The translations under genes were made by a program, and so were the position numbers. Shown one piece after another: positions 1 to 64,000 of a DNA stretch of 64,000 nucleotides (positions are counted from its first letter, which is position 1; each line of letters starts with the position of its first letter). The notes below the pieces were generated by a model, which was not told the DNA's origin, ran no database searches, and saw nothing but the letters and a program-made list of their open reading frames with translations. The stretch is from an uncultured Gemmatimonadales bacterium (lineage in GTDB: Bacteria > Gemmatimonadota > Gemmatimonadetes > Gemmatimonadales > Gemmatimonadaceae): NCBI GenBank assembly GCA_963707505.1, contig CAVPQB010000002.1, positions 122,032 through 186,031 of the forward strand. Reading direction: 5' to 3'.

Positions 1-1056
1 GGCAACGAGTGCAATCGTCGAGACACGTAACGCATCGCGTATGAATGTGTCAGTCGCGTCGCGATCATACGCAATGAGATAGAGCAACGCGCCGAGCCAC
101 GCTCCGCCCGCCAGAAGATGCAGTGCCCTTGCCGGCTCGGTCCACATCGGGTCGATTGCTGCCGAATGACCGCTCGCACCGCTCACCACGAGTGCAGCAA
201 CCGCGAAGAACAGCGCAAGCCGCGGACGCCTCGCGATCGCAACGGCCCACAGAACGAGGATGGCGAGTCCGGTACGCCAGATCTCGATCCTCCCGATGCT
301 GCTTGCAAGAAGCGCCGATGTCGAATCACTTGCAAGCCGGTGATCCGGCGTCGCATTCATGATCCAGGCGCCGAAGTGCAACGCGAGTAGAATCGCCGCA
401 GCGATCGAGAGCCGGGTCGCAAGTCGTGCCGGTCTGCGCTGCACGCGCACAGTCGCCGTGCGCGGCCACGACAGGCAGAAAAGCAAACCCGCGACCGCCA
501 TGAGAAATCCGAGTCCGAGCCCGCGCAGCGCGGCTGGCACGATCGGAGCTCCGATAACGGTCGGGCCCCAGGTCGATGGTGTGTTCAGAGCGGCGGGCGA
601 AACCGGCGGAGCCTGTGCAGAGGAATCGCCTATCCAGAAGATGATATTGCCTTCGACCGGATGACCGTCGGCCGAAACGACTCGCCATACAAGCCGATAG
701 GATCCCGGTGCGAGCGATCCGACCGGCGCAGCTATCGCGTGTACGTCATGCGGATCTCCGGCAACGACAAGCCGCGTGACGCTGCCGTCATCCGCGACGA
801 GCGAAAGTCGCGCCAGCGTCGGCTCGATTTCCTCACTGAACAGCAGGCGCACGCGTGACGGCCCAACCGACAGATGCGCGTTGGCGGCCGGCGCGGAGCT
901 TACGAGCGAGGCATGCGCGTGCGCGACGGACCTGGTGGCAAACAGCATGACCAGGCTACCGAAAACGACGAATGCAACACTCTGCACACATGCCATGCAC
1001 CGCGCGTGCGCAAAATGGCGTACGTTCGTTCGTTTCGCGCTGGTCACGTGTGGCAT
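1..1056 (-). CDS. CopC-CopD fusion copper uptake/resistance protein (YcnJ-like), runs off the window start
   Basis: Not in the ORF track; translated by hand from the ATG 1 nt after the TonB receptor stop. Signal peptide, then HAHASLVSSAP...RLLFSEEIEP...YRLVWRVVSADGHPVEG (CopC), then TM segments with SGHSAA and ALHLLAGGAWLG (CopD). Confidence 0.88.
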   Translation of the reverse strand, partial: MPHVTSAKRTNVRHFAHARCMACVQSVAFVVFGSLVMLFATRSVAHAHASLVSSAPAANAHLSVGPSRVRLLFSEEIEPTLARLSLVADDGSVTRLVVAGDPHDVHAIAAPVGSLAPGSYRLVWRVVSADGHPVEGNIIFWIGDSSAQAPPVSPAALNTPSTWGPTVIGAPIVPAALRGLGLGFLMAVAGLLFCLSWPRTATVRVQRRPARLATRLSIAAAILLALHFGAWIMNATPDHRLASDSTSALLASSIGRIEIWRTGLAILVLWAVAIARRPRLALFFAVAALVVSGASGHSAAIDPMWTEPARALHLLAGGAWLGALLYLIAYDRDATDTFIRDALRVSTIALVA

Positions 1057-1057
1057 A

Positions 1058-3397
1058 CTACAGCGAATACTTCACGCCCGCCACAACGGTACGCTGCGGA
1101 AATGGATGAAACAGAAAGTACTTTCGGTCGAGAAGATTATCGACTCCGACAGACGCTCCCCAGTGACGATCGACCCGGAAACTTGCGCGCGCATCCATTA
1201 CGAACCACTCGCTGAATCCCTGATACGTGTTGGGGTTGACGTCCGTGTTATCCAGCGTGGTAAACATCTTGTCGCTGTAGCGCCCCGCAAGCGAGAAGGC
1301 GATTCGCGTATCAGGGTGATAGGTGGCCAGAAATGTCGCGCGCCACTTTGGTATGTTCGGCAGAAACTTGCCAACCGCAGTACCCGCCTGCGCCGATGCG
1401 CTCGCGCGCCCCGAGAGTGCAAGTGTACGTGCGTCGAGATATGTCACGCTTCCGGACAGATCCAGTCCGTGAAACAGTATTCCCGTGCTGTTACCGGTCA
1501 GCTCGACACCACGCGCCCTCACATGATCGACGTTGGAGAGAAACGAGTACAACGTCGGTGAGCTCGGCACGAGCGGAAGAAACTGCGAGATGATCGCGTC
1601 GTGCACGTCGTCCTGGAACAGCGACAGCTGCACGTCTCCGCGAGCGAAGGAACGTGTTGCACGCAGCTCGGCGGCCAGATCGTTGTCCGGCTTCAGGTCC
1701 GGATCCGGCGACGTGAACGTCGCGCCAGTCGAGACGAGCTGATACAGCTCCGCGGGTGTTGCAAAGCGATACGCTTTCGCGACAGACGCGGTGATCTTCC
1801 AATCCGGAGCTGCATCCCATGCAAGTACCGCCTTGGGCGAAAACTTCGACGATGTGACTGTGGGTTGAATGATGCTCGTGGATCCGTTCACGTTGAATCC
1901 GTCGTAACCACGCCAATCCTCGTAGCGACCACCCAGGGTGAGATTCACGGTTGGACTGATGAGCCAATGCTCCTGCGCCCACAACGCGTACGTGCGCGTC
2001 TTGCCGTCGCCCTCGGTCGCTACCGTAGTAAGCGGGCCATTGCGCCAGTCGGGAGTGTTGAATGTCGGGTTCGCAAGCGCGTAACGGTCCGCGTGCACAC
2101 CGAACGTCACCGTATGTCTCGCGCCCGGACCTCCGCGATGCCACGCGCCCTTGAGATCGAGCGTGGACCAGCCGGTGCCATCCAGCACAGCGACCTTGCC
2201 CGCGGTTCCGAACGACGCACCGCCCGACACTGTCCCCGGTGTGCGTTGCCGATCCTTGTCGTACTGATACAGCGTCCCAACAGCTTCGAAGTCCCAATCG
2301 CTCTTCGTATCGGTCCGAAGTGAGAAACTCTGCGACGTATGTGTCTCGTCGAGAGCGTAGAAACCGCTCGCGAACCCCGTTTGTCCGCCGAATGTCGGTT
2401 GACCAGAGTCAGCCAGATACGTATCCACGCTCGACTTTCCGTCATTGTGCCAGAAGCCGACCGTGTACGCCGCACGAAGCACGGGCGTGATATCGTACGC
2501 GAGCTTGATCTTCCCGTTGGTCATTCCGGTGTGAAGCAGACCCGACGCCCCGGGTACGTTGGTCGGCGCACCAAGCTTGTTCGCGCTCGCGTAACCACCA
2601 GTGGCACCGGTCGGTAGGCTGGCGCTCGTGACGTAGAGCAGCGGCTGACTCTGGCTGTTCTGGTAGCTGCCGCTTACCCAGAACGAGAACTTGCCGAACC
2701 GGTCCCCGACGGTGGCGTTGGTCTGCGAGGTCCCGAAACTTCTGTCGGTCCCGTAGAGATTGAAGTGCTGCAGCGCCTGCGTCTGCTGCACCGATCCTTC
2801 GAGCGAGCTGGGCTGGCGCGTCGTGATCTCCATGACTGCGCCCATCGAGTTGCCTGGGTACGCAGCTGAGAAAGGCCCATACATCATGTCGATGCGCGCG
2901 ATCTCCTCAGGAGATATGAGACCCCATCGCGGTCCGCCGATCGTGTTGTTGTTGGCGATCAGCGCGGAAAGCGGAACGCCGTCGGCGAATACCAGACTGC
3001 GCGCACTGGAGCTCACGCCCCAGACGCGCGTTCCGATCGTCGCCTGCGTGTCACCGTAGTTCCGCTTGCGAATATAGATGCTCGGCAGATACTTCACCGC
3101 GTCTTCGGGATCGACGAGATTGACCGTCTCCTTCGCCTTCTGGGCGGTTATGCTCGCCGTCACTGGCAACGTGAGAAGCTGGAGCGGAGCGACGTGAGTT
3201 TCGCTACCGCGCTTCGCCGTAACCTGGACGGCACGGAGCTTTGCGGTGCTGTCTCGGGCGGTGGTGTCACGGACCGGCTGTTGAGCAGCCGGACTGGTCT
3301 GTGCACCCAATCGCCCTGCATGCGCCAACAGGCACGCAATAGCTATCAGCAGCACCGAGTGCCGCTTGAATGTCCTACCCAACAATTGCGAAATCAT
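1058..3397 (-). CDS. TonB-dependent outer membrane receptor, probably metal (Cu) related
   Basis: 779 aa; signal peptide, plug motif (IARIDMMYGPFSAAYPGNSMGAV), barrel C-terminus GVDNLLDRKY...GVKYSL; coupled to copCD. Confidence 0.92.
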   Translation of the reverse strand: MISQLLGRTFKRHSVLLIAIACLLAHAGRLGAQTSPAAQQPVRDTTARDSTAKLRAVQVTAKRGSETHVAPLQLLTLPVTASITAQKAKETVNLVDPEDAVKYLPSIYIRKRNYGDTQATIGTRVWGVSSSARSLVFADGVPLSALIANNNTIGGPRWGLISPEEIARIDMMYGPFSAAYPGNSMGAVMEITTRQPSSLEGSVQQTQALQHFNLYGTDRSFGTSQTNATVGDRFGKFSFWVSGSYQNSQSQPLLYVTSASLPTGATGGYASANKLGAPTNVPGASGLLHTGMTNGKIKLAYDITPVLRAAYTVGFWHNDGKSSVDTYLADSGQPTFGGQTGFASGFYALDETHTSQSFSLRTDTKSDWDFEAVGTLYQYDKDRQRTPGTVSGGASFGTAGKVAVLDGTGWSTLDLKGAWHRGGPGARHTVTFGVHADRYALANPTFNTPDWRNGPLTTVATEGDGKTRTYALWAQEHWLISPTVNLTLGGRYEDWRGYDGFNVNGSTSIIQPTVTSSKFSPKAVLAWDAAPDWKITASVAKAYRFATPAELYQLVSTGATFTSPDPDLKPDNDLAAELRATRSFARGDVQLSLFQDDVHDAIISQFLPLVPSSPTLYSFLSNVDHVRARGVELTGNSTGILFHGLDLSGSVTYLDARTLALSGRASASAQAGTAVGKFLPNIPKWRATFLATYHPDTRIAFSLAGRYSDKMFTTLDNTDVNPNTYQGFSEWFVMDARASFRVDRHWGASVGVDNLLDRKYFLFHPFPQRTVVAGVKYSL

Positions 3398-3598
3398 TTA
3401 TATGGCTCTGAAAACGGCCGGCCGCACTCGCGCGCGCACCTTCCGTGAATCGGTTGTAGTACACGACACCGGGCGTCGGATGACGCACTGGTGATGATCG
3501 AGTGATGTTATGTGATGATGTTCGTACGAGTAACGCCACCACATTCCATGGCGCGTGAGCCGTACGCGAGCTACGCTGTCGAGCTGCCGATCAGCGCG

Positions 3599-4021
3599 TC
3601 AGATCGAGAGCGCTACGGGAGGACCGTTGGCGAACGGGTGCGCGTAGGGCACCGTCGCGACGGGAGTGCTCACATCACACGACGGTGCGATCGTCGCGTA
3701 TTCCATGGTCCTGCTGGCAGCCACGTCCGCGCGCGCGGAAGCCGGCACCAACACCGGCGGCGCACAACAACAATCGCTGAGACAGGTGCAGGTTGTGCCA
3801 GACCCCTGCGACGGCGTTTCATGATGGCCAGTGCGCTGGGCAGTGCCGCTCTGCGCCGTGGTACCGCCAGCCATCCCCGGCATTTCGGGCATGCCAACCA
3901 TCTGCGCTGCGTTGCCACCGTGCATGGCGCACGGGTGCAGCATCATGGGCTCGGTCACTGCAACACCGAGCCAGATGCCCCACATGGCGGTAACTATGCG
4001 AATCCAGAGAGCGCGTCGCAT
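3599..4021 (-). CDS. DUF2946/CruR-like Cys-rich small protein
   Basis: N-terminal hydrophobic segment, PCAMH, Met/His-rich linker, CTCLSDCCC, C-terminal PFANGPP; directly upstream of the TonB receptor. Confidence 0.7.
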   Translation of the reverse strand: MRRALWIRIVTAMWGIWLGVAVTEPMMLHPCAMHGGNAAQMVGMPEMPGMAGGTTAQSGTAQRTGHHETPSQGSGTTCTCLSDCCCAPPVLVPASARADVAASRTMEYATIAPSCDVSTPVATVPYAHPFANGPPVALSI

Positions 4022-4218
4022 CCCGAAACTTACAGAAGAACCTTTGCAAAAGACATCCTCGTCCGCTCGGGAATGGCGCGCCCGGGGCGAATCGGTGGTG
4101 AAACCGCCGACAAAGTGGTCAGGCGATCTCTGACCGGATGATGATCTTCGGCTCCTTCGGGCGGCCTGGCTTCGGAGTGAGCCAGTCGTTCGAGCCGACG
4201 GACGGAGGTACCCTGCGA

Positions 4219-4833
4219 ATGATAAATTCCGGGATGATCCTGAATCAGCTGTTCACAGATCTATTCGTCCCTGGTGTATCGATCGCAGAGAAGGTTCTGC
4301 GCACCGTTCTGGTATACGGCTTTCTCGTCATCCTGCTGAGAGTGGCCGGCAAGCGTACACTCGGGCAGGTCACATCGTTCGATCTCGTAGTTCTGCTGTT
4401 GCTGTCGAATACCGTGCAGAACGCGATAATCGGCAACGACAACTCACTCCTTGGTGGTCTGATTGGTGCAGTTGTGCTGATCGTGGGTGACTACGTGGTT
4501 GTCAGGGCGTTGTACAATCACAGAAAGTTGGATCGCGTAATCGAAGGAGCCACGTCGGTGCTGGTTCACCACGGCAAGTTCGTGGACGCAAACATGAAGC
4601 ATCAGTTGATCACGCGGGCGGAACTCGAAGCCGACATGCGCAAACAGGGCATCGCGCACATGTCAGATGTGCGCTGCGCGCGAATCGAGACTGGCGGTGC
4701 AATCACTTTCGAGCTCGAAAGCCCTACGGAACATGAAAGGCATCTCACTGATCTCGTCGCACGACTCGAGCGAATCGAGACCATGTTGGAAAGACTGGAA
4801 GCGTCGGGCAATGATCAGCAGGCCGATGCATAA
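4219..4833 (+). CDS. YetF/DUF421 family membrane protein
   Basis: LRVAGKRTLGQVTSFDLVVLLLLSNTVQNA and ARIETGGAIT motifs; GGAGGT RBS before ATG 4219. Confidence 0.88.
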   Translation: MINSGMILNQLFTDLFVPGVSIAEKVLRTVLVYGFLVILLRVAGKRTLGQVTSFDLVVLLLLSNTVQNAIIGNDNSLLGGLIGAVVLIVGDYVVVRALYNHRKLDRVIEGATSVLVHHGKFVDANMKHQLITRAELEADMRKQGIAHMSDVRCARIETGGAITFELESPTEHERHLTDLVARLERIETMLERLEASGNDQQADA

Positions 4834-4848
4834 CCGCACGGAGCACGG

Positions 4849-5115
4849 GTGAGGATCTGGCACGGACGACACGCTGCACCCTTGATCGCCATCTGGCTAT
4901 TCGCGTTGATCGTCGCGGCGATTCTCTACAGGATCGAGGACATTCAGCCTGCGCTGTCGGATCTCATCCGGCCAGTCTACGTCATTTTGCTTGCGCTGGC
5001 CGTGCTGGTCACGTGGAAGTGGTTCCGAGCGCGCGCAATCGGGACGCAGCACGATCGCAGGCAGGCTGATCGCAGACATACGGATCGGCGCGAGGACAGC
5101 GACGCCGATCTCTGA
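4849..5115 (+). CDS. small 2-TM hypothetical protein
   Basis: Two hydrophobic segments and a DRRQADRR tail; follows YetF. Confidence 0.55.
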   Translation: MRIWHGRHAAPLIAIWLFALIVAAILYRIEDIQPALSDLIRPVYVILLALAVLVTWKWFRARAIGTQHDRRQADRRHTDRREDSDADL

Positions 5116-5121
5116 TCATGA

Positions 5122-6363
5122 CTACGCCGCTACGGCGTTCTTTACTCCGGTGAGCTGCTCGTTTACCCAGGTCAGAGACTTGGTATAGAGCCAGGCCATC
5201 TGCATCGGCAGCACGCCCAGCGACGACGCGAGCACATCAACCTGGTCCCACTCGCCACGCTGGTACGCATCTGCGAGCAACAACGGCTCGGCGTACGGAC
5301 CACTTCCCTCCATTACAGCCTGGCGAATCTCGTCCGATATACTGACGCGCGCCAGCACGTCGCGCATGGGCATGCGCAGAAGCACGTCGAGCATGGAGAA
5401 CAATCCAGTCATGAACAACGCCTGCGGATGCCGTACCTGTGGACTGGATTCCGCGATCAACTCGCAGAGGCGTGCACGCAACAGCGCCGCGTACACGAGC
5501 TGATCGGTGACATCGTTGCCTGTCACCATCGACGAGACCATGAGCAGCGCGAGCCAGCGATACAACATCTGGCGCCCAACGATGCGGATCGCATAGCCGA
5601 TCGAGTCGATTCCGCGGCCACCAACCGACGCGGAATTCACGATGCGCAATAGCTTGTACGTGAGCGTTGGATCGGAACGGAAGCCGCTCTCGATAGATGC
5701 ATCCGGTGTCTCGTGATCGCGCAACATGTTGAGCAGACGCAGCATCGCCGTCTGTCCTACCTCGATCTCCTTGCGCGTCACGAGCTCGGGACGGCGATAG
5801 AAGTATCCTTGAAAGAGATCGAAGCCGAGCTTCATGCACTCCTGGTGCATGTCCATCGTCTCGACGCGCTCTGCGAGAATCTGCACCTTGAACGGCCGCA
5901 AACGCCGCATCAACGCGGCCAGCTCGCCCGGCTTTCTATGTAGTACGTCGAGTTTGACGATGCCGACGGTGTGAAGCAATGCGTCGAATGACGGATCGTC
6001 CACGTAATCGTCGAGCGCGAGCTGGTACCCGCTCTGCGTGAGGCGCCGACAGGCCGAGACGACCGCGGGGTCGTTTCCGACTGTTTCGAGTACTTCGATC
6101 ACGACCTTCTGCGGCGGAAGAAGCTCGACCTGACCATCGAGCAGAAACTCGCGCGTGCAATTCACGAACGCGCGGTGGCCGTCCGTGAGGTCATCGAGAC
6201 CGATATCGAGGAAGGAGTGAATCACCGTATCGGTGCACATCGCGTCAGCGGCGGCGCCGTCCGCGATCGTGGACAGCGCCGTATTCCGGTAGAGCAGCTC
6301 ATATCCGGAAAGCCGGTCGTGCCGGTCGAAGATTGGCTGGCGTGCAACGAATACGTCAATCAT
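5122..6363 (-). CDS. EAL plus HDOD domain protein (YuxH/PdeH-like)
   Basis: VARQPIFD...GYELLYR, LALDD, LAERVET, FQGYFY, DPTLTYKLLRIVNS, LFMTGLFSMLD. Confidence 0.92.
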   Translation of the reverse strand: MIDVFVARQPIFDRHDRLSGYELLYRNTALSTIADGAAADAMCTDTVIHSFLDIGLDDLTDGHRAFVNCTREFLLDGQVELLPPQKVVIEVLETVGNDPAVVSACRRLTQSGYQLALDDYVDDPSFDALLHTVGIVKLDVLHRKPGELAALMRRLRPFKVQILAERVETMDMHQECMKLGFDLFQGYFYRRPELVTRKEIEVGQTAMLRLLNMLRDHETPDASIESGFRSDPTLTYKLLRIVNSASVGGRGIDSIGYAIRIVGRQMLYRWLALLMVSSMVTGNDVTDQLVYAALLRARLCELIAESSPQVRHPQALFMTGLFSMLDVLLRMPMRDVLARVSISDEIRQAVMEGSGPYAEPLLLADAYQRGEWDQVDVLASSLGVLPMQMAWLYTKSLTWVNEQLTGVKNAVAA

Positions 6364-6490
6364 GGCGTGCCAACGATTTAGGGCTCCGATAATTGGTGAA
6401 CTTCATCTAATTATCGGCTTCACGGCGTACGGAGTCGCAAATTCTGCATCCGTTGGCACGCCAGCCCACACTAACCCCGACAGACCCCGA

Positions 6491-6802
6491 CTAGGCGGCC
6501 GACTTCAACGCGGCGAAGAGACCTCCGACCGCGCGGATCACGTCTTCATTACCCTCGCGCATGAGGGCGGCGAGGATGTGCTTGCAGACCGTGTCGCGCC
6601 ACAGGTAATCGCCACAATCGCATCGCGGATGCGCCGCTGAATAGATGTCCACCCAGTGCTCCGACTGCCCACCCACGATCCGATAACGGCCATATCCAAC
6701 ATGCTCGGCGCGGAGTCCAAGTGCTCGTTCCAGACGAGCAACGTCAGCTCCCGGACCCTCGAAATCGAGCGCCGGCAGCAATACAATCTGATCCGGTTCC
6801 AT
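6491..6802 (-). CDS. SWIM zinc-finger protein
   Basis: CDCGD...CKHILA (CxC...CxH); AAAGGAG RBS before ATG 6802. Confidence 0.8.
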   Translation of the reverse strand: MEPDQIVLLPALDFEGPGADVARLERALGLRAEHVGYGRYRIVGGQSEHWVDIYSAAHPRCDCGDYLWRDTVCKHILAALMREGNEDVIRAVGGLFAALKSAA

Positions 6803-6871
6803 CGTACTAACTCCTTTGATATCAATCACTTACCGAACAAGATTGATACCCGGAACATCAGATTAAGTTTC

Positions 6872-6889
6872 TTCGAACATTCGTTCGAA
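6872..6889. promoter_or_regulatory. LexA-like operator TTCGAAC-ATTC-GTTCGAA
   Basis: Perfect 7-bp-arm palindrome matching the GAAC-N4-GTTC SOS box, about 70 bp upstream of the SWIM gene. Confidence 0.6.
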
Positions 6890-6891
6890 AA

Positions 6892-7965
6892 CTATCTCCC
6901 GACACCGGCGAACATGACCGGACCTGTAGGTGCAGGCATGCCTCCCTCGGGCTCTTCGGTCACCGCGACCCGCCGTAGAGTACCGGGCTCCATCGGGTGT
7001 TTGGAAGCCACCACCGCTGATCCGGTGGAGTCCGGCATGAAGGTGCCGACCGAGACCGGGGTGGTAGTTCCGCGTGCCATCAGCCACACCTGATAGACCT
7101 TCCCGCGGGCGGGAGGCTTCACGTTGGACGCATACAATATGAACATCTGCTTCTTCTGGTCCCAGAACATACGAGCCATGGGCGAGGCATCGGCGTAGCT
7201 CATCAGGTCGATGACCCGCGTGTGCATTCCGGTCAGCGCTGAGATGAGACTGTCTTTTTGTGCGACAGAGATTCGTAGCTGAGCGACCTGTGCCTCGAGA
7301 CTCGAATCGTGCATCGCGCTCGCGGTCCCGGTACTCCCGGCCTGCGATCGGTTTCGCCAGCTGTAAATACCGAACGCCGCAATGACCAGTGCGGCTGCGA
7401 TAGCCAGGCCGCCGACTATTCGTCCCATCGGCAGGCGGTTGCGTGGCTCGAACGGAATCACATGTAGCGGAGTGTGTCGAGCCTGAGCGTTCCCGTGCGG
7501 TGCCGGCGCTGCTTGGTGGCGCGACGGCGACGGCGACGCAGGCCTGCTCGGCCTGACGGGTCTGGCGATTTGCTGATGGCTCTCTGCTGTGGCGTCCGAC
7601 GACTGTGCCTGGCGCCCGACATTGGTTGCGGCCGCGCGCGCGACGAGTCGCGAACGAATCCCTGCCGAGCGACCGCGATTCATTTGCTGCATGGGCGCGA
7701 GCCGCGCGAGCTCGGCGACCACAGCTTCCATGGCGGCAAGCTCCGCGGAGACAGCCGGATCTACTGACGCGGCGGTGTAGAGCGCTGCTTCCTCCTGCGG
7801 CCCGAGCGCGCCGAGCGCCGCACTGGCCACATCGAACGCGGGCTCCGGCTCGTTGAGTGGAGTCGGAGACGCAGGGTGCCCGGGGGTTGGCTGGTCATGC
7901 GCGCCATCGTTGCCGGCGTTTGCATCCTGCAGGTGTTCGTTATGCGGTTCTTTGTTTTCGCTCAT
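6892..7965 (-). CDS. anti-sigma factor (RskA family)
   Basis: Central TM segment; C-terminal YQVWL...SVGTF...VAVTEEPEGGMPAPTGP; overlaps the sigma gene stop. Confidence 0.88.
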   Translation of the reverse strand: MSENKEPHNEHLQDANAGNDGAHDQPTPGHPASPTPLNEPEPAFDVASAALGALGPQEEAALYTAASVDPAVSAELAAMEAVVAELARLAPMQQMNRGRSAGIRSRLVARAAATNVGRQAQSSDATAESHQQIARPVRPSRPASPSPSRHQAAPAPHGNAQARHTPLHVIPFEPRNRLPMGRIVGGLAIAAALVIAAFGIYSWRNRSQAGSTGTASAMHDSSLEAQVAQLRISVAQKDSLISALTGMHTRVIDLMSYADASPMARMFWDQKKQMFILYASNVKPPARGKVYQVWLMARGTTTPVSVGTFMPDSTGSAVVASKHPMEPGTLRRVAVTEEPEGGMPAPTGPVMFAGVGR

Positions 7966-8570
7966 GCTCTGCTCTCTCGCAGGCCCACCAACTTGTCGCG
8001 CAATTTCTGCATGCCGAGCCGCATTCTAGTCTTGATGGTGCCGAGCGGCTCGCCGAGGAATTCGGCGATTTCGGATTGGCTGAAGCCGCGGAAGTAAGCC
8101 AGGTCGAGCGCACGGCGCTGGTCTTCAGGAAGCTCCTGCAGCGCCGCGTGTACCAGAATTCTGCGCTCATTGCTTTCGACGTCCTGCGACGGATCGGGAG
8201 CCGGGTCGCGAAGAATGCTCAGATCGGCGGCGATGTCCTCGCGGTTGCGCTTGCGACTACGGAGTCGATCGAGCGCGCGACTGCGCGCGATGGTCAGAAT
8301 CCACGTTCGCACAGTACCACGCGACGCATCGTATGATGAAGCACGCTGCCATACCTGCCAGAATGTTTCCTCCACGACGTCCTCCGCACCATCAGCGTCC
8401 TTGAGGAGATGAGCCACCATCGAGTAAACTGGCTGCGCCCAGCTATCGTACAGCGCTGCCAGAGCTGACTCATCGCCCCCGGCGATCCGCCGGACGAGGG
8501 ATAAATCGTCGCTGGGCGTAGCGATGGCTGGTCGTGTGGTGTACGTCGGTTCCTGCCGCGACGGATTCAT
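7962..8570 (-). CDS. ECF RNA polymerase sigma factor (SigK-like)
   Basis: DGAEDVVEETFWQVW, WILTIARSRALD, LAYFRGFSQSEIA...PLGTIKTR. Confidence 0.93.
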   Translation of the reverse strand: MNPSRQEPTYTTRPAIATPSDDLSLVRRIAGGDESALAALYDSWAQPVYSMVAHLLKDADGAEDVVEETFWQVWQRASSYDASRGTVRTWILTIARSRALDRLRSRKRNREDIAADLSILRDPAPDPSQDVESNERRILVHAALQELPEDQRRALDLAYFRGFSQSEIAEFLGEPLGTIKTRMRLGMQKLRDKLVGLRESRA

Positions 8571-8766
8571 TGCGAGGGAATCTACCCCGCCACGCCCGGG
8601 TGGGCCATGCGGCGGACTGTGCGGATTCGCGGCGGCGGAGCGCGTTACGAAGGGAATCGGTTCGCGTCCCTATATAAGGAAGATCCTGAGCGAGCGGCGT
8701 GGCGACGCAGCGTAGTGGCGAGGTTACGACGTCGACGATCGCCGCTCAAAACGGAGAACAGGTGGC

Positions 8767-8925
8767 ATGGTAAAGATCCTTGGTATGACCGGCTCGTTCG
8801 TTTTCAGCTCGGTAGGGTGGTGGCTTGGCGCATTTGTTGGGACGATGACGGCGTGCATGCTGTCGATCGTCGGCATTGGCGTGGGGATGTATATCGGCCG
8901 CCGGATAGCGAACGATTTCTTCTAG
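8767..8925 (+). CDS. 52-aa Gly-rich membrane peptide
   Basis: Below the ORF-track cutoff; MVKILGMTGSFVFSSVGWWLGAFVGTMTACMLSIVGIGVGMYIGRRIANDFF with a GGAG RBS. Confidence 0.65.
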   Translation: MVKILGMTGSFVFSSVGWWLGAFVGTMTACMLSIVGIGVGMYIGRRIANDFF

Positions 8926-8997
8926 TCGTTGATGCAGTGATTCTGCAGTAATTCGATCCAGCGAGCGCCAACCAGATTGGCCGCCTCCCGTTCACTC

Positions 8998-9624
8998 ATG
9001 CGAGGTTTGAGCATGATGAAAAGACCGTCGTTCATGCGAGTGTTGTGCGGCTGTGTGATCGCCGCGTCTTGTGGCGCCGCCACGCCTGACAGTATCCCGC
9101 TTCTGGCGCAGGGCTCGACACCGAGGAAGGCGCTGGTGAATGTGACGGGAGAGTTTCGCGAGGATGGATCGTGTCAGGTCTTCGCCGACGGTAAGCCCGT
9201 TTTCAATCCATCTGACAGTGCCCAGACGACGTACATTCACGACGCAACAATGAATCTCGCGCCTGGCGGATTTGATGCGCATGAATTGTGGTGTGCGCCG
9301 AGCGGTCCGGAACAGCCCACGATACCGCCGATCGATCTTCAGGCGCGATCGTTCGTGGTTCTGCTCTACGCTCCGAACGGGCAGCTGGCACAGCCTCGGA
9401 CGTATGACGTGCGAGCCGGCATACCTACGTCGGAGGCCGCGAATCGTCTCGTCGGAACAGGATTGTTCGGAATGAGTCCTCAGGTGACAGAAGACTCAGT
9501 GCCGATCCAGATCGGGCTGGTATATCTGATGGGAATTCGGGGGACGGTGGACATAATCCGTGTCGACGCCAACCGGGTGGTGGCGAAGTTCGCATTCGGT
9601 GCACAACCGGCGCGATCACTCTGA
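8998..9624 (+). CDS. hypothetical exported protein/lipoprotein
   Basis: Signal-like N-terminus ending AASC; beta-rich body; start uncertain. Confidence 0.55.
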   Translation: MRGLSMMKRPSFMRVLCGCVIAASCGAATPDSIPLLAQGSTPRKALVNVTGEFREDGSCQVFADGKPVFNPSDSAQTTYIHDATMNLAPGGFDAHELWCAPSGPEQPTIPPIDLQARSFVVLLYAPNGQLAQPRTYDVRAGIPTSEAANRLVGTGLFGMSPQVTEDSVPIQIGLVYLMGIRGTVDIIRVDANRVVAKFAFGAQPARSL

Positions 9625-9708
9625 GCTCGGAGTAGTGGTGAGATGACGCGCCGGTGTCGGGACGCGTGACGCGGGACGCGTGACGCCAAACGCCGGATGC
9701 GACCGCGA

Positions 9709-11031
9709 TCAGTATTTCGCGAGGTAATTGTCCAGCTCCCACTTGCTCACCTGCATCATGTACTCGCGCCACTCCTCACGCTTCGCAGCGAGAAAGTGGC
9801 GTGTGACGTGCGGGCCGAGCGCGTCACGAACGACGTCGTCCTTCTCGAGCTCGTCGCAGGCTTCGTTGAGATCGTGAGGAAGGTCGTCGATGCGCAGGCG
9901 CCGGCGCTCGCGGTGTGACATCTCCCAGATGTTCTCGTTGACGGGCTCGCGGTAATCGGCGCGCGTTTCGATCCCGTCCAGGCCGGCGGCCAGCATCACG
10001 GCCAGCGCGAGATACGGATTGGCCGACGGGTCCGGCGCGCGATGCTCCACGCGCGTGCCGATCTTGCGGCGCGCGGGAATGCGCAGCATCGGAGATCGGT
10101 TGCGCATCGACCACGCGACATTGGCTGGCGCTTCGTATCCGGTGAGAAGCCGCTTGTAGGAATTGACGAGCGGGTTGGTGATAGCCGTGCACGCGCGCGC
10201 GTGCTTGAGCAGACCGCCGATGTAATGAAGCGCGGTCTCGCTGAGCTCGTACTGGCCCGCGGCGTCATAAAATGCGTTCTCGCTGCCGCGAAACAGCGAC
10301 TGGTGCGTGTGCATTCCGCTGCCGCTCTGGCCGAAGATCGGTTTGGGCATGAACGAGGCGACGAGGCCGAACTGCTGAGCCACGTATTTGACGACAAACC
10401 GGAACGTCGTGATGTTGTCGGCAGTGCGCAGAGCATCGGCGTAGCGAAAATCGATCTCGTGCTGACCGTGCGCTACCTCATGATGCGCGGCCTCGACCTC
10501 GAATCCCATCTTCTCCAGCGCCACCACAATCGCTCGGCGCGCGTCCTCCCCGAGGTCGGATGGAGCGAGATCGAAATAGCTCCCGACGTCGTGGGTGGCG
10601 GTGGAGACGTTACCTCCGGCACCCGGCCGGAACATGAAGAATTCGGCCTCCATGCCAGCATTCATGCGGAAGCCCATGGCCTCCGCCTTCGCGACCGCGC
10701 GCTTGAGAACCCAGCGAGGATCTCCCTCGAAGTGATCGCCATCGGGGGTGTGCACATCGCAGATGACCCGAGCGACCCTGGCATCGGGGTCCCCCCAGGG
10801 ATATACCTGGAAAGTGGACAGGTCCGGGACAAGGAGCATGTCGGACTCCTCGACGCGCACGAACCCTTCTATTGAGGAGCCGTCGAACATGATGTCGCCG
10901 TCGAGGGCCTTCTCGATCTGGGAGGAAGGGATCTCGACGTTCTTGTTGATGCCCAGGATATCGGTGAATTGGAGCCTGAGGAATCGGACACCTTGTTTCT
11001 TTGTGATGTCCAAAATTTCCTGTTTTTGCAT
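9709..11031 (-). CDS. glnA: glutamine synthetase type I
   Basis: FDGSSIEGF, EAEFF, HHEVAHGQHEI, FMPKP...GSGMHTHQSL, NSYKRL, DPSANPYL. Confidence 0.97.
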   Translation of the reverse strand: MQKQEILDITKKQGVRFLRLQFTDILGINKNVEIPSSQIEKALDGDIMFDGSSIEGFVRVEESDMLLVPDLSTFQVYPWGDPDARVARVICDVHTPDGDHFEGDPRWVLKRAVAKAEAMGFRMNAGMEAEFFMFRPGAGGNVSTATHDVGSYFDLAPSDLGEDARRAIVVALEKMGFEVEAAHHEVAHGQHEIDFRYADALRTADNITTFRFVVKYVAQQFGLVASFMPKPIFGQSGSGMHTHQSLFRGSENAFYDAAGQYELSETALHYIGGLLKHARACTAITNPLVNSYKRLLTGYEAPANVAWSMRNRSPMLRIPARRKIGTRVEHRAPDPSANPYLALAVMLAAGLDGIETRADYREPVNENIWEMSHRERRRLRIDDLPHDLNEACDELEKDDVVRDALGPHVTRHFLAAKREEWREYMMQVSKWELDNYLAKY

Positions 11032-11143
11032 TTTTTAGTCTCGTTTGCTTGCGATTGGCGACTTAAATATGCAGATTGAGACCTCAGTTGTGCAAGTTTT
11101 GCAATTTTCCCATAACACCAGGCCTCGCAGCCGACCCCCACAA

Positions 11144-13357
11144 ATGCCTACCGCCCGCCAGCTAGCTGTCCAGGACATCTCCGCCCGCGTTACCGACGAA
11201 TCCTCCACACCCGTGCCTCTCCGCACGTCCGAATATTTTGGCGTCAACACCTTTGGCGCGCGCCAGATGCGCGAGAAGCTTCCCAAGGAGATCTACGTCA
11301 AGCTTCTCTCGGCGGTTCGCCAGGGGAAGAAACTCGATCGCGACATCGCGCCGACGGTCGCGCAGGTGATCAAGGACTGGGCGGTGTCGCGCGGGGTGAC
11401 CCACTTCACTCACTGGTTCCAACCGCAGACCGGACTGACAGCAGAAAAGCACGATGCGTTCCTCACGTTCGACGACGAGTTGGAGCCGATGGAGTCGTTT
11501 TCAGCGGCGCAGCTAATTCAGAGCGAGCCGGACGCATCGAGCTTTCCGTCAGGCGGATTGCGCGCGACGTGGGAGGCGAGAGGCTATACGGCGTGGAACC
11601 CTGCGAGCCCGGTGTTCATCGTCGAGAGTGCCGGAGCACGCACGCTGTGCGTTCCATCGGTATTCATTGGCTACAACGGCGAGGCGCTCGATGAGATGAC
11701 GCCGCTGCTGCGCAGCTCCGACGTCCTGTCACAGAAGGCGACCGAGCTGCTCGAGCTGATGGGCGACAGGGGCGTACGGCGAGTCTACACGACGCTTGGC
11801 GCGGAGCAGGAATATTTCCTGATCGACCGTACGCTGTTCGCGATGCGACCGGATCTGGTGATGGCGGGACGTACGCTGATCGGCGCTGCACCATCGCGCG
11901 GGCAGCAGTTGGAGGATCACTACTTCGGCGGAATTCCGGAGCGCGTGCAGGCGTGCATCGCAGAAGTGGAACACGAGCTGTACAAGCTGAGCGTGCCGAT
12001 CGTCACACGACACAACGAAGTTGCACCGTGCCAGTTCGAGATGGCGCCGATGTTCGAGGAGACCGACATCGCCGTCGATCACAATCAGATAGTGATGGCG
12101 ACGCTGCGGCGCATCGCATTGCGTCACGGCCTGCAGGCGTTGCTCGCGGAAAAGCCGTTCGCTGGTGTGAACGGAAGCGGCAAGCACTGCAACTGGTCGA
12201 TGGCGGTGCGGTCGGACGATCCGGCGCTCGATGGTGTCAACCTGCTCAAGCCGGGCAAGACGCCGCATCAGAACATTCGCTTCCTGCTCTTTCTCGCGGC
12301 AGTGCTGCAGGGCGTGAACAAGCATGCGGGTCTTCTTCGCGCGGCTATCGCAACGTCCGGCAACGAGCACAGGCTCGGCGCGAACGAGGCGCCGCCGGCG
12401 ATCATCTCGGTATTCATGGGCACCATGCTCACGCGCGTGATCGACGAGATCATCGACGGCAAGAGCACCAAGAGCGCCGATCAGCAGATGATCGGGCTCG
12501 GCGTCGCCAAGTTGCCGGAGATCGAGAAGGACAACACCGATCGCAACCGCACGTCACCGTTCGCGTTCACGGGGCAGAAGTTCGAATTCCGCGCGGTCGG
12601 CTCGAGTCAGAGCATCGCCTTCCCGATCGTTCTGTTGAACGCCGCAGTCGCCGAGGCGATTTCTGATATTACCGAAGAACTGCGTGAGGAATTGAAGGAT
12701 GGGAAGCGTGACGCGAAGTCGATCGACGACGCCGTGCTGAAAGTCGTGCGCAAGTCGTTCAAGGAGAGCACTCCGGTTCGGTTCGAGGGAAACAACTACT
12801 CCGCCGACTGGGTGAAGGAGGCGGAGAAGCGCGGCCTGCTGAATCTGCGCCGTACGCCGGAAGGGTTGCAGCAGCTCGTCACCAAGCAGTCACGCAAGAT
12901 GCTCACATCGCTCGGCATCTTCACGAACGAGGAACTGGACTCGCGATATCACGTGCGACTCGAGCGCTACACCAAGGACATGCTGATCGAGCTCCATACG
13001 CTGTGCGAAATGGTCGATACACTCGTCATTCCGGCCGTGCTTGGTTACGTCGGATCGCTCTCCAGCACGGCAGCGCAGGCGAAGGCCGCCGGAATCACGG
13101 TCATCCCGCAGATTGGAATCGCCAACAAGATTGGCGCGACGATCGAGCAGCTGCTCAAGCGACACGAGAAACTTGTCGGCGTGATTGCGAAGGCCGAATC
13201 GATGCACGACGATCCGGGTGCGCAGGCGAAGCTGCTCACGAGCGCAGGTGCGGATGCGATGGCCGAAGTGCGCGAAAAGTGCGACGAGCTGGAGCTGATG
13301 GTGTGCGACAGCGATTGGCCGCTGCCGAAGTACCGCGAGATGTTGTTTCCGGTTTGA
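11144..13357 (+). CDS. glnN: glutamine synthetase type III
   Basis: FTHWFQPQTGLTAEKHDAF, EPDASSFPSGGLR, GQQLEDHYFG, HNEVAP, EKPFAGVNGSGKH, DRNRTSPFAFTG; start placed at ATG 11144. Confidence 0.95.
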   Translation: MPTARQLAVQDISARVTDESSTPVPLRTSEYFGVNTFGARQMREKLPKEIYVKLLSAVRQGKKLDRDIAPTVAQVIKDWAVSRGVTHFTHWFQPQTGLTAEKHDAFLTFDDELEPMESFSAAQLIQSEPDASSFPSGGLRATWEARGYTAWNPASPVFIVESAGARTLCVPSVFIGYNGEALDEMTPLLRSSDVLSQKATELLELMGDRGVRRVYTTLGAEQEYFLIDRTLFAMRPDLVMAGRTLIGAAPSRGQQLEDHYFGGIPERVQACIAEVEHELYKLSVPIVTRHNEVAPCQFEMAPMFEETDIAVDHNQIVMATLRRIALRHGLQALLAEKPFAGVNGSGKHCNWSMAVRSDDPALDGVNLLKPGKTPHQNIRFLLFLAAVLQGVNKHAGLLRAAIATSGNEHRLGANEAPPAIISVFMGTMLTRVIDEIIDGKSTKSADQQMIGLGVAKLPEIEKDNTDRNRTSPFAFTGQKFEFRAVGSSQSIAFPIVLLNAAVAEAISDITEELREELKDGKRDAKSIDDAVLKVVRKSFKESTPVRFEGNNYSADWVKEAEKRGLLNLRRTPEGLQQLVTKQSRKMLTSLGIFTNEELDSRYHVRLERYTKDMLIELHTLCEMVDTLVIPAVLGYVGSLSSTAAQAKAAGITVIPQIGIANKIGATIEQLLKRHEKLVGVIAKAESMHDDPGAQAKLLTSAGADAMAEVREKCDELELMVCDSDWPLPKYREMLFPV

Positions 13358-13366
13358 TGAAACCGA

Positions 13367-13408
13367 CTCCAGGATTGCGTCAAGCATATTGCTGACGCAA
13401 TCCTGGAG
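13367..13408. terminator. 16-bp-arm hairpin after glnN
   Basis: CTCCAGGATTGCGTCA-N10-TGACGCAATCCTGGAG between convergent genes. Confidence 0.7.
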
Positions 13409-13429
13409 CACTAAACAGGCCGTAGCTGC

Positions 13430-13864
13430 CTACTTCGGAGGGGCTTGACGTCCAATCCCGTACGGATACACGACTCTAATGCCGATCAGGACGCCTATGA
13501 GTGCAACAGGCAGCACCCACATAGCTGGCACAAACTGATTCGCAAGGTCATGAACAACGCTAAACGCGCCGGCGAAACCGAACACGATGTAACCAATCGC
13601 CAAGCCAATCTCTGGCCAGGGTTTACCCTCGCGAATGTCCTCAATGAGGAGCATTGTTCCAACACCGGCAATCACCAGCGCAATCGTAAGTAGCACATGA
13701 AGAAATCGTTCGCGACCGGTGCCTGGTGCGGCTAACCCTATGACAATAGCGAGCGGAAGTGAAAGCGCCATTGCCCAGTTGCGAACTCGTGATGGTTTCG
13801 GCATTTCAAGCCTCCATGGACAAATCAATGCAGTATTCGCCATCTGCGGTGCATTGCCAACCAC
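13430..13864 (-). CDS. 4-TM hypothetical protein (candidate immunity protein)
   Basis: Four hydrophobic segments; the likely start MPKP (about 13804) abuts the upstream gene stop; lower GC. Confidence 0.6.
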   Translation of the reverse strand: MVGNAPQMANTALICPWRLEMPKPSRVRNWAMALSLPLAIVIGLAAPGTGRERFLHVLLTIALVIAGVGTMLLIEDIREGKPWPEIGLAIGYIVFGFAGAFSVVHDLANQFVPAMWVLPVALIGVLIGIRVVYPYGIGRQAPPK

Positions 13865-15098
13865 TACCGTAGGAAGCTATAAATTCCTCAATTACCTCGT
13901 TCAGCGACGTAAAGTCTACACTTTCAGTGCCATCGTCCGACCAGTACGACCCGCTGGCGCCGGCTGAATTATCAGCAATTCCATGTGCATGGCGGCACGC
14001 ACTTAGATCGTTTTGGAGTTGATTGAGTTCCCAAAGTTCGTAGATATAGTATCCTACGCTGAACGCTGTAACCCCACATGCGATAACTGCTACCGGCGTT
14101 AATACGCCCCCGCTTCCCACCGCCGCCAGTATCGCTTCACCACAGTCGGCAACCTCAAAGGGTGTTCCATAACCCTCGACGAACAGCTTCCCAAGAACGT
14201 AATTGTAGTGGTTCTGGATCTTGTCGCACTCTGGCGTTTCGTCGTGCAAACCACCGTCATACCAACCATCGTCAAAACCCCATGGATTTTCAAATTCGTC
14301 CGCCTTCGCTTCGTCGGGAAGGAACGTTGACTCCGCAAAACTCTCAGCGCTTTTTAATACTTGCCTCAACGTGGCGAGAGCACGACCTTTCCGTGGGTGT
14401 CCCGAGGAGTCGTTTAGGAACGCAACGGCAGTATCCGCGAAGTTCCAGGACTGATTGATCTCGGCCAGGGGTGTGCCAGTAGAGTCAAAGGCTAAAATAT
14501 GAATCTTCTTGGGTGTCCAATGGCCGCCCCGCCACGCGTGCCGCATCCCCATCACAAGGGTTGGCTTCCCGTCAACGAAGATGAACATCTGCCGGGCAGG
14601 CGAACCTGGCAGTTCGTCGTCGTCATGTAGTGTGGCAACTGAAATGACGTGCCCAGAGCGTGAATCTCGATGAGACACGACTTCATGCCGGCCGTGGAAG
14701 CGCGTGTCCGGACTACCAGCACCCAAGCGGTTCAACGCTGGCAGCAGAGTTCCGCGCGATGCTGAAACCAGGGCGCTACTTCCGATCAGATGAGCACATG
14801 GGCCGACGCCGATGAGTGCTTGAACCTTTACATCAGAATCGGCCCGAGGTGACGGCTGCCAACCAAACATATCACCCTTCTGAACCGACTTTACATCCTG
14901 CGCATCCTTTGTTATAACAGTTCCCTTCGGAGTGAAATATCGGATCTCAGATGTTACTTGGGCAGCCATGAGTACAGCGTCTCCATCCATTGTGTCAAGG
15001 TGCTTCGGATCAGTCGGTGTATCAGAACAGGCTGATACAAGCACCATCACAGACACTGTAGCAACGACTACGCTCGAAAATATGCATCGATTACACAT
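13806..15098 (-). CDS. lipoprotein with Cys-flanked hydrophobic C-terminal domain
   Basis: Lipobox LVSAC; 430 aa; C-terminal CGEAILAAVGSGGVLTPVAVIAC; visibly more AT-rich than the flanks. Confidence 0.7.
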   Translation of the reverse strand: MCNRCIFSSVVVATVSVMVLVSACSDTPTDPKHLDTMDGDAVLMAAQVTSEIRYFTPKGTVITKDAQDVKSVQKGDMFGWQPSPRADSDVKVQALIGVGPCAHLIGSSALVSASRGTLLPALNRLGAGSPDTRFHGRHEVVSHRDSRSGHVISVATLHDDDELPGSPARQMFIFVDGKPTLVMGMRHAWRGGHWTPKKIHILAFDSTGTPLAEINQSWNFADTAVAFLNDSSGHPRKGRALATLRQVLKSAESFAESTFLPDEAKADEFENPWGFDDGWYDGGLHDETPECDKIQNHYNYVLGKLFVEGYGTPFEVADCGEAILAAVGSGGVLTPVAVIACGVTAFSVGYYIYELWELNQLQNDLSACRHAHGIADNSAGASGSYWSDDGTESVDFTSLNEVIEEFIASYGSGWQCTADGEYCIDLSMEA

Positions 15099-15437
15099 CC
15101 GATCAACGACAACCCTACCTTTGAGCTACTCATCGCCAACTCCTAGAAAAAGGGAGGACAGAAAAGCTGCTACGGAGGGAAAATGACGGCCGCCAACGAA
15201 TATGTACCCTTATTCGGGTAGCGCTAGTGCTAATTCAAGACAAAGGATGCGATTTTGAGACAATAGACGGGACGCCAAGTACTTCTAACCGTACGCAAGC
15301 ACAGGTGGGTCACGATCACCAATTTTGAGGGAGAATTACATTCGCAACTGCCTCGGGAGCGAGGTAGGCATTTTCGAAAGCCTATGTCGCAGTACGTCCG
15401 TGCCGTTTAAGTCCGTGGCGGCATGCATCGAGATTGC

Positions 15438-16961
15438 TCACCTACTCGACCAAACCATCTTTCCCTTCTCACTCAATACTTCACTTCCGAGCCGTAGCAC
15501 GCCATCAATCAATACGTCGATATCGGACATCCTCGCGCGGTGATTCACGTTCGCAACTCGAATTGCGAACCGACCGTTCAGTACCGTGCTCGATGGAACT
15601 GCGAGGCCGGATTCCTGAATGCGAAGCAAGACTTCGGTATTGATTGCGTCGAGCATTTCATCGGCGACACCGGCGGGTGCGTAGCGGAGGCACGCGATGT
15701 TGAGTGGCGCGGGCGCAAGCAGCTCGAGATCCGGATGGGCCTCGACGCGCCCCGCGAGATAGCGTATCTGCGCGACGTTCTGCTCAACCATGCGCACGAG
15801 CTTGTCGACGCCATCGGCCTTGAGCGACAACCAGGCCTTGAGCGCCTTGAAGCCGCGCGTGAGATCGATGCCGCGATCGGCAAACGGCAGACCGCCAGCA
15901 ATGACGCCTCGCGTCGCGGCGGCAAGATAGCTGGCTGGTGCCGCGTACGTCGCCATGTGCACTTCCGGATCACGCACGAGCACGCACGCGCACTCGAACG
16001 GAAGGTCACCCCACTTGTGCAGATCGAAGCCGAGTGAGTCGGCACGTTCGAGGCCTGCAACTTGTGGGCGCAGTTCATCCGACAGGTAGGCGAGCGCGCC
16101 GAATGCGCCATCGACGTGGAACCACAGATTCTCGCGCCGGCAAAATTCGGCGATCGCAGTGAGATCGTCGGATGCTCCCGTGTTCACCGTGCCAGCTGTA
16201 CCGACGACGCAGAACGGTGTCAATCCAGCAGCGCGATCCGCCGCAACCATCTCGGCGAGCGCTGCCATTTCGATTCGGTAATTCGAGTCCACGGGCACAC
16301 GCCGGAACGCTCTGTCGCCCAGGCCCATGAATTCGGTGGCCTTGCGCGCCCAGCCGTGAGTCTCGGAAGATCCGTAGAACACGAATGGACCGCGCTGTGG
16401 CGCGTCCGGCCATTGTTGTACACCGTCCTCGCGCACGTCGATGCCCAGCTCGCGCGCTTTCGCAAAGCGCGCAACGCCGAGTGCGAGTGTGCTTGCCATG
16501 GTGCCACCGGTAACGAGAACTCCACTTCCGCCTGGCATTCCGAGCAGTTCAGCCAGCCAGTCTATCAACTGTTGCTCCACCAGCGCTGGCGCCTGATTGA
16601 AACCAGCCATGTGCGGATTCAGTCCTGAGGCGAGCATGTCGGCCATCATTCCAAGTGGCGTTCCGTTTCCCTTCACCCAACCGAAGAATCGTGGGTGCAG
16701 ATTGCCGTCGGGATACGGGAGCACGTTCTGGACGAAATCACGATACGCCGCTTCCGCACCGACACCCGTGCGTGGAATCGGCTCCGCGAGCGCCTCTCGC
16801 ACCGACGCCGGCATCTCACGCCATGCGGGCTGCTCGCGCAGGCTCTCCAGGTGACCGAGCATGTCGTCCACCATGCGGTGCGACAGCGCGCGAAAATTTT
16901 CCCATTCTTCTGGTGAAGCCGGGTCGAAGGTTTCTTCAGGCGGATTGTTGGGGGACGTCAT
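15438..16961 (-). CDS. PLP-dependent group II amino acid decarboxylase
   Basis: HPRFFGWV, GGTMAST, VGTAGTVNTGASD, WFHVDGAFG, DSLGFDLHKW; start at MTSPNN. Confidence 0.93.
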   Translation of the reverse strand: MTSPNNPPEETFDPASPEEWENFRALSHRMVDDMLGHLESLREQPAWREMPASVREALAEPIPRTGVGAEAAYRDFVQNVLPYPDGNLHPRFFGWVKGNGTPLGMMADMLASGLNPHMAGFNQAPALVEQQLIDWLAELLGMPGGSGVLVTGGTMASTLALGVARFAKARELGIDVREDGVQQWPDAPQRGPFVFYGSSETHGWARKATEFMGLGDRAFRRVPVDSNYRIEMAALAEMVAADRAAGLTPFCVVGTAGTVNTGASDDLTAIAEFCRRENLWFHVDGAFGALAYLSDELRPQVAGLERADSLGFDLHKWGDLPFECACVLVRDPEVHMATYAAPASYLAAATRGVIAGGLPFADRGIDLTRGFKALKAWLSLKADGVDKLVRMVEQNVAQIRYLAGRVEAHPDLELLAPAPLNIACLRYAPAGVADEMLDAINTEVLLRIQESGLAVPSSTVLNGRFAIRVANVNHRARMSDIDVLIDGVLRLGSEVLSEKGKMVWSSR

Positions 16962-17108
16962 CTCGTATTGGTTCAGATCTGCATCGCAAGCGACACGCGA
17001 TGCCTGAAAGAACATAGTGGGCGGACGGCGAGATTCGCCAATGCTGCCCGGCGAGGCATTTACGGGCGGGGCTGGATATTGCGTAACCATGTTGTTACAT
17101 ATTCCTGC

Positions 17109-17483
17109 ATGCCTCGTGTCATTCCCCGGACAGACCCGTTCCACGCCGTCGCCGATCCCACGCGGCGGGCGATCCTGGACCGCTTACGGCGCGGTGCCGT
17201 GCCGGCGAGCGAGATCGCTGCCGGTTTCAGGATAAGCCGCCCCGCCGTGTCGCGACATCTGCGTGTATTGCGCGATGCGCGCCTGGTGCGCGAGCAGCGC
17301 GGTGGCGGAATCGACGGGCGACAGCGCGTCTACGAGCTGACACCGGCGCCGCTCACCGATGTAGCGAAGTGGATTGCCGGCTACCAGAAGTTCTGGCCGT
17401 CCAATCTCGCGAATCTCAAACGGCATATCGAGGGTAGTACGGATTGGACCTTCGACCGCCCCCCGGAGAAACCTCAGTCATGA
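17109..17483 (+). CDS. ArsR/SmtB family transcriptional regulator
   Basis: FHAVADPTRRAILDRL...ISRPAVSRHLRVLRDARLV. Confidence 0.9.
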   Translation: MPRVIPRTDPFHAVADPTRRAILDRLRRGAVPASEIAAGFRISRPAVSRHLRVLRDARLVREQRGGGIDGRQRVYELTPAPLTDVAKWIAGYQKFWPSNLANLKRHIEGSTDWTFDRPPEKPQS

Positions 17484-17666
17484 CCCACGCAGCGACATTC
17501 GAACTCGCGGAGGCTCCGCACGTAGAAAAGGACAGAGACTGCAATAACGATCACGATACCATCGAGACTCGGAACGCTTGCACGTTCAAGGCATGAGCGG
17601 CGCATGCTCATCTGCGCCGCGTAGCACCTGTCACGCACGATCGATCAACACACAACTGATAGAACG

Positions 17667-18299
17667 ATGTCGACCCTCTACACACCTTACGTCATCGAGC
17701 GATCTTCTCGCGGAGAACACACATACGATGTGTTTTCGCGACTCCTCATGGATCGCATCATCTTCCTGGGAACGCCGGTCACTGACGACGTCGCGAACGT
17801 CATCATAGCGCAGCTGCTCTTCCTCGAAGCGGACAACGCCGAGCGCGACGTACATCTCTACATCAACTCGCCCGGCGGATCGGTATCAGCCGGACTCGCG
17901 ATCTACGACACCATGCAATTCATGAAGGCGCCCGTGAACACCATCTGCATGGGATTCGCGGCGAGCATCAGCTGCTTTCTGCTCGCTGGTGGACGCGCCG
18001 GCAAGCGGTCTGCGCTACCGCACTCGCGCATCATGCAACACCAGCCGTCACAGTCCGGCGGTGGCGGCACGGCGTCGGACGTCGAGATTCAGGCACGCGA
18101 GATCGTGTTCCTGCGCCGTAAGGTAAACGAGCTCATGGCAAAGCATACCGGCCGCCCATTGGAGCAGATCGAGCATGACTTCGATCGCGACAACTACATG
18201 TCCGCCGAGCAGGCAAAGGAATACGGAATCATCGACCACGTCGTGACGCACAAGGGCGAGGTCGTCGAAGCGAGTAGAGAGCTGGCGGTTACGGCGTAA
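17667..18299 (+). CDS. clpP: ATP-dependent Clp protease proteolytic subunit
   Basis: [52 protein letters not shown]. Confidence 0.96.
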
Positions 18300-18311
18300 C
18301 GGGTCACTCCG

Positions 18312-19634
18312 CTACGCCGCGGGCACTGCCCCGCCCGGCGTCAGCTTGTCGATGGCACCCGGAAGCACCTGCGCCAGCTTCGCGGAGAGTTCTTCTGGCG
18401 GGATGCCGAACTTCGCCGCAAGCTGCGTCATCGCATCCGAACCCAGCGCCGCGTGGAGCTGATCTCCGGTTATCGGCTCGTTCGTGCCGGTGCCGACCCA
18501 TGACTTCACCGTACTGCCCAGCCCCTGCGACTCCAGCTGGCTGACTATTCCCTGCACGCCGCCATGCTTCTCGATCAGGCCATTGACGACAGTTGCCATC
18601 TCGGCGCCGACGACGCCACCCAGTAATCCGTCGAACAGTCCCATGGTTTCTCCCGGCGCGGAGGTGGTCCCGTCAGTCGGACGGGCGATTTGAAGTTGCG
18701 CGTCGTTCCCGTCCTTCGCTACCGCCCGTCCGACGATTATGGTTATGTTGTCCGTGCCACCGCCATCGAGCGCGTCCTGCAGCAATCCTTCGCACGCCTC
18801 GCGCGCGGACGTCATTCCGCGAAGCCGCTCAGCGATCCGCGCGTCGGAAACGTGTTTGGTGAGACCATCGCTGCAGATGAGATGAATGTTCTCCCAACTT
18901 GCCGCGAGGCGCGTGACCACTGGCGCCGTCTGCTCGCCGCCCAGCGAGCTGGACAGCACGTTCGCCCACGGCGACGCGAGTGCTACCGGGCGCGTCATCA
19001 CTCCCTGGTCGATGAACTCCTGCGCCATCGTCTGATCACGCGTGATCTGCGTCAGCACGTTGTTCCGGAACAGGTAGTAACGTGAATCGCCAACCTGGAG
19101 CAGATAGATCCACGGCCACACGCCGATCCACAACGTCAGTGTCGTAGCCATTCCGCGCAGGTCGCTGTCATCGCGCGCGCGCTGCAGCACCGCGTCGTGA
19201 CTGGTTGTTGCGGCCTTCTGCAGCACGTCCACAAAGTCCTCTGCCTGTGCGTCGGACTGGTAGTAGCAGAGCGCGCTGTGTATCACGTATTGTGTGACCG
19301 CTTCGAGCGCTATCCGACTGGCCTCCTCGCCAGCGAGCTGTCCGCCGACTCCGTCGGCGACCATTGCAATGAAGCCGGCGCGCTCGTTGCTCGCGCGAAG
19401 CTGCTCGGCTTCCGGAAGTGAAGTCGCCTTGATGTCGAGATGCTTGCGGAGGGACCCCAGCAGGAAATGATCTTCGTTCGTCTTGCGAACCTTGCCGGGG
19501 TGCGTCAGCCCCCATACATCGATCTCTTCATCGAGCGGCTTGCGCGGCGTGGACGACTCGTCATCATCTGCCACTTGCAGTTCACCAGGTATGAAGCTGT
19601 GAGTCAGGCCGACAGCGTCGGGCGAAAGGTCCAA
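18312..19634 (-). CDS. PP2C Ser/Thr phosphatase read in frame with a YidB/DUF937 domain (the YidB part 18312-18644 has its own RBS)
   Basis: GLTHPGKVRKTNED, VADGVGG, VGDSR, TRDQT, CSDGL, GGTDNIT; then GGAGA-ATG MGLFDGLLGG...SWVGTGTNEPI...LPGAIDKLTP. Confidence 0.85.
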   Translation of the reverse strand: MDLSPDAVGLTHSFIPGELQVADDDESSTPRKPLDEEIDVWGLTHPGKVRKTNEDHFLLGSLRKHLDIKATSLPEAEQLRASNERAGFIAMVADGVGGQLAGEEASRIALEAVTQYVIHSALCYYQSDAQAEDFVDVLQKAATTSHDAVLQRARDDSDLRGMATTLTLWIGVWPWIYLLQVGDSRYYLFRNNVLTQITRDQTMAQEFIDQGVMTRPVALASPWANVLSSSLGGEQTAPVVTRLAASWENIHLICSDGLTKHVSDARIAERLRGMTSAREACEGLLQDALDGGGTDNITIIVGRAVAKDGNDAQLQIARPTDGTTSAPGETMGLFDGLLGGVVGAEMATVVNGLIEKHGGVQGIVSQLESQGLGSTVKSWVGTGTNEPITGDQLHAALGSDAMTQLAAKFGIPPEELSAKLAQVLPGAIDKLTPGGAVPAA

Positions 19635-19812
19635 AATGCCGACAAGGGCGAATATACGCTGGCTGCCGACGGGCAGCTACGCCGGCTGTACGCCGGCCGC
19701 CCACTGGCTGTTCGGCTGCTGGACCGGCGACGATCGACACCCCCATTCTCATTTGACCCGGGACCTGTTAACTCGCCTGAGCAGCAGCCAGCACCGGAAA
19801 TCTTACACTCGC

Positions 19813-20803
19813 ATGACCGTAGCCAGAGATTCAACACCCACGACCCGTGATTCGATCCGCCCTACCCCATCCACGCCGGTTGGCAGCTCCGGCCGCGGCA
19901 TGGCCTACCTGGCGCTCGCGGCAGCTGGCTGCTCGTGGGGGACGGGTTTCTACTTCGCCAAGGTCGCGCTCACGGAGATGGGCGTCGGCCACATGCTGGT
20001 GTACCGCTTCGCGTTCGGGTGCCTGGGCCTGCTGCCTGTCGCATTCCGCATTCGCGCCCTGCCGCGAGCCTCCGACGTCCTGCTCTTTTTCGTAGCGGCC
20101 GCACTTTACATACCGATCCAGTTTCTGGTGCAGTTCGAAGGACTCGCACGCACGACTGCCTCGCACGCATCGTTGATGGTGGGCACACTCCCACTGACAC
20201 TTGCAATAGCCGCGGTCATCTTCACCAAAGAGCGCCTGGATCGCGTCGGATGGTCGATGATAGTCGTCTCGACGATCGGCGCGATACTCATCGTGCTGAC
20301 GGCACATGAGGCGAACGGCGCCGCCGGTGGGCCGAGCCTGATCGGTGATCTGCTCGTGCTCGGCTCGCTGTTCGCGGGCGTCGCCTGGGTGCTCGTGACG
20401 CAACGCGTGATGCACGCGGGGCACGGCTACTCCGCGGTTGCGATGACTGTTTACGTGGTTTTTCTGGGCAGCGCGATGCTATTCCTGTGGGTGTTCGCTC
20501 GCCGATGGCCCGCCTCCCGTGCATCTCTCCACGCACGTATGGCTGGCGCTGGCGGCCCAGGGATTCCTCGCGACGACCGCGGCAACACTGCTCTGGAACT
20601 GGGGCCTCAGGAGAGTACCGGCAGCCCGCGCCGGCATCTTCGTCAATTTCGAGCCGGTAGTGGGGTCGATACTCGGCGTCACACTGCTAGGCGAGTCGCT
20701 GGGACCGGTTGCGATCTTCGGGGGCCTTCTGATCGTCGGTGCGGCCACCATATTCTCACTGAGAAAACCGGCCACACACGAGGCTCAGAGCATGGTCGCG
20801 TAA
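19813..20803 (+). CDS. EamA/DMT family transporter (one frameshift near 20505)
   Basis: WGTGFYFAK, YRFAFG, ASHASLMVG; continues in another frame as LWNWGL...AGIFVNFEPVVGSILG. Confidence 0.85.
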
Positions 20804-20878
20804 GGCGACGCCATCCTCGGCAGCGGGTGCGGCTCCAACGACGTATTCATTGCGTCCTTTCCAGCCACCGCAACGATC

Positions 20879-22585
20879 ATGTACAAGCTCGCATCATTCA
20901 GTCTGACACGACAATTCAGTGCAGTCGCACTGTTGTCCGCATGCGTTCTGGCTCCAACAGCGCAGTTGACCGCGCAACGCGTTGAAGTCTCCTTCCCCTC
21001 GAGCGTGCACGCGACACCGATCACCGGACGCCTGATCCTCATCGTCGCCCAGGACTCCGCTCGCGAGCCGCGCTTTCGTGCGGGTGGATACGGTGGAACG
21101 CAGCCATTCTTCGGACTGGACGTTTCCGCTCTCGCTCCCGGCGCAACCGCAACGATCGACGCATCAACGGCCGGATACCCGTTCACGCTCGCGCAGCTTC
21201 CCGCCGGCGATTATTACGTGCAGGCGGTGATGAACGTGTACACGCAGTTCCATCGCGCCGACGGGCACGTCATCTGGGGACACATGGACCAGTGGGAGGG
21301 ACAACACTGGAACACATCGCCCGGAAATCTCGTGAGCAATGTGCAACGCGTGCATGTCGGCGCGGGCAACCCACTGAACGTCAAACTGTCGCTCTCGCGC
21401 GTGCTCCCGCCTGTCACCATGCCCGCAGACACCAGGTGGGTCAAGCACGTGAAGATCCAGAGCAAGCTGCTCTCCACGTTCTGGGGTCAGCCGATATTCA
21501 TCGGCGCGACGATTCTTCTTCCGAAAGATTACGACAGTCATCCCACCGCGCACTATCCCGCGATCTACCAGCAGGACCACTTCTCGCTCGCGCCGGCATT
21601 CGGATTCACGACCGACAGCGGCGCGAGTTACACGGCAGAGCGCACCATGCTCAAGGCACGCACGGATGGTCGCGAGCCTGGATTCGATTTCTACAAGTCG
21701 TGGAACTCGAGCAACTTTCCGCGCATGATCGGCGTGAAGTTCCAGCATCCGACGATCTACTACGATGATTCGTACGCCGTGAATTCACCGAACAACGGCC
21801 CATACGGCGATGCCCTGCTCACCGAGCTGATCCCGTACATCGAGTCGCACTTCCGCGCGATTCCAAAGCCATATGCGCGCGTACTCACGGGCGGCTCGAC
21901 GGGCGGATGGGAGTCGATCGCACTTCAGGTTCTGCATCCTGATTTCTTCAACGGAACGTGGACGCTGTATCCCGATCCGGTAGACTTCAGCCGTCTGCAG
22001 CTCGTGGATGCATATGCCGACACGAGCGCATTCGTCGAGAACGACAATCCGATCGTGGTGACGCCACGCTACATGAGTCGCTCGTCCGAAGGACAGCCCC
22101 AAACGACGCAGCGCGACCTGAGCAAGATCGAATCCGTGCTCGGAAGCCACGAGCGCTCTGGCCAGCAGTTCAATGCATGGGACGCTGCATGGGGCCCCGT
22201 CGGCGCCGACGGCTACCCGCGCCCGTTATGGAACAAGACCACCGGCACGATCGATCGCTCGGTCGCAACGTACTGGCGCGACCATTTCGACCTGCGCTAC
22301 ATACTCTCGAAGAACTGGGCGACCATCGGCCCCAAACTGCAGGGCAAGCTTCACGTGTACGTCGGCGACATGGACAATTATTATCTGAACCTCGCCGTCT
22401 ATCGCCTCAACGATTTTCTCGCATCGACGTCATCACCGAAGTCCGACGCGGTATTCCAGTACGGCCGCCCGATGAAGGGGCACGGCTGGCAGCCGATGAG
22501 CGACGCCGAGATGGTCCGCATGATGTCGAAGCGCATCACGGAGTCGGCACCGAAGGGAGCGGACGTGACGTCGTGGAAATACTGA
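20879..22585 (+). CDS. secreted alpha/beta hydrolase-fold putative esterase
   Basis: Signal peptide, GATILLPKDY, NNGPYGDALLTELIP, nucleophile elbow GGSTGGW, VGDMDNYYL. Confidence 0.85.
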   Translation: MYKLASFSLTRQFSAVALLSACVLAPTAQLTAQRVEVSFPSSVHATPITGRLILIVAQDSAREPRFRAGGYGGTQPFFGLDVSALAPGATATIDASTAGYPFTLAQLPAGDYYVQAVMNVYTQFHRADGHVIWGHMDQWEGQHWNTSPGNLVSNVQRVHVGAGNPLNVKLSLSRVLPPVTMPADTRWVKHVKIQSKLLSTFWGQPIFIGATILLPKDYDSHPTAHYPAIYQQDHFSLAPAFGFTTDSGASYTAERTMLKARTDGREPGFDFYKSWNSSNFPRMIGVKFQHPTIYYDDSYAVNSPNNGPYGDALLTELIPYIESHFRAIPKPYARVLTGGSTGGWESIALQVLHPDFFNGTWTLYPDPVDFSRLQLVDAYADTSAFVENDNPIVVTPRYMSRSSEGQPQTTQRDLSKIESVLGSHERSGQQFNAWDAAWGPVGADGYPRPLWNKTTGTIDRSVATYWRDHFDLRYILSKNWATIGPKLQGKLHVYVGDMDNYYLNLAVYRLNDFLASTSSPKSDAVFQYGRPMKGHGWQPMSDAEMVRMMSKRITESAPKGADVTSWKY

Positions 22586-22606
22586 TCGGGTAAGCGATAG
22601 AAAGGG

Positions 22607-22666
22607 AAAGGGGGGTCAGAGTGGTCTTTCTCGCGAACGCGAGAAAGACCACTCTGACCCCCCTTT
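22607..22666. repeat. perfect 29-bp-arm palindrome (GGGGTCAGA...TCTGACCCC type)
   Basis: AAAGGGGGGTCAGAGTGGTCTTTCTCGCG-AA-CGCGAGAAAGACCACTCTGACCCCCCTTT between convergent genes. Confidence 0.85.
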
Positions 22667-22686
22667 TCCTGCCCCCCTTTCCACTC

Positions 22687-23904
22687 CTACGCAGCCACGT
22701 CTACGTGTTTCATGTTCGGAAGAAAGCCGGTGAGCAGTCCCACCGCTGGCAGATACGAGCAGACCTTGTACACATAGTCGATGCTGGTGTGGTCGGCGAG
22801 CTGGCCCAGGAATGCTGCACCAATTCCGCCAACACCGAATGCGAGACCGAAGAACAGGCCGGAGATCATCCCCACCTTGCCTGGCACCAATTCCTGCGCG
22901 AACACGATGATCGCCGAAAATGCCGAAGCGAGCACGAGACCAATCACCACGCTCAGGATCTCGGTCCAGAACAGATTTGCGTACGGCAGCAGCAACGTGA
23001 ATGGAAGCACGCCAAGTATGGAGCACCAGATCACGAGCTTCCGGCCGTACCGGTCACCGATCGGGCCGCCGATGATCGTACCGGCCGCAACGGCGCCCAG
23101 AAACACGAACAGGTGGATCTGCGAGCTCTGTACCGATACGTGGAACTTGTTGATCAGATAGAAAGCGTAGTAGCTGCTGAGACTCGCGAGATAGAAATAT
23201 TTGGAGAACAGCAGCGCCATCAAAATGAGTAGCGCGAACTGAACTTTCCGACGCGACAGCGTGACGTGATCAGCATCTGCCCTTCGGGCGCGTGCCGGTG
23301 AAACCACCGATCGATTCGCGCCGTACCAGGTGCCAACGTTCCACAGTACAACGATTCCGATGAGCGCCGCGGCGGAGAACCAGGCGATGCTCGACTGTCC
23401 GAACGGAAGCACTATGAACGCGGCAAGCAGTGGGCCGATAGCGGAACCGGCATTTCCGCCAACCTGAAACATCGACTGCGCAAATCCATGGCGTCCGCCG
23501 GATGCCATGCGCGCGACACGTGATGATTCAGGATGAAACACTGATGACCCGACGCCCACCATCGACGCGGCAACCAACAGTGCGGGAAAACTCCCAGCTC
23601 TCGACAACAGCAGCAGGCCGAGCAATGTGAAGCTCATTCCGACAACGAGCGAGTAGGGCTGGGGCCGATGATCGGTGTACAGGCCAACCAGTGGCTGCAG
23701 CATCGACGCTGTCATCTGATATGCCAGCGTGATGAGTCCGATCTGCGCGAAGTTGAGCCTGTAGCTCGTCTTCAGCATTGGGTAGATCGCGGGCAGGAGC
23801 GACTGCATCATGTCATTCAGCAGATGACAGAACGCAATCGCTCCTAGGATCTTGATGGTCGCGCCAGTGGTGGCGTGGAATTCCTTGCTGCTAGTGGTTG
23901 CCAA
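22687..23904 (-). CDS. fsr: MFS transporter, Fsr (fosmidomycin resistance) family
   Basis: HLLNDMMQSLLPAIYP, GSSVFHPESSRVARMASGGRHG, GGPIGDRYGRK, AQELVPGKVG. Confidence 0.88.
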   Translation of the reverse strand: MATTSSKEFHATTGATIKILGAIAFCHLLNDMMQSLLPAIYPMLKTSYRLNFAQIGLITLAYQMTASMLQPLVGLYTDHRPQPYSLVVGMSFTLLGLLLLSRAGSFPALLVAASMVGVGSSVFHPESSRVARMASGGRHGFAQSMFQVGGNAGSAIGPLLAAFIVLPFGQSSIAWFSAAALIGIVVLWNVGTWYGANRSVVSPARARRADADHVTLSRRKVQFALLILMALLFSKYFYLASLSSYYAFYLINKFHVSVQSSQIHLFVFLGAVAAGTIIGGPIGDRYGRKLVIWCSILGVLPFTLLLPYANLFWTEILSVVIGLVLASAFSAIIVFAQELVPGKVGMISGLFFGLAFGVGGIGAAFLGQLADHTSIDYVYKVCSYLPAVGLLTGFLPNMKHVDVAA

Positions 23905-23983
23905 TCAGCTCTCGCGTGCTGTCAAGCAGTTCACCAACAAATATCGCGAGATTCATGACCACAAACGCAGTCCTGCTTCGATT

Positions 23984-24439
23984 CTACCGCCTGCCCTGCA
24001 ACACAGCGATCCCCGAGCTTATCGCGACAACCAGCAGCATGATCGAAACCAGAATCGTCCCTATCCCAATCGATACATGCGATGTCAGAGCTGCGTTTCG
24101 TCCAGCGTCGTGACCAACAGTCAGTATCACGAGCGGGACCATCACTATGCCTACCAGGGCAAGCACCGCGTCCGCGATCAGCGCCCGGCTCTCACGCAGA
24201 GCCAGCGAGGCTGCAACGCCGACAATTGGAACCAGAAACAACACCAGCGCGAAGATGTTCAACCCGAAATCCGTCTTCGTCAGGAAGAGCAGTGTTTCCG
24301 GCTCTCCCGAGCCGGCGAGTGACAGACGCACGAACGGAAAGAGAAGCATGAACGCGAGCGTGACGGCGAATATCGTACCGGCCACTGGTGGCACCATCGC
24401 ATGAAAGTGCCTTGGCCGGCCGGAACCTGCGTATTCCAC
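23984..24439 (-). CDS. hypothetical membrane protein (about 4 TM)
   Basis: AGGAGG RBS before GTG; four hydrophobic segments. Confidence 0.7.
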   Translation of the reverse strand: MEYAGSGRPRHFHAMVPPVAGTIFAVTLAFMLLFPFVRLSLAGSGEPETLLFLTKTDFGLNIFALVLFLVPIVGVAASLALRESRALIADAVLALVGIVMVPLVILTVGHDAGRNAALTSHVSIGIGTILVSIMLLVVAISSGIAVLQGRR

Positions 24440-24518
24440 GACTACCTCCTTGACTGTGGACCTATCGAATCATCGTGCATAGGCCGTGCTCGCGCTAGCG
24501 GAGAAATACACAACACGC

Positions 24519-24548
24519 AAAAAAAGGGCGGCCATACCAGGCCGCCCT
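24519..24548 (-). terminator. intrinsic terminator
   Basis: AGGGCGGCC-N6-GGCCGCCCT with A7 on the left, giving a U-tract on the minus strand. Confidence 0.8.
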
Positions 24549-24574
24549 CGAATCGTTACGCCGTCGACAGGACG

Positions 24575-25204
24575 TTACCAGCCAGTCGCTGACCAGAAGC
24601 TCGCGAAGAGATCGGTGCTTTCCGACCATGGCATCTCCCCCAGGGCACCAGCGCTAGCCAGCTCGCCGAAGCTCCCCAAATGGATATGCGGGTCTGGTAT
24701 CGCCGCGGCCAGAAATCGTGCTGTTGCCGGATCGGCGACGGGTGCCGGACTTATGGTGATCGAAACGCACTGGGTTCCATCGGCTGCGGTCACCACTGGA
24801 AGCCGAATCGTGGTGCGCTCACCCGGAGCGAGCGCTGGTATCGCCGTCTGTCTTGCGAGACTGAGATGGTTGCGCGGTGCGACCGAAACCATCGAAACAG
24901 GCGCCTCGATCGTTCCACGGTTCTCGATCACGAGAGTGACCACATCCGAAGCAGCGTGCGCGGCTTCCGAGGGCATGACCGCCGACACTATCGCGAGTGA
25001 GTAATCACCGCAGTCGGAGATGCAGTTTCGCGCCGAGGAGCTGGTCGAGCGCGTCTGCGTGGATTGATGAGGCGGTGCCGGCTGCTCGGCGACGCGAACC
25101 GCAGAAGTGGAACGCCGAACGTTCCGCTGAGCAAGGAGCTGCGAAGGTGCTTGGAGCGAGGCGGCGGCCAATGCCACGCCCAACGACAATCCAAAAGTGC
25201 GCAT
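24575..25204 (-). CDS. exported protein with Ig-like (CARDB-like) segment
   Basis: Signal peptide MRTFGLSLGVALAAA; VTLVIENRG...IPALAPGERTTI. Confidence 0.6.
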   Translation of the reverse strand: MRTFGLSLGVALAAASLQAPSQLLAQRNVRRSTSAVRVAEQPAPPHQSTQTRSTSSSARNCISDCGDYSLAIVSAVMPSEAAHAASDVVTLVIENRGTIEAPVSMVSVAPRNHLSLARQTAIPALAPGERTTIRLPVVTAADGTQCVSITISPAPVADPATARFLAAAIPDPHIHLGSFGELASAGALGEMPWSESTDLFASFWSATGW

Positions 25205-25338
25205 ACAATACCGGGGTTGAAGTCTTCCCAGGTAAGTCTCGGCTGAATCTGGGCTTACTTGACCAGCGTCGCCACATGGGAATACTTCGTCGTCCTGCAA
25301 GGAGCTTCTGGCACATTACACGCAGCAATTCATCGGCC

Positions 25339-25977
25339 ATGACAAAATCCACAGCAGCGATCTGCATGCTCGCGATCGCACTCGGTGCGTGCAGTCGCAG
25401 CGCCGTACAAAAGGAAGATACGTCGTCCGGAGCACCGCCAACTGGGTCCGGAAGCGCACAGACCATCACGGCAACAACTCAACAACCACCAGGGAACAAG
25501 GCAATGGCGTTCAAACTCATGTCGTCCGCGTTCAGCGAAGGCGGCAACATCCCCACCAAGTACACCTGCTCGGGCGAGGACACGTCACCACCGCTGGCGT
25601 GGTCCGACGCGCCGGAGGGAACGCGCAGCTTCGCGCTCATCGTGGATGATCCCGACGCACCAGATCCAGCCGCGCCGAAGATGACTTACGTCCACTGGGT
25701 GGCGTACAACATCCCGGCCGCAACCACCAAGCTCGCGGAAGGCGCGGGCAAGGGTGCAATGCCCGCAGGAACGGGCGATGGCTACAACGACTGGAAGAAA
25801 CCGGAATACGGCGGCCCATGCCCTCCAATCGGGCGGCACCGCTACTTCTTCAAGCTGAGCGCGCTCGACACGACACTCGAACTCTCACGACCGACCAAGG
25901 CCGACCTGGAGGCCGCGATGAAGGGCCACGTGCTGGGCACCGCGCAACTGATGGGTACGTACCAGAAGACCAAGTAG
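25339..25977 (+). CDS. YbhB/YbcL (PEBP/Raf kinase inhibitor-like) protein
   Basis: YTCSGEDTSPPLAW, ALIVDDPDAP, VHWV, YGGPCPPIGRHRYFF; possible lipobox LGAC. Confidence 0.92.
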   Translation: MTKSTAAICMLAIALGACSRSAVQKEDTSSGAPPTGSGSAQTITATTQQPPGNKAMAFKLMSSAFSEGGNIPTKYTCSGEDTSPPLAWSDAPEGTRSFALIVDDPDAPDPAAPKMTYVHWVAYNIPAATTKLAEGAGKGAMPAGTGDGYNDWKKPEYGGPCPPIGRHRYFFKLSALDTTLELSRPTKADLEAAMKGHVLGTAQLMGTYQKTK

Positions 25978-26003
25978 AAGCAACCTCGCGACGATGTACC
26001 AGC

Positions 26004-26051
26004 TCGTGTAACCGCTCGTGTAACCGATCGTGTAACCGCTCGCGTAACACC
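26004..26051. repeat. 4 x 12-bp tandem repeat TCGTGTAACCGC
   Basis: Copies at 26004, 26016, 26028 and 26040 (the last is degenerate); intergenic. Confidence 0.8.
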
Positions 26052-26097
26052 CATGGATCGTGGCGGTCCGGCGCTCTGCGCGCGACATTATACCGCC

Positions 26098-27042
26098 ATG
26101 CACACGATCCCATTCGCAACGAGCGCGGCGCGACGTATTCTCCGCGCCGCGCTCGTGCTCGCTCCGCTAGCGGGCGCTCCGCTCGCAACAGCTCACGCAC
26201 AGCACGCAGACACGACAGCGCTGCGACACGTGCTGGACTCCATCGCCGATGCGCACCATGGCACGGTGGGCTACAGCGTGATCGATCTCGATGACGGTGA
26301 TCGCATCTCGCGACGCGGAGATGAAACATTTCCTACCGCATCGCTCATCAAGGTCGGAATACTCGTCACGCTCTACGATCAGGTCGCGAAGGGCAAGATC
26401 TCGCTTGATGACCTCGTCACGGTTCTCAAGATCGATCAGGTGCCAGGCTCGGGAATCGTGCAGTTCCTCCACAACGGAACCGAGCTGTCGATCCACGACG
26501 CAGCATGGCTCATGATCACGCTGAGCGACAATACTGCGACCAATCTCATCCTCGATCGCATCGCCATACGCCCCATGTGGGACAAGATGGAATCACTCGG
26601 CCTGCATCACACCAAGGTCCACGCGAAGGTGTTCAAGCGAAACACCAGCGTCGCGATGGACAGCTCCGTCAAGTACGGACTTGGCGTTACGACGCCTGAT
26701 GAGATGGCGCACCTCTTCGAGCTGATCGCTGAGGGCAAGGCGGTGAATCCGCAGGCGGACTCGGCGATGCTCTACATCCTCGAGCACAACGAGGATCAGA
26801 CTCTGCTGCAGCGCTATCTCGACGGCGTGCGCGCCGCCCACAAGACCGGCGCGGACGATGCCGTGCGCACCGAATGCTCGCTGTTCTATCTCAGGCATCG
26901 CGTGATCGCATGCGTGTTGACGAAGGACAACAAGGACACTCGCTGGGTTCTGGACAGCGAGCCGCAATTGACGATGGGCCGCATGGGCTACGCGATATTC
27001 CAGGCATGGGGACCAGCTCCGCGCCCGCCTGCGGTAAAATGA
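26098..27042 (+). CDS. serine hydrolase, class A beta-lactamase-like
   Basis: FPTASLIK (SxxK), SDNTATN, HKTG; signal peptide. Confidence 0.9.
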   Translation: MHTIPFATSAARRILRAALVLAPLAGAPLATAHAQHADTTALRHVLDSIADAHHGTVGYSVIDLDDGDRISRRGDETFPTASLIKVGILVTLYDQVAKGKISLDDLVTVLKIDQVPGSGIVQFLHNGTELSIHDAAWLMITLSDNTATNLILDRIAIRPMWDKMESLGLHHTKVHAKVFKRNTSVAMDSSVKYGLGVTTPDEMAHLFELIAEGKAVNPQADSAMLYILEHNEDQTLLQRYLDGVRAAHKTGADDAVRTECSLFYLRHRVIACVLTKDNKDTRWVLDSEPQLTMGRMGYAIFQAWGPAPRPPAVK

Positions 27043-27104
27043 TTCCGCCGGCGGGTTTCTGCGATCACATATAGGACGTACTCGCGTCTAGATTTACCCG
27101 CACG

Positions 27105-27998
27105 ATGTCATCAGATCAGCCACAATCCCAGCCACAATCCACGCCGTCCGTCTGCCCGCGCTGCTCAGCGCCGGGCACGGGCCGCTTCTGCACCGAATGC
27201 GGCGCACCGCTCAACAGCGCTCCGTGCGCCTCGTGCGGGCAGCCACTAACTCCCGGCTCGAAGTTCTGCCACCACTGCGGCGCCATCGCCGGCGCGGCCG
27301 CCGCTCCAGCTGCGACCGGCGGCGGAGCGACCCTGGCCAATACGCTTCCCTGGGCAGTTGCCGCTATCGCCTTTCTCACGCTCTTCGCGATGCTCGCGAG
27401 CCGGGGATTCAACGCCAGGCGCGGATCGTCCGTGGACGCGCCGATGAACGCGCTACCCAACCCCACGGTCGACGCCGGTCCGGCCGGCGCGATGGGCGGT
27501 GGCGATCCATCCGCTGCCCCGTTCGCGGGCGCCGCTGGCGCAGCAGGTGGCGCAGCCGGTGGTGTTCGCGCCCCGGACATCTCCCAGCTTTCCCCAACCG
27601 ACATCGCCAACCGGCTATTTGATCGCGTTATGCGACTAAATGACCAGGGGAAGGCCGATTCGGTCGCCTTCTTCGCCCCGATGGCGGTGCAGGCCTATCA
27701 GATGGTGGAGCAGGAGCAGGGTCATCCGCTCGACGCCGATCAGCGCTTCGACGTCGGACGCATTGGCGAGGTCGCTGGCGCGCTGCAGATTGCGAAGGCA
27801 CAGGCGGACACGATTCTGCAGCAACAGCCGGATCATCTGCTGGGACTGCTGCTCGCGGCGCAGGCTGCCAAGCTGTCGGGAAACACTGCCGCGCTCAATC
27901 AGTACAAGGCCACGTTCGAGCGGGTCAAGGCGCGTGAGCTCGCCAAGAATCTGCCCGAGTACAAGCGACACAAGGCAGACATAGACGCCGGCGTGTAA
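27105..27998 (+). CDS. double zinc-ribbon membrane protein
   Basis: Four CxxC pairs, one TM segment, helical C-terminal domain. Confidence 0.8.
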   Translation: MSSDQPQSQPQSTPSVCPRCSAPGTGRFCTECGAPLNSAPCASCGQPLTPGSKFCHHCGAIAGAAAAPAATGGGATLANTLPWAVAAIAFLTLFAMLASRGFNARRGSSVDAPMNALPNPTVDAGPAGAMGGGDPSAAPFAGAAGAAGGAAGGVRAPDISQLSPTDIANRLFDRVMRLNDQGKADSVAFFAPMAVQAYQMVEQEQGHPLDADQRFDVGRIGEVAGALQIAKAQADTILQQQPDHLLGLLLAAQAAKLSGNTAALNQYKATFERVKARELAKNLPEYKRHKADIDAGV

Positions 27999-28029
27999 GG
28001 CCCGCTCTCAAACGCACACCATTTATTAA

Positions 28030-28861
28030 ATGACGACGATCCACCTCGCTCACTCGCCCGATTCGGATGACGCATTCATGTTCTACGCACTCGCGTCGGG
28101 CAAGATCGAGACTGATGGCATAAAGTACGTACACGAGCTGCAGGACATAGAATCGCTGAACCAACGGGCGCGCCGAGCGGAGTTGGAGGTTACGGCCGTG
28201 TCGATTCATGCCTATGCGTACCTGTCCGATGCCTACGCATTGCTCCCTCACGGCGCCTCCATGGGCGACCGCTACGGGCCCAAGCTCGTCGCTCGGACGC
28301 CCATGACGCGCGCGGAAACCGTTGGCAAGCGTATCGCCATCCCCGGACCGCTCACCTCGGCGTATCTCGCGCTCAGGCTGTACCAGCCTGATTTCATCGC
28401 GGTCCCGACGCATTTTGACAAGATCGAGCAGGCCGTGCTCGGCGGCGACGTCGACGCCGGCTTGCTGATTCACGAAGGGCAGCTAACGTATGCCGATGAC
28501 GGGCTGCATCTTGTCGAAGATATGGGCGAGTGGTGGTTCCAGGAGACCGGCCTTCCGCTTCCACTAGGCGGAAACATCGTGCGCAAGGACCTTGGGCCGG
28601 AGCTGATAGCCAAGGTTTCGCGGCATTTAAAACAGAGCATTGCCTACGGCCTCGATAACCGAAAGGCAGCGCTGGACCACTCGATGACGGTACGCCCGTG
28701 GGCTCGAGCGCGACAAGGCGGACGAGTTTGTCGGCATGTACGTGAACGACTGGACGCTTGACTATGGCCCGCGGGGACGCGAGGCTGTTAAACTGCTCCT
28801 TGACCGCGGCGTGAAAGCGGGTATCATCACGCGCGACGTGCAAGTCGAATTCTCGGACTGA
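28030..28861 (+). CDS. mqnD: 1,4-dihydroxy-6-naphthoate synthase (futalosine pathway), frameshift near 28690
   Basis: AHSPDSDDAFMFYAL, DIESLN, LLIHEGQLTY, LPLPLGG; C-terminus FVGMYVNDWTLDYG in the shifted frame. Confidence 0.88.
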
Positions 28862-29002
28862 TCGCTCACACGCAATCAGCACGCATGGTAGTTGCGACGA
28901 ATAATTGAGATCCTGATCGAAGTGCAATGCTCGCGTGTATAGAAGGCACGCGACGTGCAACGCGCGACAGAGACATCTGAAATCCCCAGACAGGAGAGGG
29001 CA

Positions 29003-30002
29003 ATGCCCAGCAGAGACGAGGTGCCAGAGACGTTCCGCTTCGCGGACGACGATGACGACGACCTCGGCGGATACGGCGGAGGCAGTCGGAGCCGCCGTTC
29101 ACGTTACGATGAAGACGATGATGAGGAAGGCGGCTGGAGCATAAACAGCGACAACAGCGACCAGCTCTGGGATAGCGCAGAAGACATCGACGAGGACGAC
29201 GAGGACGCCGTAGAGGGCGAAGCTGGTGCCGAGGACGAAGAGCCGGATCTGTTTCCCACGAGCGCGGCTCAGAACATGGGGATCGAAGACATCGACGACG
29301 ATGAAACCGGTCCACTCGTGCGTGCTCCAGGGCGCCGCGGTCGTCCGAAAGGCTCGGGTAAGAAGAACACATCTTCTGGCGGTGGCTCGATCTTCGAATC
29401 GCTGGACTCGTCGCTCAACATCCCTCCCAAAAGCCCGGTCGTCGACGACGATATCGAGGAGCTCGAGGATGAGCTGGATGATCTCGATGACGTTGATATC
29501 GACGAGGTAATTATCATCGAGCCGATTCCATCAAAGCTGGCCGGCAAAGGGCGCGCGGCAAAGCGACGCCAGCCAAATCGGCAAGCAAGCCCGCCGCGAA
29601 ACCCGCAGCGAAGCCCGCAGCGAAAACGGCTCCCAAGGCATCGAAAACAGCTCACAAGAGCGCTGCCAAACCGGCAGCTAAAAAGGCGGCGAAGCCTGCT
29701 GCAAAGTCGCATGCAACGTCGCATGCAACGTCGCATCAACGTCCCATGCGAAGGCGGCTGCCAAGCCGGCCGCGAAGAAGACCGTTGCCAAGAAAGCGGC
29801 TGTAAAGAAAACAGTAAGCGCGCATAAAGGCGCCAGTAAGAAGACAGCCAAGAAATCTTCGGCTCATAAGCCGGCGGCGCGCAAATCGGCGCCAACTGCG
29901 AAGAAGTCGGGTAAGACTTCAGCAAAAAAGAGCACGAGTCACAAGACGACCCATAAGGCCGGCCGCTCGTCCAGCCGGTCAACGGGGCGCTCGCGGCGCT
30001 GA
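29003..30002 (+). CDS. bipartite protein: Asp/Glu-rich N-half, histone H1-like Lys/Ala-rich C-half (frameshifted)
   Basis: AGGAG RBS; acidic tracts, RRGRPK, then PAAKKTVAKKAAVKK-type repeats in shifted frames ending at TGA 30000-30002. Confidence 0.7.
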
Positions 30003-30035
30003 TTTCGATCGGGTTGGATTCATCTGTATCGATCG

Positions 30036-30067
30036 ACGAAGAAGGCCCCTTCGGGGGCCTTCTTCGT
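30036..30067 (+). terminator. intrinsic terminator with cUUCGg loop
   Basis: ACGAAGAAGGCCCC-TTCG-GGGGCCTTCTTCGT. Confidence 0.85.
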
Positions 30068-30133
30068 ATCATTCAATCGTACTATTCGACACTTTCAGCC
30101 TCTTCCGCGCGGCCCGGTATGTGCCAGCGGTAG

Positions 30134-31254
30134 ATGAACAGACACTTCGACGACGCTCCGATCATGGCTCGACACAGCATTGAACCGCATCGTCCCGATG
30201 ACGATGGTGATGAATTGAGCAACGATACCGGCTCCTCGTTCTGGCGCAGGTTGTTCGTATCGGGCGGGGCGCTACTCGGCGCTGCGGCAGCTTATAACGC
30301 CTACGCCAAGCGCGGCGTCGACAGGATTCCGAATTTCATAGGTGGCGAGGAAGGCGGCTGGAGCTGGCGCGGCCGGCGGATATCGTTCACCAAGCGGGGC
30401 GAGGGGCCCGGCGCTGCTCCTGATCCATGGAATTCACGCGGCGGCATGGTCGTACGAGTGGCGCCACAATGTCGATTACCTCGCCCGCGATCACACGGTC
30501 TACACGATCGACCTGCTCGGCTTCGGCCGGTCCGACCGGCCCGCGATCCGGTACACGCTCGCGCACGTACATCGCTCTCATATCCGACTTTGTCGCGCAG
30601 GTCATTGGCGGACCCTGCATCCTCGTAGCGAATTCGCTCAGCGCCGGCCTACGCGATTATACTGGGAGCGCGTGATCCGCATCGTTTCCCTGCACTGGCG
30701 CTGATCCAGCCGACCGGACTGACGCGTCTCAACGATGCGCCCGGTGTCGGCGGCGACGCGGGGCGCATCGCGATCGATGCACCGGTGGTGGGAACTGCTG
30801 CGTTCAACGCCCTCGTGTCGCGGCGCGAGCTGCGGCATTTTCTGGAAGAGGCCTACGCCGACAACACGCTCGTGACCGACGAGCTGGTCGCACCAGCTAC
30901 GACGTCTCGCATCAGCGCGGGGCGCGACATGCGCCGGCGGCGTTCATCGCCGGCCATCTCAACATCGACGTGCGGCGCGCGCTCCGACGACTACATCAGC
31001 CGGCGCTGTTATTTTGGGGCGAGGAGGCGCAGATCGCGCCTGTCGAAGAGATCCGCGGCTTCCGATCGCTCAAGCCGGACTTCGACGTCCACATCCTCTC
31101 GCCAGCCGGCGATCTACCGCAGGACGAGCGTCCAGACGATTTTAACGTTATCCTATCCACATGGCTGAATCGCCGGTTGCCCTCCTCCGCGCCCACGCAC
31201 GACACGCTCCCTGGAATGCCAGAGGCCTCGCCGCTCACGCCGCCAGTCTTGTAG
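30134..31254 (+). CDS. alpha/beta hydrolase (several frameshifts)
   Basis: Fragments in different frames: LLLIHGIH, IDLLGFGRSDRP, LVANSL, PALLFWGEEA, GDLPQDERP. Confidence 0.8.
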
Positions 31255-31709
31255 ACTCGGCGGGCATTCGTCCGACGAACGCGTCGGCGCGCGCAGCGCC
31301 GTCCGCGCGATCGGTTCGGTTCTACGTTTCCGCAGGATCTGATCGATCGGCCGGAAGGTACCGGCACGGCGGCGACGTATCATTATCGGCACCTGCTTCA
31401 GCTGCTCGACGGTCAAGATCCGGCAGCGCGAAGGGCAATCGCTCGATGCGATCAAGAAGGAAGTGCTGCACACTCACCGGCGACGTGCTGGAGAAGCGCG
31501 TGGCGGGATCGCTCGAGCCCGCACTCGTCGTTCGCGCTGACGAAGTGGCGCTGCAGGGCGACGAGCCGGCCACGTGGCGCCGAGTGCTGGTCGCGGACGG
31601 AATCGAGCTGCACGTGCGCGAGGATTCCGGCGTTGCGCGCGACGATGTCGTGATGGCGATGCGCGAAGCAGTGCGCGCTGCGATCGGAAGGAACGGGCGC
31701 GCGTCGTAG
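31161..31709 (+). CDS. MerR-family HTH regulator (internal compensating frameshifts)
   Basis: SARSVRFYVS, then in neighbouring frames LIDRPEGTGTAATYHYRHLLQLL and REGQSLDAIKKE. Confidence 0.7.
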   Translation: MAESPVALLRAHARHAPWNARGLAAHAASLVDSAGIRPTNASARAAPSARSVRFYVSAGSDRSAGRYRHGGDVSLSAPASAARRSRSGSAKGNRSMRSRRKCCTLTGDVLEKRVAGSLEPALVVRADEVALQGDEPATWRRVLVADGIELHVREDSGVARDDVVMAMREAVRAAIGRNGRAS

Positions 31710-31727
31710 GCGCGGAGACGACCACCA

Positions 31728-31808
31728 GGACGGAGTGCGGAGAGTGCCGTGGGACGGAGTGGCACGGAGCGGGGACATCGGAGTCGGGACGGAGTGGGGA
31801 CGTGGAGT
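31728..31808. repeat. degenerate GGACGGAGT short tandem repeats
   Basis: Exact copies at 31728, 31752 and 31787 plus variants, between convergent genes. Confidence 0.6.
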
Positions 31809-31855
31809 ACGATGGCGTTCGTGAGTGTGATGACGGCAAGCGGGAGTAATGATGT

Positions 31856-32820
31856 TACGGCGCGTTCGACCAGCTCCACCTTCTCCTCCCGATTCCACAC
31901 CGTAACGATGAAACCAATCAGGATTACTCGCGCCGCCCACCAGCGTCGTCCATTTTGGAATCTCGTGAATACCCGGGTAGATAGCGCCGCAGAGTATCGT
32001 TGCGCCCACCGGCTCGCCGAGCATCGTGAGATTGACGATGTAAGCAGGGAGGTGCTCCAGGGCCCAGTTCATTCCCGTATGACCGAGCAGCATTCGGCCC
32101 GAGTGCGAGCGCGACGAATATCATGAGATCGCGCGGTGGTTGAGGCGCGACGTGTATTCCTGAAACAGCAGCTATGCACAGCAGTGTGACGAGCGCAGCG
32201 CTGTACACCAGCGCAACGTAGGACCATGCGCCCAGCCGCGAGCGCAATCTGCGTCCAACAACCATGTACAGCGCGGCTGCAAGCGCGGCGCCTACGGAGA
32301 GCGCGTTCCCCAGCAGCGGATTCGGTGTTGCAACCGTCGCGGCGCCATTCATGAAATCCGGCACGGTTATCGAGATAGCGCCGAGCGTAGCGATGGTCAG
32401 TCCGATAATCTGCCGCCGGCTCGGCGCTTCGTGCGCGATGAAGATCGACAGTATCGCGACGAAGCCAGGCTGAAGACTCGTCACGAGAGTAGTCGACGCC
32501 GCGATCGTCGTGAGATGAAGCGATGCATTCCAGGACCAGAAGTGCAGCGCCAGCACCGCGCCTGCGCCGACGGCGAGGAACCATTCAAAGCGCTTGAGCT
32601 GTGCGAACTGTCTCCACTCGCCGGTCGCCGCAAGCAGCGCGCCGATCACGATCAGCGAGAACGCGATGCGTCCAATGGCGATCGCCAACGGATCTGCGGA
32701 GGACAGTCGCGTTAGCGGTCCGGCGAAGGAAATACCGAGAAGCGATGCGCCAAGTACCCAGCCGGGCGCGATTCGCGGTCCGGCACGCTCGGCGATCGTG
32801 TCGTTAGTCGGGTGACCCAT
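31856..32820 (-). CDS. EamA/DMT transporter (frameshifted; 3' end approximate)
   Basis: LALHFWSWNASL, GNALSVGAAL, then LLGHTGMNWALEHLP...LGEPVGATIL in another frame. Confidence 0.8.
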
Positions 32821-34955
32821 GCGCCAAGATAACAGCACACGGGTCGGTCGCGCTCGACGATACGCCAAAGAGATAGCGATCGAACCACGCCATGTCCTCT
32901 TCCACCTTCCGGCGTTGATGAACGTACTTGCTCGGACTGTGCGCCTCGCCGGGGAAGATGATGTAGCGCACCGGAACCTTGCCAAGCTGCTGAAGGGTTC
33001 GGAAGTACGTCCATCCCTGGCCCGGCGGGACTTGCGTGTCTTCGGTGCCCTGGTAGATGATCGTCGGCGTGCGGACGTTCTGGAACCTGAACACCGGCGA
33101 CTTCTTCACGTACAACTCGGGGTTGTCCCACGGGCTCGAGCCAAAATAATAGTTGTCGTAAGACGCGCCGAAATGAACGTTGCCCCAATCGCTGAACCAC
33201 TCGACGTCGCCGGACGCTGCCGACGCGGCCTTGAATCGTTGGTCTATCGTGGTGAGCTGCGCGGTTAGAATGGCGCCGTAGCTGTGGCCCATGGTGCCCA
33301 GCTTTGCGGTATCGGCAAGTCCGCGTGCGACGACGTACGCGACACCGCGTTCCAGATCCGGAGTCTCGAGATCGTAGATGTTGCCGCAACAGATCGACTC
33401 GACCCAGTGGAGGCCGTAGCGACTGCTGCCGTGGTAATTCACCTGAAGGGTGAACGCACCTTTCTGATTGAACAGAAGACGAGGATATGACCATGTCTGC
33501 TTCCATTCATCGAGATCAGCGAGCGCGGGGCCGCCGTGTATCGTGAGAATCAGCGGATATCGCCTGCCAGGAGTGTACTGGAGAGGATAGGTGAGGATAC
33601 CTTCGACCTGTTCGTCGCGCGCACCCTTCCAGTGGACGATCTCGACCCTGGGCTGCGGCTTGTCGCGGAATGACGGATTGAGGTTGGTAAGCTGAGTATC
33701 CGCTGTGATGTTTGCCCCATCGAGTGTGGCGCCATACAACTGCGGCGGCACATTGGCGCGTGTGTATCTGTACACGAGTGTGCGCGCGTCGGGCGAGACA
33801 TCGATATCGAATGCGTTTGCCGCATGCGATCCTGAAATCAGGGCTCGCGTCCATGTAGCGCTGGTGCCGGTGCCGTGTCTGACGTACCGCGCTGGCTGCA
33901 CGAAGACCCCATTACCTAGATTCGCCACCACCCCATCGGGAGTCGCGCGCAGACCACCAGCCACCCCGCGCGGCCACGAGTGGTCCACGGCAACAGTCTT
34001 GCCGCTGGCCACGTCGTAGTAGTCGAGCGTCTCGATGGTCGCGGTGCGATATCGCGGGCTTGTCGTTGTGTCATTCGTGAAGTAGAAGCCGGCGCCGTCC
34101 GGCGCCCACGTGACATTGTATGGAATGGTGCGCTTGCCGTCGAAGATCACGCGGCTTTCGCCGGTGCGCAGATTCGTCAATCTGGTTATCGACGGAATCT
34201 TCTGATCGTAACCTGCTGAGAGCGATCGCTCGTGAACGGTTATCGCAGTCGAACCGTCGGGCGAGATGGTAAAGTCCTCGATCCAGTCCTTGTTATCAGT
34301 AAGCTGATGGATCTGCTGTGTTGCGACGGCGAGTGAGAAAAGGCGCACAGGCGATTCATGAACTGAATCATCGACTACCCGTGAATCATCCTTTCGGTCG
34401 CGCATCAGGCGCTGGTATGCGGACGGCGCTTCGGCTGCCGCGAATACCATGGTATCACGTGCAGTCCAGACGTAGTCGTCGATGCCGTTCTCCAGCTTCG
34501 TTACCGGCCACGGCTCGCCCCCGCGCACATCGATGATCCACAACTGAGTCGATGCTGCGTGCGAATCGGCGAATCCGTTCGGCAGCGGCCGCGAGCTCAA
34601 GAACGATATCCGCGTTCCGTCGGGCGACCAGTGCAGTGACGATACGGAATAATCACCGCGCGTGAGCTGAAGTACCGTGCCACCATGTGTAGGTGCCACG
34701 TAGACGTTTGCCGCAGCGCGACCTGACACAGTAGCTCATCGCGGTCTGGATCCACGCCACGTTCTGTCCGTCTGGCGAGATGCGAAAGCTGCGCGCATCC
34801 TGCGACAGGAGCAGATCATCGGCGGTCCAGACACGTGGATCAACGTTCGCGCACCTTGCTCGTGTCGAGTCGGTCTCTTGCGCTGTGATTGGCTGCGGAT
34901 GCGCGATGAACAGCGCCGCTGTGGCCATACACAACTTGACAGTTGATTGCGTCAC
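32804..34955 (-). CDS. secreted S9 family peptidase (frameshift near 34730)
   Basis: Signal peptide, SPDG propeller repeats, IHGGP, GHSYG, QGTEDTQVP, FPGEAH. Confidence 0.9.
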
Positions 34956-35013
34956 CGCCGGTTCCTTGTCGAATGCATACCGACCAAAATGATACCAACA
35001 ACTCCTGAATTGC

Positions 35014-35048
35014 AAACGCGGGGCACGCCCTAATGGACGTGCCCCGCG
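35014..35048 (-). terminator. hairpin after susD
   Basis: CGCGGGGCACG...CGTGCCCCGCG with a short A run on the left. Confidence 0.65.
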
Positions 35049-35065
35049 CTCATACCACTCCCGTT

Positions 35066-36457
35066 TTAGTAACCAGGATTCTGCGTTATTCCCGGTGCCG
35101 TATCGATCTCACGCTGTGGGATCGGGAACAGCGTCATGTTCGCGGGTATGCCGAGAGTCGAGGCCGCGACTCCTCGGCGCACGAGATCCGGCCATCTGTC
35201 ACCTTCGAATGCCAGCTCGAGACGACGCTCCTTGTAGATCGAGTTGAGGACGTCAGCCTGAGTGCGTCCAGTGCGCGGATCGGGCGCAAGTCCGGCGCGC
35301 ACACGGGTCTGATTGTACTCGTCCACCGCTTCCGGAAGCTTGTTCATCTGCGCGAGTGCCTCTGCGCGAATGAGTATCACTTCACCCAGGCGGATCACAT
35401 GAACATGCTCCGCGCCGACCGCCGTGGCATATCTGGCAGCGTACACGCGCCTGCCATCGAGACCGATGGAATACTGACCTCTCGCGTCGGCGGGCGCGTA
35501 GGCAGCGATCTTGCCGCCGGATGCGGGATCGAATGCAGAGATGATGCTCGCCGTCGGTGCCACCTCATACCTACCGCCGAGGTTCTTCGTGAGGTAGTAG
35601 TAGCCAACCTCGTTGTACTGAGCGGGTGTGAAGAGCACACGGAAGATGTCTTCCGACGTGGATGTACCGGTCGCCGTGAACAGGTCTGCGAATGTCGGTG
35701 TGAGCGTGTAGCCCATTCCCTCCACCTTCGCCGCAGCTGCTTCTGCGCCGACCCAATCACCCATGTACAGTCTGACGCGAGCATCGATCGCATACGCAGC
35801 ACCGAGCGATGCCTGGGTGGTCTGATTGGTATTGGTGATCAGGGTCTCTGCCTTGCCGAGATCGGCCAGTATCTGCTTGTACACGTCCGTCGGCGTCGAG
35901 CGCGTAATCTGTGCTGCCTGTGTGACCGACGTGACCGGTTCGAGGCGAAGTGGAACACCCCCCCACAGACGGACGAGGTTGTGGTAATCGAGTGCGCGCA
36001 GGAAATACGCCTCGCCCAGGATCTCGTTCTTGTCGCCGCTGGCCATACCGGTGACGTTCGGGACCTTTGTTATGATCTCGTTCACCCGATTTACATCGTC
36101 GTAGATCGCGTTCCACATCGTCGTGACTTCGGCGTTGTCCGCCGTCATCTTGTTCGCGTCACCGTCCGCGTACGCTGTGAGCGTACCGGTTGCGGTACCG
36201 TTGTCGGACACGACTTCCGGGAAGTCGACGTACGACTCGCCGTAGTACGACAGGCTCTGGAGCCCGGCGTACGCGCCGTTCATCGCCGAGTGCGCGCCAG
36301 CAGCATCCGCGATGGCGGTTGCCTCCGGGACTGTGCTGTGTGGTGTCACGTCCAGTATCGAGCTGCATCCCGCGACCGCGAGCGGGAGCGCCATGAGCAG
36401 TAATCTGGGTCGCATCAGTGAATTGGCTCGTGATTGATTTCGCATGTCAGGCCTCAT
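35066..36457 (-). CDS. RagB/SusD family lipoprotein
   Basis: Lipobox VAGC, GEAYFLRALDYHNLVRLWGGVPL, IRLGEVILIRAEA, ERRLELAFEGDRWPDL, QNPGY. Confidence 0.95.
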   Translation of the reverse strand: MRPDMRNQSRANSLMRPRLLLMALPLAVAGCSSILDVTPHSTVPEATAIADAAGAHSAMNGAYAGLQSLSYYGESYVDFPEVVSDNGTATGTLTAYADGDANKMTADNAEVTTMWNAIYDDVNRVNEIITKVPNVTGMASGDKNEILGEAYFLRALDYHNLVRLWGGVPLRLEPVTSVTQAAQITRSTPTDVYKQILADLGKAETLITNTNQTTQASLGAAYAIDARVRLYMGDWVGAEAAAAKVEGMGYTLTPTFADLFTATGTSTSEDIFRVLFTPAQYNEVGYYYLTKNLGGRYEVAPTASIISAFDPASGGKIAAYAPADARGQYSIGLDGRRVYAARYATAVGAEHVHVIRLGEVILIRAEALAQMNKLPEAVDEYNQTRVRAGLAPDPRTGRTQADVLNSIYKERRLELAFEGDRWPDLVRRGVAASTLGIPANMTLFPIPQREIDTAPGITQNPGY

Positions 36458-36459
36458 TT

Positions 36460-39400
36460 TTACCACTCGCTCGAAATGCCGACCGAGTAGGTGCGGGCAA
36501 GTGGATAGGCATAAAAGTCGGTTCCGAGCCCGATGCTCGATTTTGATCCGTTGCTGTTGACGTCGGGGTTGTAGCCCCTGTAGCCGGTGAACGTGGCCAG
36601 GTTGTGGCCAGACACGTACAGTCGAGTGTTGTGGAGACCACCAAGCCACGACACCGATCCCGGAAGCCGGTAACCAACCGTTATCTCCTGAAGACGCGTG
36701 TACGAACCGGACTCGAGCATGCGCGTCGAAACAGTGCGCGCACCGGAAACTCCGTCGAAGCTCGCGCGTGGCTCGCTCGTGATGTCGCCGGGCTTCTGCC
36801 AACGGTTCAATACGTAGTCCAGCTTGTTGTCGTACGCATATCCGCCATCGTCCGCGAACAGACGCATCGCGTTGAAGATCTTGTTGCCACCGCTGAACTG
36901 GAGGAAGCCGCGGAGGTCGAAATTCTTCCACGTAAACGAGTTGGTGAAGCCACCCCAGTAGGTCGGCGAAGCATTGCCGGCCACGATACGATCAGCGGCG
37001 GTGACGGAGCCGTCACCGTTGGTGTCCTGGTAAACCGCGTCGCCAGTCTTCGGATCGACGCCCGTGAACTTCTGAAGGTAGAACGCACCAAGTGGCGCGC
37101 CGACGATCACAGCGTTCACGCTACGAACTCCGCCGAACAGCGGCTGGTTGCCGTACAACGCCGTGACCACGTTCTTGTTGGTCGAGAACGAGAAGTCCGT
37201 GCTCCAGGAAAGATCCCCCGGATTCTTCGCTACGAGATTTTGCGTGGTAAGCTGCCATTCCATGCCGGTGTTCTTAACGTCACCAACATTGTCGAAGAAC
37301 TGCGTGAAGCCGCTCGTGCCCGTGATGGGACGGTTCACCAACAGGTTCGTCGTCTTCTTGCTGTAGTAATCTCCAATGAGCGCGATACGCCCGCTGAACA
37401 TGTTCCAGTCGAATCCGAAGTCGGTTTCCTTGGTCTGCTCCCACTTCAGATCCGGGTTCGCAAAATTGTTCGGCGAGATTCCAGGTGCCGTGCCATAGTT
37501 CGCCGCGCCGAACGTCGCCAGGTAGGCGTAGTTGCTGATGCCCTGATTTCCGGTCACGCCGAAGCTGCCGCGCAACTTGATTGAGCCGAGGCGCGTGAGG
37601 GCGTGGAAGAACGGCTCGTTCGTGATTACCCACCCGGCAGAGATCGCCGGGAACGTGCCGTACTTGTTGTTCTGACCGAATCGCGATGATCCATCCTTGC
37701 GCAGACTCGCGGTGAGCAGGTAGCGATCCAGGAAGGAGAAGTTGGCGCGCGAGAAGTACGACACCAGATTGTTCTGGCTGCGGCTCGCGTCGTAACTCGT
37801 TATGCTCGCCGCGCTTCCCGCATCGTGCAACTCCGGACTGCTGAACTGCTCGCCACGCAGGAAGTTGAGCTCGTCGTTGTTGCGCTCCGTGCTGGCGCCG
37901 GCGGTCAGCGTGTAGTTGCTGTTTGCGCCGATCCTGCCGTTGTACGTAAGGAATCCTTCTCCCAGAAAACGGTTGCCGGTGCTGTAACCGGACTTGCCTA
38001 TGCCGTTGGCACTCTGTGCATAGGTTCCAAGCACCAGCGGCGACTCCCAGTCGCGCTCGTGCAGATTGAGAACATCCGCACCGGCACGTCCGGTGAATAT
38101 CAACGAATTGGTGAGAGTGTATTTCGCCTCCACGTTCGCCAGGGTGCGCTGCGTGGTTGTCGGCGAGCTGTTGTACGTTGCAAGCGCAACACTGTTCGGA
38201 TATTCCAGGCCGTCGTCCGGATTCGTGAACGTGCCATTCGCATTGCGCACGGGGAACTGCGGCTGGTTGCCGATCGCGTTTGTAACGATTCCTGTCAGCG
38301 ACCCGTCGCCCTGGATTCGATAATTCTGCTCGTGAGTGAGTCCGACCGAAGTGCTCACGGAGAGACGATCGGTCGCGTCGAAGTCCAGATTCGCGCGAGC
38401 ATTGGCCCGTTGATACGATGACCCGATGACGATTCCCTTCTGATTGAAGTACGTGCCGGACACGTAGTACTTCATCCTGTCGCTTCCGCCTGACATCGCG
38501 AGATTCATATTCTGAATCGGCGTCTGGCGGAAAATCGCGTCCTGCCAGTTGGTATTCGTCGTGTCGTCGACACCAACGACCAGGCCGTAGTCGGCGGGAT
38601 CGTACCCGTCGTTTACGGCACCTTCAGCCATGTATGCGACGTACTGCTTCCCGGTCAGCATCGGCAGCTTCTTCGATACCTGCTGCATACCGGTGTAAGC
38701 GTCGAAGCTGATGCGCGCCTTTCCTGCCTGGCCGCGCTTGGTAGTGATGAGGATGACGCCGTTCGATGCGCGCGACCCGTAGATCGCGGCCGATGCGGCG
38801 TCCTTCAGCACGGTGATGGACTCGATCTCGTCCGGATTGAGTGCGGTGACACCGGTAAGGCCCTGACCGCTGAAGCCAAGTTGCGAGAAATCCTCCTGCT
38901 GGATCGGCACACCGTCAACGACATACAGCGGCTGATTGCTCGCCGACACGGATGACGATCCGCGAATGCGCACCGAGATACCGTTACCGGGGTTGCCGGC
39001 GTTCTGTGTCACCTGCACTCCGGGCACCTTGCCCTGCAGTGCTGCATCGACTCCTGACACCGGAGTGTTCACGATGTCGGAGCCACTCACGGTGCTCAAT
39101 GCGCCGCTCACGTCTCGCCTGCTGCTCGAGCCGTAACCGATCACGACTACCTGCGAAAGCGAAGTCGCGATCGGATGCAGCGCGAAATCGCCGTTCGCGG
39201 TGACTCCTGCACCAACCGTTATCTCATGCGTCACCGGCGCGAAGCCGATACGCTGTGCGCGCACGCTCACGGTCGACGCGTTAACACCTCTGATCACGTA
39301 CACACCCAAATCGTTGGTGATCGCGCCAAGCGTCGTCCCAACAACCTGCACCTGCGCACCTGTTATCGGCTGCTGGGTCGATGAGTCACTCACTGTACCT

Positions 39401-39513
39401 CGAATGACTCCCGTCCCTTGCGCCTGCGCCTGCTGCGGCGATGCCGCCGCGAAAAGCGCGACTCCGACAACGGTGGCGATACAGTATCTCCACACGTAAC
39501 TGACAGATTTCAC
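36460..39513 (-). CDS. SusC/RagA family TonB-linked outer membrane protein
   Basis: LQGKVPGV, PLYVVDGVP, VLKDAASAAIYGSRASNGVILITTK, NPDLKWE; GGAGG RBS before GTG 39513. Confidence 0.96.
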   Translation of the reverse strand: MKSVSYVWRYCIATVVGVALFAAASPQQAQAQGTGVIRGTVSDSSTQQPITGAQVQVVGTTLGAITNDLGVYVIRGVNASTVSVRAQRIGFAPVTHEITVGAGVTANGDFALHPIATSLSQVVVIGYGSSSRRDVSGALSTVSGSDIVNTPVSGVDAALQGKVPGVQVTQNAGNPGNGISVRIRGSSSVSASNQPLYVVDGVPIQQEDFSQLGFSGQGLTGVTALNPDEIESITVLKDAASAAIYGSRASNGVILITTKRGQAGKARISFDAYTGMQQVSKKLPMLTGKQYVAYMAEGAVNDGYDPADYGLVVGVDDTTNTNWQDAIFRQTPIQNMNLAMSGGSDRMKYYVSGTYFNQKGIVIGSSYQRANARANLDFDATDRLSVSTSVGLTHEQNYRIQGDGSLTGIVTNAIGNQPQFPVRNANGTFTNPDDGLEYPNSVALATYNSSPTTTQRTLANVEAKYTLTNSLIFTGRAGADVLNLHERDWESPLVLGTYAQSANGIGKSGYSTGNRFLGEGFLTYNGRIGANSNYTLTAGASTERNNDELNFLRGEQFSSPELHDAGSAASITSYDASRSQNNLVSYFSRANFSFLDRYLLTASLRKDGSSRFGQNNKYGTFPAISAGWVITNEPFFHALTRLGSIKLRGSFGVTGNQGISNYAYLATFGAANYGTAPGISPNNFANPDLKWEQTKETDFGFDWNMFSGRIALIGDYYSKKTTNLLVNRPITGTSGFTQFFDNVGDVKNTGMEWQLTTQNLVAKNPGDLSWSTDFSFSTNKNVVTALYGNQPLFGGVRSVNAVIVGAPLGAFYLQKFTGVDPKTGDAVYQDTNGDGSVTAADRIVAGNASPTYWGGFTNSFTWKNFDLRGFLQFSGGNKIFNAMRLFADDGGYAYDNKLDYVLNRWQKPGDITSEPRASFDGVSGARTVSTRMLESGSYTRLQEITVGYRLPGSVSWLGGLHNTRLYVSGHNLATFTGYRGYNPDVNSNGSKSSIGLGTDFYAYPLARTYSVGISSEW

Positions 39514-39623
39514 GAGCGTTCCTCCGGTAAAAGTATCAGACCAGCACTGTGACGATGTTGAACACGACACTCGGCGCTCATTACGGCACGCACGAACGTT
39601 GTGTTGAGATTGGAACACGGAGA

Positions 39624-40616
39624 TCATCCTCCTCTCGATGGAAGTGTTGCCTTTCCGGTTCTCGGATTGAAGGTGCTTCCAGCTGGTAGTACGGAAACGT
39701 GCATGCCCACAGCGCCAAGCCTCGGCGCACCTGGTGGAGTGACGGTCGCGTTGCGTGCGTCGAACACGATCGCCGCGCTCGCGCCGAGCACCTGCCAGTG
39801 TCCGTCGGGATAAACCCGGAGCGCAGTGCCCTCGTCGATGCCGACGCCGATGAACGATGGCCGCTCGAGTATCACGCTGATCAACCGGTTCTCGCGCATG
39901 CGCTTGATGAAGTGCTGATCGACGATCGCGTTGTGCAGAAACCCGAGGCCGGGAATGACCTCGATGATGTCCCGTCCGATACGCTTGGATGAATTCCCCG
40001 AATCAACCGCCGCCTTCATTCCGGGGAAAAACTGATTGCCGGTGAGCATCGAGTCGCTCATGATGGCGGCGCCCGCAGACGTTCCGCCAATGACCGCACC
40101 CGCGCGATAACGCTCGTGGATGGCGCGCAGTGCCTTCGATCCCTGCAGCGCCCGGGTGATCCGCACCTGATCGCCGCCGGGAAACCAGATTCCTGTGGCA
40201 GTGCCGATCAGCTTCACTATCGAATCCGCGTCAGCCTGAGCGCGCGTTATGTCGATCACGAAGGACTGCGCGCCCATGCTATCGAGCTGCGCCTTCTTTT
40301 CCGGACCGGTTGTCGTATCCTCGCTCGCCATAGGAAAGATCGCAATGCGAGCGTGACCCGGCCCGCCGGCGAGCGCGATGAACTCCGTCACGAGTGACTC
40401 TGGCTGAGTGCCGCCGCCAACGATGAACAGATTACCCTTCACCGCCTGTGATGCCGTGGCCTGCGCAGTCGCTGCAGTCATCGGAGCGACGAGCGTCGCG
40501 CATGCGAGCGACACCGCGCACATCATGCGGCGTGAAGAACGCGGAAGTACCGTTGTCGAGCGAGCTCGAACCGTGGTGCACGTACTTGTTGTGTGGAACT
40601 GGCCCATATCGTTCAC
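39624..40616 (-). CDS. cyanophycinase-like serine peptidase (S51), with signal peptide
   Basis: FIVGGG, WFPGGDQ, GGTSAGAA, VDQHFIKRMRENRL, GIDEGTA; hydrophobic leader ending ATAQ. Confidence 0.88.
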   Translation of the reverse strand: MNDMGQFHTTSTCTTVRARSTTVLPRSSRRMMCAVSLACATLVAPMTAATAQATASQAVKGNLFIVGGGTQPESLVTEFIALAGGPGHARIAIFPMASEDTTTGPEKKAQLDSMGAQSFVIDITRAQADADSIVKLIGTATGIWFPGGDQVRITRALQGSKALRAIHERYRAGAVIGGTSAGAAIMSDSMLTGNQFFPGMKAAVDSGNSSKRIGRDIIEVIPGLGFLHNAIVDQHFIKRMRENRLISVILERPSFIGVGIDEGTALRVYPDGHWQVLGASAAIVFDARNATVTPPGAPRLGAVGMHVSVLPAGSTFNPRTGKATLPSRGG

Positions 40617-41473
40617 CGTGTTGTTGCAGTTACGCGCGATTTTCTTGCGCTCAGAGGCGTCGCTACAGATTCGCGCTTGCGTGTGATGGTCGGCGCGTCG
40701 AGCATTGCCTGAGTGGCGCCAAGTCGCCGCGAGATCCGATCGGCCGCACTGCGCACGGGGTCGACCATCTCGCGTAAGACATTCGGTCTCAGCCGCACAC
40801 TCGGCCCGTTGACACTGATCGCCGCCACGACCGTTCCGAAGTGATTGCGTACCGGCGCCGCGAGCGCCGTGAAGCCGACTTCGAGCTCGTCTGCTGCGAT
40901 CGCGTATCCCTGCTCGCGCACCTGCGCAAGCTCGCGGTCCAGCTCCCGTCTCGACACCACCGTCCTGGGCGTGCGCTTGGTGAGTGGTGCGTGTTCCGCC
41001 GGCTGAGTGAAGGCGAGCAGCACCTTCCCGGTGGACGTCGCGTGCGCGGGCCAGCGCATTCCGAGCTCGGGCGTGCCGCCGAGTATGAAATGCCCCTGCA
41101 GCTCGCTGATGATCAGGGTTTCATGTCCGACGAGTACCTCGAGCGTCATCGTCTCGCCGGTCAGCTCAACCAGCTGGACCAGCTCGTCGTGTGCTGCGGC
41201 GCTCAGATCTGTCGAGCCGAGCGCGGAGGTGCCGAGCGTTATGAGCTCAGGTCCGAGACGATACGCGCCACTCGCCGTATTTCGCACCACCATCCCTTCG
41301 GCTTCGAGCGCGCCAAGCAGCCTGAATATCGCGGCCTTGTTGATGCCGAGCAGCAGGGACAGATCCGTTACGCCGTAGCCCTGCGTGGCGCCGGCCATCG
41401 CCTTGAGAATGGCGATCGCCCGCACGACGGCCTGGGTGCCGGGAGGGGTCTGGGTATTGGAACGCTGTTTCAT
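40613..41473 (-). CDS. IclR family transcriptional regulator
   Basis: QAVVRAIAILK, YRLGP, HATSTGKVLLAF, VREQGYA...LAAPV; GTGA overlap with the cyanophycinase gene. Confidence 0.93.
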   Translation of the reverse strand: MKQRSNTQTPPGTQAVVRAIAILKAMAGATQGYGVTDLSLLLGINKAAIFRLLGALEAEGMVVRNTASGAYRLGPELITLGTSALGSTDLSAAAHDELVQLVELTGETMTLEVLVGHETLIISELQGHFILGGTPELGMRWPAHATSTGKVLLAFTQPAEHAPLTKRTPRTVVSRRELDRELAQVREQGYAIAADELEVGFTALAAPVRNHFGTVVAAISVNGPSVRLRPNVLREMVDPVRSAADRISRRLGATQAMLDAPTITRKRESVATPLSARKSRVTATTR

Positions 41474-41595
41474 GAAACGCGGTTACAATGTACCCGGGAC
41501 GTAAGATCGTCAAGTACTTATTAATTCTTGCCCGTCTGGATGTCCTGTTTATCCTTGCTTGCCCCCGGTGTCCCCGCCCGCTACTCTCTCGGAAC

Positions 41596-42783
41596 GTGGA
41601 TACGCCTCCCAGTTTCAAAACGCCTGTCAAAACGGCTGTCAAAACGCCTTTCAACGCGCCTTTCAACGCGCCGGCCTGGGCCGAGAACCTGTCGTCTGCC
41701 TCATTCCCCAAATTCGAGGGCGACGCGGAAACAGATGTATGCGTGGTGGGGCTCGGGGGGTCCGGGTTGTCCTGCATCCACGAGCTGCGCAGGCTTGGAC
41801 AGCGTGTCGTCGGTCTCGACGCGGATGTCGTTGGGGGCGGTGCCGCGGGGCGCAACGGCGGCTTTCTGCTCGCCGGACCGGTCACGTTCTACCACAATGC
41901 GGTCGCGGCGCTTGGTGGCGAGCGTGCCCGATCCATCTACAAACTCACGCTGGATGAGATGGACCGCATCGCGGAAGACGCACCGGGAACGGTACGACGC
42001 TGCGGCTCGTTGAGACTCGCGAGTTCCGAAGCGGAAGAGCGTGATTGCGATCTGCAGCTAGCGGCGATGCGCGCCGACGGGCTCGCGGTGACGCCGTATG
42101 TCGGCTCCGAAGGTCGAGGGCTGCTCTTTCCAGCCGACGGGTCATTCAATCCGCTTGCACGTTGCCGAGTTCTCGCGCGACGTGCAACGGAGATCGGCGC
42201 GACGCTGCACGAGCATTCACGCGTAGTGTCGTTCGGGAATGGCGAAGTGCGCACGAACGACGGGATTGTTCGCTGCAAGCACGTCATCATCGCGATCGAC
42301 GGCGGTCTGGAGTGCGTTGTGCCGGAGCTTGTGGGACGTGTGCGCACGGCGCGATTGCAGATGCTGGCCACGGGCCCAGCGCCGGACGTCGACATTCCTC
42401 GTCCGGTGTATAGCCGGTGGGGATACGATTACTGGCAGCAGCTGGATGACCATCGCGTCGTTATCGGCGGATGCAGAGACAGGTTCGTCGACGACGAGTG
42501 GACGACAGATACCGATCCGACCGACCAGGTGCAGCAGTGCATCGAGCAGGTCTTGCGCGAGGCGGTCGGCGTGCGGCAGCCAGTGCGACACAGATGGGCG
42601 GCCGCAGTTTCGTATTCGGCCGGTGTTCTTCCAGTGATGGATCAGGTACGGCCCGGTGTGTGGGCGATCGGCGGTTACAATGGAACGGGAAACGTGATCG
42701 GCGCGTTATACGGACGCATGGTGGCGCAGATTGCGGTCACGGGGACGTCCGATCTGCTGCCCGCGCTCGCGCCGAATGTGTAG
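41596..42783 (+). CDS. FAD-dependent oxidoreductase (DAO/PuuB-like)
   Basis: DVCVVGLGGSG, GAAGRNGG, GGYNGTG; start uncertain. Confidence 0.88.
   Translation: MDTPPSFKTPVKTAVKTPFNAPFNAPAWAENLSSASFPKFEGDAETDVCVVGLGGSGLSCIHELRRLGQRVVGLDADVVGGGAAGRNGGFLLAGPVTFYHNAVAALGGERARSIYKLTLDEMDRIAEDAPGTVRRCGSLRLASSEAEERDCDLQLAAMRADGLAVTPYVGSEGRGLLFPADGSFNPLARCRVLARRATEIGATLHEHSRVVSFGNGEVRTNDGIVRCKHVIIAIDGGLECVVPELVGRVRTARLQMLATGPAPDVDIPRPVYSRWGYDYWQQLDDHRVVIGGCRDRFVDDEWTTDTDPTDQVQQCIEQVLREAVGVRQPVRHRWAAAVSYSAGVLPVMDQVRPGVWAIGGYNGTGNVIGALYGRMVAQIAVTGTSDLLPALAPNV
41615..41674. repeat. 5 x 12-bp tandem repeat (TCAAAACGCCTG-like)
   Basis: Units at 41615, 41627, 41639, 41651 and 41663; encodes FKTPVKTAVKTPFNAPFNAP if translated. 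Confidence 0.75.
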
Positions 42784-42822
42784 ATGGGATAGAACGTCAT
42801 CCCTGCGAACACTGTTTGCATG

Positions 42823-44151
42823 TCACCGCGTGAGCCGATAGATCAGCACGGCAGCGCGTGCAGTCGCGGGGCCGATCGATCTCAGATCGACTCGCTCGTC
42901 CGGACTGTGTGATGCGAATCCGATGACGCCGAGTCCGTCCAGTGCATCGACGCGGTCAGAGATGAAGGAGATGTCGCCAGCGCCGCGCTCGCCGGGATCG
43001 AGCGGCTCGATCGCGCCCTGGCCCAGCGCTCTGCTCACCGAATCGAGCGTCGCAAGGAGCGCATAGTTGCCCTTTGTCGGTGGCATGGCTGGATTGCCAT
43101 CTTCGAACGTGATGGTCGCGGACGTTCCCGGAAGATGATGTGCGACGATGTCGCGCATCGCGTTGCGGGCGCTCGCTTCCTGTTCGTTGGAGATGAAGCG
43201 AAGATCGCCGCGCGCGACGGCGCTGCGTGAGATGATGTTGTCCTTGCCTGATGTCGTACCGGCGATCCGCGCGGAGTCATAGGTGACGTCGGTGCCGCCG
43301 ACAATGATCGCGGGATTGAAGGTGAGATATTTCTCTCCCGACAGCTTCTCCCGAAACTCGTTAAGGATGCGAGCAGCTTCGTAGATCGCACCGTCGCCGG
43401 CACTTGCTGTGAAAATTCCGGATGAGTGCGATTGCTTGCCCGTGACGGTGAGGGTCCAGCCACTCATTCCGCGCCGCGCGATGGTTCCCTTGCCGGCATC
43501 TTCCTCGAAGCCGAGCGCGATGTCGCTGCGGCTCGCGGCGTCGATGAGAGATTTGCGCGACTCCTTGAAGAGCGGGCCTGCGTCTTCCTCGTCTCCGGTA
43601 AGCGCCACGATGATCTGCGTATTGTCGAGTGCGCCGATGCTCTTGAGCGCCTTCAGTGCGTACAGAATCACAACGTCACCGCCCTTCATATCGCTGCTGC
43701 CGGCGCCAGACGCGAGAGTGTCGAGCCGCACGAACTTCTCGCCTTCACCCTCGAATACCGTGTCGAGATGTCCGAGCAGCAGAACGCGTTTCCCCTTCTT
43801 TCCCCTGTGCTCGGCGTACAGATGTCCGGCGCGGCCGACAGCGTCGGGCAGCGTCACCCAGGTGGTGTCCATACCGATCGATGCGAACTCGCCAGCGAAG
43901 AGACGACCGACTGCACGAACGCCCTTGAGATTGAGGGTGCCGCTGTTGATGTCGACGGCTTTTTCGAGCAGCGCCTGCTGCTCGGATTCGTGGGCATGGA
44001 CGTAGTCGACGAGTTTTTGCTCGACTGACGATAGACGTGGCGTCGACGCCGCAGTCTTCGTGCTCTGCGCCGCTGCGCTGCCTGCGACGGTCGTCGCAGT
44101 CGCTATTGCGATTATAAGTGAGCTGGCGATCGGGAACTTGCAGGATGTCAT
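42823..44151 (-). CDS. secreted M20 family metallopeptidase (carboxypeptidase G2-like)
   Basis: LLGHLDTVF, DMKGG, DEE, HSSG, HSPDE; signal peptide. Confidence 0.9.
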   Translation of the reverse strand: MTSCKFPIASSLIIAIATATTVAGSAAAQSTKTAASTPRLSSVEQKLVDYVHAHESEQQALLEKAVDINSGTLNLKGVRAVGRLFAGEFASIGMDTTWVTLPDAVGRAGHLYAEHRGKKGKRVLLLGHLDTVFEGEGEKFVRLDTLASGAGSSDMKGGDVVILYALKALKSIGALDNTQIIVALTGDEEDAGPLFKESRKSLIDAASRSDIALGFEEDAGKGTIARRGMSGWTLTVTGKQSHSSGIFTASAGDGAIYEAARILNEFREKLSGEKYLTFNPAIIVGGTDVTYDSARIAGTTSGKDNIISRSAVARGDLRFISNEQEASARNAMRDIVAHHLPGTSATITFEDGNPAMPPTKGNYALLATLDSVSRALGQGAIEPLDPGERGAGDISFISDRVDALDGLGVIGFASHSPDERVDLRSIGPATARAAVLIYRLTR

Positions 44152-44293
44152 GATATTCCGGAAACGGGGCAGGTAGGCTATCCTATCGCGTGCACGGAAT
44201 GTCGCAAGCGGAAGTGTGAACGTCAACGTCGCCATACTTCGCAGTACATCGCCGTAGATCGCCATCCCGCCCGGCACACATTCAGGAACATCC

Positions 44294-47200
44294 CTACATC
44301 AGATACCGCGCGCCGCGCTCTCCGCGCAAATGCTCGGCGAGCACTCGACGTGCTTCCGCGGCTTCGTCTTCTGACAACCAATCCGCGGCGACGATCCGCT
44401 TTCCTCTGCCTTCCACCGCGAGCGCGACACGACCGGCGCGCATTACCAGCAATGCGCCAGATCCGCGCGGACGCGAGAGCGGGTCGCGGTCCATGCCTTC
44501 GAGCGCGAGGGTGTATGGATTGGCGGGATCGCTCGAGGCGATGACTACGAACGGGGATTCCTGCGCATCCGAGCCCGCTACTTCGCGCAATCGCTCGACT
44601 GCATCCGGCAGGGCGAATTGCGCACCGGCAAGTCCGCGCACGAAGTAACCGCGACGAACCTCGCCGCGAAATTCCAGTCGCTTGAGCTCGTCGTAGATCG
44701 TGCGCCAGGACACTGGCGGACGCTCGCGACGCCACCAGTCGCGCGACACGACTCCGTACCGCTCCAGCCATTTGCGCGCGATCGCAGCTGCACGATCATC
44801 CGCATCGAGCGGACGGCCAAGTACGCCGGGCTTGTTCACCAGCGACCAGCGTCCAGTCCATGCGGACATTCCGCCGGAACGACCGGGCCGATCAGGACGC
44901 GTCCATTTCGGGAGACGGCGCAGATTTGGGCGACGCTGTCGCACCTGGCGGTCCGTTCCGTCAAGGAAACTCGACGGAAGCCAGCGCTCGGGATCATATG
45001 CAGGGTTCGGCATGATGGGCTTCCATCGCAGCACCTGCCGCATCGCTTCGACAGTGTCGTTCGTGACGAGACCGAGCGCCGACGAGCTCGCGCAATGCCT
45101 CGCGCAGCGACAGCGGTGAAAGCGAAATCGTCGCCTGCAGATCGGTGATGAAGGACGCGCCTTCCTGAACTATCACGTCGTAAACGATGCGCGCATTTGC
45201 GCTCAGCTCCGCAATTACGGACTCGTCGGGCGGTTGCAGCCACACGCCGCCTCTGCCACGCTCGATGAATCGCATGCGCGATAGAGCAATCACTTCTGCA
45301 TCGCCATCGCGATTCCCCTCCCCGATCCATACCGGCTCACCACCCGACATCCACTCGGCGAGCCACGCGAAATTGTAATCGCGAACACGCGACTTGAGAT
45401 AATCGCGCTCCCAACCCACTGCGGGACGCGCGCAGTCCGTAAAGCTGGCGCAGCGCGGTCTCCACGCCACCTGCTACCATCGAGCTGGTCCCGTGGATCC
45501 ACATGCTGCCAGCGTGAGAGAAATGCAGCGAACGCTGGCATCTCCACCGCCGCGATCTGCTTGCGCAGCGCAGCGAGCGCTCGGCGACGCGCAATCTCTG
45601 CGGTGCGGCGAGAGAGATATTCAATTCCGCTCACCTCCGGTCTGAAGCGACCAACGACAACGCGGCCGCGCTTGCGCCATTCGTCCATTATCGTCTCGAT
45701 CCAGCGCACCGGCCATCCGTACCGCTCGTGGATCTCGTCAACGGTGACAGGGCCGGCGAGCGCTACGTACCTGGCGAGAAGACCACGCCGGCCGCCTTCT
45801 CCGGGACCATAGTCCGATGCGCGCGCTGGATCCGTGCTCGTCTCGAGGTTGTTCTTTCGGCGCTCGACGATCTCCCAGAGCGCTTTCAGTGTCTCGTCGT
45901 CATGCTCGACGTTGCCCATCACTTCGTCCAGCATCGCGCGATCGAGTGACAGCAGCGCGGCTCGTTGCTCGGCGCGCGGCGTATCGTCGCCGTAGAGCCA
46001 GTCCATCACGAAGCCGAACTGCAGGCTCGCCGCAAATGGCGATGGCACGTCGGTCTGCACACTGTGGATGCGCGATGCGTCCGTCTTCCGATCGCCGCAG
46101 CACGTCCTTCAGCGATTCGATGTCGAATGCGTCCTGCAGCACCTCGCGATACGTCTCGACCAGAATCGGGAAGCTCGGGAACTCGCGCACGGTCTGCAGC
46201 AGGTCCAGCGCCTTGAGCCGTTGCAGCCAGAGCGGCATGCGCTCGTTCGGCATTCCCGCGCGGCAACAGCAGGGCGCGTGCCGGCATTCATTCGGAAGCG
46301 CGCACCGAACAGCGATGACGAGCCGACTTCCTCCATCACGAGTTGTTCAGCTTCCGCAGCGCTGACAGTCCGATGCAGCGACTTGAACCGGCGGCGGCGA
46401 TCCCGAGATCCGGCATGCGGAGCATGATGCCATCGTCGGTGGTCTGAACCTGCACGTCCACGCCGTCGAGCGATTCGCGCGCGCGATGCGCGAGCGCCAT
46501 CGCCCATGGTGCGTTCACTCTTCCGCCGAACGCGGCGTGGATCACGACGCGCACCGAGCCCGTCTCGTCGCGAAAGTGCTCGACGACGATGGTGCGGTCG
46601 TCGGGTACGACGCCTGTCGCAGCGACGTTGCGATGTCGATGTACTTGCGCAACGTGAGTTGATCGTCGCCTCATCACATCCGTAGCGCGCGGTGAGCTCA
46701 TCGTCGCTCACGCCGGCCTCAGCCAGCTCGCGGCGCAGCTCGCCGACGCGTGCGCTGAGCGCCAGGGATCGCGCCGAGTACTCGCCGTGCCAGAACGGCA
46801 TCCGCGCCGGAGCGCCTGGTGCGGGCGTCACGACCACGCGGTCGTGACCGATCTCCGCAATGCGCCACGTGGTCGATCCGAGCTGGAACACGTCGCCGAC
46901 GCGCGACTCGTGCACGAATTCCTCGTCCAGCTCGCCGAGCCGCGTGCGGTCGGCAAGATTCACCGTGTAGAGACCGCGATCCGGGATCGTGCCGCCGGAT
47001 ATCACCGCCGTCATTCGCGCTCGCGCGTGATGCCGGTCAGCCTGTTCGTCGCGCGATCGAACGTGATGCGTGCCTCCAGCTCCGCCGCGACTTCGGACGG
47101 ATACTTGCCGGACAGCATCGCGACGACCTCGTCGATACGCGCGCACGTGGCAGTGCGTGGTACGGATACGATCGCCGGACGAGCTCGAACAGCTCGTCCG

Positions 47201-48501
47201 CATCCCAGTCGTCGACCGATACGGCCGCGACTATCACCTGCGCCAAGAACGTCGAGCGCATTCTGCACGACGCGTGTCGGCTCGACCTCGCCTGCGCGCA
47301 TCGCCGCGACTATCGCCGCGGTCTCCATCGCGTCGTCGCGAAAGGTCGGGACAAAGACACCGCGGCTCGCAACACCCAGAGTATGTCCCGCACGTCCCAC
47401 ACGCTGCAGCGCCGCCGAGACCCGCTTTGGAGATTGAAGCTGGATCACGAGATCCACGCTGCCGATGTCGATACCCAGCTCGAGCGAGCTCGTGGTTACA
47501 GTGCACGCAGCTCGCCGGCCTTGAGACGCTGTTCCAGCCCGAGCCGTCGTTCGCGCGCTATGGAACCGTGATACGGTTGCGCGATCTCCTCTTCCGCCAG
47601 TGTGTTCACACGCGCTGCTATACGCTCGGCCTGCGCCCGATTGTTCACGAACACGAGTGTCGTGCGAGCGTTGCGTGTTTCGTTCAGCACGAGCTGTGCA
47701 ACTGAAGGCCAGACGCTGCCATCGACCCTGGCGAGATCCGGAACCGGAGATCGCACCGACAGCTGCAGCTCCTTGGCGAGTCCGCAATCCACGACTCGAA
47801 ACCTTGCGATTGGTGCCGCCGAGGAAGCGAGCTATTTCGTCGAGGGGGCGTTGCGTAGCCGACAGACCTATTCGCTGTGGACCTTCCGAAGTGGGAGTGA
47901 GCTGAACAAGCCGTTCCATCGTAACGGCCAGATGCGCTCCGCGCTTGGTCCCTGCGACGGCGTGTATCTCGTCGAGAATCACGGTACGCGTCGATGCGAA
48001 CATTCCGCGCCCGCGCAGCGACGTCAGCATGATGTTGAGCGATTCAGGCGTCGTTATGAGAATGTGCGGCGATTTGCGGATCATGCGCTGGCGCTGGCTT
48101 GCCGGTGTGTCGCCAGTGCGCACCGCGACGCGTATCTCGGGAAAGGCCAGTCCGGCCTGCTCGAATCTCCTGCGCAGCTCGGCGAGTGGCCGTTCCAGAT
48201 TGCGCTGGATGTCGTTGTTGAGCGCCTTGAGAGGCGACACGTACAGCAGATGCACACCGTTCGCGAGTGGCGCTGCGAGCCCCTCGACGATGAGCGCGTT
48301 CAGCTCCCAGAGAAAGGCGGCGAGCGTCTTACCGGTTCCGGTCGGCGCGAGGATCAGAGCATGGTCGCCGCTCGCAATTACTGGCCATCCCTGAATCTGC
48401 GGCGGCGACGGCGCACCGAGAGTCTCGGTGAACCATTCGCGCACGATGGGATGGAAGCCGGCCAGGGGATCGGTCGGCGACACGGTTGATTTAGCCTTCA
48501 T
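44294..48501 (-). CDS. lhr: Lhr family DEAH helicase (many frameshifts)
   Basis: [72 protein letters not shown]...GAQFA spread over frames. Confidence 0.9.
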
Positions 48502-48607
48502 TCCCGCGGAAACCCGAATTCGTCATTCCCGCGAAAGCGGCGCGGAGACTCGTCATTCCCGCGAAAGCGGCGCAATGACGAATCCAAGAGCTTGTCCGGG
48601 AATGACG
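48498..48607. repeat. REP/BIME-like cluster of GTCATTCCCGCG units
   Basis: CGTCATTCCCGCGAAAGCGGCGC at 48521 and 48551, a degenerate copy at 48498, and inverted CGGGAATGACG at 48597. Confidence 0.75.
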
Positions 48608-48631
48608 ACATCGTGCGAAACAGGACGCGAT

Positions 48632-49933
48632 CTACAGAACGCGCCACAGCTTCTCCGCTCCCCATTCGATCGTCCTCTCGTACAGTGACCGGTGCTCCCA
48701 CTCGGGCAGCTTTATCTCTTTGGAATACTTGAGATCGTCCATGAAGACCGAATCCATCTGCGCGCCGAATCCGGTGTCCAGCACGTTGAGATTGGACTCG
48801 TTGTTGAACGCGAGCGAGCGGTTGTCGAAGTTCATGGAGCCCACCGATGCCCACAGTCCATCGGCGACTATCGTCTTGGAGTGAATCATCGTAGGAGTGT
48901 ACTCGTAGATGTGCACGCCGCCGCGCAACATCTCCTCATAATACGCGCGCCCTGCGAACACCGTAGTCTTCACGTCGCTCTTGTCGCCAGCGGTGATCAC
49001 ACGCACATCGACCCCTCGCTTCACGGCGTCGATCAGCATGGTGCGAAACTCTGCGTCGGGCACGAAGTACGAATTGGTTATGTAGAGAGTCTTCTGCGCG
49101 CTGGTGATTGTGAGCGCGAGAAAGCGCTCGGCGATCGTGCTTCCCACCGCCGGAGTCGTGTACATCAATCCCGCGACGGTTTTGCCGACCGGTTCGAAGA
49201 TGGCCGGCGGAAAGAACATGTCGCCGGTGAGCAGCACTCCCGTAGCCTCGGCCCATCCCGCAGCGAATGCAGCCTGGAGTGCCGCGACTGCCGGCCCTTC
49301 GAAGCGTACGTTCGACTCGCGCCACTGCCTGTCGTGATGTCCGTCACCCTGCCAGTAATCGGCGAGACCGAATCCGCCCGTGTAGCCGATGTGGCCGTCG
49401 ATGACGACGACGCGCACGTGCGAGCGCGTCGCTGCGCGGTTGAGCGTGTACCATCGGATGGTCCGCAGCCATGCAACGCGTCCGCCCGCGGCGCGCACCT
49501 TGTCGACGAAATCCGTCTTGCGCAGCGGACCCGATCCGAAGGCGTCGAGCAGCACCAGGACGCGAACTCCCGCGCGCGCGCGCTCGACCAGACGATCGCG
49601 CATCTCATCCGCGATCCTGCCGGGCTCGGAGTAGTACATCTGCACGGTGAGCGTGTGCTTCGCCGATGATATGTCCTTCCACAATCGCGGATACGTCCCT
49701 TCACCGTTCAGGCAGAGCGTGACCGAGTTGCCGCGCGAGATGTGCGTGCTGCTGTACAGCTCCATCGTTTCGGCGAAGAGCGAATCGCCCACGGCAGGGG
49801 GACGGTCGGACGTGCCTGGCGCGATGACCGTGCGCACCGGCGTACCGTGCGTCACCGACAGAACACCAATCAGCACCATCGCGAGAATGACGACAATGAC
49901 CGCTATCTCGCCGGCGTACCTCAGAAGTGCCAT
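48632..49933 (-). CDS. cls: cardiolipin synthase / phospholipase D family
   Basis: HVRVVVIDG (variant first HKD), HSKTIVADG, GSMNFDNRS; start at MALLRY. Confidence 0.88.
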   Translation of the reverse strand: MALLRYAGEIAVIVVILAMVLIGVLSVTHGTPVRTVIAPGTSDRPPAVGDSLFAETMELYSSTHISRGNSVTLCLNGEGTYPRLWKDISSAKHTLTVQMYYSEPGRIADEMRDRLVERARAGVRVLVLLDAFGSGPLRKTDFVDKVRAAGGRVAWLRTIRWYTLNRAATRSHVRVVVIDGHIGYTGGFGLADYWQGDGHHDRQWRESNVRFEGPAVAALQAAFAAGWAEATGVLLTGDMFFPPAIFEPVGKTVAGLMYTTPAVGSTIAERFLALTITSAQKTLYITNSYFVPDAEFRTMLIDAVKRGVDVRVITAGDKSDVKTTVFAGRAYYEEMLRGGVHIYEYTPTMIHSKTIVADGLWASVGSMNFDNRSLAFNNESNLNVLDTGFGAQMDSVFMDDLKYSKEIKLPEWEHRSLYERTIEWGAEKLWRVL

Positions 49934-50063
49934 CAATGATCCGTCACTCGGCTTGTGAATGGTCTGGTCTCCGGTTGCTCGACGCCACAGGTTCACCATT
50001 CCCTATTCACTTCCCGTTCCACTTCCCTCTTCCAAGCGTGCAGGTATCGCCTATTCTATAGGT

Positions 50064-50924
50064 ATGCATCTGGCAGTGCCCGGCCGACGGCCGACGAGCA
50101 AGACAGTCGCCCTCGACCGGTCGCTCGAAGCCCTCCCCCTCTTCCGCCTCAGTGACTCGGCGGACGAGGGCGCGATAACGTACGCCCCGGCGGGGGGTGG
50201 CCGCTGGCGAGTGCTGCCTGCACCCGGCGACAGGCTACCGGGTACTTTTGATCAGGACGTTTACGTCGAGATCCTGCACCGCTTCGGGGAGGCTGGCTTC
50301 CCCGCCGATGGTGTCGTTCGCTTCACCCTTCACTCGTTCCTCCGATCGATCGGCCGGAAGGTGGACGGCCGCACGTACGAGCAGCTCAGATCCGCGCTGA
50401 ACCGGCTGGAGCGGACGAGACTTGAATCGAGCGGCGCCTACGAGATCGCTTCCGAACGACCGTTCGAAGGGACTTTCACCCTCCTCAGCTCGGTCTCGAT
50501 CCAGCGGCGCAGGTTGACCGATCGGGACCAGTTGGCTCTTTTCTCAGCACTTTCGGCATCGGAGCCGGGCGACGCCCGGGTAGTAGTATCACCGCAGCTT
50601 CGCGCGAACATCGCGGCTGGCAACACCATCTCGTTATCGCTCCAGCACTATGGCAGTCTGTCCAACCCGGTCGCTCGGCGGCTGTACCGGCTGCTGGCCA
50701 CGGCCAGATCACAGGACCATATCACCTGGCGCATCTCTCTTGGACAATTGGCTTCGCAATTGCCTCTTACTCAGCGATATCCTTCTCATCTGCAGCGGGT
50801 ACTACAACCGGCGCACGAGATGCTCATCGCCGCGGGACTTCTTAGAGACGCATCGTTTCACCAGCTCGACCGTGAGTGGCACGTGGACTACGTGCTGGCA
50901 ACACGGAACACTATAGCCCCGTAG
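50064..50924 (+). CDS. replication initiator protein A-like (RPA/TrfA-type winged helix)
   Basis: LPGTFDQDVYVEIL, VRFTLHSFLRSIG...GRTYEQLRSALNRL, YGSLSNPVARRLYRLL, LQPAHEML. Confidence 0.7.
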   Translation: MHLAVPGRRPTSKTVALDRSLEALPLFRLSDSADEGAITYAPAGGGRWRVLPAPGDRLPGTFDQDVYVEILHRFGEAGFPADGVVRFTLHSFLRSIGRKVDGRTYEQLRSALNRLERTRLESSGAYEIASERPFEGTFTLLSSVSIQRRRLTDRDQLALFSALSASEPGDARVVVSPQLRANIAAGNTISLSLQHYGSLSNPVARRLYRLLATARSQDHITWRISLGQLASQLPLTQRYPSHLQRVLQPAHEMLIAAGLLRDASFHQLDREWHVDYVLATRNTIAP

Positions 50925-50938
50925 TTTTACAACCACTT

Positions 50939-52537
50939 ATGCGTAAACCTCGCGTCCTACATCTGGCCGTCCTCGGGGCGGTCATGCTTCCCCTCGTTGC
51001 AGGGGCCTTTGTCTATCAGCAGCACGAAACGGTCGCCAGCGCTCAGCTGCTCGACGAAGTGCTGAGAATCACCGCCTCGCGCTACGTCGATAGCGTCGGC
51101 TCCAACGCGCTCTACGAGAAGGCCGCAACCGGGCTCGTGAAGGAGCTGAACGATCCCTATTCCGTTCTGTTCACCAAGAAGGAATTCGACCAGTTCAGCC
51201 AGCAGACCGGTGGCAAGTACGGCGGAATCGGCATGGAGATCGCGCCGACCAGCGGCTTCATCACCGTGCAGCGCGTATTCCCGCACACGCCGGCCTCAGC
51301 TGGCGGAGTGATGGAAGGCGACAGGATTCTCCAGATCGACACCGCAAACGCGCGCGGCTGGACCAGCGCCCAGGTATCGGACAAGCTCAAGGGCGATCCC
51401 GGCACCAAGGTGAGCGTCAAGTTCGGACGCGCCGGCGTCGCCGATCCGATTCCGGTGACGTTCACGCGCGCCATCGTGCACATCCCGGCCGTACCGTACA
51501 CGCTCGTGTTCGGAAACGTCGGCTACATCCCGTTGCAGCAGTTCAACGAGACGGCGACGCAGGAAGTGAGCGACGCGATCACTGACGTCACCAAGGCCGG
51601 TGCGAATCGCATCGTCTTCGACATGCGTGGCAATCCTGGCGGCTTCCTTGACCAGGCTATCTCCACCAGCAACCTGTTCCTCCCGCAGGGCCAGTCCATA
51701 CTCAGCGTTCGCGGACGCACGGGTGAAGTCGAGGCCTACAGCGCGACCGATGCGCCCAAGGAGCCGAAGATTCCGATAGTCGTGCTCGTTGACGGTCACA
51801 CGGCATCTGCATCGGAGATCGTCGCGGGCTCGCTGCAGGATCATGACCGTGCGCTCATCATGGGCACCACTTCATTCGGAAAGGGACTTGTGCAGAGTCT
51901 CTTCAAGCTGGATGGCGGCTACGCGCTCAAGATGACGACGGCCAAGTGGTATACGCCGAGTGGCCGGTCGATTCAGAAGGAGCGCAAGCTGCTGCCTGAT
52001 GGAGAGTTCGTCGAGGTGATGCCTGACTCGCTCGAGACCGACTCGGCGCGTCGTGCGCGTCCGCAGTACAAGAGCGATGCAGGCCGCATCGTGTACGGCG
52101 GTGGTGGCATCACGCCTGACATCATCGTCAAGCCTGACACACTGAGCACGCCGGAACAGAACCTGCTCAAGAGCCTGGCACCGAAGTCGCAGATCTTCGC
52201 CCAGGCGATGCAGGATTACGCCGCGGAGATGAAGGGCAAGGTGAAGCCCAACTTCACAGTTACGCCGGAGATGCGGAACACATTCCTCGCGCAGTTGAAG
52301 AAGAAGGGTGTGACAGTCGATTCGACGTTGCTTGCGAAGGGCGCGGGTACCGAGCTCGACCGTATCATCGGGCAGCGCATCACGACGATGGCGTTCGGCG
52401 ATTCCGCGGCCAAGCGCAAGTATCTCGACGACGACAATCAGCTTCAGAAGGCGATCGCGACGTTGAAGGGCGTACAGAACACGCAGGGACTTTTCGCTCT
52501 GGCGCAGAAGGCGCAGGGCGTGGCATCCAACCGGTAA
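50939..52537 (+). CDS. S41 carboxyl-terminal processing protease
   Basis: DPYS, GGIG PDZ, DMRGNPGG, TASASEIVAG, SFGKG, KWYTPSGRSIQ. Confidence 0.95.
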   Translation: MRKPRVLHLAVLGAVMLPLVAGAFVYQQHETVASAQLLDEVLRITASRYVDSVGSNALYEKAATGLVKELNDPYSVLFTKKEFDQFSQQTGGKYGGIGMEIAPTSGFITVQRVFPHTPASAGGVMEGDRILQIDTANARGWTSAQVSDKLKGDPGTKVSVKFGRAGVADPIPVTFTRAIVHIPAVPYTLVFGNVGYIPLQQFNETATQEVSDAITDVTKAGANRIVFDMRGNPGGFLDQAISTSNLFLPQGQSILSVRGRTGEVEAYSATDAPKEPKIPIVVLVDGHTASASEIVAGSLQDHDRALIMGTTSFGKGLVQSLFKLDGGYALKMTTAKWYTPSGRSIQKERKLLPDGEFVEVMPDSLETDSARRARPQYKSDAGRIVYGGGGITPDIIVKPDTLSTPEQNLLKSLAPKSQIFAQAMQDYAAEMKGKVKPNFTVTPEMRNTFLAQLKKKGVTVDSTLLAKGAGTELDRIIGQRITTMAFGDSAAKRKYLDDDNQLQKAIATLKGVQNTQGLFALAQKAQGVASNR

Positions 52538-52556
52538 CGCGCATCGAAAACGCGCC

Positions 52557-53688
52557 GTGACAGAAGAACCTGAAGCGCGCGCGGTCGAAATCGGCGTGGT
52601 GCGCCACTCGCTGAGCCTTGCAATTCTTGCAGTGCTCGCGGTGGTCTACACGCTGTACTTCGGCCGCGCGTTTTTCATACCCATATTTTTTGCCCTCGAG
52701 CTCAACTTTCTGTTGAGCCCCGCGATTCGCTGGGCGCGGAGAGTGTTGCGTCTTCCCGCACCGCTCACATCGGCCGTTCTGATACTTGCGCTTGCCGGTG
52801 GTCTTGGGCTTGGTGTGTACGAGCTCGCCGCGCCCGCTCAGGGATGGATCACGTCTGCGCCGGCGACGCTCAAGCAGGCTGGCGACAAGCTTCACAAGAT
52901 CATGAAGCCGATGGAGCAGGTGTCGCGCACCGCCGAGCAGATGGACAAGGTGAGTATTGTGCCGAGCGGAGGTACGCAGCCACGCACGGTCGTCGTTGCA
53001 GGGCCGAGTTTGGGATCGCGCTTTTTCGGGACGACGCAGAGTGTGGTGGCTGCGTTGCTGGAGGTGCTCGTACTGCTCTTCTTCCTGCTCGCTGCGGGCG
53101 ATCTCTTCTTGCAGAAGACGATCAAGGTTGCGGCGCGGCCTGCGAGCCAGCGAGTCGCGGTGGAAGTTGCGCGGCAGATTGAAGGATCGATCTCGCGCTA
53201 TCTCGTGACGTCGGCGTTGCTCAACCTCGCCGAAGGCGCCGTGTTCACCGGTGATCATGTACCTGCTCAAGATGCCGAACCCGTTTCTGTGGGGCGCGCT
53301 TGTCACGTGTCTCGAGTTCATACCGTACATCGGCGCGCTCACTCTCGTTACGATACTCACCATTGCGTCGCTCACCGTGTTCGACAACGTCGCGCACGCG
53401 CTGATCGTGCCTGGGACATTCGTTGCGCTGAACCTGATTCAGGGGAATCTCATCGGGCCGATGGTGATGGGGCATCGACTGTCGTTGAATCCGGTCGCCA
53501 TATTCATTGGAGTGGCGTTCTGGTGGGAGATCTGGGGGATAGCCGGCGCGTTTATCGCGGTTCCAATGCTGGCGTCGCTCAAGATCGTGTGCGATCATGT
53601 CGTGTGGCTGGAGGGAGTCGGCGAATTCCTGGGCCAACGCGACAAGGACGAGCGGCGGGTTGTGGTGCGACCGGTAACAACAACGTGA
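52557..53688 (+). CDS. AI-2E family transporter (frameshift near 53250)
   Basis: FFIPIFFA...LLSP, then LEFIPYIG, LNPVAI, WGIAGAFIAVP in another frame. Confidence 0.87.
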
Positions 53689-53691
53689 GAG

Positions 53692-54471
53692 ATGGCGACT
53701 ACAAGCAAGAAACCAAACAGGACTGCAAGTAGCACGACGACGAGTAACACGCCTGAGAAGTTCACCGGATTCAGACCTGCGGCGCTGACGTTTCTGCGGA
53801 GTCTCGCGCGGAACAACAAGCGCGAGTGGTTCGAGGCGAATCGGTCGCGATACGAATCCGAAGTAAAGCTCCCGCTGCAGGTGCTGGTCGAGGAGATCGA
53901 CGCGCGGCTCGGCGAGATCGCGCCGGAGATGGTGGGGAATCCCAAGCGCTCGATCTTCCGCATCTATCGTGACGTGCGGTTCTCGAAGGACAAGTCGCCG
54001 TACAAGACCAACGCTGCGGCGTGGTTCTATCATCGCGATGCGGGGCATGCTGTTGGTACTGCTGCCGTGCATGGTGGCGCGGGATTCTATTTTCAGATCG
54101 CGCCGGGGGAGTGCATGGTTGCGGGCGGGATCTGGATGCCTCCTGGTGCTGCTTTGAAAACGTTGCGTGAAGCGATCGCGGATGATCCGGATGAGCTTCG
54201 ATCCATACTGCGACAGGCGGCGTTCAAGCGGGCGTTTGGTGCGTTGAGTGACGAGGCGGTGTTGAAGCGGACGCCGCGTGCGTTCGATCCGGAGCATCCT
54301 GCGGCTGACCTGCTGCGATATAAATCATTCACGGTCAGTCGCGAGCTTTCGGAATCCGACATGTCGAGCGCGAAGCTGCCGGACATGATCGCGAAGCAGT
54401 ATGCGACGATGTTGCCGTTCGTGCGCTGGCTCAATCGCGTGCTCGGGCTTCCGGCGCACAGCCGGCGATAA
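53692..54471 (+). CDS. DUF2461 (TIGR02453) family protein
   Basis: FLRSLARNNKREWF, FRIYRDVRFSKDKSPYKT, GFYFQI. Confidence 0.92.
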   Translation: MATTSKKPNRTASSTTTSNTPEKFTGFRPAALTFLRSLARNNKREWFEANRSRYESEVKLPLQVLVEEIDARLGEIAPEMVGNPKRSIFRIYRDVRFSKDKSPYKTNAAAWFYHRDAGHAVGTAAVHGGAGFYFQIAPGECMVAGGIWMPPGAALKTLREAIADDPDELRSILRQAAFKRAFGALSDEAVLKRTPRAFDPEHPAADLLRYKSFTVSRELSESDMSSAKLPDMIAKQYATMLPFVRWLNRVLGLPAHSRR

Positions 54472-54499
54472 CGTCTCTTCCCCGCGATAGACGCCAAAG

Positions 54500-55598
54500 A
54501 TGAGCGCCGTGACGACGCCGAGTGCGCAGAGCGGCGCCGAGTATGATCGGGCGCGGGAGCTGGTGCTGGAGTACGGGTGGAATTCCACTGCGTACCAGAT
54601 ACTGAATCCTGGGTTCGAGCTGTGGTTCTCCAGGGTGCATCCGGCGGTGGTTGGGTATGTACGAGCTGGCGGGCGACGAGTGGTGGGCGGTGCGCCGGTT
54701 GCTGCTGACTCCGATCTGCGCGACGTGGCTGAGGAATTCGAACGCGATTCACGCGCGGCGCATGCTGGTGTGGTTTACTTCGGCGCCGAAGAGCGGCTCG
54801 AGGCATTGTATCGCGGGACTAAAACCCACTCCGCGATATTGCTCGGCGCGCAGCCGTCGTGGGATCCTGAAGACTGGGCTGGTATCATCGCTACGCACTC
54901 GTCGTTGCGCGCGCAGTTGAATCGTGCGCGGAACAAGGGTGTGAGCGTTGCGTTGTGGCCGTCGGATCGGGCGGAACGGAGTCCCGAGCTCAAGACGTTG
55001 CTTCAGGAATGGTTGGGGACGAGAGGATTGCCGCCGCTGCATTTTCTGGTGGAGCCGGAGACGTTAGGGAATCTTCGGGATCGACGAGTTTTTGTTGCGA
55101 CGCGTGGGGAGGTGCCGGTGGGGTTTCTGGTTGCGTCACCGATACCGGCTCGGCGCGGCTGGCTCACCGAACAGTTCGTGAGGGGGCGCGGGGCGCCGAA
55201 TGGGACTGCGGAGCTGATGATCGACAGCGCGGTGCGGTGGGTGGCGGAGCAGACGTGCTGACTACGTGACGCTCGGACTGGCGCCGTTGTCGACTGCGGG
55301 CGTGGGGAACTTAACAGATCAAGATTTGTTGATACGTTTGGGATTCAAGTGGGTGCGGGCGCATGGGAGGCGGTTTTATAACTTCGGGGGGTTGGACAGT
55401 TTCAAGGCGAAGTTTGCGCCGGAGAGGTGGGAGGCGGTGTATGCGGTTGCGAACGAGGGGCGGTTTTCGATACGGTCGTTGTATGCGATCGCGTCGGCGT
55501 TTACGGAGGGGAGGCCGTTTAGTACGGTGGCGAGGGGGTTGGTGCAGGCGGGGAGGCAGGAGGTGAGGTGGATGGGGCGGACAGGATTGAGGCAGTGA
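54500..55598 (+). CDS. DUF2156 (aminoacyl-phosphatidylglycerol synthase C-terminal GNAT-like) protein, frameshift near 55255
   Basis: GGAPV, LRAQLNRARNKGV, APNGTAELMI, TLGLAPL, FYNFGGLDSFKAKFAP. Confidence 0.85.
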
Positions 55599-55624
55599 CC
55601 ATCTTCGCGTTCGCGCACGCCGTC

Positions 55625-55799
55625 ATGTCTTATACTGCGGAGATTGCAGCATAAGATGGCAACGGAGAAACGCGTACGATCGCGTAAGTCTCTCTGGCCC
55701 TAGGAGATGCGTCTTGCGCTCAGGGACTTGGTGCCCATCTTATACTGCGTGCTTGCAGTGTTTTTGAAGCAGAGCGTTGCAGCCTAATATGCGTTAGGC
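55625..55799 (+). other. attI-like recombination site with four GCAGYMTAAKA motifs
   Basis: GCAGCCTAAT-ATGC-GTTAGGC core at 55779-55799; related motifs at 55625 (rc), 55646 and 55735 (rc); GTTAGGC is the complement of the first cassette's GCCTAAC end. Confidence 0.65.
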
Positions 55800-55826
55800 C
55801 TCAACAAACTCCGTTTCCGTGTACGA

Positions 55827-56783
55827 TTGCCGCCAATAACATTTCTCACCCCGTTGTTCGTAAGTGAACGCGATGCGGCTGGGGAGCGCGTGGTCTTCAG
55901 AGCTCCCGGCTGGCTTGGCGAATTCCGACGTCCGCGCGAACGCCGTTATCGGCACGAGGGATTACGGCTTCACATCGAAGCTCCCGACGGGGATAAAGCG
56001 CAAGCCGCCCTGGATGCGATCTGGGCGGCGCTCGGAATACTTGAGTTCGAGGCCGGCGACGATCCGTACATGCTGGTATTCAGTCCGGGCGTTGAATATC
56101 GACCTGGTATCGACGCAAGGTCTGCGGTATCCACCTCCGCTTACTATCCGCGCTCAGTTGTTCGCGCTTGCGCGTTGGCCGCGAAGGCAGCTAGGCGGCG
56201 AGAAACCCAGTACGCCTTGGCCATCCTGCATCGCAGCATGGCGCTTCATTCCAACCACCCGATGGAGCTCGATCCAGATCACGCCCGTCACGTACGGCTT
56301 TCACCAAACCCGAGCGATCACGCGCGTTTCGCTTACGCCATTGTGACTGCCTATGCTGCACTCGAACAAATGGGATTAGAGGTAAGAGCATCACAGAAGA
56401 ATCCATCCTTTATCAAGGGCGCGTGGAACCCGCCGGTCAAGAGCAATCTTGAAACGCGATTGACGGACGCCGGGGTGAATCTCGCAGATTCAGCTGTGTG
56501 GCACCTCCGGGGACCGCGCACTAGCATCGAGAAGGCACGAGGGTTACGGGCAGTTCGCCGAGCCAATTGGGCGTCGGGTGTGGTGCGAGACATTGAAGTC
56601 GACGTCACCGATGCCATCGCTGGGGCAAGCTGGCTACGTAGCAGAGTCTCAGCTCACAAGATTGGTGACCTAGCACGATCACTTTCGATTTATGACGTCG
56701 CGAACGTACAGTATCTAGTACGGCGGCTCTTCTTAGAGAAGCTCCGCATGTACCCGAAAGCACCGTCGCGACCTGAGGCCTAA
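55827..56783 (+). CDS. cassette 1: hypothetical protein with HEPN-like C-terminus
   Basis: Stop codon lies within the attC inverse core; helical C-terminus with WLRSRVSAH. Confidence 0.7.
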   Translation: MPPITFLTPLFVSERDAAGERVVFRAPGWLGEFRRPRERRYRHEGLRLHIEAPDGDKAQAALDAIWAALGILEFEAGDDPYMLVFSPGVEYRPGIDARSAVSTSAYYPRSVVRACALAAKAARRRETQYALAILHRSMALHSNHPMELDPDHARHVRLSPNPSDHARFAYAIVTAYAALEQMGLEVRASQKNPSFIKGAWNPPVKSNLETRLTDAGVNLADSAVWHLRGPRTSIEKARGLRAVRRANWASGVVRDIEVDVTDAIAGASWLRSRVSAHKIGDLARSLSIYDVANVQYLVRRLFLEKLRMYPKAPSRPEA

Positions 56784-56872
56784 CGAACGCTGAAGCTGAC
56801 AAGACGCTATTGAATAGTGGCGCCTGCGCCACTCTTATGAGACTTCTTTGCAGCTTAGCTAGGGCGTTATAC
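56778..56872 (+). mobile_element. attC site 1
   Basis: GCCTAAC-GAACG-CTGAAGCTG ... CAGCTTAG-CTAGGGC-GTTATAC with central hairpin AGTGGCGC/GCGCCACT. Confidence 0.9.
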
Positions 56873-56886
56873 CGCAACACGCATCG

Positions 56887-57170
56887 ATGCTGAACCAAGC
56901 CGACCTCGAGTCGATTCAAAATACTCGGACCACCATCGCGAGCTGCTCGCGCATCCTGACGACGCCGGCTGCTTCTACTGCGGTGCGCTTTTCAAGCCGA
57001 CCGAGATCATGGACTGGATCGATGGTCGGCAGGTCGAAACCGGTAGCACTGCGAATGGTGTAACCGCCCTTTGCCCGCGATGCGGGATTGACGCCGTCCT
57101 GCCTTCCGCCGCACCCTTCCCGCTTGACGAGTGTGTCTCCGCAATGCATCATCACTGGTTCGAGAAATGA
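56887..57170 (+). CDS. cassette 2: small zinc-ribbon protein (frameshift near 56918)
   Basis: Translated by hand: MLNQADLESI/KYSDHHRELL...GCFYCGALFKPTEIMDWID...TALCPRCGIDAVLP...HWFEK. Confidence 0.75.
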
Positions 57171-57194
57171 CGAGTGATTGTTCTCGCGCCGGCG

Positions 57195-57292
57195 GTATAA
57201 CGAACGCTGAACCTGACAAAGGGGCTATTGAAGACGCTCGCGCCGCGAGCGTCCTTATATGATCCCTTTGCAGCTTAGCTAGGGCGTTAGCC
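57195..57292 (+). mobile_element. attC site 2
   Basis: GTATAAC (complement of the cassette start GTTATAC) GAACGCTGAACCTGACAAAGGG ... CCCTTTGCAGCTTAGCTAGGGCGTTAGCC; central GACGCTCGCG/CGCGAGCGTC. Confidence 0.92.
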
Positions 57293-57311
57293 AGCAACAC
57301 ACTTCCCAATC

Positions 57312-57755
57312 GTGACAATCCACGCGATTTCAGCAATCGGCCGCAGCGCTCTCTTGACCGAGATCGTAGTGAAGCTAACCGATGTTCCAGCGCCAGAGTT
57401 CATCACGTTCGATGACCGATTTCCCGCGATGGAGATCGCGGCGTGGCCGAGTGGGGCTGATCCATCCGAGCCGCCGATCTACACGGGCCGTGTTGTCCTC
57501 GTCGATGCCCAACGCGTTGTGTCCCAGACGATGCACGCAAGCGATCCATACCGAGGCCTCGGGATTCCGGAGGCATGCTTGCTCCTAGTCCGGACTATGC
57601 TGGCGCGACCGCTCTACTCAAGCACGAATGCGGAGACCCTGGCGTGGCTTAAGACAGAGTACCAGGCGCCCGAAGCAGAAAAGGTCTGGCGGCGTTTGGA
57701 ACGTTGCGGATGGGCGAAATTCGACGCCGCGACGTATCGTTTTCTTTTACCCTAG
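57312..57755 (+). CDS. cassette 3: hypothetical protein with GNAT-like motif
   Basis: Starts 20 nt after attC2; PYRGLGIPEA resembles the acetyl-CoA binding loop; AEKVWRRL. Confidence 0.55.
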   Translation: MTIHAISAIGRSALLTEIVVKLTDVPAPEFITFDDRFPAMEIAAWPSGADPSEPPIYTGRVVLVDAQRVVSQTMHASDPYRGLGIPEACLLLVRTMLARPLYSSTNAETLAWLKTEYQAPEAEKVWRRLERCGWAKFDAATYRFLLP

Positions 57756-57821
57756 TCGTCAGGCTGCCTCACTAGAACTACATCCTCTCGACCTGCCTGC
57801 TAACGCCAGCAACAGAGTTCC

Positions 57822-58419
57822 ATGAAATGCCACCAATGCGGCACACCGGCCATGTTCCGGCAGGCCCTGACAACAAGATTCCGCTGTGCCTCGACTGCAA
57901 CCTCAAGCTGCAGACGTTGCACACAAGGCAGCTCGCTGAGATGGAGCGCGCGCTTAACCATTCCGTAGAGCAGACGGAGTCCATCGCCGGGTTCCCACTA
58001 GGTGGGAAGTTCCCGCCACGACCACAACCCGCGTTACGCAGGGGGCGCGGCGCTTAACGACATCCGACGTCAGCGACAGCCAAGCGGGCGTTCTGAACAC
58101 CGGATACCACCGGCTTCATCGACGCCGCTATCACCGTCGTTCGGAACGAAGGCGTCGGGAGCTCGCAACGGCGCTTTCGGATTTTACAGAAGAAAGTCGC
58201 CAAGGTCGGGATCTCACCGTCCAGCAAAGGCGCGAGGTCGTCGAATCGTCGTCAGCGCCGCCGCTACGGAAGCCGCGGTCTCCACAGCAACGACGGAAAC
58301 CCGCTGTTGTGCGAGCGCTTATCGTGGACATAGTGCAGCTTGTGTCTGGCACGGCAGCGGTCGCCGAGCTCGGACATCGTACGGCCGCAGTAGTGAAAGC
58401 CTCCGGGCTTCCGCTGCTG
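57822..58419 (+). pseudogene. cassette 4: Zn-finger (CHQC...CLDC) protein, heavily frameshifted
   Basis: MKCHQCGTPAMF, then IPLCLDCNLKLQ... in another frame; the reading frame breaks repeatedly; end approximate. Confidence 0.5.
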
Positions 58420-58443
58420 AAAAGTTATCGCGCAGGCGCCTAG

Positions 58444-58569
58444 GGCCGAACGCAACGCTGAAGTGACGCTTCGTATGTTCGGATTGCGCCGGCTCCGAGC
58501 TGCGCCCCCAGCTAGTGGCGCTCTTACCAAACCCCGTTCCGGGGCGCAGGCTTAGCTAAGGCGTTAGGT
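58444..58569 (+). mobile_element. degenerate attC site 3
   Basis: Left AACGCTGAAGTGAC and right GCTTAGCTAAGGCGTTAGGT resemble attC1/2; the inverse core is corrupted. Confidence 0.65.
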
Positions 58570-58604
58570 GGCTCCCACACGTTTTCCTTAGCCCAAGGTC
58601 GCGA

Positions 58605-58878
58605 ATGCTCACCCCCACCGCTCGTCGCTGGCAACTCCTGGAGCTCGTCCTCGCGGTCGCGGCTACGCTCTTCGCACTCAGTCGCAGCACTTCACGGGTG
58701 CTGGCAGGGCGACCGGTGGCATGGAGAGCTCGTGGGCGCTCCCCCTGCTCATCCTGGGCAACGCCATGCTCCTTGGTCCGGCTGGTGGCACACGCGCCGG
58801 CGGCTCGCCAACGTACTCGGAGTTGTTAGCGTCGTCGCTGCCCTTGCGATCCTCGTCGCAGAAGTGCGCACCCTCTGA
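58605..58878 (+). CDS. cassette 5: small membrane protein (frameshifted)
   Basis: MLTPTARRWQLLELVLAVAATLF; hydrophobic fragments; bounded by GTTAGGTGGC and GCCGCCTAAC. Confidence 0.45.
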
Positions 58879-58959
58879 GCCGCCGCCTAACGAACGTTGA
58901 AGCTGACAAGGGTACTTGCTCCAGTTCTGTAGACACTTTCACCTAACAATGGAGGTGTC

Positions 58960-59328
58960 ATGCCACGCTCAGGGCCACGCACGGTCCACCGCTACACTGA
59001 CGAGTTCAAGCTGACCGCTGTTCGTCTCAGCCAGCAGCCAGGAATTCAGGTACAGAGTGTCGCGGCCGCGCTGGAGATTCACCCGTTCATGTTGTCGAAG
59101 TGGCGAAAGGATGTACGCGACGGCCTGCTGCGAGGGCGAGTTCGGCCCGCCCCCAAACGCGGCCCAGCGCGGGAGCTCAAGCAGCTCCAAGCACTTGAGA
59201 AGGCCCATGCGCAGCTGCAGCTGGAGCACGATCTCCTAAAAAAAGCCATCCGGTTCTGCTCCGCGCGAAAGCAGACCGGTTCGCCTTTATCGCCACACTC
59301 CTCGCGCCCAACTCGCCGTTCAACGTGA
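58960..59328 (+). CDS. IS3 transposase OrfA
   Basis: YTDEFKLTAV HTH, leucine zipper, LLKKA; GGAGG RBS. Confidence 0.92.
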   Translation: MPRSGPRTVHRYTDEFKLTAVRLSQQPGIQVQSVAAALEIHPFMLSKWRKDVRDGLLRGRVRPAPKRGPARELKQLQALEKAHAQLQLEHDLLKKAIRFCSARKQTGSPLSPHSSRPTRRST

Positions 59329-60131
59329 CTCAGCTTTGTCGATACTATGGGGTCACGCGAGGCGGATTCTATGCCTGGCGCAATCGCGCCGTCAGCCTAC
59401 ATGCGGAGCGGGATCGGGAGCTGCGTAGCGAGATTACTCGGTGCTTCGCTCTGCATCGTGGGCGCTATGGAAGTCCACGCATTCATCACGCGATGATCAC
59501 ATCGGGGTGGACGGTGAGCCGACGTCGCGTCGCGCGACTCATGCGAGAGGCAGGTCTGCGCGCGAAAGCTGTGCATGGTTATCGTGCGAAAGTTGGCACT
59601 CACCGATTCTACGGGCAGCATCCGAACCGATTACGGACTGTCCACGCCACAGCACCGGATCAAATCTGGGTTGGAGACATCACCTACATCGCCGTGGCGG
59701 GGACATGGCGCTACCTGGCCATCGTAATGGATCAGTACTCCCGCCGGATCTTGGCCTGGTCACTTAGTCGACGCCGCGACGCCCGCGTGACGCGAGCCGT
59801 CCTCACCGCGGCAGTAACGCGACGACGTCCGCCAGCCGGGTTGATCTTTCATAGCGATCGCGGCTCCGAATATCTCGCCGCACAGTTTGGCGACCGCGTT
59901 ACGGCACTTGGCCTGCTGCAGAGCGCCAGTACGGCCGGTCCGGGAGACAATGCCCACATGGAGTCCTTCTTCCACTCTCTAAAAGCCGAAGTCACCCGCG
60001 GCGTAACCTACGATCAGGATACCGTGCTGCGCCGCGACATCGATAGCTACATGCGGTACTACAACACTACCCGGCAACACTCCGCGCTCGGATACCACTC
60101 ACCGTGTGCCTTTGAACGCTTAGTATTGTAA
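59325..60131 (+). CDS. IS3 transposase OrfB (DDE); joined to OrfA by a -1 frameshift
   Basis: YGSPRI, WVGDITYI, FHSDRGSEY, DNAHMESFFHSLKAE; the -1 frame from the A7G site is open into OrfB. Confidence 0.95.
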   Translation: MTQLCRYYGVTRGGFYAWRNRAVSLHAERDRELRSEITRCFALHRGRYGSPRIHHAMITSGWTVSRRRVARLMREAGLRAKAVHGYRAKVGTHRFYGQHPNRLRTVHATAPDQIWVGDITYIAVAGTWRYLAIVMDQYSRRILAWSLSRRRDARVTRAVLTAAVTRRRPPAGLIFHSDRGSEYLAAQFGDRVTALGLLQSASTAGPGDNAHMESFFHSLKAEVTRGVTYDQDTVLRRDIDSYMRYYNTTRQHSALGYHSPCAFERLVL

Positions 60132-60247
60132 ACGTCGTGTCTACGAAACCGGAGCACGATCCTGGGCTGATCTGTGGAAGCTCGCTGCGCTTGCTATTGT
60201 TTTCACTCGTCCACAGCTTAGTTCTAGGCGTTATGCAGACAACCTGA

Positions 60248-60947
60248 ATGTGGTGCGACGATCTTCCCGTTGAGTCTACGTGGGCCGCGCTGTGGCGTGG
60301 CTACATTCTTTGCGCTCGCTGTCGCGGCATCCGGACCGTCGCAGAATCGTGCCCGGCATGCGAGGCCCCGCCGCCGAGCCTCGCCCCGAGCGTAATCCGC
60401 ACCGGAAGATGGGCAGGAGTTCGAAGTTGCAACGGCATTCATGGGCGCTGAGGGTCGGTATGAAGACTGGGTATTTCTGATTCTTCTAGAGCGGGAGTGG
60501 AAGCGATCGACGACGGATGACGCTCTCCTAACACGCATCTCTGAGCAACATCGACCGTCGGATCGCGCCGCCTTCGTCCTTCTCTTCTGGACGTACTTCG
60601 AGACCCGGTTTGAGAGATTGCTCAGACAGGGAATGGCCGCCATACCTGAGCCCATCGTGGCGGACCTTCTTCAGAGATACAGTTCGATTGGAGCTCGCCT
60701 AGATCGCTTGTATCGGGTTCTGTTTAGCACGACTTATTGGGCCGACCTTGAGGACTTGGGCTACGGTCAAGTCGCGGCGTTGCTTCGCGACGTCCAAGAG
60801 CGGCGCAATCGATTCGTGCATGGTCACCCCGAGGCCATTGACGACGCCATCGTCCAACGACTCGGAGAGGGCCTGAAAAGAGAGCACGAAGCGTGGATCG
60901 CCGCGTTCAATCGCAGGGCAGCTTTGTCGCCGTCCACAGATTCGTAA
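60248..60947 (+). CDS. cassette 6: zinc-ribbon plus HEPN-like protein (frameshift near 60400)
   Basis: CARC...CPAC N-terminus; FWTYFETRFE and ERRNRFVHG (RNxxxH). Confidence 0.7.
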
Positions 60948-62088
60948 CTCTCATGGCAGCGGCTAGCCATAGTCCGATCCAAGAGAGCTCCGCGGCGCAG
61001 AGATCTCGGCGGACCTCCAGCCATCGGTGCGTAATCTAGGCGCCCGCTTGCTCGCCGGCGCGGGTGCCGCCGACGTCCTCCCCCGCAAACACTGGTCGTT
61101 AGCCACATCACGCTCGACATAGCGCCGTCGCCTAACGCGCGGCTCATCCCCGACTCGGGGCGGATCGGGCAGGTCGCGACGCAGTCTCGATGATGAGCAC
61201 GCCGCCCGCAGCATCGCGGCGGCGTTGACGCAACGCTTCCCATTGCCGAACTATTCGGCATCGAGGAGTATCGTTCGGAAGTTATGGACGTACTCAGTTT
61301 GCTGGCACCGGCGATTGCGCACCATCCCACGGCGTTGGGGGCACTCTCGGTAATACTCTCGCACTCCTTCACGCTCCTGCCGCTGTGGCGTTCGCTCCCG
61401 ACGTAGCCGACCAGCGAACACGAGCGCTGCTCGCAGAGCTTGCGCGCGAATAGGCGCCCGCCGCCTCAAAGCGCACATTTTGTACAATCAGGCGATATCG
61501 CTGCGTTCCTCCGCCGCAGATTCAAGCGTGGAAGCCCGTCTTCAAGAGCAGACGAACTGGTCTCCGAGGTGCCGCAACGATGAGCACGGCACCGAGCGAA
61601 AACTAGAGCATCATGGCGTCGCGGCGAGAAGTGTGCGCCGAGATTGGCGTAGCCGTCAATTCACTGCCGCGGATTATTTCGCCACTCGGCGCGTATGCGC
61701 CTCCACTCTTCTCGCAACTCGGCTTCCATCTCTTTGGGCCGACTCTTTATCTACCTCGAAACGACACCACCAAACTGTGCTGTTCCAAAGGACGAAGTGG
61801 GCCCGACAAGCGTGCGTCCGCCAAACTGAGGACATAAGTGCGCAGCACCGCGATCAGTCATGCGAAGTCGCCACGCAGGGCCAGCGCGCAAATCCAGATT
61901 GATTGAGAGACATCGCCACGACCCGACGGGCATTTGAAGACGAGCGCCCTGTCACCATCTGGACGAACCGCAGAGCGGCTGGCTGGCTCCCCACGATCGC
62001 CGCCCGCGCTCTCCTGCCCCGAGACGGTGATGAGCGGCCGGTAACGAAATGGACCGGTTCTCATTTGGACAACCACACAGAAACGCAG

Positions 62089-63602
62089 TTACGCTGCCGG
62101 TGCATAGCGCTCTCGTAGGTCGTCTTCCGCAGCGCGAATTAAGTCGCTAGCAATGACATAGGCCAGCACACGCCGATCTCGACCGCCGTTGTCATCAAAC
62201 GATGCAAAACGTAGCAACGCCGTCGCGACAGCAATCGCATACGCTGCCCTCTCCTCTCGACGATCCTTGGCGCAAGTCCGCACGGCTTTGATTGCCGCTG
62301 CTACGCTTTTCGCAAATCCGGACCGATCAATATTCTCGGCGGCCAACGGATACTGAAAAGCAGCTCGAATCGCGTCATCATCGGGAGCAACAGGCCAGTT
62401 CTCAGGCCAATAAAGTCTGCCGGAAACACGATACTTACCGTCGAGGCTGGCGGCATCCCAAACACGAGGAGCGTTTTGAGCAACCGTGGCGTAGTCGATA
62501 ACCGCCACGTCTTTCGTTCCGACATGAACGAAAAGGTTTCCGGCGTGCAGATCTCCGTGAACTTTGCTCAAGTGACACTCGACGGGCGGTAAGCCCAGCA
62601 GATTAGCGCGTAGTTCAGGCCAGTTTGGCGATCCACGCGCACTCGCCTCGTCCGCGACTCGCGTCAGCTCTTCGGAATCACGAAGATACCGCAAATCCCT
62701 GAAAATCGGGCCGAGCTTTTCGTAGGATGTTTCGGAGATCTGATGAAATCGATCGAATGTATGACTAAAGAGCGACCCAATTACATCGAGCGCGCCTTCT
62801 GTGAGGCATTCAAGGAGAGGCTGCGAACGCGCGAGGAAACGATAGACGACAGCATTTCGGCTATGCCCATCACAGCTTCGCTGCTCAACTATTGGCGCGT
62901 ACAAGCGCGACGGGATCGACTGCATCCTCGATGAGAGCAAAGCCCGATTTCTCCCGAGAGTTATCCGCTGTCTCAATCTTGACTACAAATTCGGTCGATG
63001 TTTGCTTCGCGTCCCTGGCGTTCATCGCGACACGCCAGGTTTCCGCGCTACTCCGGCCGACGCCTAGCTTGCGTAAGTACAGCGTTTCACAATCACGAAA
63101 GGCGCGCTGCAGGAGAGCCCTGCACTCGCCGTCATCGGGTTCGTCGCCTTCAAAACATAATTTCGTGTTAGCTGCCAACTCGAAACCAATCCCACCAACC
63201 AACGCCGCAACGGATTGCCACCGATTTTCCATGAATGGCTGCCACGATCCGACTCGCAAGCCCAATTGATCGATCATCCTTTCAAACTCTGCCAACTCAG
63301 CCTGAGTTGGCGGAGCAGCATCTCTACTTTCTGTGCGAGTCATTAACAGGATTCGCACCCCGTACGCTTCTGCGAGGCGTATCGCGGTCTTGGCGCGTTC
63401 GACGAAGCCAACAGTGTCGGCGACGGGGATGATCAGCGTGCGCGTGTTTGCAGCGTGGCATGCAAATGTTTCGCTATCTACCGCCATCACCGTGCACCGG
63501 CGATTGCTCTGGTCTTGCACCAAGGCACAAAGGGCTGCGTTCGCGTCGGGAGGTTCTGGCCATGCGACGATGTTTCGCTCCGTCGTGTTGGGTGGACGCC
63601 AT
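62089..63602 (-). CDS. TCAD9-like/APH-fold kinase with an N-terminal alpha/beta (receiver-like) domain (frameshifted)
   Basis: LLQRAFRDC, GRSSA, FVVK, E, VHGDLHAGNLFV, IDY, WDAASL; ATG 1 nt after the ThiF gene stop. Confidence 0.7.
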
Positions 63603-63603
63603 G

Positions 63604-64000
63604 CTAGACTCCACCGAGGCGACCTGGGAACGGGAACAGATCGCCCTTGCAACGCGTCCCGTACGGAGAGCACACGGGGCACAATGGAGCGCGCTCCACG
63701 GTTGCGCGGCTAACAACCCCAGAATCGAACCGTAGAAGTTGATAGCGGCTCGCCATGGGGATTCCGGTGAAAGCGGACAGCATCATTGTCACGGCCATAG
63801 AGCTCGCGGTCGCGTTTAACGACACGACTGCCGGCTGAGGAACGACGTCATCAACGATATACCGATCGCGAGCCCGCTCATCCACAGTCATCAAGTCGCG
63901 ACGTACCTGTTCCGAGTCTAGCACCTCGGCGCAGAGGAGGCACGGTTGACTCGGAGTCAGCATTTGTACGCGACCGACGATTCGCGTCAACTCTCGCCTG
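63604..64000 (-). CDS. ThiF/E1-like adenylyltransferase, C-terminal part (starts outside the window)
   Basis: GRVQML.P..PCLLC, PAVVSLNATASSMAV, CPVC; two CxxC zinc pairs. Confidence 0.82.
   Translation of the reverse strand, partial: RRELTRIVGRVQMLTPSQPCLLCAEVLDSEQVRRDLMTVDERARDRYIVDDVVPQPAVVSLNATASSMAVTMMLSAFTGIPMASRYQLLRFDSGVVSRATVERAPLCPVCSPYGTRCKGDLFPFPGRLGGV

Follow-up and report, generated by a model that had tools for sequence, protein, structure and literature searches.

The cassette array described here, from a soil bacterium of the Gemmatimonadales, probably belongs to a reverse chromosomal integron whose intI an ancestor likely lost by deletion, and the orphan attI left behind likely kept gaining and losing first-position cassettes through an IntI encoded elsewhere. 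The array lies in a 64,000-nt stretch of DNA (the window) from the host assembly G000 (3.66 Mb, 83% complete). The initial annotation had read the locus as a split integron, i.e., a stand-alone attI served in trans by a distant integrase. Its attI, the motif beside intI in relatives and the soundness of the assembly were borne out; an origin without decay and an integrase in the host were not.

The attI element and the cassettes

The array is preceded by a co-oriented PF09924 (LPG_synthase_C) gene (54500..55598, + strand), a family which we take to be the former DUF2156. In G000, this gene is split by a frameshift near 55252-55266, likely due to a one-base assembly error near 55252. It ends 26 nt ahead of the first attI motif, leaving no room for intI, as had been annotated, and the array is therefore not adjoined by an integrase gene as in a complete integron.

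The attI spans ~175 bp (55625..55799, +). All of the initially reported motifs were found again: ATGTCTTATACTGC at 55625-55638, GCAGCATAAGATGG at 55646, CCATCTTATACTGC at 55735 and GCAGCCTAAT-ATGC-GTTAGGC at 55779-55799. Boxes 1 and 2 (55625..55659, +) form an inverted pair, TCTTATACTGC-N7-GCAGCATAAGA, conserved in alignment A2. They are similar to the L box and to the L' arm of attC, and are predicted to be accessory IntI-binding sites. Box 3 (CATCTTATACTGC), a degenerate inverted GCAG and the TTTTTGAAGCAGA tract (55735..55773, +) make up the most conserved portion of attI in alignment A2, which is retained in most partial copies. The simple site (55779..55799, +) consists of the L box, ATGC and the R box GTTAGGC, with the crossover between 55793 and 55794. 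The model R1 score of this attI was 128.8 bits, the copy having belonged to the training set. Of 24 full attI copies, 13 have YRAC 20-32 nt ahead of box 1.

The motif GCAGYATAAGA occurs four times in the 3.66-Mb assembly, three times inside 130 bp at attI and once at C4:4611, in a second, degenerate attI. Based on base composition, ~1.6 copies are expected genome-wide, and three in one given 130-nt stretch have p~3e-14. A global operator (e.g., LexA-like) was excluded, since there are only four copies in the genome, all within attI. The whole 175-bp element was also considered as a long attC or a twin site with leftward crossover, and this was rejected because the three copies examined had no leftward cassette arrays. 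A sigma-70 consensus scan of 55400-56100 for a Pc promoter gave no match, and a promoter and terminator scan gave 0 sites.

Six cassettes follow on the + strand. Cassette 1 (55793..56865) contains a 318-aa ORF (55827-56783) with a MauJ-like lead (14% of one cluster), and its attC1 (56778..56872) has a bottom-strand fold with paired R and L boxes (z -3.1). Cassette 2 (56866..57285) includes a small CxxC ORF (~56887-57170), which is zinc-ribbon-like and carries a frameshift in the assembly, and attC2 (57195..57292; bottom-strand fold, z -4.4). These two sites have the RYYYAAC/GTTRRRY ends and the bottom-strand stem of an attC; attC3, attC4 and attC5 are damaged. Cassette 3 (57286..57804; 147-aa ORF, 57312-57755) retains an attC collapsed to TGCTAAC (57798), and cassette 4 (57805..58562), with its ORF in pieces (57827-58057, 58002-58466), has an attC4 (~58444-58569) without an attC fold (z +0.4). 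Cassette 5 (58563..60229) starts with GTTAGGT and carries a small membrane ORF from 58605 and an R'' GCCTAAC at 58885. Its attC5 (58885-60236) is interrupted by an IS3-family insertion sequence (58911..60162, + strand, ends approximate; OrfA 58960-59328, OrfB 59325-60131), assigned by PF01527, PF00665 and NF033516, the latter above cut-off. The two ORFs of cassette 6 (60230..61097), at 60248-60451 and at 60441-60947, probably represent a single gene with a frameshift, and a degenerate site follows them; a HEPN RiboL-PSP-like assignment is a lead only (score 0.90; 27% of members have the family). PADLOC and NCBIfam searches of the cassette proteins (12 and 13 proteins) found no family except the IS3 transposase and one sub-cut-off match.

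The complementary ends reported for cassettes 1, 2 and 5 (GTTAGGC/GCCTAAC, GTTATAC/GTATAAC, and GTTAGGT/GCCTAAC with one mismatch) were correct in the re-read sequence. The IS3 element splitting attC5, the collapsed site behind cassette 3 and the continuation of cassette-like sequence beyond 60947 had been missed.

The integrase gene and its position

Full intI genes were found in 5 of the 22 genomes of the genus (TIGR02249, 410-420 bits; cut-off 265), at most one per genome. In four of them, the attI motif stands directly 3' of the intI stop and is co-oriented with it, at a distance of 29-43 nt in G003, G016 and G019 and ~80 nt in G012; the fifth intI reaches a contig end. The proposed check of whether the motif flanks intI in relatives thus gave a positive answer, but for the 3' end of the gene, and the element at 55625..55799 is a true attI homologous to this site. 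Throughout the genus, the element has three TTATRCTGC boxes, followed by the L box and G/TTRRRY. The same position was seen in two of eight metagenome contigs. In other genera, 8 of 14 intI loci had a same-strand GTTARRY no more than 350 nt downstream (1.3 expected), and none of 11 had one upstream. The standard layout, with attI upstream of intI, was rejected: the motif was missing from the upstream flanks (as much as 500 nt) of 17 intI loci. The platform of the genus is a reverse integron of the Treponema type, with intI transcribed towards attI. An IntI gene co-oriented with and upstream of attI is seen in the relatives, not at the G000 locus.

The attI profile gave 58 matches in 19 of the 22 genomes, or 54 in 17 of 20 without the unpublished G007 and G017, and none in 19 other genera. 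Each positive genome has 1-7 copies, as against at most one full intI, and all five intI-positive genomes additionally carry 2-5 orphan attI. Many orphan copies are degenerate.

In G000, a TIGR02249 profile search gave no match above cut-off, and tblastn for IntI found only a deleted stump (C6:234058-234264); three contig ends of this 83%-complete assembly lie in cassette regions. Intact intI was also absent from the near-complete G015 (99%, two attI) and G005 (94%, one attI). No trans enzyme would therefore be present in these three genomes now, and the G000 array may be frozen at present.

Probable loss of intI and likely exchange of the first cassette

Six loci in published genomes consist of an intI 3' stump and attI. 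Their left ends vary (in four loci they fall at aa ~241-281 on the G016 IntI) and none is shared; an IntI-crossover signature at these ends was considered and rejected, as none was common to them. In G018, the intI promoter region is fused into attI, with ~90% identity to the intact G016 on either side, which reads as a clean deletion of intI. In G002:C78 (an assembly with 7% contamination), a 51-nt 3' tail of DUF2156 (76% identical, with E 8e-5 for 1.0 Mb) is followed ~88 nt later by an intI 5' pseudogene. Among 18 other genomes that gave a DUF2156 match, intI never lay directly between that gene and attI. The stumps of varied length, the G018 deletion and the G002 fusion make loss of intI in place the most likely history of the G000 site.

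A faint trace of the intI stop may remain in G000 at 55576..55599 (+), where the possible last codons and stop overlap the end of the DUF2156 frame. The trace lies on the same alignment diagonal as the G001 intI stop, and in a position-bound test it was equalled nine times in 600 shuffles and six times in 600 genome segments (p~0.01); the same test of the G020 counterpart was not significant. In an attI tree (175 nt, weak support), the G000 copy groups with that of L155, an intI stump carrier, not with the G016-type stump on C6, which is a hint only. The initial preference for a landing pad rather than a decayed CALIN is thus not supported, given that deletion intermediates are common in the genus and given the G002 fusion and the possible trace in G000. 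Four observations had been named as refuting the initial reading, and two of them were made in part: intI once stood at this position, and the host yielded no IntI.

The intI-less DUF2156-attI junction recurs in G020, where attI is 90.8% identical to that of G000 and the R box reads GCTGGGC. G020 has another first cassette than G000, and a 92-95% identical copy of it follows an attC in an array of G012, where the R box marks the boundary. Among the matches listed, at least four metagenome contigs join DUF2156 to attI without an insert (3/4 runs, three independent soil studies). Three of four bridging contigs reach the crossover, and each, compared with G000, is unlike cassette 1 from 55796-55799. 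In G020 and in the contigs, divergence from the G000 array thus begins at the G/TTAG boundary (points 55796-55800). A junction-specific pattern search of the metagenome contigs gave 0 matches, and attC-like regex matches behind DUF2156 in G016 were dropped, as they lay inside coding sequence.

The recurrence in G020 and in three independent studies rules out the misassembly that had been feared at 55.6 kb. The suggested comparison of cassette content downstream of DUF2156 revealed different cassettes behind the same intI-less junction, a pattern that fits the proposed service in trans, even though no intact intI was found in G000. Divergence exactly at G/TTAG points to cassette exchange that continued after the loss of intI, likely by IntI in trans.

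A less favored explanation, which we regard as unlikely, is that the array is an inert, fossil CALIN with intI deleted, in which strains differ because of RecA-type swaps between attI or attC repeats, or because of deletions. Homologous recombination between attI copies or between attC copies could indeed exchange arrays without IntI, which counts against a trans-acting enzyme. Such exchange does occur at the locus, since the last ~100 bp of the G000 PF09924 gene are closer to G020 than to the otherwise nearer G016 and G015, and the 3' tip therefore looks recombinant. The absence of intI from G000, G015 and G005 and the three damaged attC sites are also in line with this explanation. So is a test for purifying selection on the orphan attI pair of G000 and G020, in which conserved columns showed no significant shortage of differences (6/83 vs 12/95, p=0.17). 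However, every divergence point falls at the R box, the first cassette of G020 is a precise module in common with another array, and cassette 1 of G000, like several other orphan first cassettes, has perfectly complementary ends.

Somewhat less likely again is an attI that never stood beside an integrase, having come in with no intI, either as an attI-type cassette or on a circle that IntI excised between attI and a secondary site upstream. Several attI copies do sit inside co-oriented arrays (G020 C2, G003 C14, G019 C385, G005 C24). That at G020:C2:411091 follows a cassette's TTCTAAC in the place expected for attC, and a delta-attI-type cassette is plausible there; for class 1 integrons, the cited account describes recombination of attI-bounded cassettes (PMC12901181). 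The upstream neighbors of full intI differ among G003, G010, G012, G016 and L154, so the platform moves. At G000, however, a delta-attI-type cassette (GTTRRRY start, attI in place of attC) was not found: a core gene without a cassette start lies upstream, and there is no GTT-type left boundary. The disparate ends of the stumps also argue against this origin, and the G002 fusion, together with the possible G000 trace, suggests that intI was once present. A chance landing at a chromosomal attG beside unrelated motifs, an established route to integrase-less cassettes according to the source cited (10.1101/2022.09.11.507474), or a junction misassembly is very improbable and was already refuted, given the homology of the 175-bp element to what follows intI in relatives and the independent recurrence of the junction.

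For the preferred reading, deletion of intI followed by exchange through IntI elsewhere, we suggest the following course. A reverse-integron platform would settle at new loci, after which intI would be deleted and the attI core retained. Any IntI in the cell, whether encoded by the one intact copy or reacquired through gene transfer, could then recombine attC circles into the attI pads, presumably by binding the attI boxes as at DR1/DR2 of attI1. More tentatively, the genus may harbor a distributed integron, in which a single IntI, inherited patchily, acts on dispersed attI pads, up to seven in each genome. The reverse layout would let attI, with or without an intI stump, relocate, so that pads multiply and stay active after intI loss.

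Relation to known integrons and significance

The cited descriptions of Treponema reverse integrons (PMC3607928; 10.1101/2020.05.09.085589; PMC4889954) give intI transcribed towards attI and one attI beside intI. The present platform resembles these in its co-oriented cassettes and in an attI that follows the intI stop and has accessory repeats and an L/R simple site. It belongs to Gemmatimonadota and differs in its 1-7 attI per genome, mostly intI-less and at many loci. [quoted passage not shown] The G000 array likewise has at least two attC and no neighboring intI. CALINs were defined by attC alone because attI could not be searched (PMC4889954, as far as cited here), whereas in the G000 array attI is recognized and retained. 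For Xanthomonas, the part of the work cited reports that a common intI lesion usually accompanies identical arrays (10.1101/2025.06.18.660453); in contrast, a shared lesion in this genus goes with different first cassettes.

The attI1 of class 1 integrons is given as 65 bp with two direct repeats (PMC12901181; PMC3146285). In what these two sources describe, attI1 and delta-attI-type cassettes share with our element the L and R boxes, upstream IntI-type boxes and an attI able to replace attC in an array. Unlike attI1, the G000 attI has ~175 bp, an inverted box pair with a third box and a 7-mer L box 4 nt from R; the class 1 cases involve short pieces of attI carried by mobile integrons. Insertion of the attG/SALIN type is similar in that IntI acts away from its own locus, as the cited text has it (10.1101/2022.09.11.507474), but the G000 target is a true attI homolog and not a genomic secondary site.

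According to the same CALIN source, CALINs are commoner than complete integrons and, because their attI usually escapes recognition, it is an open question where they come from and whether they are active (PMC4889954). In this genus, a recognizable attI labels the integrase-less arrays, and the deletion intermediates show how such arrays originate. A defined set of attI, attC and IntI from Gemmatimonadota is now at hand. Different first cassettes at common junctions suggest that integrase-less arrays stay functional and, should the distributed-integron reading be true, many CALINs would be live capture sites with an unrecognized attI.

attI elements and their position relative to intI

Based on an alignment of 15 copies, the attI heading the cassette array (55625–55799) consists of two boxes that form an inverted pair and, further on, a third box, followed by a TTTTTGAAGCAGA tract and an L-R simple site. 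The boxes resemble the L box, the attC L' arm and the attI1 repeats DR1/DR2, as given in the available part of PMC12901181, and are therefore predicted to bind IntI. YRAC occurs 20–32 nt ahead of box 1 in 13 of 24 full-length copies. All the strings named in the initial annotation were found at their positions, and the 11-mer GCAGYATAAGA has four copies in the G000 assembly (the genome of the window), three of them inside 130 bp at this attI.

IntI was detected by TIGR02249 (E ≤ 1e-60) in 5/21 genomes of the same genus and 16/19 other genomes. The expectation that the motif flanks intI in relatives was borne out on the downstream side: in G003, G016 and G019, CATCTTATRCTGC lies on the intI strand directly behind this gene, and the full element lies likewise behind intI in G012 (intI of G010 runs to the contig end). 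The motif was absent upstream of intI at all 17 loci inspected. The same intI-then-attI layout was found in two of eight metagenome contigs. In other genera, GTTARRY occurs within 350 nt downstream of intI in 8/14 loci (1.3 expected by shuffling) and upstream in 0/11. This is the layout described for the reverse integrons of Treponema (PMC3607928; 10.1101/2020.05.09.085589; available parts).

A sequence-only attI model, built from the 15 aligned copies, which match by construction, gave 58 matches in 19 of 22 genus genomes (1–7 per genome), or 54 in 17 of 20 when the unpublished G007 and G017 are left out; the 19 genomes from other genera gave no match. Long sequence context was inspected for 51 of the 58 copies. 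Each of the five intI-positive genomes also has 2–5 attI copies distant from intI. Several copies are situated within co-oriented arrays, and these may have arrived without intI. As far as the available parts of the sources go, CALINs, intI loss and trans mobilisation (PMC4889954, PMC8618304) and attG insertion (10.1101/2022.09.11.507474) have already been proposed, attI downstream of intI has been described in Archaea (10.1101/2022.02.06.479319), and attI-bounded cassettes have been published (PMC12901181). Our literature search, mostly of sources outside subscription journals, found no account of an attI from Gemmatimonadota or of orphan attI sites present in multiple copies.

Cassette array and other hotspots

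The window forms the end of contig C2 in an assembly of 3.66 Mb (6 contigs, 83% complete), where several frameshifted genes suggest assembly errors. Bottom-strand stems fold at attC1 (56778–56872, z −3.1) and attC2 (57195–57292, z −4.4); the site behind cassette 3 is collapsed, attC4 gave no bottom-strand stem on folding, and attC5 is interrupted by an IS3-type element. This element has only two close copies in the assembly (58911–60162 and G000:C6:1501–2757, 66% identical), both inserted in attC sites near where the L'' arm lies. The searched regions of relatives yielded no copy, and a literature search returned no report of IS3 targeting of attC. The cassette proteins have no family match in Pfam, PADLOC or NCBIfam. 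The cassette 1 protein has 34 homologues with function unassigned (MauJ-like being a candidate lead), and that of cassette 6 is, as a candidate lead, HEPN-like. A 39-nt unit, GTTAGCC...GCCTAAC (61098–61136), resembles an empty cassette. The minus-strand genes at 62089–64000 (APH/TCAD9-like; a 265-aa ORF without assigned function; a cysteine-motif C-terminus with a weak TOMM/cyclodehydratase-type match) are possibly a conflict system.

The 3' end of the DUF2156 gene (PF09924; 55598 in the window) is an insertion hotspot: which genes come next varies among the relatives examined, and some of these genes look defence-like by eye. At a second hotspot (G000:C4:4590–4900, G015:C6:668392, G016:C10:11497), ~92% identity reaches as far as GCAATATA(A/G)C, beyond which the three close relatives diverge, each having its own degenerate attI and its own downstream genes. 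Two further cassette regions, on the minus strands of G000:C6:1–3400 and C4:1–4900, extend into contig ends; the latter contains several collapsed attC-like sites without a stem.

Origin of the orphan attI

Deletion of intI in place is the best reading of the window locus. In published genomes, six loci have an intI 3' stump immediately ahead of attI; the left ends of these stumps are scattered and have no crossover signature in common. One metagenome locus (three contigs) retains ~29 intI codons. In G018 the intI promoter region is fused into attI, both sides being ~90% identical to intact G016. G000 itself carries a deleted G016-type intI 5' stump (C6:234058–234264; ~86% identity to the intact gene over the promoter region and first codons), fused to an internal piece (aa 122–150) and followed by cassette-like genes, with no attI present. 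A trace of the intI stop region may remain in the window at 55576–55599, where the similarity is weak and lies on the expected diagonal (9/600 shuffles); the match of the G020 copy is not significant. In G002:C78, a DUF2156 3' tail (51 nt, 76% identity, E 8e-5 in 1.0 Mb) lies ~88 nt ahead of an intI 5' pseudogene.

It is also possible that attI arrived here without intI. In-place deletion is weakened by the 7% contamination of G002 and by the lack of intI between DUF2156 and attI in all 18 further genomes in which DUF2156 was matched.

The intI units at three new loci, L125 (G016), L140 (G018) and L166 (G002:C78), bear a short 3' tail of an upstream gene (a 125-aa gene in G016 and G018, DUF2156 in G002), which hints that the platform relocates together with a piece of its flank.

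Probable activity after the presumed intI loss

Misassembly at 55.6 kb is excluded, since the intI-less DUF2156-attI junction recurs in G020 (attI 90.8% identical) and, without insert, in at least four soil metagenome contigs among the matches listed (3/4 runs, 3 studies). The first cassette behind DUF2156 does differ across strains. That of G020 is unlike that of G000 and has a 92–95% identical copy behind an attC in a G012 array, with the R box as boundary; three of the listed bridging contigs reach the crossover (between 55793 and 55794) and are unlike G000 cassette 1 from 55796–55799 onwards. Such differences behind a shared junction fit IntI acting in trans. In Xanthomonas, by contrast, strains with a common intI lesion are reported usually to carry identical arrays (10.1101/2025.06.18.660453, available part).

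Homologous exchange could, however, swap arrays without IntI. The G000 DUF2156 gene is mostly closer to G016/G015 but closer to G020 from 55500, so its 3' tip looks recombinant and such exchange occurs at this locus. Counting against trans activity, no intact intI was found in G000 (83% complete), G015 or G005; in G000 the search for a host IntI yielded only the C6 stump. Selection on the G000/G020 orphan attI pair was not significant (6/83 vs 12/95, p = 0.17).

The initial annotation saw a split integron served in trans rather than a decayed CALIN. The attI status holds and service in trans fits, but "rather than a decayed CALIN" is not supported, deletion of intI in place being favoured. On balance, we consider it rather likely that the locus is a genuine CALIN headed by an attI and derived from a reverse integron, that a deletion of intI probably left it orphaned, and that it probably stayed active in trans.
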